Source of the DNA: Gammaproteobacteria bacterium
Lineage (GTDB): Bacteria; Pseudomonadota; Gammaproteobacteria; SURF-13
Direction: 5' to 3'
Length of the DNA: 64,000 bases
Assembly: GCA_003599485.1 (NCBI GenBank)
Contig: QZKM01000048.1
Coordinates: 10,428-74,427 of the forward strand
In this document: piece by piece, positions 1 to 64,000 of the stretch
Layout of the letters: every line of letters starts with the position of its first letter
Position numbering within the stretch: position 1 is the first letter of the stretch
Made by a program: the position numbers and the translations under genes
The notes under the pieces: generated by a model
Database searches by the model: none
The model's input: only the letters and a program-made list of their open reading frames with translations
Told to the model about the DNA's origin: nothing

Positions 1-1537
1 CCGGCTGGATGTTGATGATGAAACGGTTCGGCGCGTCATCCGGCAGACGCTGCTGCCAGCTTGCCAGCAAATCGGCGCGCACCAGGGTGAGCAGCAGCAA
101 GGCCATGATGCCGACGCCAAAGGCGAGGATTTGCGTAACGCTGCCCGCCGGGCGGCGCGCGATATTGGACAGGCCAAAGCGCCACGCCACGCCGACGCGG
201 GTGCGCAACCGCGCCAAACCCCGCACCAACAGCCAGGCCGTGCACGCCAGCACGGTGAGTGCACCCAGCGCGCCCGCAACGATATACGCGCCCAGCTTGA
301 AATCACCCGCCTGCCAGATCATCAAAGCGCCGAGCAGCGCGATACCCGCTAAATAGGCCGAAATGCCGCGCACAGGCGCACCCAGTTCACGCCGCAGCAC
401 ACGCAAGGCCGGCACGTTTTTCAGCGCCAGGAGCGGCGGCAGGGCGAAGCCGAGCAGCGTCACCAGGCCGGTGGCGAACCCGGACAGCGCCGGGCGCAGC
501 GAAGGCGGCGGCAGCGGAGCGGCGATGAGCCTGCCCAGCAAATCCGTGAACAAACCGTGCGCCGCATAACCCGCCCCACAGCCAAGCAGACCGGCCAGAG
601 CGCCCAGCCATAACATTTGATAAAAGAAACTTTGGCTGATAAACGCCTGCGGCGCGCCAAGACAACGCAGTATGGCGCAGGTGTCCAGATGGCGCACGCT
701 GTAGCGCCGCGCGGCGGTGGCCACCGCCGCGCCCGCGAGCAGCACGCTGACCAGCGCGGCCAAGCCCAGAAAGCGCTCGGCGCGCTCCAGTGCGGAGCGC
801 ACTTCAGGCCGCGCGTCTTGCACCGTCTCCAGGCGCTCGCCCGGCTGTAAACTGTTTTCCATGCCGGCGCGAAACTGCCGCACGCCGCCCGGCTCGCCCG
901 CGATCAGCAGGCGGTAGCGGATGCGGCTGCCGGTCTGCACCAGTCCGGTGGCGGGCACATCGTTGAGATTCATCAGCAGGCGCGGCGCAATACTGAACAT
1001 GTCGCCGCCGCGATCAGGCTCATGCGTCAGCAGCGCGGCAACGGTAAAGCGTGCCGCGCCAAGCATAAGCGTGTCACCGGTATTGAGTTTAAGCTGCTGC
1101 AACAGGCGCGCATCCACCCACACCGTACCGGGCGCGGGAATCGTACGCACGCTGTGCTCGGCGCCAAACAGTTGCGGCGCGATACGCAGCCTTCCGCGCA
1201 GTGGGTAGTTTTCGCTGACTGCCTTGACCTCGGCCAGTTGACTCACGTCGCCGGTGAGCGCCATGCTGGCAAAGCTCATCGTTGCAGCGTATTGCAGATT
1301 GAATTGCTGTGCGCGCGCCGTATATTGCGGCGGCGCCTGGTCGGACAGAATCACCAGGTCCGCGCCCAGCAGTTCATTGCCCTGCTCGCGCAGGGCCTGC
1401 TGCACGCGGTCGGTAGCAAACCCCACCGCGGTGACGCTGGCCACGGCGATGACGAGGGCGATGACCAGCACGCGCAATTCTCCCGCGCGCCAGTCACGCG
1501 CAAGCAGGTGCAGGGAAAATTGCAACGCGCGGCTCAC
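1..1537 (-). CDS. ABC transporter permease, FtsX-like (YbbP family); 3' end cut by window edge
   Basis: Reverse-strand translation from GTG at 1537 reads [35 protein letters not shown]... The GTG overlaps the upstream ATPase stop (GTGA). Synteny tesA / ybbA / ybbP. Confidence 0.75.
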   Translation of the reverse strand, partial: MSRALQFSLHLLARDWRAGELRVLVIALVIAVASVTAVGFATDRVQQALREQGNELLGADLVILSDQAPPQYTARAQQFNLQYAATMSFASMALTGDVSQLAEVKAVSENYPLRGRLRIAPQLFGAEHSVRTIPAPGTVWVDARLLQQLKLNTGDTLMLGAARFTVAALLTHEPDRGGDMFSIAPRLLMNLNDVPATGLVQTGSRIRYRLLIAGEPGGVRQFRAGMENSLQPGERLETVQDARPEVRSALERAERFLGLAALVSVLLAGAAVATAARRYSVRHLDTCAILRCLGAPQAFISQSFFYQMLWLGALAGLLGCGAGYAAHGLFTDLLGRLIAAPLPPPSLRPALSGFATGLVTLLGFALPPLLALKNVPALRVLRRELGAPVRGISAYLAGIALLGALMIWQAGDFKLGAYIVAGALGALTVLACTAWLLVRGLARLRTRVGVAWRFGLSNIARRPAGSVTQILAFGVGIMALLLLTLVRADLLASWQQRLPDDAPNRFIINIQP

Positions 1538-2214
1538 GCCACCAGCCGTCCCGCGTCCAGTTTCAGACGCCTGCCGCAGCGCTGCGCCAGCGCTTCATCG
1601 TGCGTCACCATAATCAGGGTGGAGCCCCGCTCACGATTCAGTTCAAACAAAAGATCAATAATGCGCGCGCCGGTGGCCTGATCGAGATTTCCGGTCGGCT
1701 CGTCGGCCAGCAGCAGTTTTGGCCGTGGCGCGAACGCGCGCGCAATGGCGACGCGCTGCTGCTCGCCGCCGGACAACTGCCTGGGATAATGACGCAGACG
1801 CGGTGCAAGTCCGGCGCGCGCCAGCACGTCGCCCGCCTGCGCGCGCGCCTGCTGCGCCGGCTGGCCCGCGAGTTCCAGCGGCAACATGACGTTCTCCAGC
1901 GCGGTCAGGCTGGGCAATAGTTGAAAAGTCTGGAACACAAAGCCGATCATGCACCCGCGCAGCGCGGCGCGCCCGTCTTCATCCAGCGCGAACAAGTCAT
2001 GGCCGTCGAGCAGCACGCGCCCGCCGCTGGGCACGTCCAGCCCGGCGAGCAAACCGAGCAGGGTGGTCTTGCCGGAGCCGGACGCGCCGAGGATGGCGCA
2101 CGCTTCGCCCGGCGTCACGCTGAAATTAATGTCCCGCAACAACGTCAGTTCGCCCTCGGGGCCTGATACTTGCTTGCCGAGGCCCTGCACCTGCACAATG
2201 GGCTGTAATGACAT
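1534..2214 (-). CDS. ABC transporter ATP-binding protein (YbbA/LolD-like)
   Basis: Walker [13 protein letters not shown] signature LSGGEQQRV, Walker B LLLADEPT. Divergent from tesA as in enterobacterial tesA-ybbA. Confidence 0.9.
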
Positions 2215-2870
2215 TGAAATCCTTCCTGTTAGCCTGCGGGCTTATTCTATCCTGCGCCGCACAGGGAAGTGCTAGTGTCGCGGGAGGCAGGATGCCGGGA
2301 GCGACCGCCGCGCATGCGGCGGCGGACAAATCCATCCTGGTGCTGGGCGATAGTTTGAGCGCGGCTTACGGCATCGAGCAAAGCGCGGGCTGGGTGAGCT
2401 TGCTGGAGCGGCGCCTGCAACAGCAAGGTTATCGCTACCGCGTGGTCAACGCCAGCATCAGCGGCGACACCACCAGCGGCGCATTGGCGCGCCTGCCACG
2501 CGCACTCGATGCGCACCGGCCGGACATCGTGATCGTGGAACTGGGCGGCAACGACGGCTTGCGCGGCCTGTCCTTGAGTGAGTCGCAGAAGAATCTGGCT
2601 GCGATCATCGAGCAATGCCGGCAACGCAACATACGCGTGTTGTTGATCGGCATGCGCCTGCCGCCAAATTACGGCCCGCAATACACGGAAAAGTTCCAGC
2701 AGATGTATCCCGATCTCGCGCGGCGCTATCGCGTGCCGCTGGCGCCGTTTCTGCTGGAAGGCGTAGCGGGCAACAAAGACCTGATGCAGCCGGACGGTGT
2801 GCATCCACGCGCCGAGGGACAGCCCATCATGCTGGAAAACGTGTGGCACGCGTTGCAGCCGATGTTGTAG
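2208..2870 (+). CDS. tesA: GDSL arylesterase / acyl-CoA thioesterase I / lysophospholipase L1
   Basis: N-terminal signal peptide, then GDSL block ILVLGDSLSAAYG. The N-terminus carries a 14-aa insert encoded by a dispersed mini-repeat (see findings). Confidence 0.85.
   Translation: MTLKSFLLACGLILSCAAQGSASVAGGRMPGATAAHAAADKSILVLGDSLSAAYGIEQSAGWVSLLERRLQQQGYRYRVVNASISGDTTSGALARLPRALDAHRPDIVIVELGGNDGLRGLSLSESQKNLAAIIEQCRQRNIRVLLIGMRLPPNYGPQYTEKFQQMYPDLARRYRVPLAPFLLEGVAGNKDLMQPDGVHPRAEGQPIMLENVWHALQPML
2265..2307 (+). repeat. in-frame palindromic mini-insert, copy 1 (in tesA)
   Basis: ggaagtgctagtGTCGCgggaggcaggatgccgggagCGACcg; encodes SASVAGGRMPGAT between signal peptide and GDSL domain. Confidence 0.8.
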
Positions 2871-2942
2871 GAGGGCGCTTGACAGCACGGATATGGGTTG
2901 GCAAGGTAAGACCCATTTTAATGAAGGACCAAGGAGAGAGTC

Positions 2943-3812
2943 GTGACTGATTACACCCTGCGCTCAGCTGATTTGTCGGTGAAGATTTCCACCAAAGGGG
3001 CGGAGTTGCAGTCGCTCAAAATGGCCGATGGCCTGGAACTCTTGTGGCAGGCCGACCCCAAGGTGTGGGCGCGCCATGCGCCGCACCTGTTTCCCATCGT
3101 GGGCCGCTTGAAAAACGACACGCTGCGCCACAACGGAAAAACCTATAACATGACGCCGCACGGTTTCGCACGCGACCTAGAGTTTACCTGCACGCAACAT
3201 TCCGATCAGGCGTGCACCATGCAGATCAAGGACTCCACCCAAACGCGTGAACGTTATCCCTTCACTTTTGAACTCAACATCACCCATGCGCTGGAAGGCA
3301 GCACGCTCATCATTACTTACGCATTGCGCAATCCGGCAATCACAGAATTGCTCGCCAGTGTCGGCACCCACCCCGCGTTTAACTGGCCGCTCAAGCCCGG
3401 TGTTGAACGCGGCGCGCACAGCATGACCTTTGAGCGCGACGAGCCCGCGCCCATCCGCCGCGTCGCGGGCGGCTTGATCAAGGCGCAGAATTTTCCCACG
3501 CCGGTGAAAAACCGCGTATTGAATCTTGCGGATGAACTGTTCGTGGATGATGTCGTGATCTTCGACCAGTTAAACAGCCGCGCACTCACTTACAGCGCGC
3601 CGGGCGCGCCAAAGATTCGGGTCACATTTCCAGACTTCCCGCATCTCGGCATCTGGACCAAGCCCGGCGCAGGCTTTGTGTGCATCGAACCCTGGCAGGG
3701 CCACGCCAGCCCGGAAGATTTCGACGGCGAGTTCCGCGCCAAGCCGGGCGTGATCGCCACCGCTCCTGAATCCGAACGTGTGTGGCGCTATACCATTTCG
3801 GTTGAGAAATAA
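2943..3812 (+). CDS. aldose 1-epimerase family protein (YphB-like)
   Basis: 289 aa, GTG start preceded by AAGGAGAGAG RBS. Mutarotase-like motifs (HGFAR..., GTHPAFNWP). Confidence 0.7.
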   Translation: MTDYTLRSADLSVKISTKGAELQSLKMADGLELLWQADPKVWARHAPHLFPIVGRLKNDTLRHNGKTYNMTPHGFARDLEFTCTQHSDQACTMQIKDSTQTRERYPFTFELNITHALEGSTLIITYALRNPAITELLASVGTHPAFNWPLKPGVERGAHSMTFERDEPAPIRRVAGGLIKAQNFPTPVKNRVLNLADELFVDDVVIFDQLNSRALTYSAPGAPKIRVTFPDFPHLGIWTKPGAGFVCIEPWQGHASPEDFDGEFRAKPGVIATAPESERVWRYTISVEK

Positions 3813-3822
3813 GACTACGGGC

Positions 3823-4590
3823 TTAGTGGAGCGCCAGCCCGGAGAGATAAATCACCAGCACACCCGTGGCAATCAGCGTGATCTGTTGCAGGCTGGCGCG
3901 CAGTTGAGTACGTTCGTGCAGGCCGGGAATCAAGTCCGCCACGGCGATATAGATGAAGCTCGCGGCGGCTACCGCCAGCACATAAGGCACCATCGGCTGC
4001 ACGGCGGATAAGGCAAAATAGGCGAGCAAGGCGCCCGCCACCGTAGTGAAGCTGGACAGCACGTTGTAAAGCAGGGCCCTGGCGCGGCTGAGGCCGCTGT
4101 GCAGCAGCACCACGAAGTCGCTCATCTCCTGCGGAATTTCGTGCGCGGCAACCGCGATGCTGGTGAGCACGCCGAGTTGAAAATCAGTGAGGAAGGCGGC
4201 GGCAATTAATATGCCGTCCACGAAATTGTGTATGCCGTCTCCGATCAATATCAGCGTGCCCGCCGCCCGGTTCGACGCATGTGCGCACGCGTGCGCGTCG
4301 CCGTGGTGATGATGACGCCACAGCACTGTTTTTTCCAGCAGGAAAAACCCCAGCAGACCGGCGAGCACGGTGAGGCTCACTTGGTGCGCGTCCACGCCCG
4401 GCGCGGTGATGGCCTCGGGCAGCAGATCAAGAAACACCACGCCGAGCAGCGCGCCCACGGCAAAGCCGACCATTGGCGGCACGAGGCGGGAGAGAAACTG
4501 CTCCGGCAGCAGCAGGAACGCGCTCGCCGCGCCGACGCTCAGCACGCCGCCCAGTAAACTGAACAGAATAATCCAGGTCAGCAGATCCAT
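3823..4590 (-). CDS. zupT: ZIP family zinc transporter ZupT
   Basis: His-rich loop HHHHGDAHACAHA and ZIP signature HNFVDGILIAAAF...HEIPQEMSDF. Multiple TM segments. Confidence 0.8.
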   Translation of the reverse strand: MDLLTWIILFSLLGGVLSVGAASAFLLLPEQFLSRLVPPMVGFAVGALLGVVFLDLLPEAITAPGVDAHQVSLTVLAGLLGFFLLEKTVLWRHHHHGDAHACAHASNRAAGTLILIGDGIHNFVDGILIAAAFLTDFQLGVLTSIAVAAHEIPQEMSDFVVLLHSGLSRARALLYNVLSSFTTVAGALLAYFALSAVQPMVPYVLAVAAASFIYIAVADLIPGLHERTQLRASLQQITLIATGVLVIYLSGLALH

Positions 4591-4680
4591 GAGTTCCCCG
4601 CGCGCATAAATGTAACATGATACACAAAAAAATCAGTAGCAAGTTGAAAGTAAAAAAGAAATCTTGCTACCTGGAACTTG

Positions 4681-5439
4681 CTACTTGTCACCAGCCTCGT
4701 CCAACCAAATCAACGTCGCCATGCGCCCGGTTTTGCCGTCGCGCCGGTAGGAGTAGAAACGTTCCGCATCGCTATAGGTGCATTCGCTTCCGCCATACAC
4801 CCGGGTGACGCCGCGCGCGGCCAGGCGCTGGCGCGCAAGCTGGTAAATATCAGCCAGCCAGCGTCCCCTGGCGGAAGACTGGAATGCCTGTTGCGCCTTC
4901 GCATCGTGCGCCATAAAAATTTCACGCACTTCATCGCCCACTTCAAAGGCGTTGGGGCCGATGGCGGGGCCGAGCCAGGCCAGGAGATTTTTTCCCTCGC
5001 CCATCACATCCAGCGTGGCCTCGATCACGCCCGCTTTGATGCCGCGCCAGCCCGCGTGCACGGCGGCGACGCGGGTAGCCTGCATGTCACACAAAAGAAG
5101 CGGGAGACAGTCCGCGGTGAGCACGCCGCACACAATGCCGGTCTGTGCAGTGTAGACGGCGTCAGCCATGCGCTCGGCCCCTGCGGCATTCACTGCGCGC
5201 GCGCCGTGCACCTGGTCAAGCCACATGGGCGTGGCCGGCAGTTGCAGGGATTCAATAAGACGTGCCCGGTTGGCGCTGACGCTGATAAGGTCATCACCCA
5301 CATGCGCAGCGAGGTTGAATGAATCGTAGGGTGTTGCGCTCACGCCGCCCAGGCGCGTAGTGCTGGCGGCGCGCACCTGTGGCGGCGCGGGCCAATCCGG
5401 GATGATCCAGGCGTGCGCCTCAGGCATGTTCACGTACAT
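4681..5439 (-). CDS. pgeF: peptidoglycan editing factor PgeF (YfiH / laccase-domain protein)
   Basis: Similar to YfiH; conserved rluD–yfiH adjacency. The real start may be the internal ATG at 5427 (MPEAHAW...), which avoids overlap with rluD. Confidence 0.8.
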   Translation of the reverse strand: MYVNMPEAHAWIIPDWPAPPQVRAASTTRLGGVSATPYDSFNLAAHVGDDLISVSANRARLIESLQLPATPMWLDQVHGARAVNAAGAERMADAVYTAQTGIVCGVLTADCLPLLLCDMQATRVAAVHAGWRGIKAGVIEATLDVMGEGKNLLAWLGPAIGPNAFEVGDEVREIFMAHDAKAQQAFQSSARGRWLADIYQLARQRLAARGVTRVYGGSECTYSDAERFYSYRRDGKTGRMATLIWLDEAGDK

Positions 5440-6376
5440 CCTTGCGCAGCAGCTTTATCAAGTGAGTCATGTCGGCGGGTAGCGGCGCTGACCACTCCAT
5501 CCTCTCGCCCGTTGCTGGATGCGTAAGGGCGAGATGCGCGGCGTGCAGCGCCTGGCGCTTGAAACCGCGCAGCGCCTCGCGCAATTCCATGCTGCACGAC
5601 GGCGGCATACGCAGGCGTCCGCCGTAAACCGGGTCGCCCAGCACGGGGTGCCGGATGTGCGCCATGTGCACCCGTATCTGGTGCGTGCGCCCGGTTTCCA
5701 GCATGATCTTGACGAGGGTGTGGGCGCGGAAACGTTCCTGCACGCGGTAATGGGTGATCGCGCTCTTGCCCTGCCCGCTTTGCGTCACCGCCATGCGCGT
5801 GCGGCTGACGCGGTGCCTGCCCAGCGGCGCCTCGATACATCCGCCCGCGATGATCTCGCCGTTGATCAGGGCGGCGTACTCGCGCTGCACCGTGTGCGCC
5901 TGCAATTGTTTGACCAGTGACTTTTGCGCGCCGAGCGTGCGCGCCACCACCAGCAAACCGCTGGTGTCCTTATCCAGCCTGTGCACGATGCCAGCGCGCG
6001 GAATTTTGCGCAACTGCGGCGCGTAATATAGCAGCGCATTGAGCAACGTGCCCTCCGGGTTGCCCGCGCCGGGATGCGCCACCAGGCCCGGCGGCTTGTT
6101 GATGACGATCAATTCCGCATCTTCGTAGACGATATCGAGCGCGATGGACTGCGCGCGCCACTCGCCCTGCGCCTCGGCCAGCGCGTTTAATTCAATAAGC
6201 TCGCCGCCGCGCACCTTATCGCGCGGACGCCATGTTTTGCCGTCCACCGCCGCCCGGCCGCTGCGTATCCACTGCGCGAGGCGCGAGCGCGAGTAGGCCG
6301 GGAACAGCCGCGCCAGCGCCTGGTCTAAACGCAAACCCACCAACTCCGGCGGAACCTGCGCGGTTAAAGGCTGCAT
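5420..6376 (-). CDS. rluD: 23S rRNA pseudouridine(1911/1915/1917) synthase RluD
   Basis: S4 domain plus catalytic motif HRLDKDTSGLLVVA. Divergent from bamD as in E. coli. Confidence 0.9.
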   Translation of the reverse strand: MQPLTAQVPPELVGLRLDQALARLFPAYSRSRLAQWIRSGRAAVDGKTWRPRDKVRGGELIELNALAEAQGEWRAQSIALDIVYEDAELIVINKPPGLVAHPGAGNPEGTLLNALLYYAPQLRKIPRAGIVHRLDKDTSGLLVVARTLGAQKSLVKQLQAHTVQREYAALINGEIIAGGCIEAPLGRHRVSRTRMAVTQSGQGKSAITHYRVQERFRAHTLVKIMLETGRTHQIRVHMAHIRHPVLGDPVYGGRLRMPPSCSMELREALRGFKRQALHAAHLALTHPATGERMEWSAPLPADMTHLIKLLRKDVREHA

Positions 6377-6432
6377 ACAGGCTGTTTCATGGAAGCAGGC
6401 AGGCGCGGTATACTCTGCCCCTACTATACCCG

Positions 6433-7227
6433 ATGGTTACACTTATCATGCGCGCGGTAAAACCGGCATTCATCCTTCCGTTACTCCTTATTCTGGCAAG
6501 CTGTTCGCTGCTGCCCGAACAGATAGACACCACCAAGAACTGGTCGGCCAGCAAGCTGTACTCGGAGGCCAAGGCCTCCATGAGCAGCGGCGACTATGAA
6601 ACGGCCATCAAGTACTACGAGAAACTGCAAGCGCGTTACCCGTTCGGCCGTTACGCTCAGCAGGCGCAGATTGATCTGATCTACGCCTATTATAGAGACG
6701 ATGAACCCGCCTCCGCCATCGCCGCCGCCGACCGGTTCATCAAGCTGCATCCGCGCCATCCTTACGTGGACTATGCGTACTATTTAAAAGGGCTGGCCAA
6801 CTTCAACGTGAGCAAGGGGCTGTTCGAGCGTTACCTGCCGCAAGACCCGACGCAGCGCGATCCCGGCGCGGCGCGCCAGTCGTTTCAGGATTTCTCGGAA
6901 TTGGCGCGACGCTTTCCCAACAGCAAATACACCCCGGACGCCGTGCAGCGCATGACCTACCTGCGCAACAACCTCGCGCAATATGAAGTCAACGTGGCGA
7001 ATTACTACATGAAGCGCAGCGCCTACGTCGCCGCCGCGAACCGCGCCAAATACGTGGTGGAAAATTACGACCGCAGCCCGGCCGTGCCCGACGCACTCGC
7101 GGTAATGGCCAAGGCCTATAAAATCATGGGGCTGGATGACCTGTCCAGCGACGCCCTGCGCGTACTGGAACTCAACGCCCCCGGCCACCCGGCCATCGCC
7201 GAGGTGAGAAATCTGGTGGTCAAATAA
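6433..7227 (+). CDS. bamD: outer membrane protein assembly factor BamD (YfiO)
   Basis: Lipoprotein signal LILASCS. TPR-like sequence closely parallels E. coli BamD (NWRQA.../YPFGRYAQQAQIDLIYAYY). The track ORF start at 6232 is an upstream artefact. Confidence 0.9.
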   Translation: MVTLIMRAVKPAFILPLLLILASCSLLPEQIDTTKNWSASKLYSEAKASMSSGDYETAIKYYEKLQARYPFGRYAQQAQIDLIYAYYRDDEPASAIAAADRFIKLHPRHPYVDYAYYLKGLANFNVSKGLFERYLPQDPTQRDPGAARQSFQDFSELARRFPNSKYTPDAVQRMTYLRNNLAQYEVNVANYYMKRSAYVAAANRAKYVVENYDRSPAVPDALAVMAKAYKIMGLDDLSSDALRVLELNAPGHPAIAEVRNLVVK

Positions 7228-7247
7228 TACTTTGAGAAAACCAGATA

Positions 7248-8411
7248 TTACCCAAGGTAAATCCGCTTCCATGCATATCCCCAAGGAATACGCTCTTGCT
7301 CCAACCGCACGCGCGGCCCCCAGCGATGATTGCACAAGTCCCGATACAGTCCTTGTTCCACCACAGTAAGCAAGGGCAGTTCAGCACCGACGACGGGCTT
7401 GTCCTCCTGCCCCCATAAACCTTTGTGATCCAATAGTGTTGACTCATCCATGAGTAGCGATTGAGTATGCGGCAAGTGGTGGCGCAGACGATTCAAGATG
7501 GCGAAACCGTGGGTGTCCAAGTCACCCCAGTAGTAGCACGGTAGCTGCTTGAGCCAGGGGATTTCGCCAAACAGGTCCACTGCATAACCAAGCCGCATGA
7601 ATACCGCAGCTTCCGGGACATCTCCGAAGGCAAGCCCGGTTTGCAGGTTTTCAACGATGAAGACACCGCGCAACGGCAAAACCAAGCGCGCGATCTCTTC
7701 CACCGGCGCGGTGATATCTCCCAATCCCCCCGTTATTCGACGCACGTCTGCATGCAGCAGACGAAGACGCATGAGCACGGGTTCGCGACGAATCCCGGTC
7801 GCCTTATGGAAGTCCGCACCATCACCACTATCGCCGCGAATAATAGACAACAGCCCGGCAACTAGGGATTTGCGGGCAGACAACCATTTGGTGTCGACGC
7901 CCGCCACCGGGAGCTGACGGACATACAGACCGGAATTGGGATGCGTTTCCAGCCATTCCAGCATTGCGAACAGGCGATGAAAATCGCCGTCCGGGTAGTC
8001 GGCCAACACATCGAAATATCCGGGCAAGGTTCCGGCAAGACGGGGCCAACGATCCGCCATCAAGGCATGGCGCCGTTCGGCCCTTTGCCACCGATCCGTT
8101 TCCCCTAACCATTCGGCTACTTGTGCCGGGTTATGAAGCAACGCCCGCTCCGGCAGGCTTTGCGTGCCGAGGTTCGGCCAGCGCCGCTCAACCCACACCA
8201 CTTCGCCTTCGCCCCGCCATTCGTGCCAACGCGCTTGCCACGCCTGCACCGCAGGAAGTTGCTCACGGGCCTGCTGTTCGCTCGGCATCCCAAGCGGGAT
8301 CGACAACGGCCAGGACCCGTCACCTTCGAGCCACCGCCGGTGATTGGCGCGGTAGCGTTGCTGCAAACGTTGTTTGACCCCATCGGGGTCAATTAGAAAC
8401 GACTTCGCCAC
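7248..8411 (-). CDS. jetD: Wadjet JetD (DUF3322/DUF2220, Toprim-like nuclease subunit)
   Basis: 387 aa. Toprim-like acidic motifs IVENL and YYWGDLDTHGFAIL. Overlaps the jetC stop. Confidence 0.85.
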   Translation of the reverse strand: MAKSFLIDPDGVKQRLQQRYRANHRRWLEGDGSWPLSIPLGMPSEQQAREQLPAVQAWQARWHEWRGEGEVVWVERRWPNLGTQSLPERALLHNPAQVAEWLGETDRWQRAERRHALMADRWPRLAGTLPGYFDVLADYPDGDFHRLFAMLEWLETHPNSGLYVRQLPVAGVDTKWLSARKSLVAGLLSIIRGDSGDGADFHKATGIRREPVLMRLRLLHADVRRITGGLGDITAPVEEIARLVLPLRGVFIVENLQTGLAFGDVPEAAVFMRLGYAVDLFGEIPWLKQLPCYYWGDLDTHGFAILNRLRHHLPHTQSLLMDESTLLDHKGLWGQEDKPVVGAELPLLTVVEQGLYRDLCNHRWGPRVRLEQERIPWGYAWKRIYLG

Positions 8412-11400
8412 GCATTCTTTCCGGTAGGTTCAGGCGCCGTCTCTGTCGGTCGTATTCGATCTGTAGCGTGGCGGAGCGCTTGCGGTCGCTGATGTCGACA
8501 AAACACGCACCGCCGATGAATGGCTCCAGGGTCATCACGGACTTCAGCGGTGTGGCAACGATCATCTGGAAACCGAAGTTGGTGAAAATTTTCATCGCCA
8601 GTTCGGTGAACTCGTTGTCTGCCTTGCCGAAGGCTTCATCCAGCACGACCGGCGCATACAGCGGCAACCCGCTGTCGCTGCCACCCAACTGGTAGCGCAG
8701 TGCGGCCGCGAGGCAGGTGGTGGCGAGTTTTTCGCGCTGGCCGCCGGACTTTCCCGCACCCGTGCGGTAAATTTCCACCTCCTGGCCGGCCTTGTCGTAT
8801 TCGCGTCCCATGAACTCCACGTGCTGGCGCACATCGAGGACCAGTTCCCGCCAGCGCTGATGCTCGCTTTCCGCCGAACCCAGCCTGTTCACCAGTTCGC
8901 GCAGGATACCAAAACGCGCCTCCGCACCCTCCGCGTCTGTAAGCCATGCGTTGTCCAGCACCTGTTTTACCTGTTCGCGAAATACCCTGACCTCCGGCAG
9001 ATAGCGGTCGTTGACGACAATCTCCAGGTGCGTGCCGTGACCGAACTCTGCCTGGGATAGACTCTCGTTCACTAGGTCCATGCGCTCACGTATCTCCTTG
9101 CGGGCCTTGGCAAGGTGGGTATTGAGCGCCGCCAGGTTCTCCGTACTCTGCTCCTTGAGCATGTCGAAAAAACGCTGCTCGTGCTTCGGCAGCCCATCGT
9201 GCTCCAGCCGCTCCAGCAGGACCATGAAATCCGGCGCCGAGGCCAAGGTCTCGTCCAGATCGCCGGCGTGTTCTCTCCATTCTCCGAGAAAACGGCTGAA
9301 GCATTTCTCGATCACCTGCTTCAAACTGCCCTGCTCGGTTTGCAGGCCTTCGATTTCCTTGCCAATTCCCCGCTCCACCGCGGTTCGTTGGCTTTCCAGA
9401 TTCTTGAGGGTGACCGGCTTGTCAATCGCCTCGAAGCGCGCCTTAAGCGCCTGCTGTTGATAATCAGTGAGCACGGCGGACTGCAGTTGCAGCCGCAACT
9501 CATCCAGTTCGTGACCATACTGATCGATTTGCTTTTTAACAACTATGCGTTCGGCACGCATGGCATTCAAGGCATCTTCAGCTTCCTTGAGCTTTGTCCG
9601 CTGTTGCATGATACGCTCGCCCAATTCCTTCAAAACACGGTTTCCGTCACTGAACTCGGCCAGCATCTTGTCTAGCGCATGAATACGATCCAGCATGCTG
9701 GCTACGTCGATCTCCTGCCATTGCAGATTGGTCAGAGTCTGGCAGGCCATGAGCCGCTCTTCCCGTTTCTCGCGGTCGGCCTCCAGTTGTTCTAGCTCTC
9801 GTCTGACCCGGCCGATCTCATCGGCCAATTGCTGCGCCCGCTCTTGATAAAGTCGCCGCTTTTCGCGGTTGTCGAAACCCAAAACCCACCCATGCGGGTC
9901 ATCGATGGGTCGCCGGTCGTCTTTCTCGTGCCGGGACCTGCCATGACGTACTTGACCTTCGCGCGTGACGGCCCGTTCGGTCTGGCGAAAATCCCTCATG
10001 TTGTCGACACAGGCGTAATCGAAACGGCGCCTGAACTCTGCGTCGAGCCAAGGCCGATAGGCGTTGTCCTTGAACAACAGCTTGTTGACCAGCGACCAAC
10101 TTTGCACCGGTTGCGTTGTGGATGTAATCGTGTCGGCCGCAACCCGGTGGTAAACCAAGCGTTGATTCAGGCGGGTCTCGTTAACGTAACTGGAGACGCC
10201 CGCGTAATGGCGCTCCTCGACGAGGAGCGAGAGCGCGAACCCTCGCAACACCCGCTCCACCGCGCCCTGCCACTCGGCGGCTTCCTTCCTGACCTCAATC
10301 AGTTCGCCGGCAAACGGCAAATCGCTTTCTGGCAAGCCGAGGGCGGTAGTCAGTTGCCGGCGCAGGTCCAGCATGTGGGCCGGAATATTGGAGGGCTGGC
10401 GCTGCATGGCCTCGACTTCCCGGCGCGTCTCGGAAAAACTCTTCTCCGCCTCGCGCTGGCGGACGTTCAGCGCATCGCGCTGCTCATCGGCGCGCCGGTT
10501 TGCCTCTCTGCGGCCCTCCAATATTCCCCGCGCCTCGGCGGCGAGCTCTGCAAACCCCTGTGGTGTATCCGGAAGCGAGCGGCCGAGCGTCTTACAGGCC
10601 GTTTCCGCTTGCCCGCGTTTGGCCATCCGGTCGTCCCGTTGCTGCTCGGCGGATTTCCTGTCCCGTTCCAGCTCCTGGATGCGCACGCCGCCTTGCTCCC
10701 GATGCTCCGCTTCCAGCAGGGCAAGCTGTGTCTTGTTATTGTCCAGCATCTCCTGCTGCCGGCGCTCCTCCCCCTCCAGCCCCTGATCCTGAGTCCGCAG
10801 GCGCTCGATTTCCTCGTCCAGCAGCTTCACCTTGCAACGGTCGCGGTAGGCATCGACACCGGCCCGCAACTCCTCCAGCCGGACCAGTTGCTCGCTATTC
10901 GATAGGAATTTTCGATGGTCGTCCCGCGCCGGACGCAGGGTATTCACCTGCCTGCGGGCCGTCACGACGGCTTGGTGGGCCGCGTCCAGTTCGGCAAATT
11001 CCTTCACCATGCGCTCAGTGACCTCGAAGGTGGGCGGCCGGTCGAGCATGTAGTCGCGAAGAAAGCTGTTAAGGTCACCGAGGTTCTTGGCCGACTGCGT
11101 CTTGTGCAGGAGCTTGAGCGCCATCTCCGACTCGATACCGAGCAGGCGGCGAAAGTGTTCGCCGTAAGCGCTGAACGTTTCGAAGTGGCGCACGTCCGAC
11201 AATTTGTGCTTGAGGTTACGCAGGTCCAAATCGAACTCCTTGAGTTCCGTCGCGATGTTGAAGGAACGCTCCGAAACCATGAAATGGTGCCGCACATCCG
11301 CAGCGCGGCTGGCGCTGCCGCGCAACCAGAGAATCTGCACAAGGCTCGCGCTCTGGCCAGCAAGGTTGGCGTACTCGACCGCCAGCGCCGACCAGGTAGT

Positions 11401-11730
11401 GCCTGTCCGCAGGTATTGCGAAGCGATCTCGCCGGAATCGTTGTCCGTTTGATCCGCCCAAGCACCGCGTATATAGGATACCCAGTGCCGATCATGACGC
11501 CCCTTCTCGCCCTCTCGCGCCGCGGCGTTGAACACCAACCATTGAGGCGGCGCGAGCAACGCGGACAGGGCATCGAGCACCGTGGATTTCCCGGAGCCCG
11601 AGCGCCCCACAAACAGGAAGCCTTCTTCGGTGATGGGAATATCGTGCAAACCGGAGAAGGTTCCCCAGTTGAATACCTGCAGGCGGCGCATCCGATATTG
11701 CTGCGCCGGCCACAGTCCCTGCATCAGCAT
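8389..11730 (-). CDS. jetC: Wadjet JetC (MksB-like SMC-family ATPase)
   Basis: About 1110 aa. N-terminal Walker A GRSGSGKST, very long E/R/Q/L-rich coiled coil, C-terminal Walker B VVLDEAFGKAD. Probable start is the ATG at 11730, immediately after the jetB stop; the track ORF extends to 11811. Confidence 0.85.
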   Translation of the reverse strand: MLMQGLWPAQQYRMRRLQVFNWGTFSGLHDIPITEEGFLFVGRSGSGKSTVLDALSALLAPPQWLVFNAAAREGEKGRHDRHWVSYIRGAWADQTDNDSGEIASQYLRTGTTWSALAVEYANLAGQSASLVQILWLRGSASRAADVRHHFMVSERSFNIATELKEFDLDLRNLKHKLSDVRHFETFSAYGEHFRRLLGIESEMALKLLHKTQSAKNLGDLNSFLRDYMLDRPPTFEVTERMVKEFAELDAAHQAVVTARRQVNTLRPARDDHRKFLSNSEQLVRLEELRAGVDAYRDRCKVKLLDEEIERLRTQDQGLEGEERRQQEMLDNNKTQLALLEAEHREQGGVRIQELERDRKSAEQQRDDRMAKRGQAETACKTLGRSLPDTPQGFAELAAEARGILEGRREANRRADEQRDALNVRQREAEKSFSETRREVEAMQRQPSNIPAHMLDLRRQLTTALGLPESDLPFAGELIEVRKEAAEWQGAVERVLRGFALSLLVEERHYAGVSSYVNETRLNQRLVYHRVAADTITSTTQPVQSWSLVNKLLFKDNAYRPWLDAEFRRRFDYACVDNMRDFRQTERAVTREGQVRHGRSRHEKDDRRPIDDPHGWVLGFDNREKRRLYQERAQQLADEIGRVRRELEQLEADREKREERLMACQTLTNLQWQEIDVASMLDRIHALDKMLAEFSDGNRVLKELGERIMQQRTKLKEAEDALNAMRAERIVVKKQIDQYGHELDELRLQLQSAVLTDYQQQALKARFEAIDKPVTLKNLESQRTAVERGIGKEIEGLQTEQGSLKQVIEKCFSRFLGEWREHAGDLDETLASAPDFMVLLERLEHDGLPKHEQRFFDMLKEQSTENLAALNTHLAKARKEIRERMDLVNESLSQAEFGHGTHLEIVVNDRYLPEVRVFREQVKQVLDNAWLTDAEGAEARFGILRELVNRLGSAESEHQRWRELVLDVRQHVEFMGREYDKAGQEVEIYRTGAGKSGGQREKLATTCLAAALRYQLGGSDSGLPLYAPVVLDEAFGKADNEFTELAMKIFTNFGFQMIVATPLKSVMTLEPFIGGACFVDISDRKRSATLQIEYDRQRRRLNLPERMRGEVVSN

Positions 11731-11731
11731 C

Positions 11732-12400
11732 TCATCCTGTCGCATCAGCGGGATCCTCGGGTGACTCGTCGCGGAGCGCGGCGTACTGCCGGCTGAGCGC
11801 AGCAATCTCATCGGCGCTGAACAGCAGTTTCAGAGTGGGGGATATCTCATAACGATCTTCACTGGCTCGGATCGGGCTGATGATGCTGTGGTCCTTCACT
11901 TTCTCGATGGCCGCCCGGATGCGTTTTTCGAACCCGGCCCGATCGGCATTCTCGCGCGGTTCATACAGCTTCATCTGCTCCACCATCTCCGAACCCGAAA
12001 CCACGGCCCGCTCCCCTCGGGCCGCCGCCTCCGTGAGTAATTGACGGAGATAGAGAAGCAGAACCGACTGGATAAAGGTCAACGGCGCGCGCCGCAATAA
12101 GATCGGCGTATCCAGCTCGCCCGTATCCGCCTGGCGCGTGAATGCCACTTCAAGATCGTCGTCCAGCACCAATTCCAGGAACAGTTCGGCGAGGCGCGCG
12201 CGGATCATTGCTTCGTGCCGCCGTAACGCCGGCCACAGCTTGCCATGACGCTTGCTGTCGAGCGACGGACCCGCAAGCAGTTGCACCAAGACACGGCGCG
12301 CCTCTTCCGGGAGCTGGCCAGTGTCGCCAGGATAAAGCCCTGGGTCCTGCAACCCCTCGCTCACGCTATTCGGGATCTCGGTCCTTTCATCGTGATTCAT
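11732..12400 (-). CDS. jetB: Wadjet JetB (MksE-like, DUF4194-type)
   Basis: 222-aa acidic protein between the kleisin-like and SMC-like genes. Overlaps jetA by 14 nt. Confidence 0.75.
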   Translation of the reverse strand: MNHDERTEIPNSVSEGLQDPGLYPGDTGQLPEEARRVLVQLLAGPSLDSKRHGKLWPALRRHEAMIRARLAELFLELVLDDDLEVAFTRQADTGELDTPILLRRAPLTFIQSVLLLYLRQLLTEAAARGERAVVSGSEMVEQMKLYEPRENADRAGFEKRIRAAIEKVKDHSIISPIRASEDRYEISPTLKLLFSADEIAALSRQYAALRDESPEDPADATG

Positions 12401-13847
12401 CGAGGCATCCTTTCACGAAATAGACACATGGAATATGAGCCCGGCGCTCCACGCCGTCGAGCCCCGTCCAATGCACCGTTTCCTTGCGCTGGGCCAGCAC
12501 GCCGTGGCGCGAACCCAGTGCCATGTAACCGACGACGCTGCCAAGGCCCTGCTCGGCGGGATGCGCGTCCAGTATCTCCGCGATGGATACTTGATCGCGT
12601 TCTTCGAGCAGGGCCTGCACGTGTCCTTTCAGGCCCCGAAAATCGATTTCCGAGTGTGCAACCAATTCACTCACCGCCTCCAGAGATATTTCCGCCGCTT
12701 CGGCGAGCGGGATACCGGCATCCACCCGGTCGAGGCTCGGATCGTGCGGGCGAAACTGGGACAGCGAACCAAGCTTGCTACTGGTGAGATGCAATGTGTG
12801 CCCGATTTCGTCCGTGGGTTTGACGCGGTCCTTGATTTCGACAGCGAGACGCTGGGCCTCCTTGAGCAACTGGTTCAGGCGGCGCTGCTCCATGTATTCA
12901 CGGCTCTGCACGAACTGCTTCAGGCTACGCGCAAAATATTGCAGGGCATCATGCACGTCGCCACCGCGTTCCAGCAGCAGTTTGGTCATGCCGGACAGGA
13001 ACCGCCGCTCCTGGCGATCCAGCGTTCGCGCGAATTCCCTCGACAACAATCGCTCCAAGGCCTCCTCCAACTCCATGCTCTGCTGGGGGTCGGTGAGCAA
13101 GCGCCAGAAGGCCTTGAAGGTACGCCCGGCGTCGCTCGCGGCGATCACGTCCACTCCGGTAAACAGTTCTTCCAGCACTTCACCCCGGGCGCCTTCGCTT
13201 TCCACGATCCGCTCGCGCAACTGGCGATTGAGCTGGTGGAACTGGTCGCGCACCTGCCGAAAGTCGTTGGCCAACTCATCCGCAAGTGCAACGATTTCCC
13301 GCGCGCGCTCCAGAGCCCTGTCCGCCGGCAAGGCTTCGACTCGCCCCGCGCGAACGGCATCGATCTCGGCATCGAGGCGCGCCCGTTCCCGGATCAGTTT
13401 CTCGACGCGCGACTCTGGATCGGTTTCGGTCTGCTCGGCCAACTGTACCAATTGCTGAATCACCAAGGACAGTCGGCTTTCCGTGGCAACCGTGCGCTTC
13501 TGGCCCAGACTCTCGACAAAGCGAATGGCCTGGATAGCCGAGGCACTGAGTTCGTAAACCTCCTCGCTCGCCCCGGCTTGGTACGAACGTTCGAGATACC
13601 CGTCCGCCAACCACTGGCTCAGGTAAGCCTGCGCGGATTGCGGTAGCTCCCAGTCTTCCGCGCGCAGCGAATCCAAATCCCGTCCGATGCGCTCGCTCAG
13701 AATCGAGCTGGGGAGACGACGCTCTCCCTCGAACAAGTGGCTCCGCAAGAGACCAATGACAACCGGCGCGTTATCCGCCGCCAACAGTCGCCACGCCGTT
13801 TTGTTGCGTAGACGTTGGTTGCTTGCGACTTGATGAGCTGACTTCAT
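12387..13847 (-). CDS. jetA: Wadjet JetA (MksF-like kleisin, DUF3375-type)
   Basis: 486 aa, first gene of the four-gene co-directional operon with overlapping ends. Size and position match JetA. Confidence 0.75.
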   Translation of the reverse strand: MKSAHQVASNQRLRNKTAWRLLAADNAPVVIGLLRSHLFEGERRLPSSILSERIGRDLDSLRAEDWELPQSAQAYLSQWLADGYLERSYQAGASEEVYELSASAIQAIRFVESLGQKRTVATESRLSLVIQQLVQLAEQTETDPESRVEKLIRERARLDAEIDAVRAGRVEALPADRALERAREIVALADELANDFRQVRDQFHQLNRQLRERIVESEGARGEVLEELFTGVDVIAASDAGRTFKAFWRLLTDPQQSMELEEALERLLSREFARTLDRQERRFLSGMTKLLLERGGDVHDALQYFARSLKQFVQSREYMEQRRLNQLLKEAQRLAVEIKDRVKPTDEIGHTLHLTSSKLGSLSQFRPHDPSLDRVDAGIPLAEAAEISLEAVSELVAHSEIDFRGLKGHVQALLEERDQVSIAEILDAHPAEQGLGSVVGYMALGSRHGVLAQRKETVHWTGLDGVERRAHIPCVYFVKGCLDESR

Positions 13848-14082
13848 TAACGGCCACCCAAACCCTCAGGAGACAACTGTTCAGGCGCGCATCCACTTCG
13901 GAAGAATTTGAGCGTGCGCGTAAACATTTCCGCGTAAACGGCCTTCTCCTCATTCGAGGCTGTCCCCAGCACCCCGGCCTAATCAAGTGCCGTTTCCCAA
14001 TTCTGGCGGAAACTGGCGCACCTTTTTCGAGGTAGAGTCATAGCCCATATCTTCGACAAAGTTGTATCCGCCTATTCCGGAT

Positions 14083-14445
<363 letters not shown>

Positions 14446-14502
14446 TCACACCCTCTCCCCTGCCCAAACCCTTCACTTCGATTTTCCCTGAAGGGAGGGG
14501 GC

Positions 14503-16128
14503 TTAGCTATCTCTCCCGCCCCACGTAATAGGATAACGCCGATCGCGGCCAAAGGCACGCGGGGTGATGCGCACACCGGGTGCGGCCTGGCGGCGTTTGT
14601 ATTCGTTGCGGTCCACCATGCGGATCACGCGCCGCACGGTTTGTTCGTCGAAGCCCGCGGCGATAATGTCCTCCGGCCGTTTGTCTTGTTCGACATACAG
14701 CTTGAGTATGGGATCGAGCACGGAATAAGGCGGCAGCGCATCGGTGTCTTTTTGGCCGGGCGCGAGTTCCGCCGTGGGCGCGCGCTCAAACACGCGCCGT
14801 GGAATCACCGGCTGGATGCGATTGCGGTATTCCGCGAGGCGGTACACGAGCAGCTTGGGCACGTCCTTGAGCGGCGCGAAACCGCCCGCCATGTCGCCGT
14901 ACAGCGTGGCGTAGCCCACCGACATCTCGCTCTTGTTGCCGGTGGAGAGCACGATGTTGCGTTTTTTATTGGCGATGGCCATGAGTACCACACCGCGGCA
15001 GCGCGCCTGGATATTTTCTTCCGTGACATCGGCGGGCAGTCCGGCGAATTCCTGTTTCAGACTGTCCAAAAATGCCTGAAAAGAAGGCTCAATGGAGATC
15101 AGGCTGTGTTTCACACCGAGGGCCTCGGCCACTGCCTTGCCGTCCTCAATACTGATGGGGGCGGTGTAGCGCGAGGGCATGAGCACCGCCTCGACACGTT
15201 CGGCGCCCAGGGCGTCCACGGCGACGGCCAGGGTCAAGGCGGAATCTATACCGCCGGAAACGCCGATCACCACGCCGTTGAAACCGTTTTTGTTCACATA
15301 ATCGCGCACGCCCAGCACCAGTGCTTGATACGCGCTTTGCTCCTCGCTTAACGGCGCGCGGCGCTCGCCCGGCTGCACAACGACGTTACCGTTCACCTGC
15401 AAATCCAATGGGAACAGGCCTTCGGCAAAGGCCGGTGCGCGCAGCATGAGTTGGCCCTCAGCGTCCACCGCGAGCGATTCACCGTCGAACACCAGTTCGT
15501 CCTGCCCGCCCACGAGATTGACGTAGACGATGGGCATCTCGCCCTGTTGCGCACGTTGCCTGAGCAACGCCACGCGTTCTTCGCCCTTGGCAAGGTGAAA
15601 CGGCGAGGCGTTGATGTTGATGAGCAGCCGTGCGCCGGCCTCGCGCGCCTGCCGTATCGGCCCCGGCATCCAGATGTCCTCGCAAATGCTGAGCGCCGTG
15701 GGCACACCCTCGATATCCACCACGCAGGCCCGATCGCCCGCGACAAAATAGCGCTTTTCGTCAAACACGCCGTAATTCGGCAGATGCTGTTTGAAGTAAC
15801 GCGCAAGGATGACGTCATCGCACAACAACGCGGCGGCATTATAGAGACGATGGTCTTCTTGATGCGGATAGCCGAACACTGCGGCGATGCCATTTATCCC
15901 GCGCTTCAACTCCTCGATGCCTTCCCGCACCTGCGCGTGCAGGTCAGGGCGCAGCAGCAAGTCCTCCGGCGGATAGCCGGTGAGCGCGAGTTCGGGAAAC
16001 ACAGCCACGTCGGCGCGCAGTTCGTCGCGCGCTTGATGCGCCGCGGCGATGATCTTGCACACATTACCGCGCACGTCGCCCACGCATAGATTGAGCTGGG
16101 CGGCGGCGATGCGTAAACGCGTGCTCAT
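14503..16128 (-). CDS. nadE: glutamine-dependent NAD+ synthetase
   Basis: 541 aa: N-terminal CN-hydrolase domain plus C-terminal NAD synthetase with P-loop SGGIDSAL. Start overlaps the sucD stop. Confidence 0.9.
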
Positions 16129-17021
16129 CGCGAGGCGGATTTTTTCGCGCGCTGCATCAGCGCGGCCATGGCCTCCCCCATCCCGGCGGGCGAGCGCGCG
16201 ACCACCACGCCCGCCGCCTCCAGCGCGGCGATTTTGTGCGCCGCCGTACCCGCGCCGCCGGAGATGATCGCGCCCGCGTGCCCCATGCGTTTGCCGGGCG
16301 GCGCAGTTTGTCCCGCGATGTAGGCGGCCACGGGCTTGCGCACGTGCGTCTTGATATAGCCGGCGGCGGCCTCTTCCGCCGTGCCGCCGATCTCACCGAC
16401 CAGAATGATGCCCTCGGTCTCTGGGTCTTGCTCGAACAACTCCAGGCAGTCAATGAAATTCATGCCCTGGATCGGGTCGCCGCCGATGCCGACGCAGGTG
16501 CTTTGCCCCAGGCCGTTTTGCGTGGTCTGGTGCACCGCCTCATAAGTCAGCGTGCCGGAGCGCGACACAATGCCAATGCGGCCGGGCTTGTGGATCGCGC
16601 CCGGCATAATGCCGATCTTGCATTCACCGGGCGTGATGACGCCGGGACAGTTCGGGCCGATGAGCCTCACGGCGGGATAATTTTTCAGCGCGGCCTTGAT
16701 GTTCAACATGTCAAGCACCGGTATGCCTTCGGTGATGCATACGATGACCTTGATACCCGCGTCCGCCGCTTCCAGTATCGCGTCCATCGCAAACGGCGCG
16801 GGCACGTAAATCATGCTCGCATCCGCACCGGTCTCTTGCACCGCCGCGCGCACGGTATTGAACACCGGCAGGCCGAGATGCATCTCCCCGTCCTTGCCCG
16901 GCGTCACACCGCCGACCATGTTCGTACCATAGGCGATGGCCTGCTCGGAGTGAAACGTGCCCTGTTTGCCTGTGAAGCCTTGGCAAATGACACGGGTGTT
17001 TTTATTGACGAGGATGCTCAT
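16125..17021 (-). CDS. sucD: succinyl-CoA synthetase alpha subunit
   Basis: CoA-binding and phospho-His region ([10 protein letters not shown]). The ATG overlaps the stop of the upstream methyltransferase (ATGA). Confidence 0.95.
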
Positions 17022-18589
17022 GATCGCTTGCTGACCTTGTATCTTGCACGCTCTTCACGAAGAGTAAATTCCAGTTGTGTTTCCCTCAATGGGGCCGCTA
17101 AACCGGCCTCACGCAGAGCGCGCTCCGACAGCGGCAGCCGTTCCAGTGCACGCGGCTCAACCTTCACTGCACCTCCACCATACGACTTTCCGACCAACAC
17201 AATATTGGCAACCGTATCCGGATGATTGAGCAATGCCCATAGGCGCTCAACAAAATTCGGCGCATCCGACAACGGGTAGACACACAAAAAGCCGGTAAGC
17301 GGAACGACTCCTGCACGGTTACGAATAAAGCGGGCATTGCGCCGTCCAAGATAGGCGAACAGGAATGGTGGAATAGCCCGCGTCTCCATCTTATACCACG
17401 GCTTGCGCGTCTTGATGAGCGGCTTATCAGGTAACCCAAGCCGCTCCCCACGCTTTAGATAGCGTCGCACGGACCAAGGGAACCGAGAGGGTAAGTTCCC
17501 ATTGGGGGAAAATAAAAAGGTAGGCCGTTGCTGAGCTTCAAGCCTGCGGAGATCGGCGTGAGTTAATTCGTCACCTGCAACATCTCTTGTCCGGCCAATT
17601 GCGGGGACAAGGAATTCTTTTTGCAGGCCAAGCGCCGTCACTCGTTCAGCAGTCAAAAAGAAATACTCATTAGCGCCAGTCGCAATCCCTCGCATCACTC
17701 TTGCGAAATCGGCGAGCACCGCAGGATGAGTCATAACTTGCGGTGGCCGGGATAATCCAGTAGCTATCCCTTCACAAACAAGCCGCCGCTGGACTGAGAG
17801 TGTGCCAGCCTCGACGGTCTTGAACCCGGATAGCACCCAAGCCCGCAACGCCAAGTTGTCCGGCTGGGTAACACGCGCCCAATGAAACTCCGCTCCGGGT
17901 GGAGCATTCTCAATCATGATGATGACAGGATTCGTATCGACACCGGGGAAAGGTGTAGCCATGTGATCAAACGTGATGACCGCATCGAGCCGGTAGTGCC
18001 TGGTAATCCATTGCCACAAGGTCCCGGCAAAAACCCCTTCGCAGGTGTCGGCAGGCACAATGAATGCCAGCCGACCACCCTGTTCAAGAAGCTGAAGGGC
18101 ACGCAGCAAGAAATGGATGTGGTAGCCCGCACGCGCATCGATAGCCACGCCAGTAAGCCGCATGCTAAATATCTTAAGCCTGGATTTAACATCTGCGGAC
18201 AAGCGGTGATGGCGGATATACGGTGGGTTTGCAACGATGGCCTTCAGCTTCGTGCGAGGCGGATCAAGCACAAAGTCGCGGACCTCGACGCCTGAAAGAT
18301 CGCGTGATTTGAGGCCTGATGTTTTTGCCTTATCCAAAATCGATTTATCAACTTCCGCGCCCTGCAAGCGCACACGAACATTTGCCAACTCCGCTACAGC
18401 CAGTGCAGCCCGGAAAAACGCCCCCATCCCCACCGCTGGATCGAAAATAGTACGATGCCCTCCGGCTATCGGGTAAGCAGCCATCGCCTGCGCTACCCAA
18501 GCGGGTGTCCAAAATTGGCCACTTTGCCGTAATTTCTCGCGCTCAGGCCCAGATGCCGGTAGTTTCTGTACAGCTTGCTCCGCCATCAT
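17018..18589 (-). CDS. type II N6-adenine DNA methyltransferase (gamma class, Eco57I/TaqI-like)
   Basis: Motif [12 protein letters not shown], motif [10 protein letters not shown], motif IV NPPY ([11 protein letters not shown]). C-terminal target-recognition region. Lower GC than flanks. Confidence 0.85.
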
Positions 18590-19542
18590 TTACGTTCCTT
18601 TGCGATACTGTTGAGCCTACTCAAAACATCATGGCTAAGCTCCAAACTTCCGCCCTCGAACCTTACGTAGGGGAGAATGTGGCCATTCTTGTCAGTAATG
18701 CAAGCCGGTAAAAGCCTGGGCTCCTGCTTCGCGGCTCCGAGTGGATAGGCATAGTGATAATAAAACTTGTAGATCGACTTGCGTGTGGTAGCCCCACCCG
18801 GAGCTTGAAATACCTGCTCTGTCGGCAGAATCAGTTTGCTACGAATCAATCGCTCAGCCTCATCGAATGCCAGACCGAAGGCAAGATCGTAAAACACATG
18901 CCAGACGTGAATCTTTATGCCAGTAGACTGTTGCCATTTGCGCAAAGGTTGCCGGTCTTCATCCTTAATAATCACAGTCGGCACTACCGCAGTCTTCTTT
19001 AGGCCCGGTTTGCCATTTAAGCGCCGCTGCGGACTCAACTCAGCGCCAAAGCCCGGCATTTGTGCGGCACGCCACAAGCTATTTTCACACTCAACTGCAA
19101 TAACACTTTCGGCGAGGATGGTCCGCATGCACCGGTCGGACTCCGCGGTGAATGGCAGCTCCGATATGCCGCCTATTTCCTTAACAAGGCGCTCAACAAC
19201 TGGTTGACTCGATTTCCGGAAAATCAGCAAATCCGGACGTTTGATCTTACCAAGCCCAGCTTTGTCCAGACGTTCAAAATAGAGTTCAAAGGCTCGCACA
19301 TCATCGTCAGGAGCCGTCCCGCTGGGCCCATAGGGCAATGCAAAGAATTCTCCAGCATTACTGATGGCCTCAATGATGCGATGCTCGCTCCATACGCCTT
19401 GTGACCATCTCATCAAAAAATCGCTGCCACGCAGGCGTCGAGGATTAAGCAGAAACTCGTGCCACCCGATATGACCCAGTGCCGACAATTCGAACGCAAT
19501 ATCCTCACTTGAGACACTAAGAATTTTCTCGAATGAGTGCAT
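18586..19542 (-). CDS. putative type II restriction endonuclease (partner of adjacent methyltransferase; PstI/BsuBI-like size)
   Basis: About 318 aa from the ATG at 19542 (RBS GGGGA), 15 nt after the sucC stop. Its stop overlaps the MTase start (ATGA). About 50% GC. No family recognised by eye. Confidence 0.5.
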   Translation of the reverse strand: MHSFEKILSVSSEDIAFELSALGHIGWHEFLLNPRRLRGSDFLMRWSQGVWSEHRIIEAISNAGEFFALPYGPSGTAPDDDVRAFELYFERLDKAGLGKIKRPDLLIFRKSSQPVVERLVKEIGGISELPFTAESDRCMRTILAESVIAVECENSLWRAAQMPGFGAELSPQRRLNGKPGLKKTAVVPTVIIKDEDRQPLRKWQQSTGIKIHVWHVFYDLAFGLAFDEAERLIRSKLILPTEQVFQAPGGATTRKSIYKFYYHYAYPLGAAKQEPRLLPACITDKNGHILPYVRFEGGSLELSHDVLSRLNSIAKERK

Positions 19543-19556
19543 TTGAAATCCCCGGC

Positions 19557-20711
19557 TCAAGCGTGACCTGCCGCGGCGACTGCCTTTACAGCCGCATCGG
19601 TAAGATCGTTCGCAGTGATGATTTTGAGTTTGCTGGCGCGTAATAATTCGCACGCCTCCGGCGCACGGTTGCCTTCGAGGCGCACCACCACCGGCAGTTT
19701 GATGCCGACTTCGGATACCGCCTTGATGATGCCTTCGGCGATCAAATCACAGCGCACGATGCCGCCGAAGATGTTGACCAAAATCGCCTTCACTTTTTTA
19801 TCGGACAAAATCAGCTTGAAGGCTTCGGCCACTTTTTCCGCCGTGGTGCCGCCGCCGACGTCGAGAAAGTTGGCCGGTTCGCCGCCGTGCAGTTTGATCA
19901 AGTCCATGGTCGCCATGGCGAGTCCGGCGCCGTTCACCATGCAGGCGATGTTGCCGGAGAGGGTGATGTAGTTGAGACCGAACTGGCGCGCGGCGGCCTC
20001 GCGTTCGTCTTCCTGGGTCGCGTCGCGCAGCGCGGCGAGGTCGGGGTGGCGGTACAACGCGTTGTCATCCAGTGCGATCTTGGCGTCCAGCGCAATCAGT
20101 TCGCCGCCGCGGGTGATAATCAACGGGTTGACCTCGATCAGGCTGGCGTCCTGGTCCACAAACACACGGTACAGCGCGCGCGCAAGCTGGGTGAAGGCGG
20201 CGATCTGTTTATCGGCCAGACCCAGCGCAAAGGCGAGTTCGCGACACTGGTAAGGCTGCAAGCCCGCCAGCGGGTCCGCGTGCAGCGTTTGTAGTTGATG
20301 CGGGTGAGTTTCGATCTCCACCCCGCCGCTGCCGGACGCCAGGACCTGCACCCGCTCACGCGCCCGGTCCACGGTGAGCGCAAGATACAGCTCGCGCGCG
20401 ATTTCGCTCGGGCGGTCCACCAGCACCGTGGAGACAGGGAGGCCCTGGGCGCCGGTTTGCGCGGTGACGAGACGCGAGCCGAGCAGCCTGCTCACGGCGG
20501 TTTCCAGTTCATCCAGACCGCGCACGCGCTGCACGCCGCCCGCCTTGCCACGCGCCCCCGCGTGCACCTGCGCTTTGACGACCCACTCTTCTCCGCCGAG
20601 GGCGCGCGCCGCATCCCGCGCCTGCTGCACGCTGCGCGCCACCACGCCCTGGGGCACGGGCACGCCGTATCCCTTTAATAGTTGCTTCGCCTGGAATTCG
20701 TGGAGGTTCAT
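19557..20711 (-). CDS. sucC: succinyl-CoA synthetase beta subunit
   Basis: ATP-grasp N-terminus MNLHEFQAKQLL...; full-length 384 aa. Confidence 0.95.
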   Translation of the reverse strand: MNLHEFQAKQLLKGYGVPVPQGVVARSVQQARDAARALGGEEWVVKAQVHAGARGKAGGVQRVRGLDELETAVSRLLGSRLVTAQTGAQGLPVSTVLVDRPSEIARELYLALTVDRARERVQVLASGSGGVEIETHPHQLQTLHADPLAGLQPYQCRELAFALGLADKQIAAFTQLARALYRVFVDQDASLIEVNPLIITRGGELIALDAKIALDDNALYRHPDLAALRDATQEDEREAAARQFGLNYITLSGNIACMVNGAGLAMATMDLIKLHGGEPANFLDVGGGTTAEKVAEAFKLILSDKKVKAILVNIFGGIVRCDLIAEGIIKAVSEVGIKLPVVVRLEGNRAPEACELLRASKLKIITANDLTDAAVKAVAAAGHA

Positions 20712-20808
20712 AAGGTTGCGGGCACATTATAGCAGGCCGTCAACGGCGTAGCCCCGCGGGCGCGGCAAATGGCGGAACTGAACGAAAATACGTTATGCTA
20801 GACGGGTT

Positions 20809-21033
20809 ATGAATCTGATACGCCTGTTACTGCTCGCCCTCGCCATCTGGCTGTTTACGCTTGTGATCAAGCGTTATCTTGCGCTTGCCCGACGCAAACG
20901 GGGTGAGACGCCTCGCATCGGCGCCATGGTACGCTGTGCGGTGTGCGGCCTGCACGTGCCCGAGGCCGAAGCCCTCAAGCGTCACGATCAGTATTTCTGT
21001 TCTACCGAGCACCGGGACCAGGCGTCCGTTTAA
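20809..21033 (+). CDS. PP0621-family small membrane/zinc-finger protein
   Basis: 74 aa, N-terminal TM helix, CxxC...C..H (MYND-like) motif. Typical partner upstream of pilS/pilR-type pairs. Confidence 0.6.
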   Translation: MNLIRLLLLALAIWLFTLVIKRYLALARRKRGETPRIGAMVRCAVCGLHVPEAEALKRHDQYFCSTEHRDQASV

Positions 21034-21058
21034 AACGCGCCCAAGGCGGCGGATACAC

Positions 21059-22666
21059 ATGTCGCGTCTATTTCCGGCACACGCGGATCTAATCGGGCAA
21101 GAGCCCGCTCCGCACAGCACACCCTGGAGGCTGCTGGGCTTGCTGATTATTTACCGGCTTGCCCTCTCCGCCGCCGCGGTATTCCTGGTATTGGGCGATC
21201 ACCCGCTGCAACCTCTGGGTCAGGACAAGCCCGCTCTATTCTCCAATCTCAGCCTGTTTTATCTTGCGTTCAGCCTGGTATGCGCCGCGGCCCGGCTGAC
21301 CCGCTGGCCCGGTTTGCGCGTCCAGGTGTATGCGCAGATAGTAATTGATATCATGGTCATCACCCTGATGATGCACGCCAGCGGCGGGGTAAGCAGCGGC
21401 CTGGGCATCCTGCTCGTAGTGGCGGTCGCCGCCGGGGCCATACTCTCACCGGGCCGCATCGGAATATTTTTCGCGGCCATCGCCAGTCTTGCCGTCCTCA
21501 TCGAGCGCGGCTACGCCAGCTTGACCGAGGCCGCCACGCAAAGCAGTTACACCCAGACCGGTATGCTGGGCGCGGCGTTTTTCGCCACCGCCCTGCTCAT
21601 CCATGCGCTGGCGCGCCGCGCATTTGAAAGCGAAGCGCTCGCCACCCGGCGCGGCGAGGATCTCGCCAACATGGCGGAAATCACGCATTATGTCATCGAA
21701 CGCATGCAGACCGGCATCGTTGTAGCGGACCATAGCGGCCTCATCCGCATCGCCAACGAATCGGCGCGCCGTCTGCTCGATCTGCCTGCCGGAGCGCCTG
21801 AAACCCTGGCCGAGGCGGCGCCCGCGCTCGCCGGGCAGTGGTCGGAATGGCGTAAAGATGGCGTTCAGCCTTCAGGCCCCACGGGCGATTTTTTCGCGCG
21901 CTTTGCGAAATTGGGCGCGACACAGGACAGCGACACCCTGATCTTTCTGGAGGACAACTCCGAAATCGCGCAGCAGGCGCAACACCTCAAGCTCGCCTCG
22001 CTCGGGCGGCTCACGGCCAGCATCGCGCACGAGATACGCAATCCGCTGGGCGCCATCAGCCACGCCGGGCAGTTGCTCGCCGAATCGCCCGCCCTGCAGG
22101 ATGCAGACAGACGTCTTACCCAGATTATCGCCGACCACGCCCAACGCATGAACAACATGGTGGAAAACGTGCTGCAGCTCAGCCGGCGCGAGCGCACGCG
22201 CAGCGACATTCTCGATCTTGAATCCTGGCTCGACGAATTCGCACGGGTGTTTTGCGAAAGCAACGCCCTGCGCCCGGAGGAAATCAGCATACGGCATGAG
22301 GATAGCCGCATTGTTGTGCACGCGGATTCCAGCCAGCTACATCAGGTGCTGTGGAATCTGTGCCAGAATGGGCTGCGCTATGCCCCGGGCGGCGCGCTGC
22401 CGAAGCTTGTGTTGCGCTGCGGCATCCTCCCCGGTCAATATGCCCCGTATCTCGACGTGATAGACAGCGGCCCCGGCATCAACATGGAAAACGCCGAGCA
22501 TATCTTTGAGCCGTTCTTCACCACTGAACCCAATGGCACCGGGCTGGGACTGTACATCGCGCGTGAGCTGTGTGAATGCAACCAGGCGAATCTTAAATAC
22601 ATCCGGCTTGCTCAAGGCAGTTGTTTCCGCATCACCTTCGCCGACCGGCGCAGACATATCATATAG
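21059..22666 (+). CDS. pilS: sensor histidine kinase, PilS-like
   Basis: Multi-TM N-terminus, H-box HEIRNPL, HATPase_c. Upstream PP0621 gene and downstream sigma-54 regulator. Confidence 0.7.
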   Translation: MSRLFPAHADLIGQEPAPHSTPWRLLGLLIIYRLALSAAAVFLVLGDHPLQPLGQDKPALFSNLSLFYLAFSLVCAAARLTRWPGLRVQVYAQIVIDIMVITLMMHASGGVSSGLGILLVVAVAAGAILSPGRIGIFFAAIASLAVLIERGYASLTEAATQSSYTQTGMLGAAFFATALLIHALARRAFESEALATRRGEDLANMAEITHYVIERMQTGIVVADHSGLIRIANESARRLLDLPAGAPETLAEAAPALAGQWSEWRKDGVQPSGPTGDFFARFAKLGATQDSDTLIFLEDNSEIAQQAQHLKLASLGRLTASIAHEIRNPLGAISHAGQLLAESPALQDADRRLTQIIADHAQRMNNMVENVLQLSRRERTRSDILDLESWLDEFARVFCESNALRPEEISIRHEDSRIVVHADSSQLHQVLWNLCQNGLRYAPGGALPKLVLRCGILPGQYAPYLDVIDSGPGINMENAEHIFEPFFTTEPNGTGLGLYIARELCECNQANLKYIRLAQGSCFRITFADRRRHII

Positions 22667-22676
22667 CACCTTATTT

Positions 22677-23987
22677 ATGATACCGCACACGGCACTGGTA
22701 GTGGATGACGAACCCGATATCCGTGAGCTGTTGCAGCTCACGCTGGGGCGCATGAACATCGCAACCCACGCCGCCCCGAACCTGGCCGAGGCGCGCGCGT
22801 TGCTGGGCCAGCAACACTTCGATCTCTGCCTCACCGACATGCGCCTGCCTGACGGCAACGGCATTGAACTCATCGCCTACATTCAGCGCAAGGCGCCGGA
22901 AACGCCGGTTGCGGTCATCACCGCGCACGGCAACATGGAATCGGCCGTCGCCGCACTCAAGGCGGGCGCGTTTGATTTCGTCTCCAAACCGGTGGACTTG
23001 CACGTGCTGCGCAACCTGATCGCCAGCGCGCTCAAGCTCGCCACGCCGGCGCAACCGGAAACGCAAAACCTGCTCGGTGACTCGGCGCCGATGCAAACCA
23101 TCCGCGCCACCATCGCCAAGCTGGCGCGCAGCCAGGCGCCGGTGTACATCAGCGGTGAATCGGGCAGCGGAAAAGAACTGGCCGCGCGCCTGATTCACGG
23201 CCAGGGGCCGCGACGCGACGCGCCCTTCATCGCCGTCAACTGCGGCGCGATTCCCGAGCAACTGCTGGAAAGCGAATTCTTCGGCCACAAGAAAGGCAGC
23301 TTCACAGGCGCGGTGGCGGACAAGCCCGGCCTGTTCCAGGCCGCGCAGGGCGGCACGCTGTTTCTGGATGAAGTCGCCGACCTGCCGCTGTACATGCAGG
23401 TGAAGTTGTTACGCGCCATTCAGGAAAAGGCCGCGCGCCCGGTGGGGGCGCAGAAAGAAATTCCGGTGGACGTGCGCATCCTGAGCGCCACGCACAAAGA
23501 CCTCGGCGCGCTGGTCAAGCAGGGCAGTTTCCGCCAGGACTTGTATTACCGCATCAACGTCATCGAGCTGCACGTGCCCGCGCTGCGCGAACGTGCGGAA
23601 GACATTCCATTGCTCGCTGGGCATCTCTTACAGCGTCTCGCCACCCAGAGCGGCACGCCGCCCGCCACCCTCACGCCGCGCGCCAGCGAGGCGCTCTGCC
23701 GCTATCCCTTCCCCGGCAACGTGCGCGAGCTGGAAAATATTCTGGAGCGTGCACTCACCCTGCATGAAGGCAGGGTAATTGACGTGCAGGACCTGCGCCT
23801 GCCCGATCACGCACCCCGCCAGGGACAGGAAAAGCTGCCGCTGGAGGACGAGCTCGACAGCATCGAGAAACAACGCATCACGAAGGCATTGGAACAGACG
23901 CGCTACAACAAGACCGCCGCCGCCAAACTGCTCGGCATCACCTTCCGCGCGTTGCGCTATCGGCTGAAGAAGCTGGGTCTCGACTAA
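22677..23987 (+). CDS. pilR: sigma-54-dependent response regulator, PilR/NtrC family
   Basis: REC domain, AAA+ sigma-54 activation domain (GESGSGKE, GAFTGA-like GSFTGA), C-terminal Fis-type HTH. Confidence 0.8.
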   Translation: MIPHTALVVDDEPDIRELLQLTLGRMNIATHAAPNLAEARALLGQQHFDLCLTDMRLPDGNGIELIAYIQRKAPETPVAVITAHGNMESAVAALKAGAFDFVSKPVDLHVLRNLIASALKLATPAQPETQNLLGDSAPMQTIRATIAKLARSQAPVYISGESGSGKELAARLIHGQGPRRDAPFIAVNCGAIPEQLLESEFFGHKKGSFTGAVADKPGLFQAAQGGTLFLDEVADLPLYMQVKLLRAIQEKAARPVGAQKEIPVDVRILSATHKDLGALVKQGSFRQDLYYRINVIELHVPALRERAEDIPLLAGHLLQRLATQSGTPPATLTPRASEALCRYPFPGNVRELENILERALTLHEGRVIDVQDLRLPDHAPRQGQEKLPLEDELDSIEKQRITKALEQTRYNKTAAAKLLGITFRALRYRLKKLGLD

Positions 23988-24036
23988 CCGGGTAATGTAG
24001 AGCTCTTTGCATCACCCTGCTAAAGTCTCATGAATC

Positions 24037-24972
24037 ATGAAAATACTGCTCGTTGACGATTCCTCCACCATCATCGCAGCGACGAGCAAGATGCTTGAAA
24101 AGATGGGGCATAGCGTGTCCACAGCCGAGAACGGTGAAGCGGGTGTGGCTGCCTACGAGCGCGAGCATCCTGATTTGATCCTTATGGACGTAACTATGCC
24201 TGTCATGGATGGGTACGCGGCCGCGCAACATATCCGTTCCCAACACCCGGAGGACTGGGTTCCGATCATCTTCCTGAGCGGACGGGAAGACGAACAGCAG
24301 CTCCAGCGTGGAATCCAGGCTGGAGGCGATGATTACTTGATAAAGCCGGCCAGCTACGTGGTGCTGCACGCAAAGATTCACGCCATGCAGCGTATTGATG
24401 CGATGCGCCGCCGTCTGATTCAGTTGTCCGCGGAATTGGCCGCCGCAAACCGGGCGCTGGAACGCCTGTCAAGGCAGGATGCCCTGACTGATCTCGCCAA
24501 CCGGCGATATTTCGACACTTACCTTGCTGACGAGATTTTACGCGCGCAGCGCACCAAGAAGACGCTCGCTCTGATCCTGTGCGACGTTGACTATTTCAAG
24601 CCATACAACGATCACTACGGCCATCAGGCCGGCGATCAGTGTCTCAGACAGGTTGCCGCCGCAATACGGTACTGCTGCCGGCATCCGGCAGATATGGCTG
24701 CACGCTATGGTGGCGAGGAATTTGCGCTTATCCTTCCGGAAACGGAGCTGAGCGGTGGAGTTCAGGTTGCCGAAGATATCAGAAATGCGGTTGCACAGTT
24801 ACGGATTGCCCACGAGCATTCGAAAGTGACGTCGTATGTCAGCATCAGCGCCGGCGTTGCCGTCTATCTGCCAGGAACGGTTATCACCGCAAATCAGCTG
24901 GTCGCAGCGGCCGACGAAGCCCTTTATCAGGCGAAAGGTTCAGGTCGTAATCGCGTTGTTGCCCTAGGATAA
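24037..24972 (+). CDS. response regulator with GGDEF diguanylate cyclase domain
   Basis: REC (DDSS...D...K), then GGEEF active site and RYGGEEF; I-site-like RxxD. Lower GC than neighbours. Confidence 0.9.
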   Translation: MKILLVDDSSTIIAATSKMLEKMGHSVSTAENGEAGVAAYEREHPDLILMDVTMPVMDGYAAAQHIRSQHPEDWVPIIFLSGREDEQQLQRGIQAGGDDYLIKPASYVVLHAKIHAMQRIDAMRRRLIQLSAELAAANRALERLSRQDALTDLANRRYFDTYLADEILRAQRTKKTLALILCDVDYFKPYNDHYGHQAGDQCLRQVAAAIRYCCRHPADMAARYGGEEFALILPETELSGGVQVAEDIRNAVAQLRIAHEHSKVTSYVSISAGVAVYLPGTVITANQLVAAADEALYQAKGSGRNRVVALG

Positions 24973-24977
24973 CCAGG

Positions 24978-26411
24978 CTACCTCAGCTTTTCCTTGAGCA
25001 GCGCATTAACCTGCGCCGGATTGGCCTTGCCTTGGCTCGCCTTCATCACCTGGCCGACGAAGAAGGTGAACAATTTTTCCTGGCCGCCGCGGTATTGCGC
25101 GAGCTGTTCGGGGAATTTTTTAATCACCTCGACGATCACCTTTTCAATCGCGCCGCTGTCGGTGACCTGCTTCAAGCCCCTGGCGGCGATCACCGCATCC
25201 GCGTCGCCTTCGCCGTGCCACATGGCATCGAACACCTGCTTGGCGATCTTGCCGGACAGGGTGTTGTCACCGATGCGCCTCAGCATACCGGCAAGCTGCG
25301 CGGGGCTGACCGGGCTGGCGTTAATGTCCAGGTTGTTCTTATTGAGAGCGCCCAGCAACTCACCCAGCACCCAGTTGGCGCACAGCTTGGGCTCGCCTCC
25401 CGCCCCGCGAACCACGTCTTCATAGTAAGCCGCGAGTTCGCGGCTGGAGGTCAACACGCCCGCTTCATAGGGCGTAAGCGCATAGTCTTTAATAAAGCGC
25501 TGCTTTTTCTCGTCCGGCAACTCCGGCAAGGTTTTGCGCACGGTTTCAATGATTCCCGCGTCAATTTCCAGCGGCAGCAAATCCGGGTCGGGGAAATAGC
25601 GGTAATCGTGGGCCTCTTCCTTGCTGCGCATGGAGCGTGTTTCGTCTTTATCTGCGTCGTACAGGCGCGTCTCCTGCACCACGCTGCCGCCGCCCTCGAT
25701 CAGTTCGATCTGACGCTGCACTTCATAAGCGATGGCCTTCTCGACGAAACGGAACGAGTTGATGTTTTTCAGTTCGGCGCGGGTGCCGAATTCATGCTGG
25801 CCCCTGGGCCGCACCGAGACATTGGCGTCGCAACGGAACGAACCTTCCTGCATGTTGCCGTCGCAGATTTCCAGATAGCGCACCAGGGAGTGAATTTTTT
25901 TCATGTAGGCGACCGCCTCCCTGGCCGAACGCATGTCCGGCTCGGAGACGATCTCCAATAAAGGCGTGCCGGCGCGATTCAGGTCAATCCCCGTCATGCC
26001 GTGAAAGTCTTCATGCAGCGACTTGCCGGCGTCCTCCTCCAGGTGCGCGCGGGTGATGCCGATGGTCTTCACGCCGCCGTCTTCCAGTTCGATCTCGATC
26101 CGGCCCTGCGCCACCACCGGCAGTTCGTACTGGCTGATCTGATAACCCTTGGGCAAATCGGGGTAAAAATAATTCTTGCGCGCAAACACCGAGCGCGGTG
26201 CGATTTTTGCGCCAATGGCGAGGCCGAACTTCACCGCCATGCGCACCGCCTCTTCGTTCAACACCGGCAGCACGCCGGGCATGCCAAGATCAATGGCGCA
26301 GGCCTGGGTATTGGGCGGCGCGCCATACGCGGTGGGCGCGCCGGAAAAGATTTTGCTGCGCGTCGCAAGCTGCGCGTGTATCTCAAGACCGATGACGGTT
26401 TCCCATTCCAT
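24978..26411 (-). CDS. gatB: Asp-tRNA(Asn)/Glu-tRNA(Gln) amidotransferase subunit B
   Basis: [15 protein letters not shown]...; full-length 477 aa. Confidence 0.95.
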
Positions 26412-26413
26412 AT

Positions 26414-27868
26414 TTATTCAAATCCTTTTGGAGTGCGCGTATGCCAGTCGGTGACTTTTTGATACTGGTGCGCGACGTTCAGCAGGCGTGGTTCGTCAAA
26501 ATAATTGCCGATAATCTGCAAACCCAGCGGGCGCTGGCCCACGAAACCGGCGGGGAGCGAGATTGCGGGCAGGCCGGCGAGGTTGACCGCGATGGTGTAG
26601 ATGTCGGACAGGTACATCGTCACCGGATCGTCGGTCTTTTCCCCCAGGTTGAACGCCACCGTGGGCGCAGTCGGCCCCATGATGACGTCCACTTGCTCGA
26701 GGGCGCGTTTGAAGTCATCGCTGATGAGGCGGCGCAGTTTTTGCGCCTTGAGGTAATACGCATCGTAGTAACCGGCGGACAGCACATAGGCGCCGACCAT
26801 GATGCGGCGTTTGACCTCGGCGCCGAAACCTTCGCCGCGCGAGCGCTCGTAGAGATCGAGCAAATCTTGCGGGTCCTTGCAGCGGTAACCGTAGCGGACG
26901 CCGTCAAAGCGCGACAGATTGGAGGAACACTCGGCGGGCGCGATCACGTAATACACCGGCACTGCGAGAGAGGTATTGGGCAGGCTGATTTCCTTCACCA
27001 CCGCGCCAAGTTTTTCATACTCTTTGACGGCGGCGTCTATCGCCTGCGCCACCTTGCCATCCAGCCCGGCGCCGAAATATTCCCTGGGCAGGCCGATTTT
27101 GAGGCCCTTGATCGAATCATTCAGCGTCGCGGTGTAATCCGGGACGGGTTTGTCCACGCTGGTGGAGTCGCGCACGTCGAAACCGGCCATGACCTGCATG
27201 AGCAGGGCGCAATCCTCCGCCGTGCGCGCCATCGGCCCGCCTTGATCCAGGCTGGAGGCAAACGCAATCATGCCGTAGCGCGACACGCGCCCATAGGTGG
27301 GTTTCAAGCCGGTGAGATTGCACAGCGCCGCGGGCTGGCGGATGGAACCGCCGGTGTCGGTGCCGGTGGCGGCGGGCGCGAGCCGCGCGGCGACCGCGGC
27401 GGCGGAGCCGCCTGAAGAGCCGCCCGGCACGGCGGCGGTGTCCCAGGGATTTTTCACCGCGCCGTAAAAACTGGTTTCGTTGCTTGACCCCATGGCGAAC
27501 TCGTCCATGTTGGTCTTGCCCAGCATCACCGCGCCCGCCGCGTCAAAACGCTCCACCGTGGTGGCGTCATAGGGCGCTATGAAGTTGTCGAGCATCCTGG
27601 AGCCGCAACTGGTCTTCACCCCCTTGGTGCAGAAAATATCCTTCTGCGCGATGGGTACGCCGGTGAGCGCGCCGCCCTCGTTTTTCGCGAGGCTCGCGTC
27701 GGCGGCGCGCGCCTGCGCCAGCGCCCGCTCGCCGGTCACGCTGATGTAGCAGTTGAGCGCCGGATTGTGTTTTTCGATGCGCCGCAAACAGGCGCGCGTC
27801 AACTCCTCGCTGGAGAACTCGCGCTGTTTGAGCGCGCGGGATAATTCGGCAATGGTTTTGGTATGCAT
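26414..27868 (-). CDS. gatA: Asp-tRNA(Asn)/Glu-tRNA(Gln) amidotransferase subunit A
   Basis: Amidase signature [12 protein letters not shown]; 484 aa. Confidence 0.95.
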
Positions 27869-27877
27869 GATTAAAGC

Positions 27878-27962
27878 AGGGGAAAGGGGAAAGGGGAAAG
27901 GGGAAAGGGAATTAAAGAGACGTGTATGCGCATGGTCCTTTTCCCTTTTCCCTTTTCCCTTT
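27878..27962. repeat. 85-bp hairpin made of tandem heptad repeats, (GGGGAAA)x4 arm / (CCTTTTC)x3 arm, with a 24-nt loop
   Basis: Read directly in the gatC–gatA intergenic region. Arms pair with one G·U or A/C position per heptad. G4-type G-tract spacing on both strands. Confidence 0.8.
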
Positions 27963-27973
27963 AGCCCTTGTAT

Positions 27974-29421
<1,448 letters not shown>

Positions 29422-29524
29422 CACGGCCGCGACGAAGAAGCTATTTGATTTCGCACCGCGCGCCATGAGACCGCGCGGGATGAATTCTACATACTCGATC
29501 CTTTCTATCGAGTGACGGCATACT

Positions 29525-30406
29525 ATGCGACAGCGCTTCGAAGGGCAGATGAAGCCCCTGTTCCAGCGCGGGCCCTCCATCACCCTGCGGCTGTTGATAT
29601 TGATACTGTTGTCCGTCGCCATGATGACTGCTGATCACCGCGGCGCGCGCCTGGAGCCGTTGCGCGCGGGGCTCACACTGCTGATCTCACCTCTGCACTA
29701 TCTGGTCAACCTGCCCTTTGACGCGGGGGGCTGGCTGAGCGGCGTCTTCACCTCGCGTAACTCTTTACTGCGCGACAACAGCCGCTTGCAGAAAGAGCAC
29801 CTCGCCCTCATGGCGCAGATGCAAAGATACGAAGCGCTGGAGGTGGAAAACCAGCGCCTGCGCGAATTGTTGCAGTCATCGGTCAAGGTGGGTGGCCGCA
29901 CCTCGGTGGCGGAGATCATCTCCGTGGACCTCGACCCCTTTAAACGCCAGATTGTGCTCAACAGGGGCACGCGCGACGGCGTCACCCTCGGCCAGCCGTT
30001 GCTGGACGCGCGCGGCGTGCTCGGCCAGATCGTGCACGCCTCGCTCTACACCAGCAGCGCGCTGCTGATTACCGACCCCACTCATGCCCTGCCCGTGCAA
30101 GTGTTGCGCAACGGTCTGCGCGGCATCGCCTTCGGCAGCGGCTCATCCAATCGCCTCGATCTGCCTTATCTCGCCAATAACGCGGACATTCAAGTGGGCG
30201 ATCTGCTGGTCAGCTCGGGCCTGGACGGGCGTTTTCCGCCGGACTATCCAGTGGGCAAGGTGGTGAGCGTAAAACTGGACCCGAGCGAGCCGTTCGCCAA
30301 GGTGAGCGCCGAGCCCAGCGCAGGCCTGGAGCGCAACCGCGAGGTATTACTATACTGGTTCGAACCCGGCACGGCCGGCAACGGCAGTGCGGCCGTCTCC
30401 CCGTGA
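29525..30406 (+). CDS. mreC: rod shape-determining protein MreC
   Basis: N-terminal TM segment, coiled coil, beta domains. Start may be 29549 (MKPLFQRG). Confidence 0.85.
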   Translation: MRQRFEGQMKPLFQRGPSITLRLLILILLSVAMMTADHRGARLEPLRAGLTLLISPLHYLVNLPFDAGGWLSGVFTSRNSLLRDNSRLQKEHLALMAQMQRYEALEVENQRLRELLQSSVKVGGRTSVAEIISVDLDPFKRQIVLNRGTRDGVTLGQPLLDARGVLGQIVHASLYTSSALLITDPTHALPVQVLRNGLRGIAFGSGSSNRLDLPYLANNADIQVGDLLVSSGLDGRFPPDYPVGKVVSVKLDPSEPFAKVSAEPSAGLERNREVLLYWFEPGTAGNGSAAVSP

Positions 30407-30891
30407 CACAAAAACAACGACAGAGTTGGGTCATCATCGCCAGTTTCGTGGCGGCACTGCTGCTCACCCTGCTGCCGCTGCCGGACGTGCTGGCCGCCGC
30501 GCGGCCGGCCTGGATGGCCATGACCTTGATTTACTGGTGCCTTGCGCTGCCCGGGCGCATCGGCGTGGGCGGCGCCTGGGCGGCGGGCCTGCTGCTCGAC
30601 GCCGCGCAGGGCGCCCTGCTCGGCCAGCATGCGCTGAGCTTTGCGCTGATCGCCTACAGCGCCACGCGCCTCCATCTCGGCATCCGCCAGCTGCCGCTAT
30701 TACAGCAGGCGGCGGCGGTGGCCGTGTTGATCCTTTTCCTCGATCAAATGCTCGGCTTCTGGATAAAAGGCATGTCGCAGCAGGCGCCGTGGAGCTGGAG
30801 CTACTGGCTCGCCACACCCGCCAGCATGATGATCTGGCCTGCGATGTACCTCACGCTGCGCCATATGCGGCGCCGCTACCGGTTGGCCTGA
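30403..30891 (+). CDS. mreD: rod shape-determining protein MreD
   Basis: 162-aa polytopic membrane protein overlapping the mreC stop. Confidence 0.8.
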   Translation: MTQKQRQSWVIIASFVAALLLTLLPLPDVLAAARPAWMAMTLIYWCLALPGRIGVGGAWAAGLLLDAAQGALLGQHALSFALIAYSATRLHLGIRQLPLLQQAAAVAVLILFLDQMLGFWIKGMSQQAPWSWSYWLATPASMMIWPAMYLTLRHMRRRYRLA

Positions 30892-30936
30892 AATCCCGCA
30901 CAGAATTTTCTTGCCACTTGCTGCTTGTGATTAACC

Positions 30937-32802
30937 ATGTACGCGCGCATCAGTGAATCCGATCGGCTGCGCGATTATATCCGCGAAACCCGCTTGCTGC
31001 AGAATCGCATGTTTGTGGCCGCGGCCGCCGTGCTGCTGCTCATGTTCGTAGTGCTGGCGCGCCTGATTTATCTGCAAGTGCTCAACCAGGAGCATTATCT
31101 CACCCTGTCCCAGAACAACCGCATCAGCGTGGTAGCGATCCCGCCTGCGCGCGGCCTGATCTATGACCGCAACGGCGTGCTGCTGGCGCGCAATCTGCCC
31201 GCCTTTGGTCTGGAGGTAATCCCCGAACAGGTGGCCGATATCGAGGCCACGCTGCGCGCGTTGCATGAGGTGGTCGCCATCAGCCCCGCCGACGTCAAGC
31301 GCTTCCGCCGTCTGCTCAAGCAAAAGCGTACTACACGCGGCGTGCTGCTGCGGCTGCGGCTCAGCGAGGAAGAGCTGGCGCGGTTCGCGGTAAACCGTCC
31401 GCGGTTTCATGGAGTAGACATCGTCGCGGGGGTAACGCGCGACTATCCGCTCGGCGCAAGCACGGCGCACGCCGTGGGTTACGTGGGGCGCATCAGCGAG
31501 GATGACCTGGATCAGCTCGGCGACTCCAACTACAGCGGCACCACGCACATCGGCAAGACCGGCATCGAACAGGCCTATGAAGACGTGTTGCACGGCACGG
31601 TGGGTTTCGAACAGATCGAAACCAACGCACAGGGCCACCGCCTGCGGATATTGAAACGCACGCCCGCGCGCGCCGGCCGGAACCTGCATCTCAACATAGA
31701 CATGAGCCTGCAGCAGCTCGCCGGACAGGAACTGGGCGGCAACCGTGGCGCGGTGGTGGCGCTGGATCCCGCCACCGGCGCGGTGCTCGCCCTGGTCAGC
31801 CAGCCGGCCTTCGACCCGAATCCGTTCGTGAACGGCATCGAGCCCGGTGATTACCAGGCGCTGCAAAGCTCGCCGGATCAGCCGCTCTATAACCGCGCCT
31901 TGCGCGGCCAGTATCCGCCCGGCTCCACCATCAAACCTTTCGTGGCCCTCGCCGGCCTGGAGCTTGGCGTCACCGACGCGCAGCGCGGCACCTTCTGCCC
32001 TGGCTGGTTTCAGTTGCCGGGGCAGGAGCGCCGCTACCGCGACTGGAAAGAGGAAGGCCACGGCGTGATGGATATGACGCACGCCATCAGCGAATCCTGC
32101 GACGTGTATTTTTACGAGCTTGCGCAACGCCTGGGGATAGATCGCATGCACAATTTCCTCGCGCAATTCGGTTTCGGCCAGAAGAGTGCCATAGACGCGC
32201 CGGGCGAGCTTACCGGCCTGTTGCCGTCCAGCGCCTGGAAGCGCAGAGCGCGCAACCAGCCCTGGTTCCCCGGCGAAACCGTCATCACAGGCATCGGCCA
32301 GGGCTACATGCTGGCCACTCCGCTGCAACTGGCCGTGGCCGCCGCGACGCTCGCCAACCGCGGCGTGCGTATGCCGCCGCGCATCGTCTCCACCATTGAA
32401 AACCCGCTCACCCGCAACAAGCTCGCGCAAGCGGCTCTGCCGCCGTTGTACACCGTGCCGTCCGGCAAGGCCGCCAATTGGGACACCGTCATCACCGGCA
32501 TGACCGAGGTGATGCACGGCGAGCGCGGCACGGCGCGCGGCAGCGGCGCGGGGGCGGCTTACAGGATCGCCGGAAAAACCGGCACCGCGCAGGTGTTCGG
32601 CCTGAAACAGGACGAAAAATACGACAAGGACAAAGTCCCGCTGCACCTGCGCGACCACGGCCTGTTCATCGCCTTCGCGCCGGTGGAGAATCCTCGTATC
32701 GCCATCGCGGTGATCGTGGAAAACGGCGGCAGCGGCAGCGGCGCGGCGGCGCCCATCGCGCGTAAACTGATGGATCACTACTTGCTTCCCTCCGTACCAT
32801 GA
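30937..32802 (+). CDS. mrdA: penicillin-binding protein 2 (peptidoglycan D,D-transpeptidase)
   Basis: SxxK (STIK), SxN and KTG (KTGTAQ) motifs; 621 aa. Confidence 0.9.
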   Translation: MYARISESDRLRDYIRETRLLQNRMFVAAAAVLLLMFVVLARLIYLQVLNQEHYLTLSQNNRISVVAIPPARGLIYDRNGVLLARNLPAFGLEVIPEQVADIEATLRALHEVVAISPADVKRFRRLLKQKRTTRGVLLRLRLSEEELARFAVNRPRFHGVDIVAGVTRDYPLGASTAHAVGYVGRISEDDLDQLGDSNYSGTTHIGKTGIEQAYEDVLHGTVGFEQIETNAQGHRLRILKRTPARAGRNLHLNIDMSLQQLAGQELGGNRGAVVALDPATGAVLALVSQPAFDPNPFVNGIEPGDYQALQSSPDQPLYNRALRGQYPPGSTIKPFVALAGLELGVTDAQRGTFCPGWFQLPGQERRYRDWKEEGHGVMDMTHAISESCDVYFYELAQRLGIDRMHNFLAQFGFGQKSAIDAPGELTGLLPSSAWKRRARNQPWFPGETVITGIGQGYMLATPLQLAVAAATLANRGVRMPPRIVSTIENPLTRNKLAQAALPPLYTVPSGKAANWDTVITGMTEVMHGERGTARGSGAGAAYRIAGKTGTAQVFGLKQDEKYDKDKVPLHLRDHGLFIAFAPVENPRIAIAVIVENGGSGSGAAAPIARKLMDHYLLPSVP

Positions 32803-33914
32803 ACATCATGGAACCGGGCTATAACAAACCAGCGCGCGGCCTGGCGCAAAAGCTGCACATGGACCTCCCACTGCTGACGGGTCTGTTGCTTCTGTCCGCC
32901 GTGGGCTTCGTCGTGCTCTACAGCGCCGGGGGGCAGAATGAGGGATTGCTGCTGCGCCATGCCATGCGTCTCGCGCTCGGTTTTGGATTAATGCTGATGG
33001 TCGCGCAAGTCCCGCCGCAACGCCTGCAGGAAGCTGCGCCCTGGTTATACGGCGCCGCCCTGATCATGCTGGCGGCCGTGCCGCTGGTTGGCGACCAGGC
33101 CAAGGGTGCGCAGCGCTGGCTCGATCTGGGCGTGATCCGCTTTCAACCCTCGGAACTGATGAAGCTGGCGCTGCCGCTTTTGCTGGCGCGCTATCTCGGG
33201 CGCCGGCGCTTGCCGCCCGGCGCCAGGCGGGTGCTGGTGTGCGGCGCGATGATCGTGATCCCGGTGGCGTTGATCGCCAAGCAGCCCGACCTCGGCACCG
33301 CGGTGCTCATCGCCGGCGCCGGCCTGTTTGTGCTGCTGTTGTCCGGTATCCGCTGGTGGATTATCGCCGGCAGCGCGCTGCTGGCCGCCGTCGCCACGCC
33401 GCTGTTGTGGCACTTTCTGCACGACTATCAGCGCACGCGCCTGCTCATCTTTTTAAATCCGGAAAGCGATCCGCTCGGCGCGGGTTATCACATCACTCAG
33501 TCCACTATCGCCATCGGCTCCGGCGGTTTCACCGGCAAGGGCTGGCTGAACGGCACGCAATCATATCTGGATTTCATCCCTGAGCGCACCACCGATTTCG
33601 TGTTCGCCGTGTACAGCGAAGAGTTCGGCCTGATTGGCGTTCTGCTCTTGCTGGCGTTGTTCACCAGCGTGATCGCGCGCGGGCTGTACATCGCGCTGCG
33701 CGCGCCGGATCATTTCACGCGCCTGCTGGCGGGCAGCTTGACATTGAGTTTTTCCCTCTATATTTTCGTCAATATCAGCATGGTGAGCGGCTTGATGCCC
33801 GTAGTAGGAGTGCCGCTTCCGCTCATCAGTTACGGCGGCACCGCGCTCGTGACACTCATGGCCTCATTCGGTATGCTGATGGCGATCCACACCCATCCCC
33901 GAAAACTGGTCTAA
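32799..33914 (+). CDS. mrdB: peptidoglycan glycosyltransferase RodA
   Basis: SEDS family; close match to E. coli RodA (GAQRWLDLG..RFQPSE..., DPLGAGYHI.QS.IAIGSGG). Confidence 0.9.
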   Translation: MNIMEPGYNKPARGLAQKLHMDLPLLTGLLLLSAVGFVVLYSAGGQNEGLLLRHAMRLALGFGLMLMVAQVPPQRLQEAAPWLYGAALIMLAAVPLVGDQAKGAQRWLDLGVIRFQPSELMKLALPLLLARYLGRRRLPPGARRVLVCGAMIVIPVALIAKQPDLGTAVLIAGAGLFVLLLSGIRWWIIAGSALLAAVATPLLWHFLHDYQRTRLLIFLNPESDPLGAGYHITQSTIAIGSGGFTGKGWLNGTQSYLDFIPERTTDFVFAVYSEEFGLIGVLLLLALFTSVIARGLYIALRAPDHFTRLLAGSLTLSFSLYIFVNISMVSGLMPVVGVPLPLISYGGTALVTLMASFGMLMAIHTHPRKLV

Positions 33915-33917
33915 GCG

Positions 33918-34889
33918 ATGTTCAAACACCTCCCTCTGCTCTGCACACTGGCCTGCTTCGCCCATGCCGCGCCCGCAACCACGCTGGGAGAACGCGCCGA
34001 TGTGCAGGCCTTCATCGCCAGCGTGGCGCAACGCCACGCCTTTGACGGCGCGGAACTGGCGCGCATGTTCAACGCGGCGGAGTTGCGCCCGGACATCATT
34101 GACCTCATCACCGCGCCCGCCGAGGCCAAACCCTGGCATGAATACCGGCCGATCTTCGTCAATCCCGCGCGCATCCGTGGCGGTATTGAGTTCTGGCGGG
34201 CCAATGCCGAAACGCTGGAAAACGCGCAGCGGTTATATGGCGTGCCTCCGGAGATCATCGTGGCCATCATCGGCGTGGAAACGCGCTATGGCAGAAACAT
34301 GGGTAAATACCGCGTGCTGGACGCGCTCATCACCCTCGCCTTTGATTATGCGCCGCGCGCGGATTTTTTTCGCGGCGAACTGGAACAGTATTTGCTCCTC
34401 ACGCGCGAGGAGCGTCTCGATCCGCTGGCGCTGAAGGGCTCGTATGCCGGAGCAATGGGGCAGGCGCAGTTTATCTCCAGCAGCTACCGGCACTTCGCGG
34501 TGGATTTTGACGGCGATGGGCGGCGCGACCTGTGGAACAACAGCGCGGACGCCATCGGCAGCGTGGCGCATTACCTGAACGAACACGGCTGGCAAAAAGA
34601 CGCGCCGGTCGCCATGCGCGCCGAAGTAAACGGTGAACAGTATAAAACCCTGCTCAACGGCGGCATACAACTGCAGTACAGCCTGGGCGACCTGCGCCGC
34701 CAGGGCGTAAGTGTCACCGAACCGCTGTTTGATATCGAACCTGCCCTGCTGCTGGAGTTCGCGGCCGGGTCCGGCGCGGAATATTGGGTGGGACTGCAAA
34801 ATTTTTACGTCATTACCCGCTATAATAGAAGCTCCCTGTACGCCATGGCCGTGTACCAGTTGAGCCAGGAGATCAAGGCGCAAAGATGA
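33918..34889 (+). CDS. mltB: lytic murein transglycosylase B
   Basis: Signal peptide, MltB-type catalytic region (GVETRYG... AGAMGQAQF). Confidence 0.85.
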   Translation: MFKHLPLLCTLACFAHAAPATTLGERADVQAFIASVAQRHAFDGAELARMFNAAELRPDIIDLITAPAEAKPWHEYRPIFVNPARIRGGIEFWRANAETLENAQRLYGVPPEIIVAIIGVETRYGRNMGKYRVLDALITLAFDYAPRADFFRGELEQYLLLTREERLDPLALKGSYAGAMGQAQFISSSYRHFAVDFDGDGRRDLWNNSADAIGSVAHYLNEHGWQKDAPVAMRAEVNGEQYKTLLNGGIQLQYSLGDLRRQGVSVTEPLFDIEPALLLEFAAGSGAEYWVGLQNFYVITRYNRSSLYAMAVYQLSQEIKAQR

Positions 34890-35734
34890 CAAGACTGATC
34901 ACGTGCGCGCTGCTGGCGGTTGCACTCAGCGCCTGCAGCACCGCGCCCAAACAAACAACTGGTCGGCCTGCCGACAGCTGTTTCGGCAAGGGTGACGCGG
35001 CGCCTTCTGCGCCGCTCGACATCGCCTCCATCCCGGAGCCGGTGCCGCGCATTGAGCCGCCGAGCAAATACGGCAATCCGCCTTTTTACACGGTGAACGG
35101 GCAAACCTACCGTACGCTGGCCAGCTGCGCGGGTTATGTGGAGCGCGGCATCGCCTCCTGGTACGGCGTCAAGTTTCACGGCAGGCGCACCTCCAGCGGC
35201 GAACCTTATGACATGTACGCGATCAGCGCCGCGCACAAGACCCTGCCCCTGCCATGCTACGTGCGCGTGACCAATTTGCAGAACGGCCGCTCCCTGATCG
35301 TGCGCGTCAATGACCGCGGGCCTTTCATCGGCGATCGCCTGATTGATCTCTCCTACGCCGCCGCCGCCAAGCTCGGCATTCTGGGCCACGGTACCGGGCT
35401 GGTCGAGGTGCGCGCACTCGATGCCGCCGCGCCGCAAGAGCCGGAGCGGGTTACGGCCGATAAGGCGGAACGGCAAGAAACACACCGGGCTCCGTCAGCA
35501 GAGAATGTGTATTTACAGGTGGGCGCCTTTCAGAATCTGGACGGCGCAGAGCGCCTGCGCGCCCGGTTGCTCGACAAAATCACGGATGAGATTCAAATCA
35601 TCAGAACCACCCTCAATGACGCCCTCTTGTACCGGGTGCGCATCGGCCCGCTGGTAACCAGCGACGACGCCGGCCGTCTGGCCGAATCGCTCGCGCACCT
35701 CGGCATAGCCGGCGCGCGCATAGTGACGGATTAA
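34886..35734 (+). CDS. rlpA: septal ring lytic transglycosylase RlpA (rare lipoprotein A) with SPOR domain
   Basis: Lipobox LSACS, DPBB domain (ASWYG..FHG..TSSGE), C-terminal SPOR-like region. Confidence 0.85.
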   Translation: MTRLITCALLAVALSACSTAPKQTTGRPADSCFGKGDAAPSAPLDIASIPEPVPRIEPPSKYGNPPFYTVNGQTYRTLASCAGYVERGIASWYGVKFHGRRTSSGEPYDMYAISAAHKTLPLPCYVRVTNLQNGRSLIVRVNDRGPFIGDRLIDLSYAAAAKLGILGHGTGLVEVRALDAAAPQEPERVTADKAERQETHRAPSAENVYLQVGAFQNLDGAERLRARLLDKITDEIQIIRTTLNDALLYRVRIGPLVTSDDAGRLAESLAHLGIAGARIVTD

Positions 35735-35748
35735 CCCCTGCCCTCAAC

Positions 35749-36918
35749 ATGGACGCCTCTATGAAAATCTTGCTGTGCACCGTTTTGCTTGTCTTCAGCG
35801 CCTTGTCTGCGGCCGCCCCCGCGCCTCTGCCCGGCGCGCCCGCTTTGCGGCCCGTCCCCGCCGCGCCGATTCTGCCGGCGCGCGCTTATATCCTGCTCGA
35901 CTTTCACAGCGGCAAGGTGCTCGCGGAGCAAAACGCCGACGAGCGCATGGAGCCGGCCAGTCTCACCAAGCTGCTCACCGCCTACACCGTGTTCCAGTCG
36001 CTCGATTCCGGCAAGATCAAGCTCAGCGACCAGGTGACCATCAGCGAAAAGGCCTGGAGGAGCGAAGGCTCGCGCACGTTCGTGCAGGCGGGCAGCAAGG
36101 TGAGCGTGGAAGACCTGCTCAAGGGCATGATTGTACAGTCCGGCAACGACGCCACCATCGCACTGGCGGAACACACCGCGGGCAGCGAAGCCACCTTCGT
36201 CACGCTGATGAATCAAAACGCGCAGTTGCTGGGCATGAACAGCAGCCACTTCACCAACAGCACCGGCCTGCCCGATCCGGAATTGTATATCACCGCGCGT
36301 GACATCGCCCTGCTCACGCACGCGCTGATCCGGGATTTCCCGCAGTACTACACGTACTACGCCATCAAGGAATTCAGCTACAACAATATCAGGCAATACA
36401 ACCGCAACATGCTGTTGTGGCGCGACATCGGCGCCGACGGCGTCAAGACCGGCCACACCGAAAGCGCGGGCTTCTGTCTGGTTTCCTCCGCGCTGCGCGA
36501 CAATATGCGCCTGGTCGCCGCGGTGCTCGGCGCCAAGAGCGAGAAGGAGCGCGCCGACCAGAGCCAGGAACTGCTCAATTACGGCTTCCGGTTTTTTGAA
36601 ACCCAGCGCCTGTACAGCGCCGCGCAGCCGCTCAAAACCACGCGCATCTGGAAAGGCGCCAGCAGGGAATTGAAGCTTGGCCTGAGTGAAGACTTGTACG
36701 TCACCATCCCGCGCGGCCAATACGGGCAACTCAAGGCGGCGATGGAGATGGACAAGATCATCATCGCGCCCGCCGCAAAGGATAAAAAATACGGCACAGT
36801 GAAAATCACCCTGGGCGATGAAGCCGTGGCCGAGCGGCCGCTGGTCGCGTTGCAGGCCGTGGAGCAAGGCGGCTGGTGGCGGCGCTTGGTGGACAGCATC
36901 CGGCTCTGGTTTGCGTAA
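35749..36918 (+). CDS. dacA: D-alanyl-D-alanine carboxypeptidase (PBP5/6 family)
   Basis: Signal peptide, SxxK (ASLTK), SGN, KTG motifs. Confidence 0.85.
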   Translation: MDASMKILLCTVLLVFSALSAAAPAPLPGAPALRPVPAAPILPARAYILLDFHSGKVLAEQNADERMEPASLTKLLTAYTVFQSLDSGKIKLSDQVTISEKAWRSEGSRTFVQAGSKVSVEDLLKGMIVQSGNDATIALAEHTAGSEATFVTLMNQNAQLLGMNSSHFTNSTGLPDPELYITARDIALLTHALIRDFPQYYTYYAIKEFSYNNIRQYNRNMLLWRDIGADGVKTGHTESAGFCLVSSALRDNMRLVAAVLGAKSEKERADQSQELLNYGFRFFETQRLYSAAQPLKTTRIWKGASRELKLGLSEDLYVTIPRGQYGQLKAAMEMDKIIIAPAAKDKKYGTVKITLGDEAVAERPLVALQAVEQGGWWRRLVDSIRLWFA

Positions 36919-36925
36919 CGCTGTC

Positions 36926-37804
36926 ATGCCTGATTCGCCCATCGTCTATCTGAACGGCAAATTCCTGCCGCTCGATCAGGCATGCGTGCCGGTGCTGGAC
37001 CGCGGCTTCATTTTCGGCGACGGCGTGTATGAAGTCATCCCGGCCTACGGCGGAAAATTATTCCGTCTGGCGGAACATCTTTTGCGCCTGGATCACAGCT
37101 TGGACGGCGTGCGCACCGCCAACCCGCTCACGCATGCCGCCTGGGAAAAGACGCTGGTGGATTTAATCGGCAAAAACGCCGGCGGCGGAAACACGGATCA
37201 ATATATCTACCTGCAAGTCACGCGCGGCGTGGCCAAGCGCGACCACGCCTTCCCCAAAGGCGTGACGCCGACCGTGTTCGCCATGAGCAACCCGCTGCCG
37301 CCCATCCCGGAGAGCTATGCCGCGCAAGGCATCGCGGCTGTCACCCTGGATGACATCCGCTGGAAATACTGCCACATCAAGGCCATCACCCTGCTGCCGA
37401 ACATCCTCTTGCGCCAGGAAGCGGTGGACAAGGGCGCAACCGAGGCGATTCTGGTGCGCGACGGCGAGGTCACCGAAGGCGCGGCGAGCAATGTATTTAT
37501 CGTCAAAAACAACACCGTCATCACACCGCCCAAGAGCCCGCGGCTGCTGCCCGGCATCACGCGCGATTTGATACTGGAACTCGCGGCGCAGCACGGCATC
37601 GCCTGGCGCGAAGCCGCCATCAGCGAGCGCGCCTTGCGCGAGGCGGATGAAGTTTGGCTCACCAGTTCCACCAAGGAGATCATGCCGGTGACCCGGCTCG
37701 ATGACGCCCGCGTAGGCAACGGCAAACCGGGACCGATGTGGCAACGCATGACCACGCTGTTTCAGGACTACAAACGCACGCTGCGCGGCGGCAGTCATGC
37801 ATAA
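36926..37804 (+). CDS. class IV aminotransferase (D-amino-acid aminotransferase-like)
   Basis: Fold-type IV PLP motifs (RGFIFGDGVYEV, ...EVWLTSSTKEIMPV). Real start is the ATG at 36926; the track ORF begins upstream inside dacA. Confidence 0.7.
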   Translation: MPDSPIVYLNGKFLPLDQACVPVLDRGFIFGDGVYEVIPAYGGKLFRLAEHLLRLDHSLDGVRTANPLTHAAWEKTLVDLIGKNAGGGNTDQYIYLQVTRGVAKRDHAFPKGVTPTVFAMSNPLPPIPESYAAQGIAAVTLDDIRWKYCHIKAITLLPNILLRQEAVDKGATEAILVRDGEVTEGAASNVFIVKNNTVITPPKSPRLLPGITRDLILELAAQHGIAWREAAISERALREADEVWLTSSTKEIMPVTRLDDARVGNGKPGPMWQRMTTLFQDYKRTLRGGSHA

Positions 37805-38441
37805 CATCCTGGTACGCGACCTTGGCGTATGCGGCTACGCGCCCGTATGGGAGGCGATGCGCGAGTTCAGCGCGGCACGCACCCCCGCCACGCCGGATGA
37901 AATCTGGCTGCTCCAGCATGCGCCGGTGTTCACCCTGGGGCTGAACGCCAAACCTGAACACCTGCTTGCAGCGGACGCCATTCCGGTGATACACAGCGAC
38001 CGCGGCGGACAAGTCACCTATCACGGCCCCGGCCAACTGGTGTGCTATACGCTGCTCGATTTGCGCCGGCGCGGTCTCGGCGTGCGCCAACTGGTCGGCG
38101 CGCTGGAACAGGCGGTGATCGCCGTGCTGTCCGGTTACGGCATAACGGGCAAGACGCGTTCTGATGCGCCGGGCGTGTACGTACACGGCGCCAAGATCGC
38201 CGCCTTGGGGCTGCGCGTGCGCCAGGGTTGCTGCTATCATGGTTTAAGCCTTAACGTGGCGATGGATCTCGCGCCGTTCGCACGTATTCATCCGTGCGGC
38301 TATCCCGGCCTTCGCGTCACGGATTTACGCAGCCTCGGAATCGAAACGGACATGAACACACCCGGCCGCCAACTGCACGCACACGTCGAACTTCAATTAA
38401 ACCAAGCCACATCCGGCTTGCCGCTTGCCGTGGGAGCGTAA
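37797..38441 (+). CDS. lipB: lipoyl(octanoyl) transferase
   Basis: [15 protein letters not shown] and catalytic C in HPCGY context. Upstream of lipA. Confidence 0.9.
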
Positions 38442-38443
38442 CG

Positions 38444-39391
38444 ATGACCAGCGGCGTGAACCTGCGTGACTTGAAAGGCGCTTCCAAGATGGCGCGCATC
38501 CCGGTCAAGGTGGTGCAGAGCGAAACACCGCTGCGTAAACCCGCCTGGATCCGCGCCAAGTCCACCGGCAGCCCCGAAGTCGCCCATCTCAAAAATATCC
38601 TGCGCGAGCACCGTTTGCATACCGTGTGCGAGGAAGCCGCGTGCCCGAACCTGGGCGAATGCTTCGCGCACGGCACCGCCACCTTCATGATTATGGGCGC
38701 GATCTGCACCCGGCGCTGCCCGTTTTGCGACGTGGCGCACGGCAAACCGCTGCCGCTCGATGCCGAGGAGCCGGAGAACCTGGCGCGCGTGATTGAGGCG
38801 ATGAGACTGAAATACGTGGTCATCACCTCGGTGGACCGGGACGATCTGCGCGACGGCGGCGCGCAGCATTTCGTAGACTGCATACGGGCCGTGCGCAGGC
38901 GCTCGCCGCACACCAAAATCGAAATCCTCACGCCGGATTTTCGCGGCCGCATGGACATCGCGCTCGCCATCGTCACCCAGGCCCCACCCGACGTGTTCAA
39001 CCATAATCTCGAAACCGTGCCGCGCTTATACAGACAGGCGCGCCCCGGCGCCGATTATCAGTACTCACTCACTCTGCTCCAGCGCTTCAAGACGCTGCAT
39101 CCCGCCGTGCCCACCAAGTCCGGCTTGATGCTGGGCCTGGGCGAGGAGATCGGCGAAATCGAACAAGTGATGCGCGACCTGCGCGCGCACGGCGTGGACA
39201 TGCTCACCCTGGGCCAATATCTGCAACCCAGCCGTCACCACCTGCCGGTGGCGCGCTTTGTCGCGCCGGAGGAATTCGACCGCCTGGCCGAGATTGGCAA
39301 ACAGATGGGTTTCAGCAACGTGGCGAGCGGCCCCATGGTGCGCTCTTCTTATCACGCCGATCTGCAAGCGGCGGGGCGCGCCACCGGCTAA
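38444..39391 (+). CDS. lipA: lipoyl synthase
   Basis: Radical-SAM CxxxCxxC (CTRRCPFC) plus N-terminal CEEAACPN cluster. Start at the ATG immediately after the lipB stop. Confidence 0.95.
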
Positions 39392-39405
39392 GCGCAAGCG
39401 GCGCC

Positions 39406-40731
39406 GTGAGCAGCACTGCTGAGGACGGCGCGGCATCTTCACCGGGCGCACGCGCGCCACGGCGCGAAATCTTCGCCTGGGCGATGTATGATTTCGCCAA
39501 CTCCGGCTATACCACCGTAGTCCTTACCGCCATCTACAGCGCCTATTTCGTCGGCGTGGTAGCGCAGGCGAGTGAGCCCGGCAACGGCGCCGCCACGCTG
39601 CTCTGGACGCTGGCCATGGGCATCAGCAATTTCCTGGTGCTGGCAAGCGCGCCGGTGCTTGGCGCCGTCGCCGATCACCGCGCCTGCAAGAAACCCTTTT
39701 TGCTGTTCACTACCGTGGGTTGCGTCCTGTTTACCGCCTTGCTGGGACTGGCCGGCCCGGGCGACATCGCCGCCGCCTTTTTGCTGGTGGCGCTGGCGAG
39801 CCTCATGTTCGGCAGCGGCGAAAATCTCATCGCGTCGTTCCTGCCCGAAATCGCCCGCCCGGAAGACATGGGGCGCGTCTCCGGCTATGGCTGGGCGCTC
39901 GGCTACCTCGGCGGACTGCTGGTGCTGGGTGTGTGTTTGGCGTGGATTGCCTGGGCGGAGGGGCGAGGGCAGGGCGCGTCCCAGTTTGTGCCGGTGACAC
40001 TATGGATCACCGCCGGCGCTTTCGCGCTCGCCACACTCCCCACGTTTCTGTGGCTGCGCGAGCGCGCCGTGCCTGCGCCGCTGCTGGAGGGCGAGAGCTA
40101 TTTCCGCGCCGGGCTCGCGCGCGTGCGCCACACCCTCGCGGAGGCGCGCCGCTTCCGTGACCTGTTCCGCTTCCTCATCACGCTCGCCGTTTACTATTGC
40201 GGCATCAGCACCGTCATCGTACTGGCGGCGGTGTACGCGCAACAGGCGATGGGTTTCAGCACCCGGGAAACCGTCGTGCTGATTCTGGTGGTCAACGTCA
40301 CGGCGGCGGCGGGCGCATTCCTGTTCGGTCATCTGCAGGATCGCTTCGGCTCGGTACGCACGCTCGCCGCCACCCTGCTGGTGTGGATCGCGGCGCTACT
40401 GCTCGCCTATTTCATCGAGTCCCGCGCGGGCTTCTGGACGGCGGCGAACCTGATCGGCCTGGCGCTGGGCTCCAGCCAGTCCGCAGGCCGCGCCCTGATC
40501 GGCCGGTTCTCCCCGCCCGAACGCTGCGCCGAATTCTTCGGCCTGTGGGGCCTGGCCGGCAAACTCGCCGCCATCGTCGGCCCGGTAAGCTACGGCCTCA
40601 TCACCTGGCTCTCCCGCGGCAACCACCGCCTGGCATTGCTCGCCACCGCGATATTCTTCATCGCCGGGCTGCTGCTCCTCCTCACCGTGAACGAACAGCG
40701 CGGCCGCCGCGCGGCTCTGGCTGAAGGCTGA
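39406..40731 (+). CDS. MFS transporter (UMF1/Atg22-like)
   Basis: 441 aa, about 12 TM segments. Its last about 15 nt plus a following REP are duplicated 1.2 kb downstream. Confidence 0.8.
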   Translation: MSSTAEDGAASSPGARAPRREIFAWAMYDFANSGYTTVVLTAIYSAYFVGVVAQASEPGNGAATLLWTLAMGISNFLVLASAPVLGAVADHRACKKPFLLFTTVGCVLFTALLGLAGPGDIAAAFLLVALASLMFGSGENLIASFLPEIARPEDMGRVSGYGWALGYLGGLLVLGVCLAWIAWAEGRGQGASQFVPVTLWITAGAFALATLPTFLWLRERAVPAPLLEGESYFRAGLARVRHTLAEARRFRDLFRFLITLAVYYCGISTVIVLAAVYAQQAMGFSTRETVVLILVVNVTAAAGAFLFGHLQDRFGSVRTLAATLLVWIAALLLAYFIESRAGFWTAANLIGLALGSSQSAGRALIGRFSPPERCAEFFGLWGLAGKLAAIVGPVSYGLITWLSRGNHRLALLATAIFFIAGLLLLLTVNEQRGRRAALAEG

Positions 40732-40734
40732 ACC

Positions 40735-40783
40735 AGCATGCGTAGGGTGAAATGCCCTTTGGTTACTGCGCCCTACGCTTGCT
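40735..40783. repeat. REP-like palindromic element (copy a)
   Basis: agcatgcgtagggtgaaatgccctttggttactgcgccctacgcttgct. Inverted, diverged relative of copy b. Identical copy at 41972..42020. Confidence 0.8.
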
Positions 40784-41273
40784 GGACAGCCCGCTGGTAC
40801 CGCGCCAACGCCTCCGGGTCATCGATCGATCCGTGATGGTGTACCTGCCGCCAGCCGAGCTGGCCGCCGAAATACTGGAAGACACGAGTCGTTCGTATCG
40901 CCAGGGGGACAGTGCGGCCGTCACGGATGAACTCGCCTCGCTCGCGACCAGCGAACACGACGGTGTCCTGGCCCACATATTCCACGACATCGTAGAACTC
41001 CACCCAGACCTGCGCGGGGCCGTCGAAGATGCGCTGGTACAGAGCGCGGATGTCGTCGAGCCCCCGCATGATCCCGCCCAGCGGATTGTTCAGCGAGACG
41101 AAGGGACCCTGCGCCCATACGGCCTCCAATACATCCAGAGAACGCTGGTTGAAGGCGAAGTAGAAACACTCGATCGCGGCACGCGCCCCCTCAACTGTCG
41201 GTTCACGCGCCTCGACCCCACGGTCGGCTGCGTCACGGCCGTATGTGCGCGATAGCGCCTGCGATGTTGGCAT
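40773..41273 (-). CDS. NTF2-like / SnoaL (DUF4440-type) family protein
   Basis: 166 aa. Pattern ...WRQVHHHGS at the C-terminus, typical of ketosteroid-isomerase-like fold proteins. Preferred over the overlapping + strand ORF. Confidence 0.55.
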   Translation of the reverse strand: MPTSQALSRTYGRDAADRGVEAREPTVEGARAAIECFYFAFNQRSLDVLEAVWAQGPFVSLNNPLGGIMRGLDDIRALYQRIFDGPAQVWVEFYDVVEYVGQDTVVFAGRERGEFIRDGRTVPLAIRTTRVFQYFGGQLGWRQVHHHGSIDDPEALARYQRAVQQA

Positions 41274-41317
41274 ACCTGTTTCCTTTCACCAGATGTCTTG
41301 ACGGGCTAACGGGATTG

Positions 41318-41361
41318 TAGCATGCGTAGGGCGCAATAACCGAAGGGCATTGCGCCGCATG
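41318..41361. repeat. REP element (copy b), hairpin GGCGCAAT...ATTGCGCC
   Basis: Perfect inverted partner of copy c at 41916..41950. Together they flank the RAYT gene. Confidence 0.85.
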
Positions 41362-41890
41362 TCAATCCACATATCCAAGCACGTCCTCATTACCGCCCGC
41401 CCAATCGGGCGGATAAATGCCTCGCTCGACCAAATGGTGAAATGTTGAATACGGCCAGTCTATCACGCGTTTGACCAAACCGTGTTTTACCGGGTTGATA
41501 TGCACATAATCCATATGGGCACGGAAATCCGCCTCGTCACGAATCAGGTGTTCCCAATAGCGCCGCTGCCAAATACCCCGCTCCCCGCGGGCGAGACGCA
41601 CCTGTGATCGTCGTTCGGTGGGCGGCAAGGCCTTGGAAAAGTCCACTTTAATCAACCGCCATCGGGTCGCAAAATCGGCATCGTTTGAGGGCAGTTCGAT
41701 CACGCAATGCAGATGATCGGGCAATACCACCCATCCAGGATGGCGAAGGGATGACGTTGCCGCACCGACTTCACCGTCTCCCGCAGCCTGTCGTAGTGAC
41801 GAGTCAGCAGGTCGTTGCCGTGCCGTTGCAGCAGGTTGACGGTGAAGAAAAAATGCCGCCTGGATGCCAGGCGCGACGGTAATCGGGCAT
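41362..41890 (-). pseudogene. REP-associated tyrosine transposase (RAYT / TnpA_REP, IS200-like HUH), disrupted by two -1 frameshifts
   Basis: The N-terminus [14 protein letters not shown], then [15 protein letters not shown]...[13 protein letters not shown], then [15 protein letters not shown]...RRYWEH...NPVKHG lie in three different frames. HUH (HLH) and catalytic Tyr (YWEH) are present. The first shift is in an A6/T6 homopolymer (41848..41853), the second near 41733..41736. Confidence 0.7.
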
Positions 41891-41915
41891 GGCGGTAGTA
41901 TCGGCATGTTCGACA

Positions 41916-41950
41916 TCCGGCGCAATGCCCTTCGGTTATTGCGCCCTACC
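41916..41950. repeat. REP element (copy c), inverted relative to copy b
   Basis: ggcgcaatgcccttcggttattgcgcc is the reverse complement of the copy b core. Confidence 0.85.
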
Positions 41951-41952
41951 GG

Positions 41953-42020
41953 GCTGGCTGAAGGCTGAACCAGCATGCGTAGGGTGAAATGCCCTTTGGT
42001 TACTGCGCCCTACGCTTGCT
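41953..42020. repeat. 68-bp direct repeat (copy 2) = MFS gene 3' end + REP copy d
   Basis: ggctggctgaaggctgaaccagcatgcgtagggtgaaatgccctttggttactgcgccctacgcttgct matches 40716..40783 nearly perfectly. Confidence 0.85.
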
Positions 42021-42098
42021 AACGCGGAGCTAAGCCGCGAGCGAAGTCAGCGCGAAGCGCTGACGCAGCGAGTCGGCTTGAGCGTCTTGTTGGGCCAC

Positions 42099-42503
42099 TT
42101 ACTTTCGCTCCAGTGAGCGCACCATTTCAGTTGCGGCCTGCACAACGGTAGACGTAGTGTTCTTTTTGCAATACGAATGCACCCACTCCATTAGCCCATG
42201 AATATCTGTAGCATCACCGAGATTTCCTAATTTTGATGAGTATAAGTTGTACGAAGACACAAACCCTGCGAGCCATTGCTGATATGTATGTGCTTGGGTT
42301 GAAAACATACGGCCGTCACGGTTCAAGCCTTCGTTTGGGGAGTTCTGCCTGAATGCCTGGACAAGAGCGCCGCAAGACGACATACCGAGGCCATAGACAT
42401 GGGTAGGTTTGATCTCGGCAGTTGCGGTGAATGGCAACGCAAAGAGCACTATCGCGAAAACAGTATGTATAGATCGAATCATAAACAAGCTCCTGTGGCC
42501 CAA
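42099..42503 (-). CDS. hypothetical secreted protein (low-GC orphan)
   Basis: 134 aa. Signal peptide MIRSIHTVFAIVLFALPFTATA. About 45% GC against a roughly 65% background. No family recognised. Confidence 0.55.
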   Translation of the reverse strand: MGHRSLFMIRSIHTVFAIVLFALPFTATAEIKPTHVYGLGMSSCGALVQAFRQNSPNEGLNRDGRMFSTQAHTYQQWLAGFVSSYNLYSSKLGNLGDATDIHGLMEWVHSYCKKNTTSTVVQAATEMVRSLERK

Positions 42504-42590
42504 CTAGAAATAGCCAGCCTAAATGATGTCATTTATTACGTCAAATAGCGCCTCTCACGGCTACCTATCGTGTCTCTTGTGGTTCGTCAC

Positions 42591-43421
42591 TCAACCCAGA
42601 AGCAGCATGCGTATGCCCAAAAAAGCGAGAAAGATAGCAAAATAGCGTTTTAATTTTTCCGCCGGCAGGGTGTGGGCGAGTTTGGCGCCGAGGGGGGCAA
42701 ACAATACACTCGCTGCGGCGATGCCGGCGAAGGCGGGCCAGTAGATGTAACCCGTGCTCCAGGCGGGGAGCGCCGGTGCGTTCCAGCCCATGACGATAAA
42801 TCCCAGTGTACCGGCAACGGCGATGGGCAGGCCGCAGGCGGCGGAGGTGGCCACGGCCCGGCGTATGGTAATGTTGCACCACGTCAGAAACGGCACGGTG
42901 AGCGTGCCGCCGCCGATGCCGATGATGGCGGACACCTTGCCGATGATTACGCCGGCGAGGCTCATGCCCGCCCAGCCGGGCAACTGGCGGTGCGGTGCGG
43001 CCTGGACGCCGAAGCCCATCTGCGCCGCGACCAGCAGTTCGAACACGCCGAAGATGACGCGCAGCGCGGCGTTCGGCAGTTGATCCACGATGTAGGAGCC
43101 GAGCAGCGTGCCCGCGACGATGCCGGGCGCAAGCCGCCGGAACACGGGCCACAGCACCGCGCCGTGCCGGTGGTGCGCGCGCACCGAGGAGAGCGAGGTC
43201 ACCATGATGGTGGCGAGCGAGGTGCCGATGGCCAGGTGCATCGTAAGCTCCGGCGCGATGCCCTGGCCGTGAAAAATGAACACCAGCAGCGGGACGATGA
43301 TGAGGCCGCCGCCCACGCCGAACAGACCGGCGATGACGCCGACCAGGACACCGGCCAGCAGGTAGAGCGCGTAGGTTTCCAAATTATTTTTATCATATCC
43401 CGCAGCTTGCTGCGGGCGCAA
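42591..43421 (-). CDS. sulfite exporter TauE/SafE family protein (DUF81)
   Basis: Two repeated halves with G-rich TM motifs (GVGGGLIIVP..., GIGGGTLTVP...). TTG start as listed; the exact start is uncertain. Confidence 0.8.
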   Translation of the reverse strand: MRPQQAAGYDKNNLETYALYLLAGVLVGVIAGLFGVGGGLIIVPLLVFIFHGQGIAPELTMHLAIGTSLATIMVTSLSSVRAHHRHGAVLWPVFRRLAPGIVAGTLLGSYIVDQLPNAALRVIFGVFELLVAAQMGFGVQAAPHRQLPGWAGMSLAGVIIGKVSAIIGIGGGTLTVPFLTWCNITIRRAVATSAACGLPIAVAGTLGFIVMGWNAPALPAWSTGYIYWPAFAGIAAASVLFAPLGAKLAHTLPAEKLKRYFAIFLAFLGIRMLLLG

Positions 43422-43645
43422 CGCCTTGGGGTTTCCAAAGGGGTGAGCCCGCGAAGCGGGCGAACGACTCGCCAGGGAGGGCGAGGCTGGGGCGGCTTCA
43501 CTGAGCAGGATAGCGCAGTGAAGCCGCTGGCAGGTTGCTGCGCTGCGCTTCCTGCTCCGCTTGCAACCCCGGCCAGCACGTCCATGTGCTGTCGTTCGCG
43601 GCTGTGCCGCTCACCCCGCGCGGATTCATTCCGCACGGCGCGAAA

Positions 43646-45013
43646 TCAAATTGACTTGATCCATATTGTTTTGATGTTCACAAATTCTCTCAAACCATGA
43701 TAAGAAAGCTCGCGCCCAAAGCCGGAATTTTTCACGCCGCCAAACGGCAGGCGCGGGTCGCTGTGCACGATGCCGTTGACGAACACCATGCCGCATTGCA
43801 ATTCGCGCGCGAGGCGCTCGCCGCGCTCACCATCGCGCGTCCACACGCTGGCGCCCAACCCAAAACCGGTATCGTTGGCGATACGGAGCGCGTCGCGTTC
43901 GTCGCGTGCACGGATCACGCACGCCACCGGCCCGAACAGTTCTTCATGGTAGGCGGGCATGCCCGGTTTGACCCGGTCCAGCAGGGATGGCGCGTAAAAA
44001 TCCCCCGGCCTCTCCAGTGGCGTGCAACCGGCAAGGGGCAACGCGCCCTGCGCGATGCTGGCCTGCACCTGCGCATGCAGGGCGGCGCGCAGATCGGCGC
44101 GCGCAAGCGGCGCGAGCGTCGTGGCTTCATCCAGCGGGTCGCCCGGCGTCAGTTGTTCTATCGCGGCGCGCAATCCCGCGACAAATTCGTCCGCCACTGT
44201 CTCGACTACGATCATGCGCTTGGCGGCGATACAGCTCTGCCCGGCATTCAGAAACCGTGAGGCGAGGCCTTGAGCCACGGCTGCGCCGAGATCGGCGTCA
44301 TGCAACACGACAAAGGCATCCGAACCGCCCAGCTCCAGCACGCATTTTTTCACATGCGCCCCGGCCACGGCCGCCACCTGCCTGCCCGCGGCGACGCTGC
44401 CCGTGAGGCTCACGGCCTGCACGCGCGCATCGGCGATCAGCCGTTCCGTGTCACGGGTCTCCATCATCAAGGCGCACAGCACACCTGGCGGAAAACCCGC
44501 GTCCGCAAAAATACGTTCGATGGCCAGCGCGCATTGCGGCACATTGGAGGCGTGCTTCAGCAGCACGCCGTTGCCCGCCGCGAGCGCGGGCACGGCGCAA
44601 CGGAACACCTGCCAGAACGGAAAATTCCACGGCATGATGGCCAGCACCGTGCCCAGCGCTTCATGGCGGACATAACTTCTGCCCGCCCCGACGGGAATCA
44701 CTTCGTCCGCAAGAAAACCAGGCGCGCGCTCGGCGTAGTATTCGCACCCCCAGGCGCATTTTTCGATTTCGTCTCGCGCCTCCCCGATGAGCTTGCCCAT
44801 TTCCTGCGTGATGAGGCGCGCCAGTTCTTGCTTACGTCCGCGCAACAGCGCGGCCAGAGCGCGCAACAGCGCGCAGCGCTCGCTCAGCGGCGCGGCGCTC
44901 CAGCCGGGTCTTGCATCACCCGCCTGTTGCAGGCAATGCTCCAGCTCCTGCGCGCTCCATGGGCTGAATTCCTTTTGGATGACGCCGGTGGCGGGATTTC
45001 TGGAGATCAACAC
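43646..45013 (-). CDS. NAD(P)-dependent aldehyde dehydrogenase (succinate-semialdehyde dehydrogenase-like)
   Basis: About 456 aa. ALDH Glu and Cys motifs (VLELGGSDAFVV; NAGQSCIAAKR). GTG start at 45013 with AAGGGA RBS. The longer track ORF to 46459 is an antisense extension over slt. Confidence 0.85.
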   Translation of the reverse strand: MLISRNPATGVIQKEFSPWSAQELEHCLQQAGDARPGWSAAPLSERCALLRALAALLRGRKQELARLITQEMGKLIGEARDEIEKCAWGCEYYAERAPGFLADEVIPVGAGRSYVRHEALGTVLAIMPWNFPFWQVFRCAVPALAAGNGVLLKHASNVPQCALAIERIFADAGFPPGVLCALMMETRDTERLIADARVQAVSLTGSVAAGRQVAAVAGAHVKKCVLELGGSDAFVVLHDADLGAAVAQGLASRFLNAGQSCIAAKRMIVVETVADEFVAGLRAAIEQLTPGDPLDEATTLAPLARADLRAALHAQVQASIAQGALPLAGCTPLERPGDFYAPSLLDRVKPGMPAYHEELFGPVACVIRARDERDALRIANDTGFGLGASVWTRDGERGERLARELQCGMVFVNGIVHSDPRLPFGGVKNSGFGRELSYHGLREFVNIKTIWIKSI

Positions 45014-45058
45014 GGCGGCCGGATTCCCTTGGAAAGACAGAAGGTTTAGTATAGCGCC

Positions 45059-47065
45059 ATGAAATGGATACACCACTGTCTGGCGGGAGTTCTGCTGGGG
45101 ACCCTCGCCTTGCTGTATCCTTCCGCCGCGCCGGGCAACGTTTTGGACGACCACGCAAAAGCCGAGCGCCAGCGCGAAGACTTTCTCGCCGCGCGCAACG
45201 CATACAAGGCGGGCGACAAAAAAACCTTTCAGCGCCTGGTGAACCGCCTGGACGGCTACCCGTTGCAAAGCTACCTGCGCTATGCCGATCTCAAGGATCG
45301 TCTGGCCGAAGCTCCAATGCGGGAAATCGAGCAGTTTATTCAGGACTACGCCCAGTCCTCGGTGAGCAGCCGCTTGCGCGCCGCGTGGCTGACGCAGCTT
45401 GCGCAACAGAAGCGCTGGGAGGATTTCCTGCGCGTTTACCAGCCCTACCCCGACATGCAGGGCGTGGCGTTGCATTGTTTGCAGTTGCGCGCGCGTCTCG
45501 CAACCGGTGACACCGAAACACCCGCTCAAGACTGGCACGACGAGATTAAGGAACTGTGGCTGGTGGGGCGTTCGCAGCCGGAGGAATGCGACGCAGTGTT
45601 TAAAAGCTGGCGCGCTCAGGGTGGCCTGACCAATGACATGATCTGGCAGCGCATCCGGCTCGCCATGGACAACCGTGAGCCGGGTCTGGCCGTCTATCTC
45701 GCCAAAGACCTCGGCGCGGCGGACCGTAAATGGGTGGAACTCTGGCGGCGCTTCCATAAAGACCCCGCCGCGCTGCTCGATCATCCCGGCCTCAGGAAGG
45801 ATCACCCGCGCGCACGCGACATCGTGCGCTACGCGATCAAGCGCATGGCGCGCGGCAACGCCGGTCTCGCCCACGCCAAATGGCAGGGCATTAAACCCAG
45901 ATATGCCTTCAGCACGGAAGAGACCGGCGAGACTGGCCGGGACATCGCCGTCGCCGCCGCCCTGCAGCACGACGCCGGCGCGGTAGCGTTGTTCGCCGCC
46001 GTACCCGTCGGCGCGCTGGACGACAACGCGCATGAATGGCGCGTGCGTTCGGCATTGCTGCAGCAAGATTGGCAGGCGGCGCTGAACGCCATCGAGGACA
46101 TGCCGGCGGGTCTGCGCGACAAATCCCCGTGGCGTTACTGGAAAGCGCGCGCGCTGGCGCAAACTACCTCCGCCCGGAAGCCCTCCTCTGCACAGTCTCA
46201 GCCTGTGTCCGCGGCCGAACGGATTTTTTCGGAACTCGCGCGTGAGCGCAGCTATTACGGGTTCCTCGCCGCCGACTGGCTTAACCAGCCGTATCAGATG
46301 AACAGTTCGTCCGTGGCGGCGAGTGAAGAAGAATTGACGGCATTGAGCCGGCATTTGGGTATCGCGCAGGCGCATGAACTGTATCAACTCGGCCTGATGA
46401 GCGAAGCACGGCGCGAGTGGAGTCACTTGCCGCGCACGCTGGACGAGCGTCAGTTGCACATGGCTGCGTCACTCGCTGCGCGCTGGGGGTGGCATGACCG
46501 CGCCATTCTCACGCTGGCCAAGGCCAAGGTGATGGACGATCTTGAGCTGCGTTTTCCGCTGTTATACCGTGAACAAGTGGTAGCCAACGCGCAAAAGCAG
46601 GATATTGACCCGGCCTGGGTATATGGTGTGATGCGCCAGGAGAGCGCCTTCGTGAGCGACGCGCGATCGAGCGCGGGTGCAATTGGATTGATGCAGCTCA
46701 TGCCAGCCACCGGAAAAACCGTTGCGCGCCTATTGGGCGACCCGATCAGACACGTGAAGGAATTATTCGACGTGGATAAAAATATCGAATTGGGCGCCGC
46801 CTATTTAAGGCATGTGCTGGATAAAAACGAACAACACCAGGCGCTCGCCACGGCGTCCTATAATGCCGGGCCGCAGCGCGCCCGGCAGTGGCGCCCGGAA
46901 CAGCAGCAACTGCCGTCTGATATCTGGGTGGAGAATATACCCTTTACCGAAACGCGCAATTATGTGCAGCAAGTCATGGCTTACACCGCCATCTTCACCA
47001 GCCGCATGGAGCAGGAAATGGTGCCTTTGCGCGTGCGCATGCCGGATATCGCGCCACGGCCATAA
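45059..47065 (+). CDS. slt: soluble lytic murein transglycosylase Slt70
   Basis: Signal peptide, superhelical N-domain, C-terminal goose-lysozyme-like catalytic motif ESAF (MRQESAFVSDARSSAGAIGLMQLMP). Confidence 0.9.
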   Translation: MKWIHHCLAGVLLGTLALLYPSAAPGNVLDDHAKAERQREDFLAARNAYKAGDKKTFQRLVNRLDGYPLQSYLRYADLKDRLAEAPMREIEQFIQDYAQSSVSSRLRAAWLTQLAQQKRWEDFLRVYQPYPDMQGVALHCLQLRARLATGDTETPAQDWHDEIKELWLVGRSQPEECDAVFKSWRAQGGLTNDMIWQRIRLAMDNREPGLAVYLAKDLGAADRKWVELWRRFHKDPAALLDHPGLRKDHPRARDIVRYAIKRMARGNAGLAHAKWQGIKPRYAFSTEETGETGRDIAVAAALQHDAGAVALFAAVPVGALDDNAHEWRVRSALLQQDWQAALNAIEDMPAGLRDKSPWRYWKARALAQTTSARKPSSAQSQPVSAAERIFSELARERSYYGFLAADWLNQPYQMNSSSVAASEEELTALSRHLGIAQAHELYQLGLMSEARREWSHLPRTLDERQLHMAASLAARWGWHDRAILTLAKAKVMDDLELRFPLLYREQVVANAQKQDIDPAWVYGVMRQESAFVSDARSSAGAIGLMQLMPATGKTVARLLGDPIRHVKELFDVDKNIELGAAYLRHVLDKNEQHQALATASYNAGPQRARQWRPEQQQLPSDIWVENIPFTETRNYVQQVMAYTAIFTSRMEQEMVPLRVRMPDIAPRP

Positions 47066-48006
47066 TGAACCTGCAACGCGTCTGCCTGTTAGGCGGCGCC
47101 GGCTTCGTCGGACGCCATCTCATCTACCGCCTGGCCGAGCGCGGCTATCGCGTGCGCGTGCCCACGCGGCGGCGCGAGCGTCATCGAGACCTGATGGTGC
47201 TGCCCGATCTCGAACTCATCGAGGCGGACATCCATGATCCCAAAACGCTGTGCCGGCTTTTTGCGGACTGCGCGGCGGCCGTCAATCTCGTCGGCATCCT
47301 CAATGAAAAAGAACATAATGGACGCGGTTTCTACCATGTGCACGTCGAGCTGGCGCACAAAATCGCCGCCGCCTGCCATAAGCAGAACGTCAAACGTCTG
47401 CTGCATATGAGCGCGCTCAACGCCGATGCACGCAATGGACCGAGCTTCTATCTGCGCAGCAAGGGACAGGCGGAGGATTTTCTGCACAATACGCGCGATT
47501 TGCACGTTACCAGTTTCCGCCCCTCGGTCATCTTCGGGCCCGAAGACAGATTCTTCAACCGTTTCGCGAAGCTATTAAGACTCGCGCCGCTGCTCCCGCT
47601 CGCCTGTCCGCGCGCGCGCTTCGCACCGGTGTATGTGGACGACGTGGCGCGAGCCTTTGTCCATGCACTGCAAGACCGGTGCAGCTTCGGCCGGCGTTAC
47701 GACCTGTGCGGGCCGCACACCTATACCCTGAGTCAGCTTGTGGAATACACGGCGAGCGTCATCGGCGCCAGGCGCCGCGTAATCGGGCTCAGTGACTTCC
47801 TCTCGCGCTGCCAGGCGCGCATTTTTGAATACCTGCCGGGAAAGCCGTTTTCCTGGGACAATTACCAGTCATTGCGAGTTGACAGCGTGTGCCGCGGCGG
47901 CTTCCCTTTCGGCATACAGCCCACGCCGCTTGAGGCTGCCGTTCCCGGTTATCTCACGCATAAAACCAGCCGGAGCCGTTACGCGGCCTACCGCAGCCAC
48001 GCATGA
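47065..48006 (+). CDS. NAD(P)H-binding epimerase-like protein (complex I NDUFA9 subunit family)
   Basis: Rossmann GGAGFVGRH; 313 aa. Confidence 0.7.
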   Translation: MNLQRVCLLGGAGFVGRHLIYRLAERGYRVRVPTRRRERHRDLMVLPDLELIEADIHDPKTLCRLFADCAAAVNLVGILNEKEHNGRGFYHVHVELAHKIAAACHKQNVKRLLHMSALNADARNGPSFYLRSKGQAEDFLHNTRDLHVTSFRPSVIFGPEDRFFNRFAKLLRLAPLLPLACPRARFAPVYVDDVARAFVHALQDRCSFGRRYDLCGPHTYTLSQLVEYTASVIGARRRVIGLSDFLSRCQARIFEYLPGKPFSWDNYQSLRVDSVCRGGFPFGIQPTPLEAAVPGYLTHKTSRSRYAAYRSHA

Positions 48007-49229
48007 AAATCTACCAGGTAGGGGGCTCGGTGCGCGATCAACTCATGGGTCTCGCGCTGCAAGACCGCGACTGGGTGGTGGTGGGCGCGACACCCGCGGA
48101 CATGGAAGCGCGCGGCTTCAAGCTGGTGGGCGCGGATTTTCCGGTATTCCTGCATCCCGAAACCCATGAGGAATACGCGCTCGCACGCACCGAACGCAAA
48201 ACCGCGCCGGGCTACAAGGGTTTCACGGTGCATGCCGCGCCCGATGTCACCCTGGAGCAAGATTTGCAGCGCCGTGATCTCACCATCAACGCCATGGCGC
48301 TGGGTGAAAACGGCGTCCTGATAGACCCCTTCAACGGGGCGCGGGATTTAAAAGACAAGATACTGCGCCACGTCTCCCCCGCCTTCGCGGAAGACCCGGT
48401 GCGCATCTTGCGCGTGGCGCGCTTCGCCGCCCGCTTCCCGGATTTCCGCGTGGCTGACGAAACCCGCGCCTTGATGCATACCATGGCCGCCAAGGGCGAA
48501 GTGGACGCGCTGGTTCCGGAGCGCATATGGGCAGAGACGGAGCGTGCTTTGGGAGAGAAAAAACCCTCGCGCTTTTTCGAGGCGCTGCGCGACTGCGGCG
48601 CGCTGGAAAAACTGTTTCCCGAACTGGCGCGACTGTACGGCGTGCCGCAACCTGAAAAATACCACCCCGAAATTGACACCGGCGTACACACCATGATGGT
48701 GCTGGACCAGGCCACGCGCATCTCGCCGGATGCGCGCGTGCGCTTCGCGGCCCTGCTGCACGATGTGGGCAAAGGCGCGACGCCAAAAGAAGAATGGCCG
48801 CACCATATAGGCCATGAAGAACGCGGCGCAGACATGGTGAAGGCGATTTGCGCGCGCTTCAAGGCGCCCAACGATTACCGCGACCTGGCCGTACTGGCCG
48901 CAAAATATCACGGCGACTGCCACCGTGCCGGCGAGCTGCGTCCCGCCACGCTGCTGGAAAAACTGGAAGCGCTCGACGCCTTCCGCCGTCCTGAGCGGCT
49001 GGATCAGTTCCTGCTCGCGTGCGAAGCGGATGCGCGCGGGAGGCCGGGTTACGAGGATAAACCCTATCCGCAGGCCGGTATTTTCCGCCAGTCCCTCAAA
49101 GCATGCAGCGCCGTGGATGTCCGGCCGCTCATCTCCGCGGGCCTGAAGGGCGAGGCCATTGCGCGAGCGCTACGCGAACAGCGTCTCCAAGCCATCAGCG
49201 CTATCCGGTCCCAGCCTGACGCTCCTTAA
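48003..49229 (+). CDS. cca: multifunctional CCA tRNA nucleotidyltransferase / phosphatase
   Basis: Head motif GGSVRD...DRD, HD domain (HDVGK). Confidence 0.95.
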   Translation: MKIYQVGGSVRDQLMGLALQDRDWVVVGATPADMEARGFKLVGADFPVFLHPETHEEYALARTERKTAPGYKGFTVHAAPDVTLEQDLQRRDLTINAMALGENGVLIDPFNGARDLKDKILRHVSPAFAEDPVRILRVARFAARFPDFRVADETRALMHTMAAKGEVDALVPERIWAETERALGEKKPSRFFEALRDCGALEKLFPELARLYGVPQPEKYHPEIDTGVHTMMVLDQATRISPDARVRFAALLHDVGKGATPKEEWPHHIGHEERGADMVKAICARFKAPNDYRDLAVLAAKYHGDCHRAGELRPATLLEKLEALDAFRRPERLDQFLLACEADARGRPGYEDKPYPQAGIFRQSLKACSAVDVRPLISAGLKGEAIARALREQRLQAISAIRSQPDAP

Positions 49230-50411
49230 TCATGGCAAGAGCCGTGATGACAGCCGCGCGCGGTCGTCCTTGAACGCGAAGCCGAGCAGCGGTGCATCAA
49301 GGCCACGGGTGAGCGCGATGGCCTTGAATACCTCGCCCATCTCATCCGGCAGCGTGAGCCTCCTGACCTGTTGCGCGGCCAGAACCCGCGTGCGCGTATC
49401 TACTGTATCCGCCGCCATCTCCGCGAGACCGCAAGACAGGAGAAAGTTCGCCTGCGTGGCATAGCCGGCGACGCGCATACCAGCTTCATGCGCTGCTCCG
49501 GCAACGGCGGTAAAATCCACGTGAGCGGTGATGTCCTGCAGGCCGGGATATAAAAACGGATCGCCGTGCGCGCGGTGGCGGTAATGGCATAGCAAGGTGC
49601 CTTGGGAGCGCTGCGGGTGGTACAGCTCGCGGCGCGGGAAACCGTAATCAACCAGCAGGATCAACCCTGCCTCCAGTAATTCCGCCACGCTCTTTATCCA
49701 GGCGCGGGCGCTGAGACTGATCTCGCCCGCAAATCCCGGCGCAAGATCGAGCGCCGCGATGCGCTGCTCCAGTTCCGCGCTGCCCGGCTTTGCGGCGCGC
49801 CAGGCAAAGCCGGTATCCTGCCACGTCACATAGAGTTCGCTCGCCCCGCTCTCTTCGATGCGGAAGCGGTGCACCGGCATGGCGTCGAGCAGTTCGTTGG
49901 CGAACATCACCCCGCGAAAACCCGCGGGCGGCAAGGCGTCGAGCCACTGCACGCGCGGGGCAAGATGGGGGACGCGCTGTTCGATCAGCGCCCGCTGACG
50001 CGCGCGCAACTCCGCGCTCAGTTCCAGAATAAAATAATGCCGCGGCAGGCAATCCATCCTCTCCAGTTCCTGCAATGCATCACAGGCCAGCGCGCCGGAA
50101 CCCGCGCCCGCCTCCAGCATGTCTCCACCACCCAGCTCCCGCAAAACCTGCGCGCACTGGCGCGCCACGCAGCGCGCGAATAGCGGCGAGATTTCCGGCG
50201 CGGTGACAAAATCGCCACTGGCGCCGAACTTGCGCGCGCCCGCGCTGTAATAGCCCAGGCCCGGCGCGTACAGGGCAAGCTCCATGTAACGCGCGAAACT
50301 GATCTGTCCGCCGCAGCCTGCGATTTCGCTGCGGATCAGTTCAACCAGGCGGCGGCTGACTTCCAGGGACTCGGCATCCGGCGCGGGTAAATTGGCGAGC
50401 GTGATATTCAT
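49230..50411 (-). CDS. class I SAM-dependent methyltransferase, MidA/NDUFAF7 (DUF185) family
   Basis: Starts at MNITLANLP... (internal ATG at 50411). DUF185-type core LLEAGAGSG... The track ORF extends upstream. Confidence 0.7.
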   Translation of the reverse strand: MNITLANLPAPDAESLEVSRRLVELIRSEIAGCGGQISFARYMELALYAPGLGYYSAGARKFGASGDFVTAPEISPLFARCVARQCAQVLRELGGGDMLEAGAGSGALACDALQELERMDCLPRHYFILELSAELRARQRALIEQRVPHLAPRVQWLDALPPAGFRGVMFANELLDAMPVHRFRIEESGASELYVTWQDTGFAWRAAKPGSAELEQRIAALDLAPGFAGEISLSARAWIKSVAELLEAGLILLVDYGFPRRELYHPQRSQGTLLCHYRHRAHGDPFLYPGLQDITAHVDFTAVAGAAHEAGMRVAGYATQANFLLSCGLAEMAADTVDTRTRVLAAQQVRRLTLPDEMGEVFKAIALTRGLDAPLLGFAFKDDRARLSSRLLP

Positions 50412-50456
50412 GGCGCGGGGTTCCGGTAATGCGCGATTTGGGTTAGGCTGTAGGCC

Positions 50457-51209
50457 ATGCACGATAACACAACCGGCGTGGCGGGCAAGGTAGTCATGAT
50501 TACCGGCGCGGCGCGGCGCGTGGGGGCGGTGCTGGCCGGATTTCTGCACGGCCAGGGCATGAATATCGCGCTGCACTACCGCCATTCCCGGCGCGAAGCC
50601 GAGGCGCTGGCCGCGAAACTCAACGCCGCGCGCGCGCATTCCGTCATTCTGCTGCAAGCCGACTTATTGTACGGGGCGGGCCTCCCGCGCCTGGTGCAGG
50701 AAGCGCTGGGCGGCTGGGGCAGGCTGGACGCGCTGATCAATAACGCCTCAAGCTTCTACCCCACGCCGTTCGGCGCGGTGACCGACGCAGAGTGGGATGA
50801 CCTGCTGGGCAGCAACCTCAAGGCGCCGTTTTTTCTGTCACAGGCGGCAAGCGGCGCGCTGGCCGCGCAGCGCGGCTGCATCATCAACATCGCCGACATT
50901 CACGGCCTGCGTCCACTCAAAAACTATCCGGTGTACAGCACCGCGCAGGCCGGGCTCATCATGCTCACCCAGGCCCTGGCGCGCGAGCTCGCGCCCGCGG
51001 TGCGCGTGAACGCCATCGCGCCGGGGCCGGTGCTGTGGCCGGAAGAGATGGAGGAAACGGAGCGCCGGAACATCGTCGCGCGCACCCTGTTGCAGCGCGC
51101 CGGTGATCCGCTGGACATCGCGCGCGCCGCGCTGTATCTGATACGCGATGCGGACTACGTCACCGGGGAGACCCTTACCGTGGATGGGGGACGCTCGGTT
51201 AAGTCTTGA
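50457..51209 (+). CDS. pteridine reductase (SDR family, FolM/PTR1-like)
   Basis: TGAARRVG Rossmann, YSTAQ catalytic Tyr-x3-Lys. Adjacent to folK–folB. Confidence 0.75.
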   Translation: MHDNTTGVAGKVVMITGAARRVGAVLAGFLHGQGMNIALHYRHSRREAEALAAKLNAARAHSVILLQADLLYGAGLPRLVQEALGGWGRLDALINNASSFYPTPFGAVTDAEWDDLLGSNLKAPFFLSQAASGALAAQRGCIINIADIHGLRPLKNYPVYSTAQAGLIMLTQALARELAPAVRVNAIAPGPVLWPEEMEETERRNIVARTLLQRAGDPLDIARAALYLIRDADYVTGETLTVDGGRSVKS

Positions 51210-51717
51210 GCAGCGCCACGGCACTGGGCTCAAACTCGAAGCGCACCTTGCGCAACGGCTGGCGGGCTTTATCATACGTCTGCCATAATTCACGGAACGT
51301 CTTCCCGGAAACGGGGTGACGCACCTCGCCCGCGATCTCCGCCAGCGGGCCCAGCATGAAGGCGTATTCTGTGATCTCATCGCGCGGCACGACGAGGTGC
51401 GGTTCGCGCAACACCAGGTCATCATACAGCAGCAAATCAATATCCAGAGTACGCGCGCAAAAGCGTTCCGCGCCGCGCTTACGCCCGTGGCTTGCCTCGA
51501 TGGACTGTAAGGCGTCCGCCACCGCGTGCACGGTCTCCTCGGTGTCAAACCCCGCCGCCAGATTATAGAAATCATCGCCGCTGAAGCCCAGCGCCGCGCT
51601 TTCATACACCGATGATAGCGTCAGATCGCCATACATCCTCTGCAGCAGGGCGACGCCGTCGCGGATATGCTTATCGCGCTCGATATTGCCACCTATGCTG
51701 ACGTAGACGCGCGCCAT
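51199..51717 (-). CDS. folK: 2-amino-4-hydroxy-6-hydroxymethyldihydropteridine pyrophosphokinase
   Basis: MARVYVSIGGNIE...; HPPK-like. Confidence 0.9.
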   Translation of the reverse strand: MARVYVSIGGNIERDKHIRDGVALLQRMYGDLTLSSVYESAALGFSGDDFYNLAAGFDTEETVHAVADALQSIEASHGRKRGAERFCARTLDIDLLLYDDLVLREPHLVVPRDEITEYAFMLGPLAEIAGEVRHPVSGKTFRELWQTYDKARQPLRKVRFEFEPSAVALLKT

Positions 51718-51718
51718 C

Positions 51719-52075
51719 TCAATCCTCGCGCGCGCGCTCGATAATCACGCCCACGTCGCGCGCGCCGCGGATTGCACCCTGCTTGTTGAGACGCAGGCGC
51801 AGCCAACGCACGTTGAACTCCTGAATCACCAGTTCCGCGACGCGCTCGGCCAGCGTCTCCACCAGATGGAATTCGCTGTGGCCGACAAATTCGATCACGC
51901 GTTTGGCCACCTTCTTGTAATCCAGCGTGTCCCGGATGTTGTCGCTGGCCGCCGCCTGGTGCACGTCGGCCGCCATGTCGAGATCGAAGCTCACGGTCTG
52001 CTTGACGCGCCGTTCCCACTCGAAGATGCCCACGACGGTCTCGATCTGTAAATTGTGCAAATAAATAATGTCCAT
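51719..52075 (-). CDS. folB: dihydroneopterin aldolase
   Basis: 118 aa, MDIIYLHNLQIETVVGI...; divergent from plsY as in E. coli ygiG/ygiH. Confidence 0.9.
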   Translation of the reverse strand: MDIIYLHNLQIETVVGIFEWERRVKQTVSFDLDMAADVHQAAASDNIRDTLDYKKVAKRVIEFVGHSEFHLVETLAERVAELVIQEFNVRWLRLRLNKQGAIRGARDVGVIIERARED

Positions 52076-52192
52076 GCGCGCCGGTGTTTTGAGAGGGGCC
52101 CTAGTTATACCGCAAATCGCCGGTCATGGAAATGACATGAGCGGGACCTAAACTATTGACCTCTGTCCACAGACAGGTTCCAATACACCCCC

Positions 52193-52807
52193 ATGATCGT
52201 TCCCTTTTATACCTTCCTGCTCATGGTCGCGGGCTATTTATTGGGCTCGGTGTCCTGCGCCATCATCGTCAGCAAACTGATGCGGCTGCCCGACCCGCGC
52301 AGCGAGGGCTCGCGCAACCCCGGCGCCACCAACGTGCTGCGCCTGGCCGGCTACAAACCCGCGCTGCTGGTGCTCCTGGGGGACCTGCTCAAAGGCGTGC
52401 CCACGCTGCTTATCGCCCACGCGCTGCACCTGCCGCCCATGGCCTTTGTCGGCATCGCGCTCGCCGCCTTCCTCGGCCACCTGTATCCGGCCTATTTCGA
52501 TTTTCAGGGCGGCAAGGGGGTGGCGACCTTCTTCGGTGTCTTGCTTGGCCTGCACTGGATCACCGGCCTCGCGGCGATGGCGACCTGGATTGTGCTCGCC
52601 ATGCTGTTCCGCCTATCTTCGCTCGCCGCGCTGGGCGCGGCCTTCATGACGCCGCTTTACCTGCACTGGCTGGACGCGCCGCTGCCGTTTGTATCGGTGG
52701 CGGTCATCATGAGCACCTTCCTGCTCTGGCGCCACCGCGTCAACATCCACAACCTGCTGCACGGCATGGAACCGAAAATCAGCTTTAAAAGGACATCACC
52801 ATCATGA
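52193..52807 (+). CDS. plsY: glycerol-3-phosphate acyltransferase PlsY
   Basis: GSGNPGATNV-like SRNPGATNV motif; 204 aa. Confidence 0.9.
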   Translation: MIVPFYTFLLMVAGYLLGSVSCAIIVSKLMRLPDPRSEGSRNPGATNVLRLAGYKPALLVLLGDLLKGVPTLLIAHALHLPPMAFVGIALAAFLGHLYPAYFDFQGGKGVATFFGVLLGLHWITGLAAMATWIVLAMLFRLSSLAALGAAFMTPLYLHWLDAPLPFVSVAVIMSTFLLWRHRVNIHNLLHGMEPKISFKRTSPS

Positions 52808-53241
52808 AGATTACCCCGTTGGCGCTGTTTGAAAAGGTCACGGGGTGGGTACTGAGCGTGATGCTGGTGTTCATCACCTTCGGCATCATCATCGGCGTGC
52901 TGCGCCTGTTCCTCAACCTGGGCGATCTGGTGTTCAATGAAGACATCACGCGCCAGTATCAACGCCTTATTTCCGACGTTCTGACGCTGTTTATCCTGAT
53001 CGAGCTGTCGCGCTCGCTGGCGGATTACTTCACCACCCACCGTCTGCGCATGACCTTCATCGTGGACGCCGGCATCGTGTTCATCCTGCGCGAGATCATG
53101 ATAAAAATCTTCGAGCACAAGATCACCACCGATGAGGTGTACGCCTTGAGCGTATTGCTGTTTGTGCTGGGCGCGCTGCGCATCGGCTCCATCACGGTGT
53201 TCCAGAGCGAGAAGAAAATGCTCACCCCGCCGCCCAAATAG
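52804..53241 (+). CDS. psiE: phosphate-starvation-inducible protein PsiE family
   Basis: 145 aa, four TM segments, pattern similar to E. coli PsiE. Confidence 0.7.
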   Translation: MKITPLALFEKVTGWVLSVMLVFITFGIIIGVLRLFLNLGDLVFNEDITRQYQRLISDVLTLFILIELSRSLADYFTTHRLRMTFIVDAGIVFILREIMIKIFEHKITTDEVYALSVLLFVLGALRIGSITVFQSEKKMLTPPPK

Positions 53242-53249
53242 AAAAGCCT

Positions 53250-54620
53250 TTAGGGCTGCTCCTCTCCCCGCACGCGCAGTATCACCCCGCCAGGCTCACG
53301 CGCCACCGTCTCCATCTCGCCCGCCGTCTCGGCCAGGTTGCGCGCAAGCGCCTTGTCAATCTGGTAGGGATTAAAGATCAAGTGCGTGATGCCCTGTATC
53401 TGCTTTAAAAAGCTCTCGGCATCCTGCGCCGGCGGCGGCAGCGGCAGCACGGCGCGCCTGGCTGCCAGCATGGTGCGCGCGGGCCACTGGCTGGCGGCAC
53501 TGAACGGGCTTTCCGCATCATGCGCCTCCTCGGCCAGGCGCGCGATCAGCCGGTCTTCCGGGCTGAGCGCGCCCGCCTTGTTAAACGCGTAATGTTGCTT
53601 GTTCGCGCCCATGAATAATAACGAGATCAGCATAATCGCCAGCAGCGTCAGGCCGCGTTGCGCGAGGAAGCCGCCGCGCCATTTTTGGTTGAGCGCGATG
53701 AGTTGCGCGCCGCCGTAATAAAGCAACAAGGTCAATGCAAACGTGGCCCATACGGCATCCGCCGCCAACGCGCCCAGCGTCGCAGCGGCGAGCAGCATCT
53801 GTCCCATATAATCGCGCATGAAACGGCGCAGATTCACCGCGACGATCAGCACCAGCAGCGCGCCTGCGAGCCACCCCGGCCAGGAACTGTACGTTCCCAG
53901 CGCATTGCCCAATGCCTCAACGGGATTGCTCCACCAGGCGAGATTGCTCCAGCCTTGGCGCAGGAGCAGCGCGAACAGCACCGCCAGGGCGACACCGGTA
54001 TAAATGTGCCGTTGCTGGCGCGCGTCCAGCGGCTCTCGATACCAGCGCCAAACCAGCGCCGCGGGGCAGGCGAGACCCGCCGGGTGCAGCGTCACGGCGA
54101 TGGCGGCCAGCAGCAACTGTAGAAAATACTTGCCTCCCAGGGGGCGCGGCGCGGCGCGGTAAGCGTCATCCAGCCACACGCCCGCTCCAAACACAAACAG
54201 CAGGTACACCCCCGCGCCCAGGCCGTCTATTTGATGCAACATGAACGGCGCGATCAGCAGCAGGCCGCTGCCGATCAGGGCGGTCTCGGCCGTGAATTGA
54301 CGCGCGCTCCAGCGGTAAAACAGCAGCACGGCGGAAAAACCAAGCAGCACGGTGAACACCTTGGCCGCCGTCACGCTGCCCGGCCAATAAATTCCCAGCG
54401 GGATGTACAACAGGGCGCGAAAATCGGGCACGCCGAACACTACGATGGGGTTGGCCACGTCGCCCGCGATGGACCAGTTGAGCAGCAGCGCCTGCGCGGC
54501 GTTTTCGTCCAGCCCATAGGCGTCAAATCGCAGCGTGAGCAGCACCAATCCACCCCAGAGCAGAAACAACAGGAGTGTCCAGTAGCGCACCGGAACGCGC
54601 GCAGTAAGATAATCGAACAT
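53250..54620 (-). CDS. hypothetical polytopic membrane protein (possible GT39/ArnT-like glycosyltransferase)
   Basis: 456 aa, many TM segments; no decisive motif recognised. Confidence 0.45.
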   Translation of the reverse strand: MFDYLTARVPVRYWTLLLFLLWGGLVLLTLRFDAYGLDENAAQALLLNWSIAGDVANPIVVFGVPDFRALLYIPLGIYWPGSVTAAKVFTVLLGFSAVLLFYRWSARQFTAETALIGSGLLLIAPFMLHQIDGLGAGVYLLFVFGAGVWLDDAYRAAPRPLGGKYFLQLLLAAIAVTLHPAGLACPAALVWRWYREPLDARQQRHIYTGVALAVLFALLLRQGWSNLAWWSNPVEALGNALGTYSSWPGWLAGALLVLIVAVNLRRFMRDYMGQMLLAAATLGALAADAVWATFALTLLLYYGGAQLIALNQKWRGGFLAQRGLTLLAIMLISLLFMGANKQHYAFNKAGALSPEDRLIARLAEEAHDAESPFSAASQWPARTMLAARRAVLPLPPPAQDAESFLKQIQGITHLIFNPYQIDKALARNLAETAGEMETVAREPGGVILRVRGEEQP

Positions 54621-54660
54621 GAATTTCCCCGGAGCGCCTTAAGGCGGATTGGGTTAAACT

Positions 54661-54806
54661 TTACTCAGGAGTCACAAGGCTACACTACTTAATGATGTGA
54701 CTCCTGAGTAACGATCCTGTTTTATCTACCCCACCCCGTCCCACCCCACACAAGGGGCGGGGGACGTGGCGGGAATGTGGCCTTACTTACTGACTTATGC
54801 GTAACC
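54661..54806 (+). promoter_or_regulatory. conserved structured leader element, copy 1 (16-bp perfect hairpin + C-rich/G-rich block + conserved ATG)
   Basis: Hairpin ttactcaggagtcaca/tgtgactcctgagtaa. Block ACACAAGGGGCGGGGGACGTGGCGGGAA. CTGACTTATG starts a 27-aa ORF that ends 11 nt before bepA. Paralogous to 56447..56598. Confidence 0.6.
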
Positions 54807-54888
54807 AGTATAAAGCAAGCCCCTGGCGCAGGCGAGCGACGCGGGAACCGATCGGCCCGCAACATAGTCTTACGTTATAACACAAACC

Positions 54889-56328
54889 ATGCGTTATCCC
54901 GCCTTGCTACTCCTGCTCAGCCTGCTGTGCGCGTTCGCGCAGGCTGACACGCGCCTCAATCTTGACCTGCCCGACATCGGTGAAAGCTCCGCCAGCGTGC
55001 TTTCCGCGGAGCAGGACCGGCGCATGGGCGAGGCCTTCATGCGCGAGCTGCGCCAACAACTCACCATTCTGGACGACGCGGAGGTCACCGGCTATGTGCA
55101 GGCGCTGGGTTATCGCGTTGCCTCCAACAGCGACGGCCAGGCGCGCGATTACCACTTCTTCGTGGTGGATAACCCCAACATCAACGCCTTCGCCGGGCCG
55201 GGCGGCTACATCGGCGTGAACAGCGGGCTGATTCTCGCCGCCGAATCCGAAAGCGAGCTGGCCGCGGTAATCGCGCATGAAATCGCACACGTGACCCAGC
55301 GCCACCTGGCGCGCGCCTTCGAAGCGGCGGACAAGCTCAGTGCACCCGCCGCCGCCGCATTCATCGCCAGCATCCTGATCGGCGCCCAGAACAGCGAACT
55401 GGGACAGGCGGCGCTCGCCGCCACCCAGGCCAGCGCTGCGCAAGCCCAGATCAATTTCACCCGCTCCAATGAAGAGGAGGCCGACCGCATCGGCATCCAG
55501 ACCTTGGCGCGCGCCGGTTTCGACCCGCGCGCCATGCCGGTGTTTTTCGAGCGTTTGCAGCAGGGCACACGCTACTCCGGCTCCAACCTGCCGGAATTTC
55601 TGCGCACTCATCCGGTCACTACCGCGCGCATCGCCGACACGCGTAATCGCGCCGAGCAATACCCTTACCGCCAGGTCGGCGACAGCCTCAACTACCATCT
55701 GGTGCGCGCCAAGCTGCGCGTGCTGAGGGAGAAGAATCCTAAGGAGGCGCTGAAACGTTTTGCCGCGGCGGTAAAACAAAATCCGGATCGCGCCGCGGAG
55801 CACTACGGCTACGCCTGGGCGTTGCTGCGCAACGGCAATCTCCCGCAGGCGCGCGAGGAAGCGCGCGCCCTGCTGGACAAGACTCCGGATCAGCCCGCCT
55901 ACGTACTGCTGCTGGCCGAGATCGAGCTCGCCGGTCAAGGCACGGCGCAGGCGGTAAGCCTCTACCGTGACGCGCTCGATCTCTATCCCGGCCACCATGC
56001 GCTGACCTTGGGTTACGCACGTGCCCTGCTGCAAACAGGACAGGCGCGTGAGGCGGCGGCGCTGCTGGAAAAGCACCAGCGCATGCGGAGCAATAATGAC
56101 GCCGGAATCTACAAGCTGCTGGCCGAGGCTCGCGGCGCGGCGGGACTGACCGGCGAGGCGCATCAAGCCCTGGCCGAGTATTACCATTTAAACGGCGACA
56201 CGGCCTCCGCGATAGAGCAGCTCAAGATCGCCTCGCGCCTCAAGGAGCATGACTTCTATCAGGGCTCTATCATCGAAGCGCGGCTCAAGGAGCTGGAAGC
56301 ACAGTTGGCGCTGGAGACTAAACACTGA
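54889..56328 (+). CDS. bepA: periplasmic M48-family metalloprotease with TPR repeats (BepA/YfgC-like)
   Basis: Signal peptide, HEIAH zinc motif, C-terminal TPR region. Confidence 0.8.
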   Translation: MRYPALLLLLSLLCAFAQADTRLNLDLPDIGESSASVLSAEQDRRMGEAFMRELRQQLTILDDAEVTGYVQALGYRVASNSDGQARDYHFFVVDNPNINAFAGPGGYIGVNSGLILAAESESELAAVIAHEIAHVTQRHLARAFEAADKLSAPAAAAFIASILIGAQNSELGQAALAATQASAAQAQINFTRSNEEEADRIGIQTLARAGFDPRAMPVFFERLQQGTRYSGSNLPEFLRTHPVTTARIADTRNRAEQYPYRQVGDSLNYHLVRAKLRVLREKNPKEALKRFAAAVKQNPDRAAEHYGYAWALLRNGNLPQAREEARALLDKTPDQPAYVLLLAEIELAGQGTAQAVSLYRDALDLYPGHHALTLGYARALLQTGQAREAAALLEKHQRMRSNNDAGIYKLLAEARGAAGLTGEAHQALAEYYHLNGDTASAIEQLKIASRLKEHDFYQGSIIEARLKELEAQLALETKH

Positions 56329-56446
56329 TAACGCACATGGTTTTTCGTCACTTTATCAATGGCCAAAAAAACACCAATGTGATATACTTGTTTTTGTTTT
56401 ATTGCACATCCCGCTACACAGGCACACGGTAAATCACGATGTCCGT

Positions 56447-56598
56447 TAATCAGGAACCACAAAGTAAAACCACCATACTTATGCAGTGGCTCCTGATTAA
56501 CGAGCCAGTTTTACCTACCCCCACCCTGTCCCGTCCCCTACACAAGGGGCGGGAACGTGGCGGGAAGTGCAGCCTTGCTTGCTGACTTATGAGTAAGC
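56447..56598 (+). promoter_or_regulatory. conserved structured leader element, copy 2
   Basis: Hairpin ttaatcaggaaccaca/tggctcctgattaa with compensatory changes relative to copy 1. Block ACACAAGGGGCGGGAACGTGGCGGGAA. The conserved CTGACTTATG here is the soxY start codon. Confidence 0.6.
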
Positions 56599-57053
56599 TA
56601 AGCCGCCGCTTTCTGCTCAAAGGCCTATTGGGGGCCGCCATCGCGGCGCTCGCCACGGCGCTGCCGCGCTTTGCATTTGGCGCATGGCCGGAGCAGGCGT
56701 TCCGCACCAAAAATGTTCCGGACACCCTGCAAGCCCTGTTCGGCACGGCAAGCGTCATCACCGACACCAAGGGCATTACGCTCAGCGTCACCGACCTGGC
56801 GGAAAATGGAGCGGTGGTGCCGGTCACGGTGACCAGCACGCTGCCCGCCGTGGACAGCATCGCCCTCATGGTGGACAAAAATCCCAGCACGCTGGCGGCC
56901 CAGTTCCTGCTGGCGCCCGGCCTCAAACCGTTCATCAAAACCAACATCAAGATGGCGGAGACCTCGCGCGTGATCGCGCTGGTCAGGTCGGAAGGAAAAC
57001 TGTACAGCACCAACAAAAAGGTCAAGGTCACGCTTAACGGTTGCAGCAGTTAG
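56589..57053 (+). CDS. soxY: thiosulfate-oxidation carrier protein SoxY-like (Tat signal)
   Basis: Twin-arginine motif SRRFLLKG. SoxY-like beta-sandwich body. The C-terminus reads NGCSS rather than the canonical GGCGG. Confidence 0.7.
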   Translation: MSKLSRRFLLKGLLGAAIAALATALPRFAFGAWPEQAFRTKNVPDTLQALFGTASVITDTKGITLSVTDLAENGAVVPVTVTSTLPAVDSIALMVDKNPSTLAAQFLLAPGLKPFIKTNIKMAETSRVIALVRSEGKLYSTNKKVKVTLNGCSS

Positions 57054-57079
57054 CGCCGCGCACGGCACCATCACCCCGC

Positions 57080-57394
57080 ATGGAAAACACCATCAAAATC
57101 CGCGCTACGCTGGAAAACGGCGTCACCACGGTGAAGCTGCAAATCCTGCATCCCATGGACACCGGCCTGTTCAGGGATGCGAAAACCGGCAACGTGATCC
57201 CCGCGTACTTCATCAAGGAATTGAGGTGCGAACACAACGGCAAACTGGTGCTGGAGGCCCTATGGAGCATCGCTATCTCCAAAAACCCCTATCTGTCTTT
57301 CTCCTTTGAGGGAGGTGCAGCCGGGGACACGGTCAAGGTTTCCTGGACCGACAACAAGGAAATAAGCGGCAGCGGCGAGACGCAAATAAGCTGA
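57080..57394 (+). CDS. soxZ: thiosulfate-oxidation carrier complex protein SoxZ
   Basis: About 105 aa from MENTIKIRATLENG...; typical SoxZ size, immediately after soxY. Confidence 0.8.
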   Translation: MENTIKIRATLENGVTTVKLQILHPMDTGLFRDAKTGNVIPAYFIKELRCEHNGKLVLEALWSIAISKNPYLSFSFEGGAAGDTVKVSWTDNKEISGSGETQIS

Positions 57395-57440
57395 AAAACT
57401 TCACCGGGCGGCATCCGCCTCGATAAAATCAACAACAATC

Positions 57441-58490
57441 ATGCACATCGGGCCGTATAAATTAAGCAACAATCTGATTCTGGCGCCCATGGCGGGCGTC
57501 ACCGACCGTCCGTTCCGCCAGTTGTGCAAGCAACTCGGCGCGGGGATGGCGGTGTCGGAGATGGTATCCTCCAATTCACTGTTGTGGGGCAGCGCAAAGA
57601 CCCGGCGCCGCGCCAACCACGAGGGCGAGACCGAGCCGCGCATCATACAGATCGCCGGGGCCGATCCCGGACTCATGGCCGAAGCGGCGAAATACAATGT
57701 GGACAACGGCGCGCAAATCATAGATATCAACATGGGCTGCCCGGCAAAGAAAGTGTGCAACGTGATGGCGGGTTCGGCCTTGTTGCAGGACGAGCCGCTG
57801 GTGGCGCGCATCCTGGAGGCGGTGGTGCGCGCGGTGAAGGTCCCGGTTACGCTGAAAATCCGCACCGGCTGGAGCCGTGAGCACCGCAACGGCGTCACCG
57901 TGGCGCGCATTGCCGAGCAGTGCGGTATCCAGGCGCTGGCCGTGCACGGGCGCACGCGCGCCTGCGCCTTCGGCGGCGAGGCCGAATACGACACCATCGC
58001 GGCGATCAAGACCGAAGTAAAGATTCCGGTGATCGCCAACGGCGACATCCGTACACCGGAACAGGCAAAGGCCGTGCTCGACTACACGCGCGCCGACGGG
58101 ATCATGATCGGACGCGCCGCGCAGGGCCGCCCGTGGCTGTTCCGCGCCATCCAGCACTATCTGGAAACCGGCCGGCTCATGCCGGAGCCGGGCGCGGCTG
58201 AAATCCGCGCCATACTCACGGGCCACATGCACAATCTGTACGCCTTTTACGGCGAGCATACCGGCGTGATGATGGCGCGCAAACACCTGTCCTGGTACAG
58301 CAAGGGACAAAGCGGCAGCGCGCAATTCCGGCTGGCCATCAACGCAGCCGCCAGCAGCGCGCAGCAATTGGCTCTCACCCGGCAATTTTTCGACGCACAA
58401 GGACGTGCTAGTGTCGCGGGAGGCAGGACGCCGGGAGCGACCGATGGCCTGCTGCACTCCGGGCGCGGCATCGAGGAGCTCGCGGCGTGA
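57441..58490 (+). CDS. dusB: tRNA-dihydrouridine synthase B
   Basis: DUS TIM-barrel motifs (LAPMAGVTD, catalytic Cys in NMGCP). Followed by fis as in E. coli. The C-terminus is extended by the dispersed mini-repeat. Confidence 0.9.
   Translation: MHIGPYKLSNNLILAPMAGVTDRPFRQLCKQLGAGMAVSEMVSSNSLLWGSAKTRRRANHEGETEPRIIQIAGADPGLMAEAAKYNVDNGAQIIDINMGCPAKKVCNVMAGSALLQDEPLVARILEAVVRAVKVPVTLKIRTGWSREHRNGVTVARIAEQCGIQALAVHGRTRACAFGGEAEYDTIAAIKTEVKIPVIANGDIRTPEQAKAVLDYTRADGIMIGRAAQGRPWLFRAIQHYLETGRLMPEPGAAEIRAILTGHMHNLYAFYGEHTGVMMARKHLSWYSKGQSGSAQFRLAINAAASSAQQLALTRQFFDAQGRASVAGGRTPGATDGLLHSGRGIEELAA
58401..58443 (+). repeat. in-frame palindromic mini-insert, copy 2 (dusB C-terminus)
   Basis: ggacgtgctagtGTCGCgggaggcaggacgccgggagCGACcg; encodes RASVAGGRTPGAT. 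Confidence 0.8.
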
Positions 58491-58771
58491 GCAAGCTTGA
58501 CGCCGAACACAGGCACTCCGATCCGCCGCATGAGCGCGGCAAGAAGCCACTCAGGGCCTGGGTGCAGCAGGCGCTGGAAAATTATCTTGATGACATGGAC
58601 GGCCATGCGCCCGCGGAACTCTATCAGATGGTGCTAAATGAAGTGGAGCCGCCGCTGCTGCAAACCGTGCTGCGCTATACACGCGGCAACCAGAGCAAGG
58701 CGGCGCAGATTCTCGGCCTCAACCGCAGCACGCTGCGTAAAAAACTGAGCCAATACGGATTGGACAACTAG
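58487..58771 (+). CDS. fis: DNA-binding protein Fis
   Basis: 94 aa, C-terminal HTH GNQSKAAQILGLNRSTLRKKL. Overlaps the dusB stop. Confidence 0.9.
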   Translation: MSKLDAEHRHSDPPHERGKKPLRAWVQQALENYLDDMDGHAPAELYQMVLNEVEPPLLQTVLRYTRGNQSKAAQILGLNRSTLRKKLSQYGLDN

Positions 58772-58826
58772 CCGGCTGCGAATTCATTCGCGCCTGGCCG
58801 GATAAACCCGGCTACACAATATTTAT

Positions 58827-60386
58827 ATGCGCGCACTGCTCAGTGTCTCAGACAAAACCGGCGTCGTCGAGTTCGCGCGCGGGCTGGCGGAGCTGGGCGT
58901 ACAAATCCTCTCCACCGGCGGTACCGCCAGACTGCTCGCGCAGCACGGCGTCGCAGTCACCGAAGTCGCCGATTACACCGGCTTTCCGGAGATGATGGAA
59001 GGCCGCGTGAAAACCCTGCATCCTAAAATCCACGGTGGTCTGCTGGGGCGGCGCGGCGTGGATGACGCGATGATGGCCGCGCACGGTATTCTGCCGATTG
59101 ACCTCCTGGCGGTGAATCTCTACCCCTTTGCCGAGACCATCGCCGCGCCCGGCTGCGATCTCGCCACGGCGATAGAAAACATAGACATCGGCGGCCCGGC
59201 CCTGCTGCGCGCGGCGGCGAAAAACCACGCCAGTGTCACGGTGCTGGTGGAAAGCGCGGACTATGAGCGCGTGTTGGCCGAGATGCGCGAGCATCAGGGC
59301 GTGGTGAGTGATGACACGCGCTTCAGGCTGGCGCAGAAGGCCTTTGCCCACACCGCGCACTATGACGCGGCGATTGCCGGCTATTTAAGCCGCTTCGCCC
59401 AACATGAAACGGAGCATGACCCGTTTCCCGGACGCTTCACTCCATCCTTCAACAAGCTGCAGGCGCTGCGCTACGGCGAAAACCCGCATCAGCAAGCCGC
59501 CTTTTACAGCGAACCCAATCCGCCCGCGGGCTGTGTGGCCAGCGCCAGCCAGTTGCAGGGCAAGCCGCTGTCCTTTAACAACATCGTGGACGCCGACGCC
59601 GCGCTGGAGTGCGTCAAATCCTTCGCCGCAGTGCCGGCCTGCGTTATCGTGAAGCACGCCAATCCGTGCGGCGCGGCGCTGGGTAAAACCATTCTGGAGG
59701 CCTATCGGCACGCCTACGCCACCGACCCCACCTCGGCCTTCGGCGGCATCATCGCCTTTAATCAGGCGCTCGACGCCGTCACGGCGCAAACTGTCGTGCA
59801 GGGTCAATTCGTCGAGGTCATCATCGCGCCGCAGGTGACGGACGAAGCGCGCGCCGTACTTAACGGCAAACCCAACGTGCGCGTGCTGTCCTGCGGCGCA
59901 TGGCCGGCGGAAACAGGGCGCACGCTGGACTACAAGCGTGTTATGGGCGGGCTGCTGGCGCAGGAGCGCGACGTAGCGCCCATCAGCGCCACGCAACTCA
60001 AGATCGTGACTGAAACACAACCCACCCCGCAACAACTGCAAGACCTGTTGTTTGTGTGGAAGGTGGCCAAATTCGTGAAATCCAACGCCATCGTGTACGG
60101 CCGGGATGCGCGCACGCTCGGCATCGGCGCGGGACAGATGAGCCGCGTGTACAGCGCGCGCATCGCGGCGTTAAAGGCCGAAGAAGCCGGGCTCACATTA
60201 AAGGGCGCCGTGATGGCGAGCGACGCCTTCTTTCCGTTCCGCGACGGCGTGGACACCGCCGCGCAGGCGGGGGTGAGCGCCATCATCCAGCCCGGCGGCT
60301 CGGTGCGCGACGCGGAGGTGATCGCGGCGGCGAATGAACACGGCATCGCCATGGTGTTCACCGGCATGCGTCACTTCCGGCATTAG
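58827..60386 (+). CDS. purH: bifunctional AICAR transformylase / IMP cyclohydrolase
   Basis: MGS-like N-domain ([11 protein letters not shown]) plus AICARFT domain; 519 aa. Confidence 0.95.
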
Positions 60387-60389
60387 ACT

Positions 60390-61664
60390 GTGCGTATCCT
60401 CATCGTTGGCGGCGGCGGACGCGAGCACGCCCTGGCGTGGAAGGTGGCGCAGTCGCCCAGGGTCAGCAAGGTATTCGTTGCGCCGGGCAATCCCGGCACG
60501 GCGCGGGAACCGAAAACGGAAAACGTCGCCATCGAGACCACCGGTATCGCCGCGCTGCTGCGCTTTGCGCAAGACAACCGGATAGACCTCACCATCGTCG
60601 GCCCGGAGGCGCCGTTGTCGCTTGGCATCGTGGATCAATTTCAATCGGCCGGCCTGCGCTGCTTCGGGCCAACACAGGCCGCCGCGCAGCTTGAGGCCTC
60701 CAAGTCCTATGCCAAGGACTTCATGGCGCGCCACCGCATCCCCACTGCGGCTTATGCGGTATTCACCGAACTGGATCAGGCTGTCGCCTATATCCACCAG
60801 ACAGGCGCGCCGCTGGTGATCAAGGCCGACGGGCTCGCCGCGGGCAAGGGTGTGGTGATCGCGGAGGACAAGCCCGCGGCGCTCGCCGCAGTCAGCGATA
60901 TGCTGAGCGGCACCCTGCTCGGCGCGGCGGGCAGCCGCGTGGTGATCGAGGAATTCCTGACTGGCGAAGAGGCAAGCTTCATCGTCATGGCCGACGGCGA
61001 GCACGCGCTGGCGCTTGCCAGTTCGCAGGATCACAAGCGCCGCGACGACGGCGACCAGGGGCCGAACACCGGCGGCATGGGCGCGTATTCGCCCGCGCCG
61101 GTGGTGACGCCGGCGGTGCACGCGCGCGTGCTGCGTGAAGTGATCGAGCCCGCCCTGCGCGGCATGGCGGCGGAGGGCAAACCCTACACCGGTTTTCTCT
61201 ACGCCGGGCTGATGATTACGCCGGGCGGCGCGCCCAGGGTGCTGGAGTTCAATTGCCGCCTGGGTGACCCGGAAACGCAACCCATCATGCTGCGCCTCCG
61301 TTCCGATCTGGTGACGCTGATCGAAGCGGCGCTGGATAAAAAGCTCGATCAGGTTCATGCCGAGTGGGATGAACGGGTCGCCTTGGGCGTGGTGCTGGCC
61401 GCGCAGGGCTATCCCGGCGCTTACCGCAAGGGTGACGTGATTCACGGTTTGAGTCAGGCGAGCGGGGGTAAGGTATTTCACGCCGGCACCGCGCAGCAGG
61501 GAAAAGATATTGTGACCGCGGGCGGGCGGGTGCTGTGCGCCTGTGCGTTGGGTGAGAGTTACCGCGCCGCGCAATACCATGCCTATCAATTGGCGCAGTC
61601 CATCCGCTGGGACGGCATGTTTTACCGGCGCGATATCGGTGCGCGCGCCGTGGCGCGGGAATAA
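60390..61664 (+). CDS. purD: phosphoribosylamine--glycine ligase
   Basis: GTG start, MRILIVGGGGREHALAWK..., ATP-grasp. Confidence 0.95.
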   Translation: MRILIVGGGGREHALAWKVAQSPRVSKVFVAPGNPGTAREPKTENVAIETTGIAALLRFAQDNRIDLTIVGPEAPLSLGIVDQFQSAGLRCFGPTQAAAQLEASKSYAKDFMARHRIPTAAYAVFTELDQAVAYIHQTGAPLVIKADGLAAGKGVVIAEDKPAALAAVSDMLSGTLLGAAGSRVVIEEFLTGEEASFIVMADGEHALALASSQDHKRRDDGDQGPNTGGMGAYSPAPVVTPAVHARVLREVIEPALRGMAAEGKPYTGFLYAGLMITPGGAPRVLEFNCRLGDPETQPIMLRLRSDLVTLIEAALDKKLDQVHAEWDERVALGVVLAAQGYPGAYRKGDVIHGLSQASGGKVFHAGTAQQGKDIVTAGGRVLCACALGESYRAAQYHAYQLAQSIRWDGMFYRRDIGARAVARE

Positions 61665-61679
61665 AAACTCTCTGGCCTC

Positions 61680-62138
61680 CTAATGAATCGCCCGCAGCAG
61701 TTCGCTTTCCAGTGCGTCCAGATCGGGGATCGTGGCGGGCTCGCCGTTCACCAGCACCTGGCACAAGGCCAACGGCCTCAGCATGGTTTCATGCTCAATA
61801 GGCTGTAGATTGGCTTCGTCCACCTGCGCCAGCTGGGGGATGCCCTGGGTCATCACGGCGAAGAACGGCAAGGCCGCGTTGCCGTTCAAGGTGTTCAGCA
61901 CGGCCAGGCGCGCATGAGGATTCAGCGCGGGCACGGCCTCGCCGCAAACCGCCTCAAAGGAAATCAGCGGAATCTCCTGCCCGCGCCAGTTCACGCGGCC
62001 CAGCAAAAATGAAGGCGCGCCCTCCAGAGGCTCCGGTTCGATGTAAGGCACGATCTCGGCGATGGCCGTATTAGGCAGGATGAGCCGCCCGCCCTGCAGC
62101 GGGATCAGTTGAGTACGCAGGGCAAGCGCGTTGGCCAT
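61680..62138 (-). CDS. cheW: CheW-like chemotaxis coupling protein
   Basis: 152 aa, CheW-domain pattern (LLGRVNWRGQEIPLISF). Confidence 0.75.
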   Translation of the reverse strand: MANALALRTQLIPLQGGRLILPNTAIAEIVPYIEPEPLEGAPSFLLGRVNWRGQEIPLISFEAVCGEAVPALNPHARLAVLNTLNGNAALPFFAVMTQGIPQLAQVDEANLQPIEHETMLRPLALCQVLVNGEPATIPDLDALESELLRAIH

Positions 62139-63289
62139 CAGCCCAGCGCCTCAAGCGCCTGCGCGCCTGCTCGCGCGTCGCGCACATGCTCCATCAAGCG
62201 CGCCGCAAGCTGTTCCGGCGTACCGCTGTAGCTGACCACGCCCGCCTTGCGCGCCTGATCCGGCATGCCGGAGATGAGGCAACTGCCAGCGTCTTGCGCC
62301 CACACCTCTCCGCCCTGAGCGTGCAGCGTGCGTGCGCCCTTCACGCCGTCGTCACCCATGCCGCTGAACAGGATCATACCGCAGCGCCCGCCATAGCGAG
62401 CCGCCACTTCAGTGATGGCCGCATCAATGGAGGGTTTATAAAAAATGCCGCCGTCGCTGAGTTGCGTGAACCGCACCAGCCCGCCCGCGCCTATCAGCAG
62501 CCGGCTCTCCACCGGCGCGAGCACCACTTCGCCGTGCGTCAGGACGTGCCCCGGTTGCGCAGACAGCACGCGCAACCCGGTCACCGCGCCGAGCTGCTGC
62601 GCCAGCAGACCGATGAAGTCCGCGCCGATATGCTGCGCCAGCACCAGGCACGCCGGCAGATCGCGGGGCAACGCCGCCAGGAAACGTTTCAGCGCCTGCG
62701 GCCCGCCGATTGAAGCGCCCAGCACCCATACCCGGGCGGCAGGCTGAACCTGGCCGCGCTGGGGAGCCGGGCTTAGCCGCTCCCGGCGTCCTGCCTCAGT
62801 CGCTCCCGGGATCCTGCCTCCCGCGACATTATTAGTACCTCCCTGTACGTCACGCGACACTGGCAGAACCCCCCGCTGTCGCTTTTCCCCGTACGGCGCC
62901 GGTGTGGCGGCCGGCGCGGAGGCAGTCTTGCCGTCTGCGCGACCGCTGTGCGCCAAGGTAGTCAGCTTGCGCGCCAGGGCCTTGCCCCACTCGCCGTTCA
63001 ATAACGCCGCGCTGAGCCGCGTGGCGGGGCTGTCATTGAACACGATCGGGACGGCCTGTTGCGCGAGCAAGACGTCGAGCAACTCCTGTTCCGCGTTATC
63101 TTCGCCCGCAAGATCGAGCAGCAGCACGTCCACCTCGTCCGGACGGAGCATGCACGGAAATTCCCCGCATGACTTGGCGAACACCACGCACAGCGCGTTC
63201 CGCTCCAGCAGCGCCTTGAGCAGGGCGCGCTGATTCTCCGAACTGGAGACGATGCCGACGCGCGGGCTTTGCGCAGGGCCGTCCATCAA
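62138..63289 (-). CDS. cheB: CheB-like protein-glutamate methylesterase with atypical N-terminal domain
   Basis: C-terminal CheB_methylest domain (VWVLGASIGGPQAL..., GMGDDG). The linker carries the in-frame mini-repeat. Confidence 0.8.
   Translation of the reverse strand: MMDGPAQSPRVGIVSSSENQRALLKALLERNALCVVFAKSCGEFPCMLRPDEVDVLLLDLAGEDNAEQELLDVLLAQQAVPIVFNDSPATRLSAALLNGEWGKALARKLTTLAHSGRADGKTASAPAATPAPYGEKRQRGVLPVSRDVQGGTNNVAGGRIPGATEAGRRERLSPAPQRGQVQPAARVWVLGASIGGPQALKRFLAALPRDLPACLVLAQHIGADFIGLLAQQLGAVTGLRVLSAQPGHVLTHGEVVLAPVESRLLIGAGGLVRFTQLSDGGIFYKPSIDAAITEVAARYGGRCGMILFSGMGDDGVKGARTLHAQGGEVWAQDAGSCLISGMPDQARKAGVVSYSGTPEQLAARLMEHVRDARAGAQALEALG
62776..62843 (-). repeat. in-frame palindromic mini-insert, copy 3 with partial tandem duplication (cheB-like linker)
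   Basis: Reverse complement reads ggtactaataatGTCGCgggaggcaggatcccgggagCGACtgaggcaggacgccgggagcggc; encodes NNVAGGRIPGATEAGRRER. Confidence 0.75.
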
Positions 63290-64000
63290 TGCAAAGTCCT
63301 GTTCTGCGGCAGCAAGGACTTGATGTTGTCCACCAGGTCGGTCTCCTTATAAGGCTTGCCGAGATAACGGTTCACGCCGATCTGCATCGCGCGTTCGCGG
63401 TGTTTTTCACCGCTGCGCGAGGTAATCATGATTATCGGGATATGGCGCAGGCGCGCGTCGTTACGCACCTGTGCGGCAAGCTCGTAACCATCCATGCGCG
63501 GCATTTCGATATCGAGCAGCATGACGTCGGGAATCTGCTGTTGCAGCACGGCGAGCGCATCCACGCCGTCCTTCGCGGTCAGCACCTGCATCTCATGCCG
63601 CTCCAGCAGGCGCGTAGTGACCTTGCGCACGGTGATCGAGTCATCCACCACCAGCACCAGGGGCAGGCTGCTCACCGGCGCCTCAAGCCTGGCTTCGGCC
63701 TGCCCTGCCTCCAACGCAGGCGCGGCGAGTCCGGCGCGCAAGCGTATCAAGCCGGGCACGTCCAGAATCAGCACCACGCGGCCGTCGCCCATGATGGTGG
63801 CGCCCGCCACGTCTTTTACGCTGCCGATCTGCGGGCCCAGCGATTTGACCACGATTTCGCGGCTGCCCAGCAGACTGTCCACCTGTATCGCCACGCCATA
63901 ATCCCCGGAGCGCGCAAGCAGCACCGGCGCGCGCTTGCCCTTGCCCGGCAGCGGCGGCGCCGCGTTGCCGTGCGTGGCGCCGAGGTAGATCAACTGATAA
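63286..64000 (-). CDS. CheA/ChpA-like hybrid histidine kinase, C-terminal part (CheW-like + REC); continues beyond window
   Basis: CheW-like segment GDGRVVLILDV, then REC (VLVVDDS...DIEMP...K). The ORF runs off the window edge. Confidence 0.7.
   Translation of the reverse strand, partial: YQLIYLGATHGNAAPPLPGKGKRAPVLLARSGDYGVAIQVDSLLGSREIVVKSLGPQIGSVKDVAGATIMGDGRVVLILDVPGLIRLRAGLAAPALEAGQAEARLEAPVSSLPLVLVVDDSITVRKVTTRLLERHEMQVLTAKDGVDALAVLQQQIPDVMLLDIEMPRMDGYELAAQVRNDARLRHIPIIMITSRSGEKHRERAMQIGVNRYLGKPYKETDLVDNIKSLLPQNRTLH

Follow-up and report, generated by a model that had tools for sequence, protein, structure and literature searches.

The 64-kb window (the whole stretch of DNA analysed here) carries three short, related sites in genes for a TesA-like lipase, DusB and a CheB-like protein, and these are very probably copies of a 51-nt (17-codon) non-autonomous mobile element. 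The element is present or absent between close relatives as a clean block of 51 nt (69 nt in a variant form), its two hairpins are maintained by compensatory changes, and it is spread over many orders of Gammaproteobacteria.

Copies in the window

The 29-nt core GTCGCGGGAGGCAGGANNCCGGGAGCGAC matches the window exactly three times (Table 1), against an expectation of zero from 100 dinucleotide shuffles, which confirms the three-copy repeat that an initial annotation of this DNA had reported in tesA, dusB and a cheB-like gene. A covariance model run over the 64 kb with filters off gave the same three matches at 61-81 bits and no further copy, the next score being 12 bits. All three copies lie in the sense orientation and in one common frame relative to the host gene, encoding ..VAGGR(M/T/I)PGAT, as had been described, and both pairs of self-complementary arms that had been pointed out, GTCGC/GCGAC and GGC(A)/(T)GCC, are present. 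Copy 1 forms residues ~17-33 of the TesA-like protein (AAQGSASVAGGRMPGAT), between an N-terminal hydrophobic segment and the GDSL domain, and the 3' end of copy 2 lies 46 nt upstream of the overlapping fis start (the fis call was taken from locus L120). Copy 3 has a longer span because three extra nucleotides (UAA/AAU) are found in the linker between its hairpins. The partial tandem duplication noted at the third copy is real; it contains a second GAGGCAGGACGCCGGGAGCGGC and is translated in a shifted element frame (EAGRRER). An SD-like GGGAGG followed by ATG, also noted initially, does occur in copy 1, but it is not a conserved feature of the family, with ACG, AAG or AGG replacing ATG in 46% of copies.

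Table 1. Element copies, their parts and host genes, and the REP-RAYT locus in the 64-kb window.
Feature	Position	Strand	Description
Host ORF, copy 1	2208-2870	+	GDSL lipase/TesA-like protein
Copy 1	2255-2305	+	Full 51-nt element in TesA-like GDSL lipase gene; pattern and covariance model matches
Hairpin 1 of copy 1	2259-2272	+	GCAC-AGGGAA-GUGC; 4-bp stem, ANGGAN hexaloop; MFE fold and covariation
Hairpin 2 of copy 1	2277-2305	+	Outer GUCGC/GCGAC, symmetric GGGA/GGGA internal loop, apical GGC-AGGAU-GCC
Core of copy 1	2277-2305	+	Exact match
GTAG-type REPs	40717-42020		Flank the RAYT gene
RAYT	41362-41976	-	Matches NF047646, profile positions 46-146 only
Host ORF, copy 2	57441-58490	+	Dus (DusB)
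Copy 2	58391-58441	+	Full 51-nt element in C-terminal tail of dusB; pattern and covariance model matches
Core of copy 2	58413-58441	+	Exact match
fis start	58487		Overlaps dusB
Host ORF, copy 3	62138-63289	-	CheB methylesterase domain at residues 188-365
Partial duplicate	62776-62798	-	23 nt, 3' part of hairpin 2 (UGAGGCAGGACGCCGGGAGCGGC); adjoins copy 3
Core of copy 3	62799-62827	-	Exact match
Copy 3	62799-62852	-	Linker of CheB-like protein, N-terminal of methylesterase domain; 61 bits

Extent and structure of the unit

When the window copies are aligned, conservation continues upstream of the start originally reported. The repeat had been put at about 40 bp; the unit is 51 nt and starts 10 nt further upstream, with the consensus YGACGYRCAGGGANGYRCNARUGYCGCGGGAGGCAGGANGCCGGGAGCGRC, usually followed by C. 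The 5' part, which had been regarded as flank, contains a hairpin of its own (GYRC-AGGGAN-GYRC) that belongs to the unit, and bases 5-10 are placed inside the element because positions 5 and 25 covary and because these bases are linked to subfamily. Reverse-complementing the left end CGACGYRCAGGG does not give the right end GGTCGCTCCCGG; what the two ends have in common is a direct CGAC.

Folding the RNA, a check proposed with the initial annotation, gave MFE structures with two hairpins that agree with covariation among copies. Hairpin 1 consists of a 4-bp stem closing an A-N-G-G-A-N hexaloop (covariation at 10-21 and 11-20, and MFE); in hairpin 2 an outer stem of 5 bp leads through a symmetric GGGA/GGGA internal loop to an apical GGC/GCC stem capped by the loop AGGA(U/C/A). 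Mutual information over 110 distinct copies picked out the pairs 10-21 (UA 57, CG 46, GC 4), 11-20, 28-54 (UA 75, CG 28), 5-25 and 9-22, and the covariation counts as a whole cover 110-116 copies. In the proposed structure 93.7% of cells pair, compared with 86.2% in shuffles (none of 500 reached the observed value) and 20-51% when the partners are slid out of register. The apical part of hairpin 2 was fixed by the search pattern used to collect the copies; nhmmer recovered 28 copies without the exact core, and in these the internal loop varies and the apical stem covaries (GCC..GGC, GCGC..GCGC). The codon over loop position N specifies Ser, Cys, Gly or Arg while the stems remain complementary, and the constraint is on the nucleic acid, not on the peptide. 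Counts of G-U versus A-C mismatches point to neither strand as the one that folds.

Copies occur singly, in head-to-tail arrays with a period of 51 (loci L057, L011, L042, L015 and L099) and, in at least five genomes, as nested inverted dimers that share the same internal interruption point (L008, L037, L082, L092 and L077). A long variant of 69 nt (+18 nt) exists beside the 51-nt unit. This variant and the subfamilies T5/A25 and GCC..C are found together within single genomes and are common to several genomes. In a sister subfamily (L012, L096, L098, L101, L115 and L125) the apical hairpin is swapped for one with an ANGGAU hexaloop and a different stem, and an old copy in Tgt (L019) has lost the GGGA motifs of the internal loop and kept both GGA hairpins. 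Truncated fragments of both 5' and 3' types were also found (the partial duplicate in the window, L122:14898-14952 and L110), as were intergenic clusters of GGA hairpins that include the module, for example in L118.

Presence and absence between close relatives

The window is a JGI metagenome contig of a gammaproteobacterium close to Sulfurivermis/Thiohalobacter. Comparison of host proteins with their orthologs, which had been suggested as a check, identified relatives lacking exactly 17 codons at both the dusB and the tesA sites. A DusB protein with 96% identity (P0002/L121) is without exactly the 17 residues AQGRASVAGGRTPGATD, and at the DNA level its empty site reads TTTTTCGACG|GACTG. A TesA with 87% identity and the same N-terminus (P0122/L126) lacks exactly the 17 residues of copy 1; CGCCGC lies on both sides of the insert in the filled site and is present once in the empty site.

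The reverse situation was found in a related genome (L122, JBCKVB01) whose proteins are ~86-90% identical to those of the window. Its purD contains 17 additional amino acids in the window frame and its purH an additional 23, encoded by the 69-nt variant in frame S1; the window purD and purH genes are both empty. The tail of its dusB carries an antisense copy, read as VAPGILPPATL, at a place where the window has none. The 21-kb locus from this genome holds at least five strong copies, about one per 3-4 kb. The element is recently mobile and polymorphic between close relatives.

Reading frames and host genes

A total of 142 full-length copies were classed by ORF length together with a GC3-GC2 criterion. 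The frame used in the window (S0) accounts for 64 copies, S1 for 12 and S2 for 1; antisense copies fall into A0 (9), A1 (13) and A2 (2), 22 copies were ambiguous, and 19 lie in short ORFs or between genes. The family is mostly genic, with at least 101 of the 142 copies in confidently called ORFs; S0 makes up 63% of these, and 37 are in frames other than S0 or antisense, antisense copies being about a quarter of the genic ones. Among the 98 copies in the four stop-free frames, 64 are in S0 (binomial P ~5e-17 versus 25%), and the excess is still significant once arrays and orthologous sites are collapsed. Copies mostly between genes or in random frames and orientations, which the initial annotation had named as evidence against its reading, are thus not what is seen. 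The claim that the element always lies in sense and in frame holds in the window, but the S1, A0, A1 and intergenic copies elsewhere make it a strong bias, not a rule. The sense bias is due entirely to S0, the number of S1 copies being similar to those of A0 and A1. Enrichment near start codons was considered and rejected, as the positions of the 142 copies along their ORFs are uniform.

Insertions of 17 codons were also found in PurD, Tgt, ClpB, DnaG, DnaE, ValRS/IleRS and HsdM. Independent insertions have entered the same loop of DnaE in different frames (L010 versus L070), and a homologous loop has been targeted in the paralogs IleRS (L014) and ValRS (L107). In Tgt, ClpB and DnaG the insertion site is common to orthologs of different genomes, and at these shared sites the third-codon positions of the element are far better kept than those of the flanks; in ClpB their conservation is 0.88 versus 0.41 in the flanks and is accompanied by a compensatory stem change. 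This could reflect a function in situ rather than selfish spread, and recurrent insertion could be an alternative cause.

In Tgt, ClpB and DnaG, orthologs from different genomes carry the same peptide in the same place, as would be seen if VAGGRxPGAT were a protein motif or linker conserved by selection on its amino acids and not an insertion, a possibility raised with the initial annotation. These orthologs share the element as nucleotide sequence, with compensatory stem changes, and the nucleotide identity of the element is far above that of the host genes. Amino acids vary where the stems covary, and the reading is refuted by the clean 17-codon gaps in close relatives and by the occurrence of the same DNA in three other frames and between genes; we regard a protein motif as extremely improbable.

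Insertion junctions and the search for a mobilising gene

There are no terminal inverted repeats at the ends of the element. The base following its 3' end is C in 110 of 139 copies (79%), after which G/A, A, C and G each occur at ~45-50%, a weak pattern that resembles the CGACG start of the element itself. At dusB the insert is flanked by CGACG and CGATG. Over the 139 copies, however, the match between element start and downstream flank is barely above that in shuffles (2.55 versus 2.40), and a classical target-site duplication finds no support at the population level, flanking direct repeats being only occasional. Targeting of each copy's own 5' 8-mer was also considered, and is not significant without the tandem copies.

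When the 2,241 ORFs of 119 loci were clustered all against all, no protein family recurred near copies; the clusters were either paralogous ABC and two-component families or shared host genes. No reverse transcriptase recurs near copies, and within the 8-kb loci no RAYT or TnpA gene adjoins them and no parent IS was found. RAYT homologs were present in 2 of ~125 loci, in both at a distance of over 2 kb from the element.

The window has a REP-RAYT locus of its own (Table 1), in which the REPs (GCGTAGGG..CCCTACGC) are unrelated in sequence to the 51-nt element.

Distribution across genomes

Scanning one genome per species with the pattern GGGAGGCAGGANNCCGGGAGCG gave, among the matches listed, at least 119 loci in ~94 assemblies, and together with the copy density in the related genome this bears out the earlier suggestion of a genome-wide family. 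Among the matches listed are Lysobacter, Rhodanobacter, Arenimonas, Thermomonas, Sedimenticola, Thiohalomonas, Thiohalophilus, Acidiferrobacterales, Sulfurifustaceae and Ectothiorhodospiraceae, as well as Gilvimarinus, Pseudomaricurvus, Porticoccaceae, Ca. Endobugula, Photobacterium, Fluviicoccus, a Solemya symbiont and Nitrosomonas eutropha. Cultured carriers include Sedimenticola hydrogenitrophicus and Lysobacter koreensis. The grouping of the scan hosts also names the orders Xanthomonadales, Thiohalomonadales, Acidiferrobacterales and Cellvibrionales.

Viral contigs, plasmids, phages and E. coli are almost free of the element. IMG/VR gave two matches only, the plasmids a single one (a Lonsdalea primase gene, 85% identity), the phage collection no match of note, and there was no copy among 5,426 E. 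coli genomes. Rfam gave no relevant match for the whole window at gathering score or for 12 further loci, and no Csr/Rsm match for copy 1 and a triple array at E values up to 10. A query of concatenated S0 peptides found nothing significant, in a weak search that collected only 187 candidates. In the literature no earlier description was found; the core sequence matched only unrelated primers in full text, and keywords retrieved general papers on MITEs, REPs and RPEs, none of them on the 51-nt element.

Likeness to CsrA/RsmA binding sites

The CsrA SELEX consensus is RUACARGGAUGU, an ANGGAN hexaloop is contacted by RsmE, and the CsrB repeat is CAGGA(U/A/C)G. All 12 positions of the SELEX consensus are matched by the consensus of hairpin 1, GUACAGGGAUGU, and the chance that a random 51-mer contains the CsrA 12-mer is ~1e-5. 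In the loop of hairpin 1 the conserved bases are A (93%), G (97%), G (91%) and A (92%), with the second and sixth positions free. The loop context of hairpin 2, CAGGA(U 54%/C 30%/A 14%)G, is that of the CsrB repeat. One CsrA dimer bridges sites 10-63 nt apart, with an optimum threshold of 18 nt, and the two GGA motifs of the element (columns 15-17 and 40-42) are spaced by 25 nt, inside this range and above 18 nt. As the hairpins are identical in sequence to high-affinity CsrA/RsmA sites, sense transcripts of the element are predicted to bind CsrA, and probably do so. Orientation-dependent upkeep of hairpin 1 was considered and rejected, as it is intact in 87% of sense and 86% of antisense copies.

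Origin and maintenance of the element

We favour a non-autonomous mobile element whose hairpins would be recognised by an enzyme acting in trans. The unit may be inserted directly before a C, in many cases that of a C(G/A)AC resembling its own CGAC start, and such a target preference would explain the tandem arrays. Host proteins are not truncated because the length of the element is a multiple of three and four of its six frames are free of stops. Surviving insertions would gather in loops, linkers and termini, mostly in the one sense frame that gives a small flexible peptide, D(A/V)QG(S/C/G/R)(A/T)SVAGGRxPGAT. The preference for S0 may arise because this peptide is the best tolerated or because the C|GAC target usually lies in codon phase. 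Against a mobile element stand the junctions and the gene search, with no mobilising gene near copies and with ends that show neither terminal inverted repeats nor a consistent target-site duplication. In addition, it is unusual for REP or MITE families that a 51-nt selfish element should be nearly identical across orders, and mobility alone is insufficient to explain this.

Alternatively, the element may be the relic of a single-stranded DNA transposon of HUH/Y1 type, either PATE-like (IS200/IS605) or REP/REPIN-like, its hairpins being the left and right recognition sites of a tyrosine transposase encoded elsewhere in the genome. The pair of hairpins, one at each end and alike in their loops, the junctions described above and insertion beside a short sequence like the element's own end are consistent with this origin, the inverted doublets resemble REPINs, and there is a RAYT gene in the same window. 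That gene, however, is a partial profile match flanked by its own unrelated REPs, and neither RAYT nor TnpA genes lie beside the copies in the 8-kb loci. REPs are extragenic and lineage-specific whereas the element is mostly genic and spans orders, its flanking target is weakly conserved, and the mismatch counts favour neither folding strand. We consider this origin possible, though on balance unlikely.

The sequence constancy could instead come from recognition by CsrA, if the element is, or has become, a portable CsrA/RsmA-binding module that gives the host transcript a predicted dual high-affinity GGA-hairpin site. The host mRNA might then come under Csr control, or the copies might collectively titrate CsrA, and recognition by CsrA would keep the sequence near-identical across orders. 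Agreement with the SELEX consensus at a chance of ~1e-5, the conservation pattern of the ANGGAN loop and its 4-bp stem, and the CsrB-type second loop at a 25-nt spacing all point in this direction. So do the sister subfamily, in which the replacement hairpin again has an ANGGAU hexaloop, the old Tgt copy that keeps both GGA hairpins despite the loss of GGGA, and a host range in Gammaproteobacteria, of which Csr/Rsm systems are characteristic. But hairpin 1 is equally intact in antisense copies, whose transcripts carry UCC loops and not GGA, the sense bias lies wholly in S0 with S1 similar to A0 and A1, copies are not concentrated near start codons, the element shows no similarity to Rfam Csr/Rsm families, and it is absent from E. 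coli. We hold the CsrA module as a tentative and rather doubtful explanation. Its fullest form is more speculative still: a horizontally spreading 51-nt cassette might install a dimer-bridging CsrA/RsmA site in frame into arbitrary genes, and hundreds of copies per genome might recruit those genes to the Csr regulon and together soak up CsrA as a distributed sponge, with recognition by the ultra-conserved CsrA protein holding the sequence constant across gammaproteobacterial orders. The likeness to CsrA sites would also be expected if copies had been reverse-transcribed or template-switched from a repeat module of a Csr/Rsm-type sponge sRNA, the source sRNA being what is conserved, and the 5'- and 3'-truncated fragments and the intergenic clusters of GGA hairpins with the module fit such a source. 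One source gene per genome is ill-fitting, however, because several subfamilies coexist within genomes and recur between them; no such sRNA was identified, Rfam gave no match, and no reverse transcriptase recurs nearby, which makes an sRNA source very unlikely.

Significance and comparison with known systems

To our knowledge, most known cases of selfish DNA lying in frame within essential genes come from Rickettsia and a few MITEs. The present element, at 17 codons, is a much smaller case; its structure is precisely defined, close relatives still differ in carrying it, and it is spread over many orders. It offers a tractable system for studying how proteins tolerate and recruit inserted peptides, and which enzyme moves a 51-nt unit that has neither terminal inverted repeats nor a gene of its own. 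Should the identity with CsrA sites prove functional, this would be the first known case of a mobile element that spreads binding sites of a global RNA-binding regulator; such a mobile post-transcriptional regulatory element would be a bacterial counterpart of the transposon-borne regulatory sites of eukaryotes. Annotators should recognise the element because it inflates protein lengths, creates spurious 'conserved motifs' and causes repeat-induced assembly breaks in MAGs.

Likeness to the Rickettsia palindromic elements (RPEs), proposed in the initial annotation, holds for behaviour: both are palindromic selfish repeats found in frame in unrelated housekeeping genes, typically at surface-compatible positions, and translated with the host protein. 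RPEs, however, are ~100-150 bp long and occur as several families in Rickettsia only, and the conserved peptides that they encode are longer, whereas the present element has 51 nt (69 nt in the variant) and two GGA-loop hairpins, forms 51-nt tandem arrays and occurs in many gammaproteobacterial orders. By length and host lineage it falls outside the RPE families. The core of the first interpretation, an RPE-like family of in-frame palindromic mini-elements, is supported, with its size, boundaries and generality corrected.

With REPs and REPINs the element shares short, GC-rich, non-autonomous hairpin repeats without terminal inverted repeats, inverted doublets and a RAYT gene in the window. 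REPs have a GTAG/CTAC head, are extragenic and lineage-specific and flank RAYT genes, all of which is true of the REPs in the window; the 51-nt element lacks GTAG/CTAC at the foot of its hairpins, is mostly genic and does not flank RAYT. Some MITEs (Coxiella QMITE1, intragenic ERIC and the Anabaena MITEs) are likewise small and non-autonomous and sometimes form in-frame ORF fusions, but terminal inverted repeats and target-site duplications are the defining marks of MITEs, most of which exceed 100 bp, while here there are no inverted repeats at the ends and flanking direct repeats are occasional. PATEs, derived from IS200/IS605, resemble the element in having subterminal hairpins, no terminal inverted repeats, no obligatory duplication and insertion beside an end-like motif; they are longer, with identifiable IS ends and a strict target tetra- or pentanucleotide, compared with the single strongly conserved flanking base seen here.

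The likeness to CsrA/RsmA sites and to the CsrB, RsmY and RsmZ RNAs lies in GGA within ANGGAN or CAGGA(U/C/A)G loops and in two sites at bridging distance, and the tandem arrays are reminiscent of sponge RNAs with their repeated modules. Known CsrA sites are fixed in 5' leaders or in dedicated sRNA genes, whereas the element is mobile, lies inside coding sequence and has no Rfam match. Going by the features that define the RPE, MITE, REP and Rfam Csr families, the element belongs to none of them; it behaves as selfish DNA inserted in frame, and its hairpins, judged from sequence, look like CsrA sites.

Element variants and taxonomic spread

The 69-nt subfamily of the element, which is common to several unrelated genomes, holds 18 additional nucleotides (AGAGCGCYAGCGAAGGGTYC) in hairpin 1, and its length is again a multiple of three. 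The architecture is unchanged in a sister family, where a second ANGGAU hairpin with a 4-bp stem (e.g. GCGC-AGGGAU-GCGC) takes the place of the apical hairpin 2. Two element-bearing loci are labelled as MAGs of a 'Halobacteria archaeon' (L006) and 'Klebsiella pneumoniae' (L101, G+C 67%). Both carry the gammaproteobacterial element and are probably mis-binned contigs. The isolated copies beyond the main taxonomic range (NZ_CP072857.1, L073 and L061) reside in kinds of gene that frequently move by horizontal transfer. The element may travel between taxa as a passenger of such genes.

Coordinates of element variants, isolated copies and other repeat-associated features. L-numbers are element-bearing loci from other genomes.
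Feature	Location	Strand	Remark
69-nt subfamily	L027, L087, L090		
69-nt subfamily	L092	-	
69-nt subfamily	L008:5560-5628		
69-nt subfamily	L122:12500-12577		
69-nt subfamily	L122:10980-11057	-	
Sister family	L012:4169-4219, L096, L098, L101:5768-5820, L115, L125:4135-4184, L006, L044		
Isolated copy, DNA primase gene	NZ_CP072857.1 3584-3635		Lonsdalea populi plasmid; plasmid-search hit H1
Isolated copy, type I R-M methylase	L073		Nitrosomonas eutropha
Isolated copy, primase-like ORF	L061		Fluviicoccus
Classical REP-RAYT locus	window 40717-42020		
REP-associated tyrosine transposase (RAYT) ORF	window 41362-41976	-	NF047646, 7e-44
Inverted 38-nt GTAG-type REPs	window 41326-41363, 41912-41949		either side of RAYT
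Identical 67-nt direct repeats	window 40717-40783, 41954-42020		outer borders of locus
SnoaL-like ORF	window 40773-41273	-	within locus
csrA, element pieces and tRNA-Ser region	L110 5292-5920		

Genomic context of element copies

According to the L120 gene calls, the fis start codon lies 46 nt downstream of the end of the dusB element copy and overlaps the dusB stop codon (GTGA; stretch from copy end to dusB stop, window 58441-58490), so that fis translation could also be within reach of any RNA-level effect of this copy. In the related genome JBCKVB01 (L122), a solo hairpin 1 left by 3' truncation of the element (14898-14952) marks the exact point at which synteny with the window ends, and cheW is followed by gshA in place of the cheB-like gene. 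This coincidence suggests a rearrangement or deletion with one endpoint inside an element copy.

The NF047646 match to the RAYT ORF of the window covers profile positions 46-146 only, and the ORF may thus be 5'-truncated.

In L110, a diverged element copy (5571-5622) is located about 80 nt downstream of csrA on the same strand, and the csrA product is 77% identical to E. coli CsrA. Beyond the copy lie a duplicate of the 5' portion of tRNA-Ser, together with a further element-like piece, and then the intact tRNA-Ser (5978-6071). In an intergenic stretch of L118 (~560-1160, minus strand), 3' of a terminator, hairpins with GGA loops and pieces of the element are densely packed, in both orientations. 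This stretch has no Rfam match; it could be an element graveyard or a Csr/Rsm-type sRNA region.

What the first reader, a model, noticed from the sequence alone, without database searches (positions are those of the whole stretch)
7248..13847. Complete type I Wadjet (JetABCD) anti-plasmid operon as a lower-GC island between bamD and glnB
Four co-directional genes on the minus strand have overlapping ends and the sizes and features of JetA (486 aa), JetB (222 aa), JetC and JetD. JetC is about 1110 aa, with N-terminal Walker A GRSGSGKST, a very long coiled coil and C-terminal Walker B VVLDEAFGKAD. JetD is 387 aa, with Toprim-like acidic residues in IVENL and GDLDTHG. The block sits between two conserved core genes (bamD, glnB), and its GC content is visibly lower than that of the flanks. 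Wadjet is a described condensin-like defence system that restricts circular plasmid DNA. All catalytic motifs look intact, so it is probably functional.
Basis: partly seen in the sequence, partly recalled or inferred. Interest (0 to 1): 0.6.

Follow-up and report, generated by a model that had tools for sequence, protein, structure and literature searches.

The report
Ordinary type I Wadjet anti-plasmid operon
This is an intact but typical four-gene Wadjet (JetABCD) system, a condensin-like machine that cuts small circular plasmids, which was inserted between two housekeeping genes of an uncultured gammaproteobacterium; it is a routine new example of a well-studied defence system.

Summary
They are jetA (12387-13847), jetB (11732-12400), jetC (8389-11745; the ORF runs to 11811) and jetD (7248-8411). 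Their ends overlap by 14, 14 and 23 nt.

All four match the type I Wadjet profiles over their full length, in both Pfam and PADLOC. The quoted motifs are present. JetD E254 aligns with the catalytic E248 of the solved E. coli JetD.

dN/dS against a 93 %-identical copy elsewhere is 0.13-0.18, so the genes are under purifying selection.

The island claim holds, but not for the reason given:
- **Composition:** the GC dip is trivial (60.4 % vs 62.3 %). GC3 is host-like.
- **Synteny:** none of 80 related bamD loci carries jet. In 15 of the 20 relatives that have bamD next to glnB, the two genes lie 13-163 bp apart. The closest relative has a transposase and transporter genes at that site.
- **Mobility:** the same cassette sits between unrelated genes on another contig.

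No integrase, tRNA or flanking repeat marks the insertion. The visibly low-GC island in this region is a type II restriction-modification pair that splits sucC from sucD (17018-19653).

Verdict: a new member of a known kind. Interest is low.

The parts
12387..13847 (-). jetA, 486 aa, the kleisin subunit (DUF3375)
   Evidence: Pfam PF11855 at 528 bits over 12-477. PADLOC JetA1 PDLC00460, E 6e-193. PDB JetA 8dk1/8as8, E 1e-26. 1632 homologues found, the closest 95 % identical.
11732..12400 (-). jetB, 222 aa, the KITE subunit (DUF4194, MksE-like)
   Evidence: Pfam PF13835 at 158 bits and MksE at 36 bits. PADLOC JetB1 PDLC00501, E 8e-92. No PDB hit by phmmer.
8389..11745 (-). jetC, 1118 aa from the ATG at 11745 (maximal ORF to 11811, 1140 aa). 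SMC/MukB-like ABC ATPase with Walker A 47-55, signature SGGQ 1000-1003 and Walker B/D-loop 1033-1043
   Evidence: PADLOC JetC1 PDLC00518 at 1385 bits over the full length. Pfam AAA_29 plus SbcC_Walker_B. PDB JetC 8dk2, E 3.6e-79, and 8as8, E 4.5e-77, nearly end to end. Motif positions. Start site.
7248..8411 (-). jetD, 387 aa, nuclease subunit. N-terminal DUF3322 (arm/CAP) and C-terminal JetD_C (Toprim) with E254 and D297/D299
   Evidence: Pfam PF11795 at 174 bits plus PF09983 at 162 bits. PADLOC JetD1 PDLC00530, E 6e-137. PDB MksG 8b7f, E 8.6e-31. In JetD(E248A) 8q72, query E254 aligns with position 248 and GDLDTHG aligns with GDMDSWG.
13848..13957 (-). 110-bp leader that travels with the cassette; presumed promoter and 5'UTR
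   Evidence: Nucleotide homology to L081 (93 % over the operon) starts at 13957 and stops at about 7258. The sequence beyond is unrelated. No sigma-70 consensus was found.
13958..14082 (-). 125-bp spacer between the glnB stop and the cassette. It is not part of the mobile block and has no convincing terminator
   Evidence: Not shared with L081 and not alignable with relatives. Fold z-score -0.62. No terminator-like site.
6232..7227 (+). bamD, the left host flank, convergent with jetD with a 20-bp gap
   Evidence: NCBIfam TIGR03302 at 293 bits. The spacer after the stop codon resembles that of L001.
14083..14421 (-). glnB (P-II), the right host flank, co-directional with and upstream of jetA
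   Evidence: NCBIfam PRK10858 at 194.9 bits, full length, just under its 202-bit cutoff. PF00543 on the source contig.

Best explanation
The block is a complete type I Wadjet (JetABCD, also called MksBEFG) operon. It was acquired horizontally and sits in the short convergent gap between bamD and glnB of an uncultured gammaproteobacterium.

Shown here:
- The four-gene content and order.
- Full-length membership of each protein in the type I families.
- Intact ATPase motifs in JetC (K53 Walker A, SGGQ signature, D1036/E1037 Walker B).
- An intact Toprim acidic set in JetD (E254, D297, D299).
- Purifying selection on all four genes.
- The insertion itself.

Inferred from work on the E. coli GF4-3, P. 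aeruginosa PA14 and C. glutamicum systems:
- JetA (kleisin), JetB (KITE) and JetC (SMC) form a dimer of two motor units that loads on DNA and extrudes loops using ATP.
- On a small closed circle (below about 50-100 kb) extrusion runs to completion and the motors stall against each other.
- That state recruits and activates the JetD dimer, which bends and cleaves the remaining DNA.
- The chromosome is spared because it is too large to be fully extruded.

Expression probably starts in the 110-bp leader that moves with the cassette. Read-through from glnB cannot be excluded, because no terminator separates the two.
For: Gene identity:
- Pfam and PADLOC give full-length hits for all four proteins, and the best models are the type I (Jet*1) ones.
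- JetC aligns over residues 33-1099 with P. aeruginosa JetC (8dk2, E 3.6e-79) and over 31-1106 with E. coli JetC (8as8).
- JetA matches solved JetA at E 1e-26.
- JetD matches MksG 8b7f at E 8.6e-31. Its E254 aligns with the E248A position of 8q72, the cleavage-deficient mutant described in bioRxiv 10.1101/2023.11.03.565488.

Selection: dN/dS against the L081 copy is 0.127, 0.137, 0.180 and 0.154 for jetA, jetB, jetC and jetD.

Operon architecture: overlaps of 14, 14 and 23 nt.

Insertion:
- 0 of 80 related bamD loci have jet. Gaps between bamD and glnB are 13-163 bp in 15 of 20 relatives.
- The same cassette, 93 % identical in nucleotides, lies between an HTH_3 gene and a DUF3050 gene in L081.
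- Homologues 77-83 % identical lie next to toxin-antitoxin and methylase genes elsewhere.

Mechanism: from the review PMC10586767 and the preprint 10.1101/2023.11.03.565488.
Against: - No activity data exist for this locus.
- The consensus scans found no promoter or terminator, so expression is unproven.
- JetB has no detectable match to solved JetB by phmmer, although the family profiles match strongly.
- Composition is nearly host-like. The transfer is therefore either old or from a donor of similar GC.
- No mobility gene, tRNA or flanking repeat explains how the cassette arrived.
Confidence: 0.92

Rival explanations
1. The complex is a chromosome-organising MksBEF-type condensin with a housekeeping role, not a defence system.
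For: JetB also matches Pfam MksE. JetABC are structurally close to MukBEF (PMC10586767).
Against: A full-length JetD/MksG nuclease gene with an intact Toprim triad is translationally overlapped with jetC. The locus is absent from all 80 related genomes sampled, which does not fit a core chromosome function.
Confidence: 0.03
2. The operon is an inactive relic: it is still readable but no longer expressed or functional.
For: No promoter-like or terminator-like site was found. The JetD C-terminal tail is 4-5 residues shorter than in its closest homologues, and the homology breakpoint lies in its last codons.
Against: There are no frameshifts or internal stops. All catalytic motifs are intact. dN/dS is 0.13-0.18 in all four genes. 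The Pfam JetD_C match covers 178 of 179 profile positions, and the missing tail is variable among homologues.
Confidence: 0.05
3. The locus is ancestral at this site and was lost in relatives, so it is not an acquired island.
For: GC and GC3 are close to host values. No mobility signature is present.
Against: Fifteen of 20 relatives with bamD-glnB adjacency have only 13-163 bp between the genes. The others carry unrelated cargo: a nitroreductase-like gene in L002 and L003, and an IS plus transporters in L001. A cassette 93 % identical has different neighbours in L081, with sharp homology breakpoints.
Confidence: 0.06

Closest known systems
E. coli GF4-3 JetABCD (type I Wadjet; PDB 8as8, 8bfn, 8q72)
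   Same: It has the same four subunits in the same order. JetC aligns nearly end to end (E 4.5e-77) and JetA at E 1.5e-26. JetD E254 corresponds to the catalytic E248, and the GDxD motif is conserved.
   Different: The sequences are distant: JetD matches only at E 1.8e-11, and JetB is not detectable by phmmer. The host is an uncultured environmental gammaproteobacterium. No biochemistry exists for this locus.
P. aeruginosa PA14 JetABCD (PDB 8dk1-3, 7til)
   Same: It gives the best JetC and JetA matches among solved structures (E 3.6e-79 and 1e-26). The operon logic is the same.
   Different: JetD is only weakly similar (E 6.7e-9). The IFDR motif reported at the JetB N-terminus (PMC10586767) is not evident in this JetB N-terminus (MNHDERTEIPNSV...).
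Corynebacterium glutamicum MksBEFG (MksG, PDB 8b7f; PMC10123090)
   Same: MksG is the closest solved relative of this JetD (E 8.6e-31 over residues 15-330). It is the nuclease that executes plasmid defence.
   Different: The host is an actinobacterium. The other subunits were not compared because no solved structures of them were returned.
MukBEF / MksBEF chromosome condensins
   Same: They share the SMC-kleisin-KITE architecture, and there is a weak MksE profile match.
   Different: They have no JetD/MksG nuclease and they are core genes. This locus has the nuclease and is accessory.
Type II and type III Wadjet
   Same: They share the overall JetABCD concept.
   Different: PADLOC type II and III models match only marginally (JetC2 E 1.9e-6, JetD3 E 8e-4), whereas type I models reach 1e-92 to 0.

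Membership tests
Type I Wadjet (JetABCD) | Four co-directional genes in the order jetA-jetB-jetC-jetD, forming one operon | tested here: met
   All four are on the minus strand with overlaps of 14, 14 and 23 nt.
Type I Wadjet (JetABCD) | JetA is a DUF3375 kleisin | tested here: met
   PF11855 at 528 bits, profile positions 2-474 of 474. PADLOC JetA1, E 6e-193. PDB JetA, E 1e-26.
Type I Wadjet (JetABCD) | JetB is a DUF4194 KITE/MukE-like protein | tested here: met
   PF13835 at 158 bits, profile positions 1-165 of 165. PADLOC JetB1, E 8e-92.
Type I Wadjet (JetABCD) | JetC is an SMC/MukB-like ABC ATPase with Walker A, signature and Walker B motifs split by a long coiled coil and hinge | tested here: met
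   PADLOC JetC1 at 1385 bits over profile positions 10-1110 of 1112. End-to-end alignment with solved JetC. Motifs at 47-55, 1000-1003 and 1033-1043, with charged, helix-favouring composition in between. The coiled coil itself was not modelled.
Type I Wadjet (JetABCD) | JetD has DUF3322 (arm/CAP) plus DUF2220/JetD_C (Toprim) with a catalytic Glu and DxD | tested here: met
   PF11795 at 174 bits plus PF09983 at 162 bits. E254 aligns with E248 of E. coli JetD, and D297-x-D299 is conserved.
Type I Wadjet (JetABCD) | ATP-dependent cleavage or restriction of small circular DNA | not testable with these tools
   This needs a transformation assay or in vitro reconstitution.
Genomic (defence) island | Absent from the orthologous site in related genomes | tested here: met
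   0 of 80 related bamD loci carry jet. bamD and glnB are 13-163 bp apart in 15 of 20 relatives.
Genomic (defence) island | Composition deviates from the host | tested here: not met
   60.4 % vs 62.3 % GC, with 18 % of equal-sized windows as low. GC3 is 0.64-0.74 against a median of 0.74.
Genomic (defence) island | Mobility signature: integrase or transposase, tRNA, or flanking direct repeats | tested here: not met
   No tRNA in the window. No flanking repeats beyond chance. There is no room for another gene between the flanks.

The most novel reading that the evidence does not exclude
The string sucC-sucD-nadE-glnB | bamD may be a recurrent landing zone. On this reading, defence cassettes without mobility genes insert precisely, from leader to stop codon, and co-oriented with the housekeeping genes.

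Supporting observations:
- Wadjet sits after glnB, and an R-M pair sits between sucC and sucD with the methylase stop overlapping the sucD start.
- Different cargo occupies the bamD|glnB gap in sister lineages.

This would point to a recombination-based cassette exchange that uses host transcription, rather than a classical mobile element.
Probability: 0.2. Interest if true: 0.35.

Novelty: new member of a known kind. Interest (0 to 1): 0.12.

Why it matters
The locus adds one more intact type I Wadjet to a family already found in roughly 5-10 % of bacterial genomes (PMC10586767). For anyone trying to culture or transform this lineage, it predicts poor uptake of small circular plasmids. Together with the adjacent R-M system, it names two concrete barriers to remove. 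It opens no new mechanistic question. The only mildly interesting point is that the cassette moved without any recognisable mobility signature into a very short convergent intergenic gap.

Tried and rejected
- Flanking repeats: a search over 6900-14500 found only short, chance-level matches.
- tRNA scan of the whole window found none.
- Promoter and terminator consensus scan found no promoter, and terminator-like sites were below the shuffled expectation.
- Folding of the glnB-jetA spacer gave z = -0.62, so no terminator hairpin.
- A direct repeat, GTTTACGCG twice in the jetA leader, looked like an operator. It is conserved only in the near-identical L081 copy and not in homologues 77-83 % identical, so it was dropped.
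- An exact-sequence look-up of JetD found nothing on record. NadE identified the source contig instead.
- JetA against the plasmid collection found only relatives of 53 % identity or less, mostly on megaplasmids or chromids. No plasmid vector for this cassette is evident.
- JetB against solved structures gave no hit.
- GC as an island signal was rejected as uninformative.

Full report
**1. The observation**

The ORF list shows four minus-strand ORFs exactly at the stated coordinates:

| Gene | Coordinates | Length |
|---|---|---|
| jetA | 12387-13847 | 486 aa |
| jetB | 11732-12400 | 222 aa |
| jetC | 8389-11811 | 1140 aa, maximal ORF |
| jetD | 7248-8411 | 387 aa, GTG start |

jetA/jetB overlap by 14 nt and jetC/jetD by 23 nt.

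The jetC ORF can start at several in-frame ATGs. The ATG at 11745 has a GAGGA 8 nt upstream and overlaps jetB by 14 nt. It gives 1118 aa, the length called for this gene on the source contig and for its orthologue in L081. Profile and structure alignments begin at residues 31-41 of the 1140-aa ORF.

The quoted motifs are all present (JetC numbered on the 1118-aa form):
- JetC: GRSGSGKST at 47-55, an SGGQ signature at 1000-1003, and VVLDEAFGKAD at 1033-1043.
- JetD: IVENL at 252-256 and GDLDTHG at 296-302.

**2. Identity**

Pfam:
- JetA: DUF3375 at 528 bits.
- JetB: DUF4194 at 158 bits, plus MksE.
- JetC: AAA_29 plus SbcC_Walker_B.
- JetD: DUF3322 at 174 bits plus JetD_C at 162 bits.

PADLOC assigns all four, full length, to the type I models: JetA1 E 6e-193, JetB1 E 8e-92, JetC1 at 1385 bits, JetD1 E 6e-137. 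Type II and III models score only marginally.

Against solved structures:
- JetC aligns nearly end to end with P. aeruginosa JetC (8dk2, E 3.6e-79) and E. coli JetC (8as8, E 4.5e-77).
- JetA matches solved JetA at E 1e-26.
- JetD matches C. glutamicum MksG (8b7f, E 8.6e-31), E. coli JetD (8q72) and P. aeruginosa JetD (7til).
- In the 8q72 alignment, the alanine of the E248A cleavage-deficient mutant lines up with E254 of this protein, and GDMDSWG lines up with GDLDTHG.
- JetB has no phmmer match in the PDB. That reflects divergence, not absence of the family.

NCBIfam has no models for these families.

**3. Is it maintained?**

A contig from a public sequencing run (L081) carries the same operon at 93 % nucleotide identity. 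Nei-Gojobori estimates between the two copies give dN/dS of 0.127 (jetA), 0.137 (jetB), 0.180 (jetC) and 0.154 (jetD). That indicates clear purifying selection on all four genes.

JetD residues E254, D297 and D299, and most of the Toprim region, are invariant among four homologues 71-96 % identical. Only the last few C-terminal residues vary.

**4. Flanks and source**

The neighbours are pgeF and rluD (minus strand), bamD (plus strand, convergent with jetD, 20-bp gap), then on the other side glnB, nadE and sucD, all on the minus strand.

An exact NadE look-up shows the window corresponds to JGI metagenome 3300007352, contig Ga0104756_1000206 (77 kb), with the same neighbours. The best has BamD 91 % identical.

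**5. Island or not?**

Composition does not show it. The block is 60.4 % GC against 62.3 % for the rest of the window, and 18 % of equal-sized windows are as low or lower. GC3 of jetA, jetB and jetC (0.71-0.74) sits at the window median of 0.74. Only jetD (0.64) is somewhat low.

Synteny does show it. I fetched 80 bamD loci from related species with 10-kb flanks and mapped all neighbours by tblastn:
- No locus has any jet gene.
- Twenty loci have glnB after bamD. In 15 of them the two genes are 13-163 bp apart.
- L002 and L003 hold a small nitroreductase-like gene in the gap.
- The closest relative, L001, has 5.4 kb there with a DDE_3 transposase, TerC-CBS-CorC and CNNM-CBS-CorC proteins and an EamA transporter.

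The bamD|glnB gap is therefore a variable site, and Wadjet is one of several cargoes.

The cassette itself has sharp limits. Homology to L081 begins 110 bp upstream of the jetA ATG (13957) and ends within the last codons of jetD (about 7258). Beyond these points L081 has an HTH_3 gene and a DUF3050 gene instead of glnB and bamD.

Homologues 77-83 % identical lie in yet other contexts. These are next to PIN/DUF433 or HEPN/nucleotidyltransferase toxin-antitoxin pairs and a DNA methylase, or between Calvin-cycle genes.

No tRNA, integrase or meaningful flanking repeat was found. No close relative occurs on a sequenced plasmid (53 % identity at best).

**6. Mechanism**

Everything about how the system works is inferred from the characterised type I systems (PMC10586767; bioRxiv 10.1101/2022.10.04.510915 and 10.1101/2023.11.03.565488; PMC10123090):
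- JetABC forms a dimer of SMC motor units that extrudes DNA using ATP.
- Circles below about 50-100 kb are fully extruded.
- The resulting stalled state positions a JetD dimer, which kinks and cleaves the DNA.
- Linear and very large molecules escape.

The residues this chemistry needs are intact here.

Expression is unresolved. No sigma-70 consensus or terminator was found, and the glnB-jetA spacer has no significant structure. Either the 110-bp leader holds a non-consensus promoter, or the operon is read through from glnB.

**7. Comparison and novelty**

This is a textbook type I Wadjet. Every sequence-level defining feature was tested and met, and only the activity is untestable here. It is a new, uncharacterised member of a known kind, from an uncultured host. 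Nothing in its anatomy departs from the described systems.

**8. In passing**

The conspicuous low-GC stretch near this locus is at 17018-19653. It holds a methyltransferase (N6_Mtase/Eco57I-like) and an AccI-like restriction endonuclease, inserted between sucC and sucD. The block is 53.6 % GC, with GC3 of 0.53-0.54 against 0.79-0.81 for sucC and sucD. The two host genes are adjacent in the other relatives, while L001 shares the methylase at the same position.

Noticed in passing
window 17018-19653 (minus strand): A type II restriction-modification pair is inserted between sucC (19557-20711) and sucD (16125-17021). It comprises an Eco57I/N6_Mtase-like methylase and an AccI-like endonuclease. 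The block is 53.6 % GC, with GC3 of 0.53-0.54 against 0.79-0.81 for the flanking genes. The methylase stop overlaps the sucD ATG by 4 nt. sucC and sucD are adjacent in most relatives, but the closest relative L001 has the methylase (72 % aa identity) at the same place. This, not Wadjet, is the visibly low-GC island.
   Followed up: partly
L001 10998-16389: The closest relative carries different cargo in the same bamD|glnB gap. It has a DDE_3 transposase, a TerC-CBS-CorC protein, a CNNM-CBS-CorC protein and an EamA transporter, at 66-73 % GC. L002 and L003 carry a 173-aa nitroreductase-like gene there.
   Followed up: partly
window 14083-20711 (minus strand): sucC, the R-M pair, sucD, nadE, glnB and jetABCD are all co-directional. 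There are 4-nt overlaps at methylase/sucD and at sucD/nadE, and no detectable terminator before jetA. Both defence insertions are oriented with the housekeeping genes.
   Followed up: no
window 6232-7227 (plus strand): The maximal bamD ORF (331 aa) overlaps rluD by 145 nt. The BamD profile match starts at residue 79, and BamD ORFs in relatives are 259-264 aa, so the true start is probably internal.
   Followed up: no
window 13900-13935 (minus strand): A direct repeat, GTTTACGCG twice with starts 15 nt apart, lies in the jetA leader. It is conserved in the 93 %-identical L081 copy but not in more distant jet loci. Its significance is unknown.
   Followed up: partly
L088 15461-16942: In the Candidatus Muproteobacteria contig with JetA 77 % identical, jetA, jetB and jetC are called. 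No gene is called in the 1.5 kb where jetD should be. This may be a missed or degraded jetD.
   Followed up: no

Follow-up and report, generated by a model that had tools for sequence, protein, structure and literature searches.

An AccI-family restriction-modification gene pair between sucC and sucD in uncultured Gammaproteobacteria

Work on defence genes usually concerns variable islands. The insertion of restriction-modification (RM) genes into operon-like clusters has already been described, as a co-directional Type II pair in a cluster that is uninterrupted in relatives, with no linked integrase or transposase, and some RM insertions are accompanied by a long target duplication. RM systems that decay can leave orphan methyltransferases. 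Type II systems, for example PaeR7I and EcoRI, show post-segregational killing (PMC2685091). The AccI system of Acinetobacter calcoaceticus (GT^MKAC), whose endonuclease has about 366 residues, adjoins transposon-like sequence and, in the account cited here, does not lie within a housekeeping operon (Brassard et al., 1995, cited in PMC2853133). We describe here a Type II pair that lies between sucC and sucD. A literature search returned the general phenomenon and no paper describing a sucC/sucD insertion, and we regard this case as new and well resolved and, though it has precedents, as a good instance of a selfish defence module in a core operon. Our reading, to which we assign a probability of about 75%, is that this is an intact Type IIP RM pair, with an AccI-family PD-(D/E)XK-type endonuclease and a gamma-class m6A methyltransferase, inserted ORF-precisely and without a promoter of its own between sucC and sucD, and maintained as an old, shared polymorphism.

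The stretch of DNA analysed (the window, 64 kb) carries the following features at this locus, all on the minus strand.

20726..20734, minus strand: candidate promoter, an extended -10-like element (TGCTATAAT) whose 3' end is 14 nt upstream of the sucC ATG; its function is putative
20711..19557, minus strand: sucC, 384 aa, intact; NCBIfam NF001913 at 532 bits (cutoff 370), Pfam ATP-grasp_2 and Ligase_CoA
19543..19556, minus strand: 14-nt spacer between sucC and R (gccGGGGAtttcaa), containing the Shine-Dalgarno sequence for R; anti-Shine-Dalgarno (anti-SD) energy -5.7 kcal/mol
18586..19542, minus strand: R, AccI-family Type II restriction endonuclease, 318 aa (from Pfam, PADLOC and the NCBI name)
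17018..18589, minus strand: M, gamma-class N6-adenine DNA methyltransferase, 523 aa (from Pfam, PADLOC and motif order)
16125..17021, minus strand: sucD, succinate--CoA ligase alpha subunit, 298 aa; NCBIfam NF004230 at 468.6 bits (cutoff 336)
14503..16128, minus strand: nadE, NAD+ synthetase, 541 aa (from coordinates; the homolog in the related locus L001 matches CN_hydrolase and NAD_synthase)

The preliminary description of this DNA had placed a co-directional and tightly coupled RM pair between sucC and sucD, and both the junctions and the family matches bear this out. The order sucC, 14-nt spacer, R, M, sucD, nadE was read from the window itself. The TGA of sucC is followed by 14 nt (gccGGGGAtttcaa), one fewer than the 15 first reported, and then by the ATG of R. 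The TGA of R overlaps the ATG of M in the sequence ATGA, and the TGA of M overlaps the ATG of sucD in the same way, here within TCATGA. These are the operon-like junctions described earlier. The stop codon of sucD in turn overlaps the start of nadE (ATGA, 16128..16125), an overlap that is likewise seen in the relatives L001 and L093, and the tight coupling of the chain ends with nadE. The sucC product is the beta subunit of succinate--CoA ligase by NCBIfam and Pfam, and both subunits of the ADP-forming SucCD are full length and score above the NCBIfam equivalog cutoffs. An alternative open reading frame for R, beginning at a GTG at 19653, would encode 355 aa and overlap sucC; both the start that homologs share (MHSFE...) and the Shine-Dalgarno sequence favour the 318-aa form as the probable one.

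The 318-aa protein had been proposed as a restriction endonuclease, and family matches argue for this assignment. R matches Pfam PF09545 (RE_AccI) with 33.7 bits, above the gathering cutoff of 22, the match being confined to residues 39-112 and model positions 35-108 (74 of 366 positions). All 40 aligned homologs also match PF09545 (best E-value 5e-18), PADLOC calls R REase_II, and the exact protein in NCBI nr, RJQ45604.1, is named 'AccI family restriction endonuclease'. The earlier guess of a PstI/BsuBI-like family did not survive, as a Pfam scan at E≤0.01 gave RE_AccI only. Homologs of R were found at E=3e-197. A distant gene from haloarchaea, annotated 'AccI family', is 23.5% identical over residues 35-226. 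A PDB sequence search with R gave nothing meaningful. The AF2 model of R has a pLDDT of 84, and its best PDB matches in Foldseek are PD-(D/E)XK nucleases, none of them significant (best E=0.029). P103-D104 and E151-x-E153 are invariant among the 40 homologs, and the R protein of the window retains every invariant residue. R resembles the AccI system both in its family match and in forming a two-gene unit with an N6-adenine methyltransferase, and differs from it in length and in the short part of the family model that it matches. A further difference is that the AccI site is only modestly depleted in the window: GTMKAC occurs 14 times against 25.0 expected from a fourth-order Markov model and 55.4 from a zero-order model, and other palindromes are depleted more strongly. 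Site avoidance within the 64-kb window identified no specificity.

The assignment of M as a gamma-class N6-adenine methyltransferase was confirmed by motif order and Pfam matches (N6_Mtase, Eco57I and M_Eco57I_C). Motif X (FWTP, residues 26-29) precedes motif I (DPAVGMGAF, 50-58, of the FxGxG type) and motif IV (NPPY, 121-124), and these are followed by the M_Eco57I_C domain (284-485). The PADLOC model MTase_II (PDLC03267) matches M over its full length with 181 bits, and homologs were found at E=0. With such homologs for both R and M, the pair is no product of chance. The X-I-IV order with a C-terminal target-recognition domain is that of the M.TaqI and M.Eco57I type. M.TaqI is the best PDB sequence match, although it resembles M in the catalytic domain only, and weakly so (E=2e-4), and in contrast to Eco57I and MmeI, M stands alone with no nuclease fusion. 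The pair therefore combines endonuclease homology with an adjoining methyltransferase in which motifs I and IV are both present, as expected of a Type II RM system.

The statement that sucC and sucD are normally adjacent holds in every comparator. Genome contigs were scanned with sucD, and the matches listed include no relative closer than about 80% SucD identity. In 80 of 80 reference loci (among the matches listed) sucD directly follows sucC, and R and M are both missing; the gap between the two genes has a median of -1 nt and does not exceed 156 nt. Comparison of the sucCD locus across relatives (W denotes the window and L-numbers the relatives' loci or lineages) nevertheless gave the same layout in at least 8 diverged lineages and at least 16 independent assemblies (ENA, Logan, JGI and NCBI). 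It was present between sucC and sucD in W, L096, L001-8, L093/94, L009/10, L095/97 and L106/107, with M only in L098; at least 7 lineages have intact R-M pairs. SucC identity between cassette hosts falls to 63%, and R identity is 79-93%. L001 shares with the window the synteny pilR-pilS-sucC-R-M-sucD-nadE-glnB with identical junctions, the 14-nt sucC-R spacer is kept in W, L096, L001, L093 and L095, and the M stop and sucD ATG overlap as ATGA in all five lineages where the junction is readable. These comparisons indicate that the insertion is neither private nor recent, and that it is confined to an uncultured group of Gammaproteobacteria related to 'Ca. Muproteobacteria'. The spacer before R (gccGGGGAtttcaa) resembles the native sucC-sucD spacer of empty-site loci, where the sucD ATG is preceded by cAGGGATTTTAA in L017 and by cAGGGATTTTTAAAG in L037.

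Related cassettes were also found elsewhere, between holC and valS (L011) and between DUF1385 and prfA. The window itself is without pepA, holC and valS, genes of the second insertion site. We looked for target duplications and terminal inverted repeats flanking the insert, and found only short repeats at chance level, none of them at the boundaries; direct repeats of about 100 bp beside the insert were also not found. The locus differs in this respect from RM insertions with a long target duplication. Carriage on phages or plasmids was considered and rejected, as the searches gave no phage match and one distant match to a haloarchaeal megaplasmid. Compared with the described insertions in operon-like clusters, with which it shares its co-directional arrangement and the lack of a linked integrase or transposase, the present one is ORF-precise between two coupled subunit genes of a single enzyme, and it is retained across hosts at 63-73% SucC identity, with replacement, decay of R and an empty nested lineage.

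Could the pair have entered once, in an ancient host, and since been inherited strictly vertically, as a long-domesticated resident that was now and then lost precisely but never exchanged horizontally? Several observations fit such a history. Within group A the cassette tree is identical to the host tree, ((W,L096),(L001,L093)), with 99-100% support throughout, and the dS values of R and M for W-L001 (0.92 and 1.23) are similar to those of host genes (0.92-1.27), being slightly higher for L001-L093. The junction architecture is conserved, and the cassette clade (R identity of at least 76%) is seen only in this group of hosts. However, the trees conflict outside group A. The host (sucC) tree joins W and L098 with 100% support, recovers group A with 99%, and resolves (L097,(L009,L017)) with 100% and 97%, whereas the M tree joins L098 to L097, of group B, with 100% support. 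We tested M of L098 for a mosaic structure and found it to be group-B-like over its whole length. L017, one of the 80 loci without the insert, is nested between the cassette-bearing L009 and L097, yet its site is empty and its spacer looks native, and the holC|valS cassette of L011 falls within or beside the sucCD cassette clade. The absence of GC3 amelioration, described below, also speaks against purely vertical descent, which L098 already contradicts and which we consider unlikely. The sucC tree has weak support at its deep nodes, and does not distinguish one insertion origin from two.

The comparison instead shows an old polymorphism, inherited vertically within subclades and replaced across subclades at the same site. 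The simplest route for such replacement may be homologous recombination within the conserved genes on either side, sucC and sucD. We looked for sucC 3' and sucD 5' ends transferred together with the cassette between the two host groups, A and B, and found no elevated junction similarity, which would have spoken directly for this route; because the similarity is equally high against empty-site genomes, that seen between the host groups reflects domain conservation. The polymorphism also includes decay by deletion of R with M kept, and absence in one nested lineage. In L098 a 168-nt gap contains remnants of R from its 5' end, its middle and its 3' end; this lineage has lost R by internal deletion and kept M, which overlaps sucD. 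L098, with an intact M adjoining an R remnant, thus resembles the orphan methyltransferases of decayed RM systems, and differs in this from the window, in which both genes are intact. The claim that a module placed here would be hard to lose accordingly stands only in part: L098 has deleted most of R and the site in L017 is empty, but M was retained in L098.

The persistence of M without R in L098, still overlapping sucD, raises the question of whether the pair restricts DNA at all, or whether M now serves for epigenetic regulation or as a mere translational bridge while R is inactive or otherwise used. The mild depletion of GTMKAC in the window (14 observed, 25 expected under the fourth-order model) would fit such a loss of function. 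R of the window is, however, full length and has kept all residues invariant among its 40 homologs. The dN/dS values are 0.05-0.18 for R and 0.07-0.16 for M, and both genes are under strong purifying selection; the value for R is equal to or below that of sucC, and an inactive nuclease would not be so conserved. We consider loss of restriction improbable, and read the pair as a probably functional Type II system.

The composition of the pair differs from that of its neighbours, in agreement with the earlier report of a region of about 50% GC in a richer background. R has a GC content of 0.508 and a GC3 of 0.533, and M of 0.552 and 0.544, whereas GC and GC3 are 0.643 and 0.790 in sucC, 0.639 and 0.813 in sucD, and 0.619 and 0.749 in nadE. 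R and M have the lowest GC among open reading frames of at least 200 aa in the window. These values could be taken as the mark of a fresh and private horizontal acquisition, and the GC3 of the RM family is always below that of its hosts, across phyla. However, the closest other cassette to that of the window, L096, is already at a dS of about 0.5, and L001, with identical junctions and synteny, is at a dS of about 1, and recent acquisition is thus very improbable. In the sucCD-embedded loci the GC3 of the pair remains 0.13-0.28 below that of the host despite a dS of about 1 within group A, and atypical composition is therefore an unreliable sign of recent transfer. Persistently low GC3 at this dS also runs against a simple long residence with amelioration. 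It had been proposed that relatives with the same genes at this position and host-like GC would mark an old resident; only half of this was seen, because relatives do have the pair in place but its GC3 is never host-like. An artefact of assembly or binning, conceivable for a window from a metagenome-assembled genome, has a negligible probability, given that at least 16 independent assemblies, made with several assemblers and drawn from four sources, have the same junctions, and given reading frames that overlap across every junction.

A scan of the coding strand found no consensus sigma-70 -35/-10 pair. Within the RM pair this strand has no sigma-70-type promoter and no convincing terminator, and the one weak terminator-like hairpin there is no more than shuffled sequences give. 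Upstream of sucC, TGCTATAAT is a candidate promoter for a whole sucC-R-M-sucD-nadE transcript, and TATAATG occurs at the same place upstream of sucC in L098. No Shine-Dalgarno sequence precedes sucC (anti-SD duplex energy +0.9 kcal/mol). The five genes would then be translated as a chain, in which R may use the apparent ancestral Shine-Dalgarno sequence and spacer of sucD, M may re-initiate at the stop codon of R (ATGA), and sucD may re-initiate at the stop codon of M (ATGA) with a weak Shine-Dalgarno sequence of its own. The anti-SD energy of sucD is -3.3 kcal/mol in the window and -0.9 to -3.3 kcal/mol in all six cassette-bearing loci, compared with a median of -6.8 in the 80 empty-site loci (among the matches listed); 11 of the 12 closest of these lie between -4.0 and -11.7. 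The close empty-site locus L015, however, has the ATGA overlap and no sucD Shine-Dalgarno sequence (+0.1 kcal/mol), and a weak Shine-Dalgarno sequence is therefore not peculiar to cassette-bearing loci. Since that of sucD is weak, its translation is probably tied to that of M, and that of nadE perhaps too. The module would be expressed with central metabolism, as the preliminary description had it, because it would be co-transcribed and translated as a chain with sucC, sucD and nadE.

By analogy with classical systems, an R-M pair without a controller protein should be difficult to lose, because chromosomes that became under-methylated would be cleaved. Coupling to sucD may add a barrier to loss beyond post-segregational killing, and this proposed dependence of sucD on M is absent from the classical model. 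It is possible, though we put it forward only tentatively, that the RM cassette behaves as an operon parasite: promoterless and without flanking mobility sequences, it would spread between relatives as an allele, by homologous recombination in the conserved housekeeping genes beside it, take over the downstream ribosome-binding site and make translation of an essential gene hostage to that of M. Such a cassette would settle precisely at translationally coupled junctions of essential operons, as at sucC|sucD, holC|valS and DUF1385|prfA. If true, this would be a distinct strategy of RM persistence and mobility, and would also explain why M outlives R.

The locus places a toxic nuclease and its antidote within an operon of central metabolism, probably in one translation chain with an essential enzyme. 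In natural populations, the series of relatives shows intact pairs, same-site replacement, deletion of R with M retained, a nested lineage whose site is empty, and sister cassettes that lie in further essential operons, stages that illustrate the entrenchment, exchange and decay of a selfish RM module. The layout offers a simple system for testing whether an essential gene can be held hostage to a mobile element by translational coupling.

In the window, sucC and sucD are separated by two ORFs, R and M, whose enzymatic activities are predicted. The genes are laid out as follows.

20711-19557, minus strand: sucC, 384 aa, full length and far over the NCBIfam equivalog cutoff
Between the sucC TGA and the R ATG, minus strand: 14-nt spacer, gccGGGGAtttcaa
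19542-18586, minus strand: R, 318 aa, AccI-family restriction endonuclease
18589-17018, minus strand: M, 523 aa, gamma-class N6-adenine methyltransferase
17021-16125, minus strand: sucD, full length and far over the NCBIfam equivalog cutoff
16128-16125, minus strand: overlap of the sucD stop with the nadE start

An ATGA overlap joins the TGA of R to the ATG of M, and another joins the TGA of M to the ATG of sucD. The preliminary description had read this gene order and these coupled junctions accurately in the window, apart from a sucC-R spacer given as 15 nt.

RE_AccI (PF09545) was the only Pfam family matched by R (33.7 bits against a gathering score of 22, residues 39-112), and it was matched by 40 of 40 aligned R homologs (best E-value 5e-18). 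The PstI/BsuBI family, to which R had earlier been guessed to belong, gave no match. PADLOC labelled R as REase_II, and R is identical to NCBI nr RJQ45604.1, 'AccI family restriction endonuclease [Gammaproteobacteria bacterium]', which is encoded on a MAG contig of 77,664 bp. An AlphaFold2 model of R, built on 40 homologs, was of high confidence (pLDDT 84.4, pTM 0.81), and its best PDB matches using Foldseek were the PD-(D/E)XK nucleases fusellovirus D212, archaeal Hjc and RecU. Since none of these reached E<=0.001, the model is consistent with a PD-(D/E)XK fold, short of proof. Residues P103-D104 and E151-C-E153 of R are invariant.

M contains motif X (FWTP, 26-29), motif I (DPAVGMGAF, 50-58) and motif IV (NPPY, 121-124) and then, towards its C-terminus, an M_Eco57I_C domain, and this motif order is that of the gamma class. 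M matched Pfam N6_Mtase and Eco57I as well as the full-length PADLOC MTase_II model; its PDB sequence match to M.TaqI was weak. GTMKAC was found 14 times in the window against 25 expected from a 4th-order model, a mild depletion that is not decisive for specificity. Several palindromic hexamers were far below the 4th-order Markov expectation (observed versus expected): CTCGAG (1 vs 21.8), AGATCT (0 vs 11.7), CGATCG (11 vs 36.4) and TGATCA (10 vs 28.9). These depletions hint at other restriction systems, past or present, or at recognition by the embedded pair of something besides GTMKAC.

The earlier claim that the pair was inserted into the operon was borne out when sucCD was compared in other genomes. 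A SucD scan, with one genome per species, listed 80 loci among its matches; sucC lay directly upstream of sucD in 80/80 of these, and R or M was present in 0/80. Of the listed loci, 22 join the two genes by an ATGA overlap and 19 by a 1-nt overlap; the median gap is -1 nt and the largest gap 156 nt. Given this uninterrupted arrangement, the 2.5-kb interruption is the derived state. We found no direct or inverted repeats at the ends of the insert, no integrase or transposase near it, no phage homolog of R, and only one plasmid homolog, which was distant.

We examined the genomic contexts of the closest R and M homologs (L numbers denote loci of other assemblies). The order sucC-R-M-sucD was seen in at least 16 assemblies from ENA, Logan, JGI and NCBI, and this recurrence rules out an assembly artefact as the source of the layout. 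Identity to the window R was 93% in L096, 89% in L093/L094 (NCBI GCA_043740145.1), 87% in L001-L008, 81% in both L009/L010 and L095/L097, and 79% in L106/L107. Divergence among the hosts is deep: SucC of the window is 71-73% identical to that of L001/L093 and 63-65% identical to that of L009/L095. Upstream of sucC lie pilR-pilS (window, L001, L093), aat-ppsA (L009) or macAB (L095, L097); a HepT/MNT toxin-antitoxin pair lies immediately upstream of sucC in L097 (3061-3685), and M in this lineage is shorter (481 aa). The ATGA joining the M stop to the sucD start was found in 5/5 lineages with a readable junction, and the sucC-R spacer is 14 nt in five lineages.

R and M are alike under strong purifying selection, with dN/dS (R, 0.05-0.18; M, 0.07-0.16) at or below that of sucC (0.19-0.29). 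When the window is compared with L001, dS is 0.92 (R) and 1.23 (M), where sucC, sucD and nadE give 0.92-1.27; in the close pair L001-L093, R and M have dS values of 0.22 and 0.29, and host genes 0.14-0.15. Within the window-L001-L093 subclade, R and M have thus long been diverging together with their host.

No other ORF of at least 200 aa in the 64-kb window has a GC as low as R (GC 0.508, GC3 0.533) and M (0.552, 0.544), and the flanking genes are richer (sucC 0.643/0.790, sucD 0.639/0.813, nadE 0.619/0.749). The GC3 of the pair is below that of flanking genes by 0.13-0.28 in sucCD-embedded loci and by 0.01-0.39 in other contexts. Because this deficit persists despite long host co-divergence, low GC is a standing property of the family and no mark of recent arrival. 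It had been anticipated that an old resident would occupy the same position in relatives with host-like GC; the position is indeed shared, but GC3 stays below the flanks. Only two other window ORFs of this size have GC below 0.58: a 204-aa ORF without a Pfam match (41362-41976, minus strand; GC 0.57, GC3 0.56) and a response-regulator/GGDEF diguanylate cyclase right after pilR (24037-24972, plus strand; GC 0.56, GC3 0.62).

Neighbour-joining trees with bootstrap revealed an exchange of cassettes. On SucC, the window and L098 (100%) and L001 and L093 (100%) form host group A (99%), while L097 joins L009 and L017 in group B (100% and 97%). On M, L098 pairs with L097 (100%), and from end to end its M shares 77-83% nucleotide identity with group-B genes and 60-77% with the window. 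Thus, the group-A host L098 holds a group-B cassette at the same site. We found no co-transferred flanks between the groups, similarity near the junctions being equally high to empty-site genomes; homologous recombination through the sucC and sucD flanks would be the simplest route.

The sucC-M interval of L098 (4682-4849, 168 nt) is a remnant of R whose fragments lie in different frames: its start (MHSFEH...), an internal stretch (LRGSDFLMR) and its C-terminus (GGSLELN...KER). An internal deletion destroyed R, and M, intact and still overlapping sucD, is an orphan methyltransferase caught soon after R loss. L017 ('Ca. Muproteobacteria') is nested on the SucC tree between L009 and L097, both of which carry the cassette; its own site is empty, and the spacer there ends cAGGGATTTTAA-ATG(sucD). 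In this AT-rich spacer (~5892-6000, 109 nt), a long, imperfect hairpin (CACCGCAAAGACGCAAAGA ... TCTTTGCGTCCTTTGCGGTG) precedes the native Shine-Dalgarno; the spacer showed no similarity to R or M and may represent either an insertion of REP or MITE type or a terminator/attenuator.

Related cassettes occur at other sites. The closest, L011/L012 (R 77-84% identical to sucCD cassettes), falls within or beside the sucCD cassette clade (whole-clade support 100%) and in L011 (5560-9157) is a co-directional insert in pepA-holC-[R-M-orf160]-valS. Here orf160 follows a 40-nt gap, has a cassette-like GC3 of 0.68 and had no match in Pfam. A more distant pair (R 69%) is co-directional in rpmE-DUF1385-[R-M]-prfA-sua5 (L099, 3991-8700), with a 1-nt overlap, a 4-nt overlap and an 11-nt gap at the DUF1385-prfA junctions. 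Overall, the pairs of L011 and L099, each set in a housekeeping cluster, show 1-4-nt overlaps to 11-21-nt gaps before and after the pair. L103 and L104 share with L105 (4643-7540) an identical MNT-type nucleotidyltransferase-R-M unit with different upstream flanks, uvrB-like and toxin-antitoxin genes in one case and CoA-transferases with an IS fragment in the other; in this branch the nucleotidyltransferase seems to belong to the mobile unit. Since this unit and a stand-alone Thermanaerothrix pair lie outside operons, embedding is recurrent, not universal, in the family, on a sample of only about six contexts.

A consensus scan of the coding strand inside the pair found no sigma-70 promoter, nor a convincing terminator. 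In the stretch just upstream of sucC (20712-20734, minus strand), an extended -10-like element, TGCTATAAT, ends 14 nt before the sucC ATG, with TATAATG at the matching position in L098; as sucC has no Shine-Dalgarno (+0.9 kcal/mol), a very short leader is suggested. On the simplest reading, a single transcript would span sucC-R-M-sucD-nadE. R has a moderate Shine-Dalgarno (-5.7 kcal/mol), and the spacer holding it is similar to the native one between sucC and sucD in L017 and L037, so that R apparently uses what was the ribosome-binding site of sucD in the ancestor. Anti-Shine-Dalgarno complementarity of sucD is weak in 6/6 cassette-bearing loci (-0.9 to -3.3 kcal/mol), against a median of -6.8 kcal/mol in the 80 listed empty-site loci and -4.0 to -11.7 in 11 of the 12 closest listed empty-site relatives (the exception being L015, +0.1). 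We infer that sucD is translated mainly via termination-reinitiation at the M stop, in which case clean loss of M would be costly; that M has outlasted R in L098 fits such reliance.

A complete type I Wadjet anti-plasmid system (7248-13847, minus strand) lies ~240 nt downstream of glnB.

12387-13847, minus strand: JetA
11732-12400, minus strand: JetB
8389-11811, minus strand: JetC
7248-8411, minus strand: JetD

As bamD-like and rluD-like genes follow glnB in L001 and L093, Wadjet looks like another defence insertion, the second beside the same operon. No tRNA, tmRNA or Rfam families were detected across the 64-kb window at gathering thresholds.

Restriction-modification genes have been described before as inserts in operon-like clusters. 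We found no published account of a restriction-modification pair at sucC/sucD in the literature searched, and GenBank already annotates the cassette proteins by family name. What is added here is the depth of conservation, a life cycle of vertical descent, same-site replacement, R decay and empty site, and possible translational entrenchment.

Follow-up and report, generated by a model that had tools for sequence, protein, structure and literature searches.

Bacterial MITEs are short (<200 bp) elements with inverted-repeat ends, TA termini and a target duplication, which form stable stem-loops and can become fused to ORFs (PMC2229807). The best comparisons for the locus described here are RUP of Streptococcus pneumoniae (attributed to IS630-Spn1), Correia/NEMIS of Neisseria and ERIC/IRU of enterobacteria, all of them non-coding repeats of 100-200 bp with inverted-repeat ends, a 5'-TA-3' at both ends and a target duplication, which are mostly intergenic, are co-transcribed with their neighbours, have predicted stem-loops in the transcript and are occasionally fused to an ORF (PMC2229807). 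RUP inserts at TA, and the RUP/IS630-Spn1 pair is the precedent for duplication of this dinucleotide by IS630-type transposition (PMC2229807). A further type of repeat, represented by REP2 of Neisseria and the IR of Borrelia, is ~120-150 bp long, has two stem-loops near its 5' side and an ATG at its 3' end, and often lies directly upstream of ORFs, to which it is sometimes fused (PMC3184786).

The 64-kb window analysed here (by "window" we mean the whole stretch of DNA, 64,000 nucleotides) carries two copies of a ~140-145 bp sequence, which very probably are two independent insertions of a non-autonomous DNA transposon (MITE). They belong to an undescribed MITE family, a well-known kind of element, in uncultured, apparently sulfur-oxidising gammaproteobacteria of 53-62% G+C; the repeat sequence was contained in no paper of the searched literature. 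All four features of MITEs are present, namely a small size without transposase, inverted-repeat ends, a target duplication, and dispersed copies that are present in some genomes and absent from others. The element shares with RUP, Correia/NEMIS and ERIC/IRU the properties listed above, and like RUP it inserts at TA. It differs from them in having its end repeat three times and in using the wider target T-TA-A; furthermore, its strongest hairpin is formed by the left end and an internal copy of that end, whereas in Correia or ERIC it is formed by the left and the right end.

The preliminary description of this DNA had reported two paralogous copies of common architecture at 54661..54806 and 56447..56598. 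Both are real, lie there on the + strand and align over their whole length, with boundaries that had to be corrected to 54662..54803 (copy 1) and 56447..56595 (copy 2), including the TA at each end; the elements proper span 54664-54801 and 56449-56593. The two are ~76% identical to each other (the MAFFT mean column identity of the flank-extended pair is 74%), and a profile built from family members matches them with nhmmer E-values of 4.6e-36 and 5.1e-42 for copies 1 and 2, respectively. They have in common two hairpins, a terminal CTGACTTATGNGTA and the blocks ACACAAGGGGCGGG, ACGTGGCGGGAA, GTTTTAYCTACCCC and GCCTTRCTTRCTGACTTATG, which are found nowhere else in the window; the last of these, a 20-mer, had no chance match in 100 shuffles. 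One copy stands on either side of the gene of a bepA-like M48/TPR protease (54889..56328, + strand). Copy 1 occupies the spacer that separates bepA from a divergently oriented 456-aa gene (53250-54620, minus strand), with its right end 85 nt 5' of bepA. Copy 2 interrupts the ancestral reading frame of soxY, after its fourth codon position.

The element is bounded by terminal inverted repeats of 13 bp, TACTCAGGAGTCA on the left and, read as the reverse complement, TACTCATAAGTCA on the right, which match at 11/13 positions and are present at the ends of every full copy. A third copy of the repeat, inverted, lies ~35 nt inside the left end and matches the left repeat at 13/13 positions. Together with the flanking dinucleotide the ends read TA-CTCAGGAGTCAC (left) and TA-CTCATAAGTCAG (right, reverse complement). 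The 13-mer TACTCAKRAGTCA occurs three times per element (left on +, internal and right on -); six matches were counted in the window against 1.07 expected, a number reached by 0/100 shuffles. Hairpin 1 is the left repeat paired with the internal inverted copy of itself, and hairpin 2 is a G+C-rich inverted repeat whose sequence is unrelated to that of hairpin 1. In its canonical form the element is 138-147 bp long and holds no transposase gene, only tiny accidental ORFs.

In copy 1, the left repeat TACTCAGGAGTCAC (54662..54675, +), whose bases 1-2 are the duplicated TA, is the left arm of hairpin 1, and the internal inverted copy (54697..54710, -; GTGACTCCTGAGTA on +) is its right arm. Hairpin 2 (54729..54775, +) consists of a C-rich arm, the loop ACACAA and a G-rich arm, and the right repeat (54790..54803, -; CTGACTTATGCGTA on +) holds an ATG at 54797. 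Copy 2 has the variant TAATCAGGAACCAC as its left repeat (56447..56460, +), followed by the internal inverted copy (56486..56499, -; GTGGCTCCTGATTA on +), hairpin 2 (56518..56566, +) and the right repeat (56582..56595, -; CTGACTTATGAGTA on +). Each copy folds into an AT-rich hairpin of 15-16 bp and a C-rich/G-rich hairpin. On the + strand the two copies score z = -4.4 and -4.8, and an equally good fold was reached by 0/200 shuffles. The minus strand folds slightly better, because the A.C mismatches of the + strand become G.U wobbles on it. The compensatory changes noted earlier at two stem positions of hairpin 1 are present in copy 2, C-G to A-T and T-A to C-G (alignment columns 5/55 and 13/47), both of them in its internal repeat; copy 2 also has a single uncompensated A.C mismatch.

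Both sites are empty in relatives. The window comes from a JGI metagenome contig that is in NCBI as a MAG too, and it was compared to three syntenic relatives (L002, L003 and L004; BepA 84-87% identical); the element is absent from the bepA site in L002 and L003 and from the soxY site in L002 and L004, with a gene order in L002 that is identical to that of the window. The spacer before bepA measures 131 nt in L002 and 130 nt in L003 vs 268 nt in the window, and the spacer before soxY 58 nt in L002 and 82 nt in L004 vs 260 nt in the window. By blastn, the sequences that flank the element in the window abut in the relatives, at 1427/1429 of L003 and 9909/9914 of L002 for site 1 and at 2060/2077 of L004 for site 2, which is likewise empty in L002. 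Since the flanks adjoin in relatives without the element, the two copies are lineage-specific insertions and not conserved leaders. As a separate observation, the region upstream of bepA is non-syntenic in L004 (GCA_038924225, 1-528, compared to window 53250-54888): in place of the divergent 456-aa gene there is other sequence, with a copy of a second repeat of ~51 nt (see below) in it. The L004 contig is just 2.3 kb long, and this difference could be a rearrangement or an assembly junction at the repeat.

Across 19 copies the flanks read T/TA...TA/A in most, and the removal of the element together with one TA restores a sensible sequence at 3/3 checkable sites; at site 1, L003 deviates from it by 1 nt. 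At this site the restored sequence is ..aaacTTTAAcc..; L002 has the same TTTAA and L003 has TTAA, with one T fewer, so that the reconstruction requires an L002-type allele or a 1-nt indel. At site 2 the removal gives ATG TCC GTT AAG CTA AGC CGC CGC in frame, which restores the reading MSVKLSRRFLLKG (MSVKLSRR); its counterparts in L002 and L004, MSINPARRSLLKG and MPLMNPTRRSLLKG, respectively, are of this type as well. At the third site, the dapC end of L005, the restored protein ends in ..IRDLMRSL followed by a stop. Duplications of TTAA, TAA or TTA were also considered and none of them fits both junctions, whereas TA alone does.

Insertion at TA with duplication of this dinucleotide is the signature of IS630/Tc1-mariner transposition. 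A transposase of the IS630/Tc1-mariner type is the probable mobiliser of the family, an assignment whose whole basis is the TA duplication and the short inverted repeats. On this model, a transposase encoded elsewhere would bind the repeats, the element would enter T-TA-A sites at their central TA and duplicate this dinucleotide, and it would then be co-transcribed passively with the neighbouring genes. As regards an autonomous parent, no pair of repeats 0.6-2.5 kb apart was present in 374 kb of fetched loci, and no transposase ORF with matching repeats was found in these loci, in plasmids or in viral contigs. The ORFs beside the aberrant copies in L043 and L033 are ordinary genes.

A profile search of the 374 kb of fetched loci brought the family to ~25 copies and fragments altogether, most of them outside the window. 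The core of hairpin 2, searched as the pattern ACACAAGGGGCGGG N0-3 ACGTGGCGGGAA in 185,579 GTDB species genomes, had one match, between dapC and dapD in the MAG E1_concoct.bin.78, and none in the metagenome collection, from which the source contig itself is also absent; with zero metagenome matches and one GTDB match, this core is therefore specific to a small subfamily. When metagenomes were scanned with the arms of hairpin 1 as the anchor, 38 loci were obtained, ~20 of which are true members, located on contigs of two metagenome datasets, Ga0184616 and JACXTT01. Three patterns had no match in viral contigs, and a blastn search with the family consensus found none in the plasmid collection. 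About 17 of the 38 loci of the hairpin 1 scan were excluded as a different repeat, ..CAGAATTCAGGACTCAGGAGTCAGAAT.., from soil metagenomes.

This soil or other-metagenome repeat has the 11-nt hairpin arms CTCAGGAGTCA/TGACTCCTGAG in common with the MITE and is otherwise unrelated to it. It is a hairpin repeat built of reiterated CTGAGTC, CTGAATT and CAGAAT units (e.g., CAGAATTCAGGACTCAGGAGTCAGAAT...ATTCTGACTCCTGAGTCCTGAGTTCTG), and it was recognised in L007, L009, L011, L015, L027, L028, L036, L038 and L040-L042.

The members of the family vary in size, from a ~70-bp remnant through forms of 107 bp (with hairpin 2 deleted), 149 bp (canonical) and 173 bp to copies of 212-424 bp, in which other repeats are nested; this is the usual decay series of a MITE. 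The 173-bp form has an additional small hairpin, CCGGATCAAGTCCGG. One subfamily has the 5' arm of hairpin 2 enlarged by a 24-nt insert, CCGGATCAAGTCCGGGGCAGGCT, that folds into a small hairpin by itself (L039 3448-3620, L030 3660-3832, L023 1273-1446, L025 939-1106 and L008), and the copies of L029, L014 and L043 contain another nested insert, CCTTTTGCGCTGTGC...GGCCAGGATGGCCTGG... In L016 (953-1100, minus strand) the right end is followed within 12 nt by a partial second right-end-like sequence, ..CTGACCTGTGAGTA-CATGACATGAGTAA.., with which the start of moaC (ATG AGT AAA TTG, MSKLTH) coincides; this second end may have arisen by partial tandem duplication of the transposon end, or else it resembles the native moaC start by chance.

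Other repeats were observed in and near the window. The second repeat mentioned above, of ~51 nt (..GTGCTAGTGTCGCGGGAGGCAGGAYGCCGGGAGCGACCG..), lies within coding sequence and in frame, at 2255-2307 and 58391-58443 of the window. The source contig has a third copy a short way outside the window (L001 20234-20266, minus strand), and related sequence is present in L033 (~9040-9075), L004 (~265-320) and L008. In DusB the repeat adds precisely 17 aa, DAQGRASVAGGRTPGAT, compared to L002, and it is also found in the N-terminal region of a GDSL/TesA-like protein (..SASVAGGRMPGATA..) and, as GSGGRMPGAT, in a periplasmic binding protein of L033. This repeat looks like an RPE-style intragenic mobile insert; in other places its sequence belongs to a longer element with inverted repeats, which is nested in the MITE. 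Window positions 40717-40783 and 41954-42020 hold 67 nt that are 100% identical, and related 38-nt units lie at 40735, 41319, 41908 and 41972; they form a cluster of REP-like palindromic units, GCGTAGGG..(AAT)..GCGCCCTACGC, ~590 nt apart.

The consequences of the insertion are clearest at soxY. The gene, as now read, extends from 56589 to 57053 on the + strand with its Tat signal MSKLSRRFLLKG intact, and its start is the ATG of the right repeat of copy 2 (56589-56591), as the preliminary description had it. The ancestral start, inferred from L004 and L002, is at 56439: the insertion cut soxY after ATG TCC GT-TA, and the ATG of the right repeat is in frame with the rest of the gene. From the ancestral ATG, a uORF of 48 codons (56439..56585, +) now runs through the element and ends at the TGA 56583-56585, also within the right repeat, 3 nt before the new ATG. 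A sigma-70-like site (TGGCCA, 17 nt, TATACT, with an upstream TG; 56360..56388, +) is located 5' of the insertion, is conserved in sequence in L002 and L004, and is the probable native promoter of soxYZ. Because this site lies upstream of the insertion, the element is presumably within the soxY transcript, and the stop-CTT-start spacing suggests that the SoxY ATG may be reached by termination-reinitiation; this ATG has no Shine-Dalgarno sequence in front of it. Furthermore, the TGG at 56487-56489 of copy 2 is TGA in the 13 other aligned copies, where this TGA of the internal repeat is the sole earlier stop in the uORF frame, and the opposite arm of hairpin 1 has a T-to-C change that matches the TGG. 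The change from TGA to TGG in copy 2 could be an adaptation, a subfamily trait or chance.

The earlier suggestion of a MITE-like element that donates expression signals to genes is thus right as to the MITE, and the donation is limited to the start codon of soxY, an accident of the landing site. At bepA the conserved ATG of copy 1 (54797) does open the 27-aa ORF that had been described, which spans 54797-54880 and ends 8 nt, not 11, before the bepA ATG at 54889; we treat this ORF as accidental because it consists mostly of native spacer, which in L003 contains no ATG.

Rickettsia palindromic elements (RPEs) are translated as part of the host protein. Copy 2 resembles them, and other MITEs that sit in frame within genes, in lying inside the original soxY frame, and the copies of L005, L006b and L023 overlap the 3' ends of ORFs that stay open. 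Unlike RPEs, the element is outside the mature SoxY and splits the gene into a uORF and a restarted ORF, and otherwise it just replaces the last few codons of the upstream gene.

Besides insertion without further function, we considered that the mobile element has been co-opted as a portable 5' leader or start-codon cassette, like Neisseria REP2 or the Borrelia IR, so that the orientation with the hairpins and the terminal ATG facing the gene was kept and mRNA stability or translation was influenced; we regard this as unlikely. The architecture is indeed REP2-like (120-150 bp, with two stem-loops inside, a 3'-terminal ATG and a position directly upstream of ORFs; PMC3184786). Within tandem gene pairs, the only informative ones, 10 copies are co-oriented with transcription vs 1-2 anti-oriented (one-sided binomial p ~0.006-0.02), in a small sample whose genes were assigned by longest-ORF heuristics rather than by a gene caller. 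This bias is suggestive, and it is the only feature not to be expected if the element were purely neutral; orientation-dependent effects on mRNA are described for known repeats (PMC2229807, PMC3184786). In the co-oriented copies, <=85 nt separate the right end from the start of the gene that follows. Five copies have a downstream ORF that is open from the right-repeat ATG, and for soxY this ATG is the sole usable start. In copy 2, moreover, the element's single in-frame TGA is the TGG described above, with the opposite arm of hairpin 1 changed to match. One could imagine from these data that the family is preferentially retained in the transcribed orientation just upstream of starts, with the TGA-CTT-ATG-AGT-A of the right repeat as a stop-restart module and the TGG of copy 2 as a post-insertion adaptation, a proposal that we consider unlikely.

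Several results speak against co-option. Searches of the element revealed neither a sigma-70-like promoter nor an intrinsic terminator, neither a sigma-54 -24/-12 motif nor an IHF consensus was seen in it by eye, and the family consensus has no Shine-Dalgarno or purine-rich tract within 15 nt upstream of the right-repeat ATG. The true start, in the cases that allow a judgement, is 3' of the ATG in the repeat: ProS begins with MRASQLLL..., which we take to match the N-terminus of E. coli ProS, and in L033 the signal peptide starts at a later Met. Copies are also found at the 3' ends of genes and in reversed orientation (L029, L031 and L035), and the orientation sample is, as said, small. REP2 brings along a promoter and an RBS and is without terminal inverted repeats, whereas the element described here has inverted repeats and a TA duplication, and neither promoter nor RBS was detected in it; for this reason it is not a member of REP2. 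Unlike in REP2, the ATG is demonstrably needed at 1 of ~18 loci.

Far less probable is that the copies are a structured cis-regulatory RNA leader, riboswitch-like or protein-binding, whose fold controls bepA and soxYZ; a cis-regulatory RNA or leader was the first candidate of the preliminary description, which argued for selection on structure. Both copies are upstream of, and co-oriented with, a gene, both fold far better than shuffles, and copy 2 has the two compensated pairs in hairpin 1. However, the element is missing at the same positions in close relatives, the other copies adjoin unrelated genes, and hairpin 1 is already explained by the repeated transposon end. Rfam gave no match in the whole window at gathering thresholds, and none even at E <= 5 over 54600-56650. 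Across 14 full copies, the RNAalifold covariation term is +0.64 kcal/mol and three pairs are changed on both sides, vs 1.5 +/- 1.0 in column shuffles, of which 70/500 reach three. Both compensated pairs of hairpin 1 come from copy 2 of the window alone. The search pattern fixed 11 nt per arm of hairpin 1 in 11/14 aligned sequences, so that only hairpin 2 is an unbiased test of covariation; its lower stem varies on one side (ACGTGG, ACATAG, ACGCAG, ACTCAG) with the opposite side unmatched. Selection on RNA structure is not supported, the family-wide covariation being within the control range.

The neighbouring genes give the same picture. By Pfam, the genes at the right end of other copies encode an M3 oligopeptidase, PolX (polX), a radical-SAM enzyme, MoaC (moaC), HisB (hisB), ProS (proS), FBPase (fbp) and HtpG (htpG); DapD (dapD), named by eye from its N-terminal sequence, follows the copy of L005, and a multicopper oxidase stands beside one copy in the opposite orientation. 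The family has no association with a gene class, its neighbours being functionally unrelated housekeeping genes, and the link to periplasmic and sulfur-oxidation genes that the two window copies had seemed to indicate does not extend to the others.

Still more improbable is a repeat that transposes as a single strand or is of REP type (IS200/IS605-derived, or a REP/BIME mobilised by RAYT), with the hairpins as recognition signals. The two strong hairpins and the slightly better fold of the minus strand would agree with it, and an early reading of the junctions, from the two copies and the empty site of L003, was compatible with insertion without duplication. IS200/IS605 elements and REPs have neither inverted-repeat ends nor target duplications. 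The further copies resolve the ends as terminal inverted repeats with TA on both sides, the GTAG-type REP head is absent from the element, and the sequences of hairpins 1 and 2 are unrelated, as those of the left-end and right-end hairpins in IS200/IS605 are not; an IS200/IS605-like insertion without duplication was abandoned once TA-flanked inverted repeats had been seen in a third copy and in 20 more. A one-off local duplication of the spacer around bepA, without mobility, could be imagined because the 64-kb window has no copies other than these two, which share their orientation and are separated by 1.8 kb, and it is hardly credible, because copies occur at unrelated loci in another MAG and on contigs of two other metagenome datasets, the window copies are just ~76% identical mutually while each resembles copies elsewhere, and both have clean TA-flanked boundaries.

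The reading as two MITE insertions bears on how this region should be annotated: both "conserved leaders" should be masked as mobile repeats and not listed as regulatory RNA, and the two copies are no evidence for co-regulation of bepA and soxYZ. The soxY gene is a clean natural example of a transposon end that replaces a start codon and leaves the Tat signal intact. If the stop-restart proposal were true, a gene hit within its first codons would regain a start codon, with coupling to the native ribosome-binding site, and the TGG of copy 2 would open the uORF, letting ribosomes reach the new soxY start. In general, the orientation bias and the uORF-restart arrangement may tell how genes survive insertions at their 5' ends.
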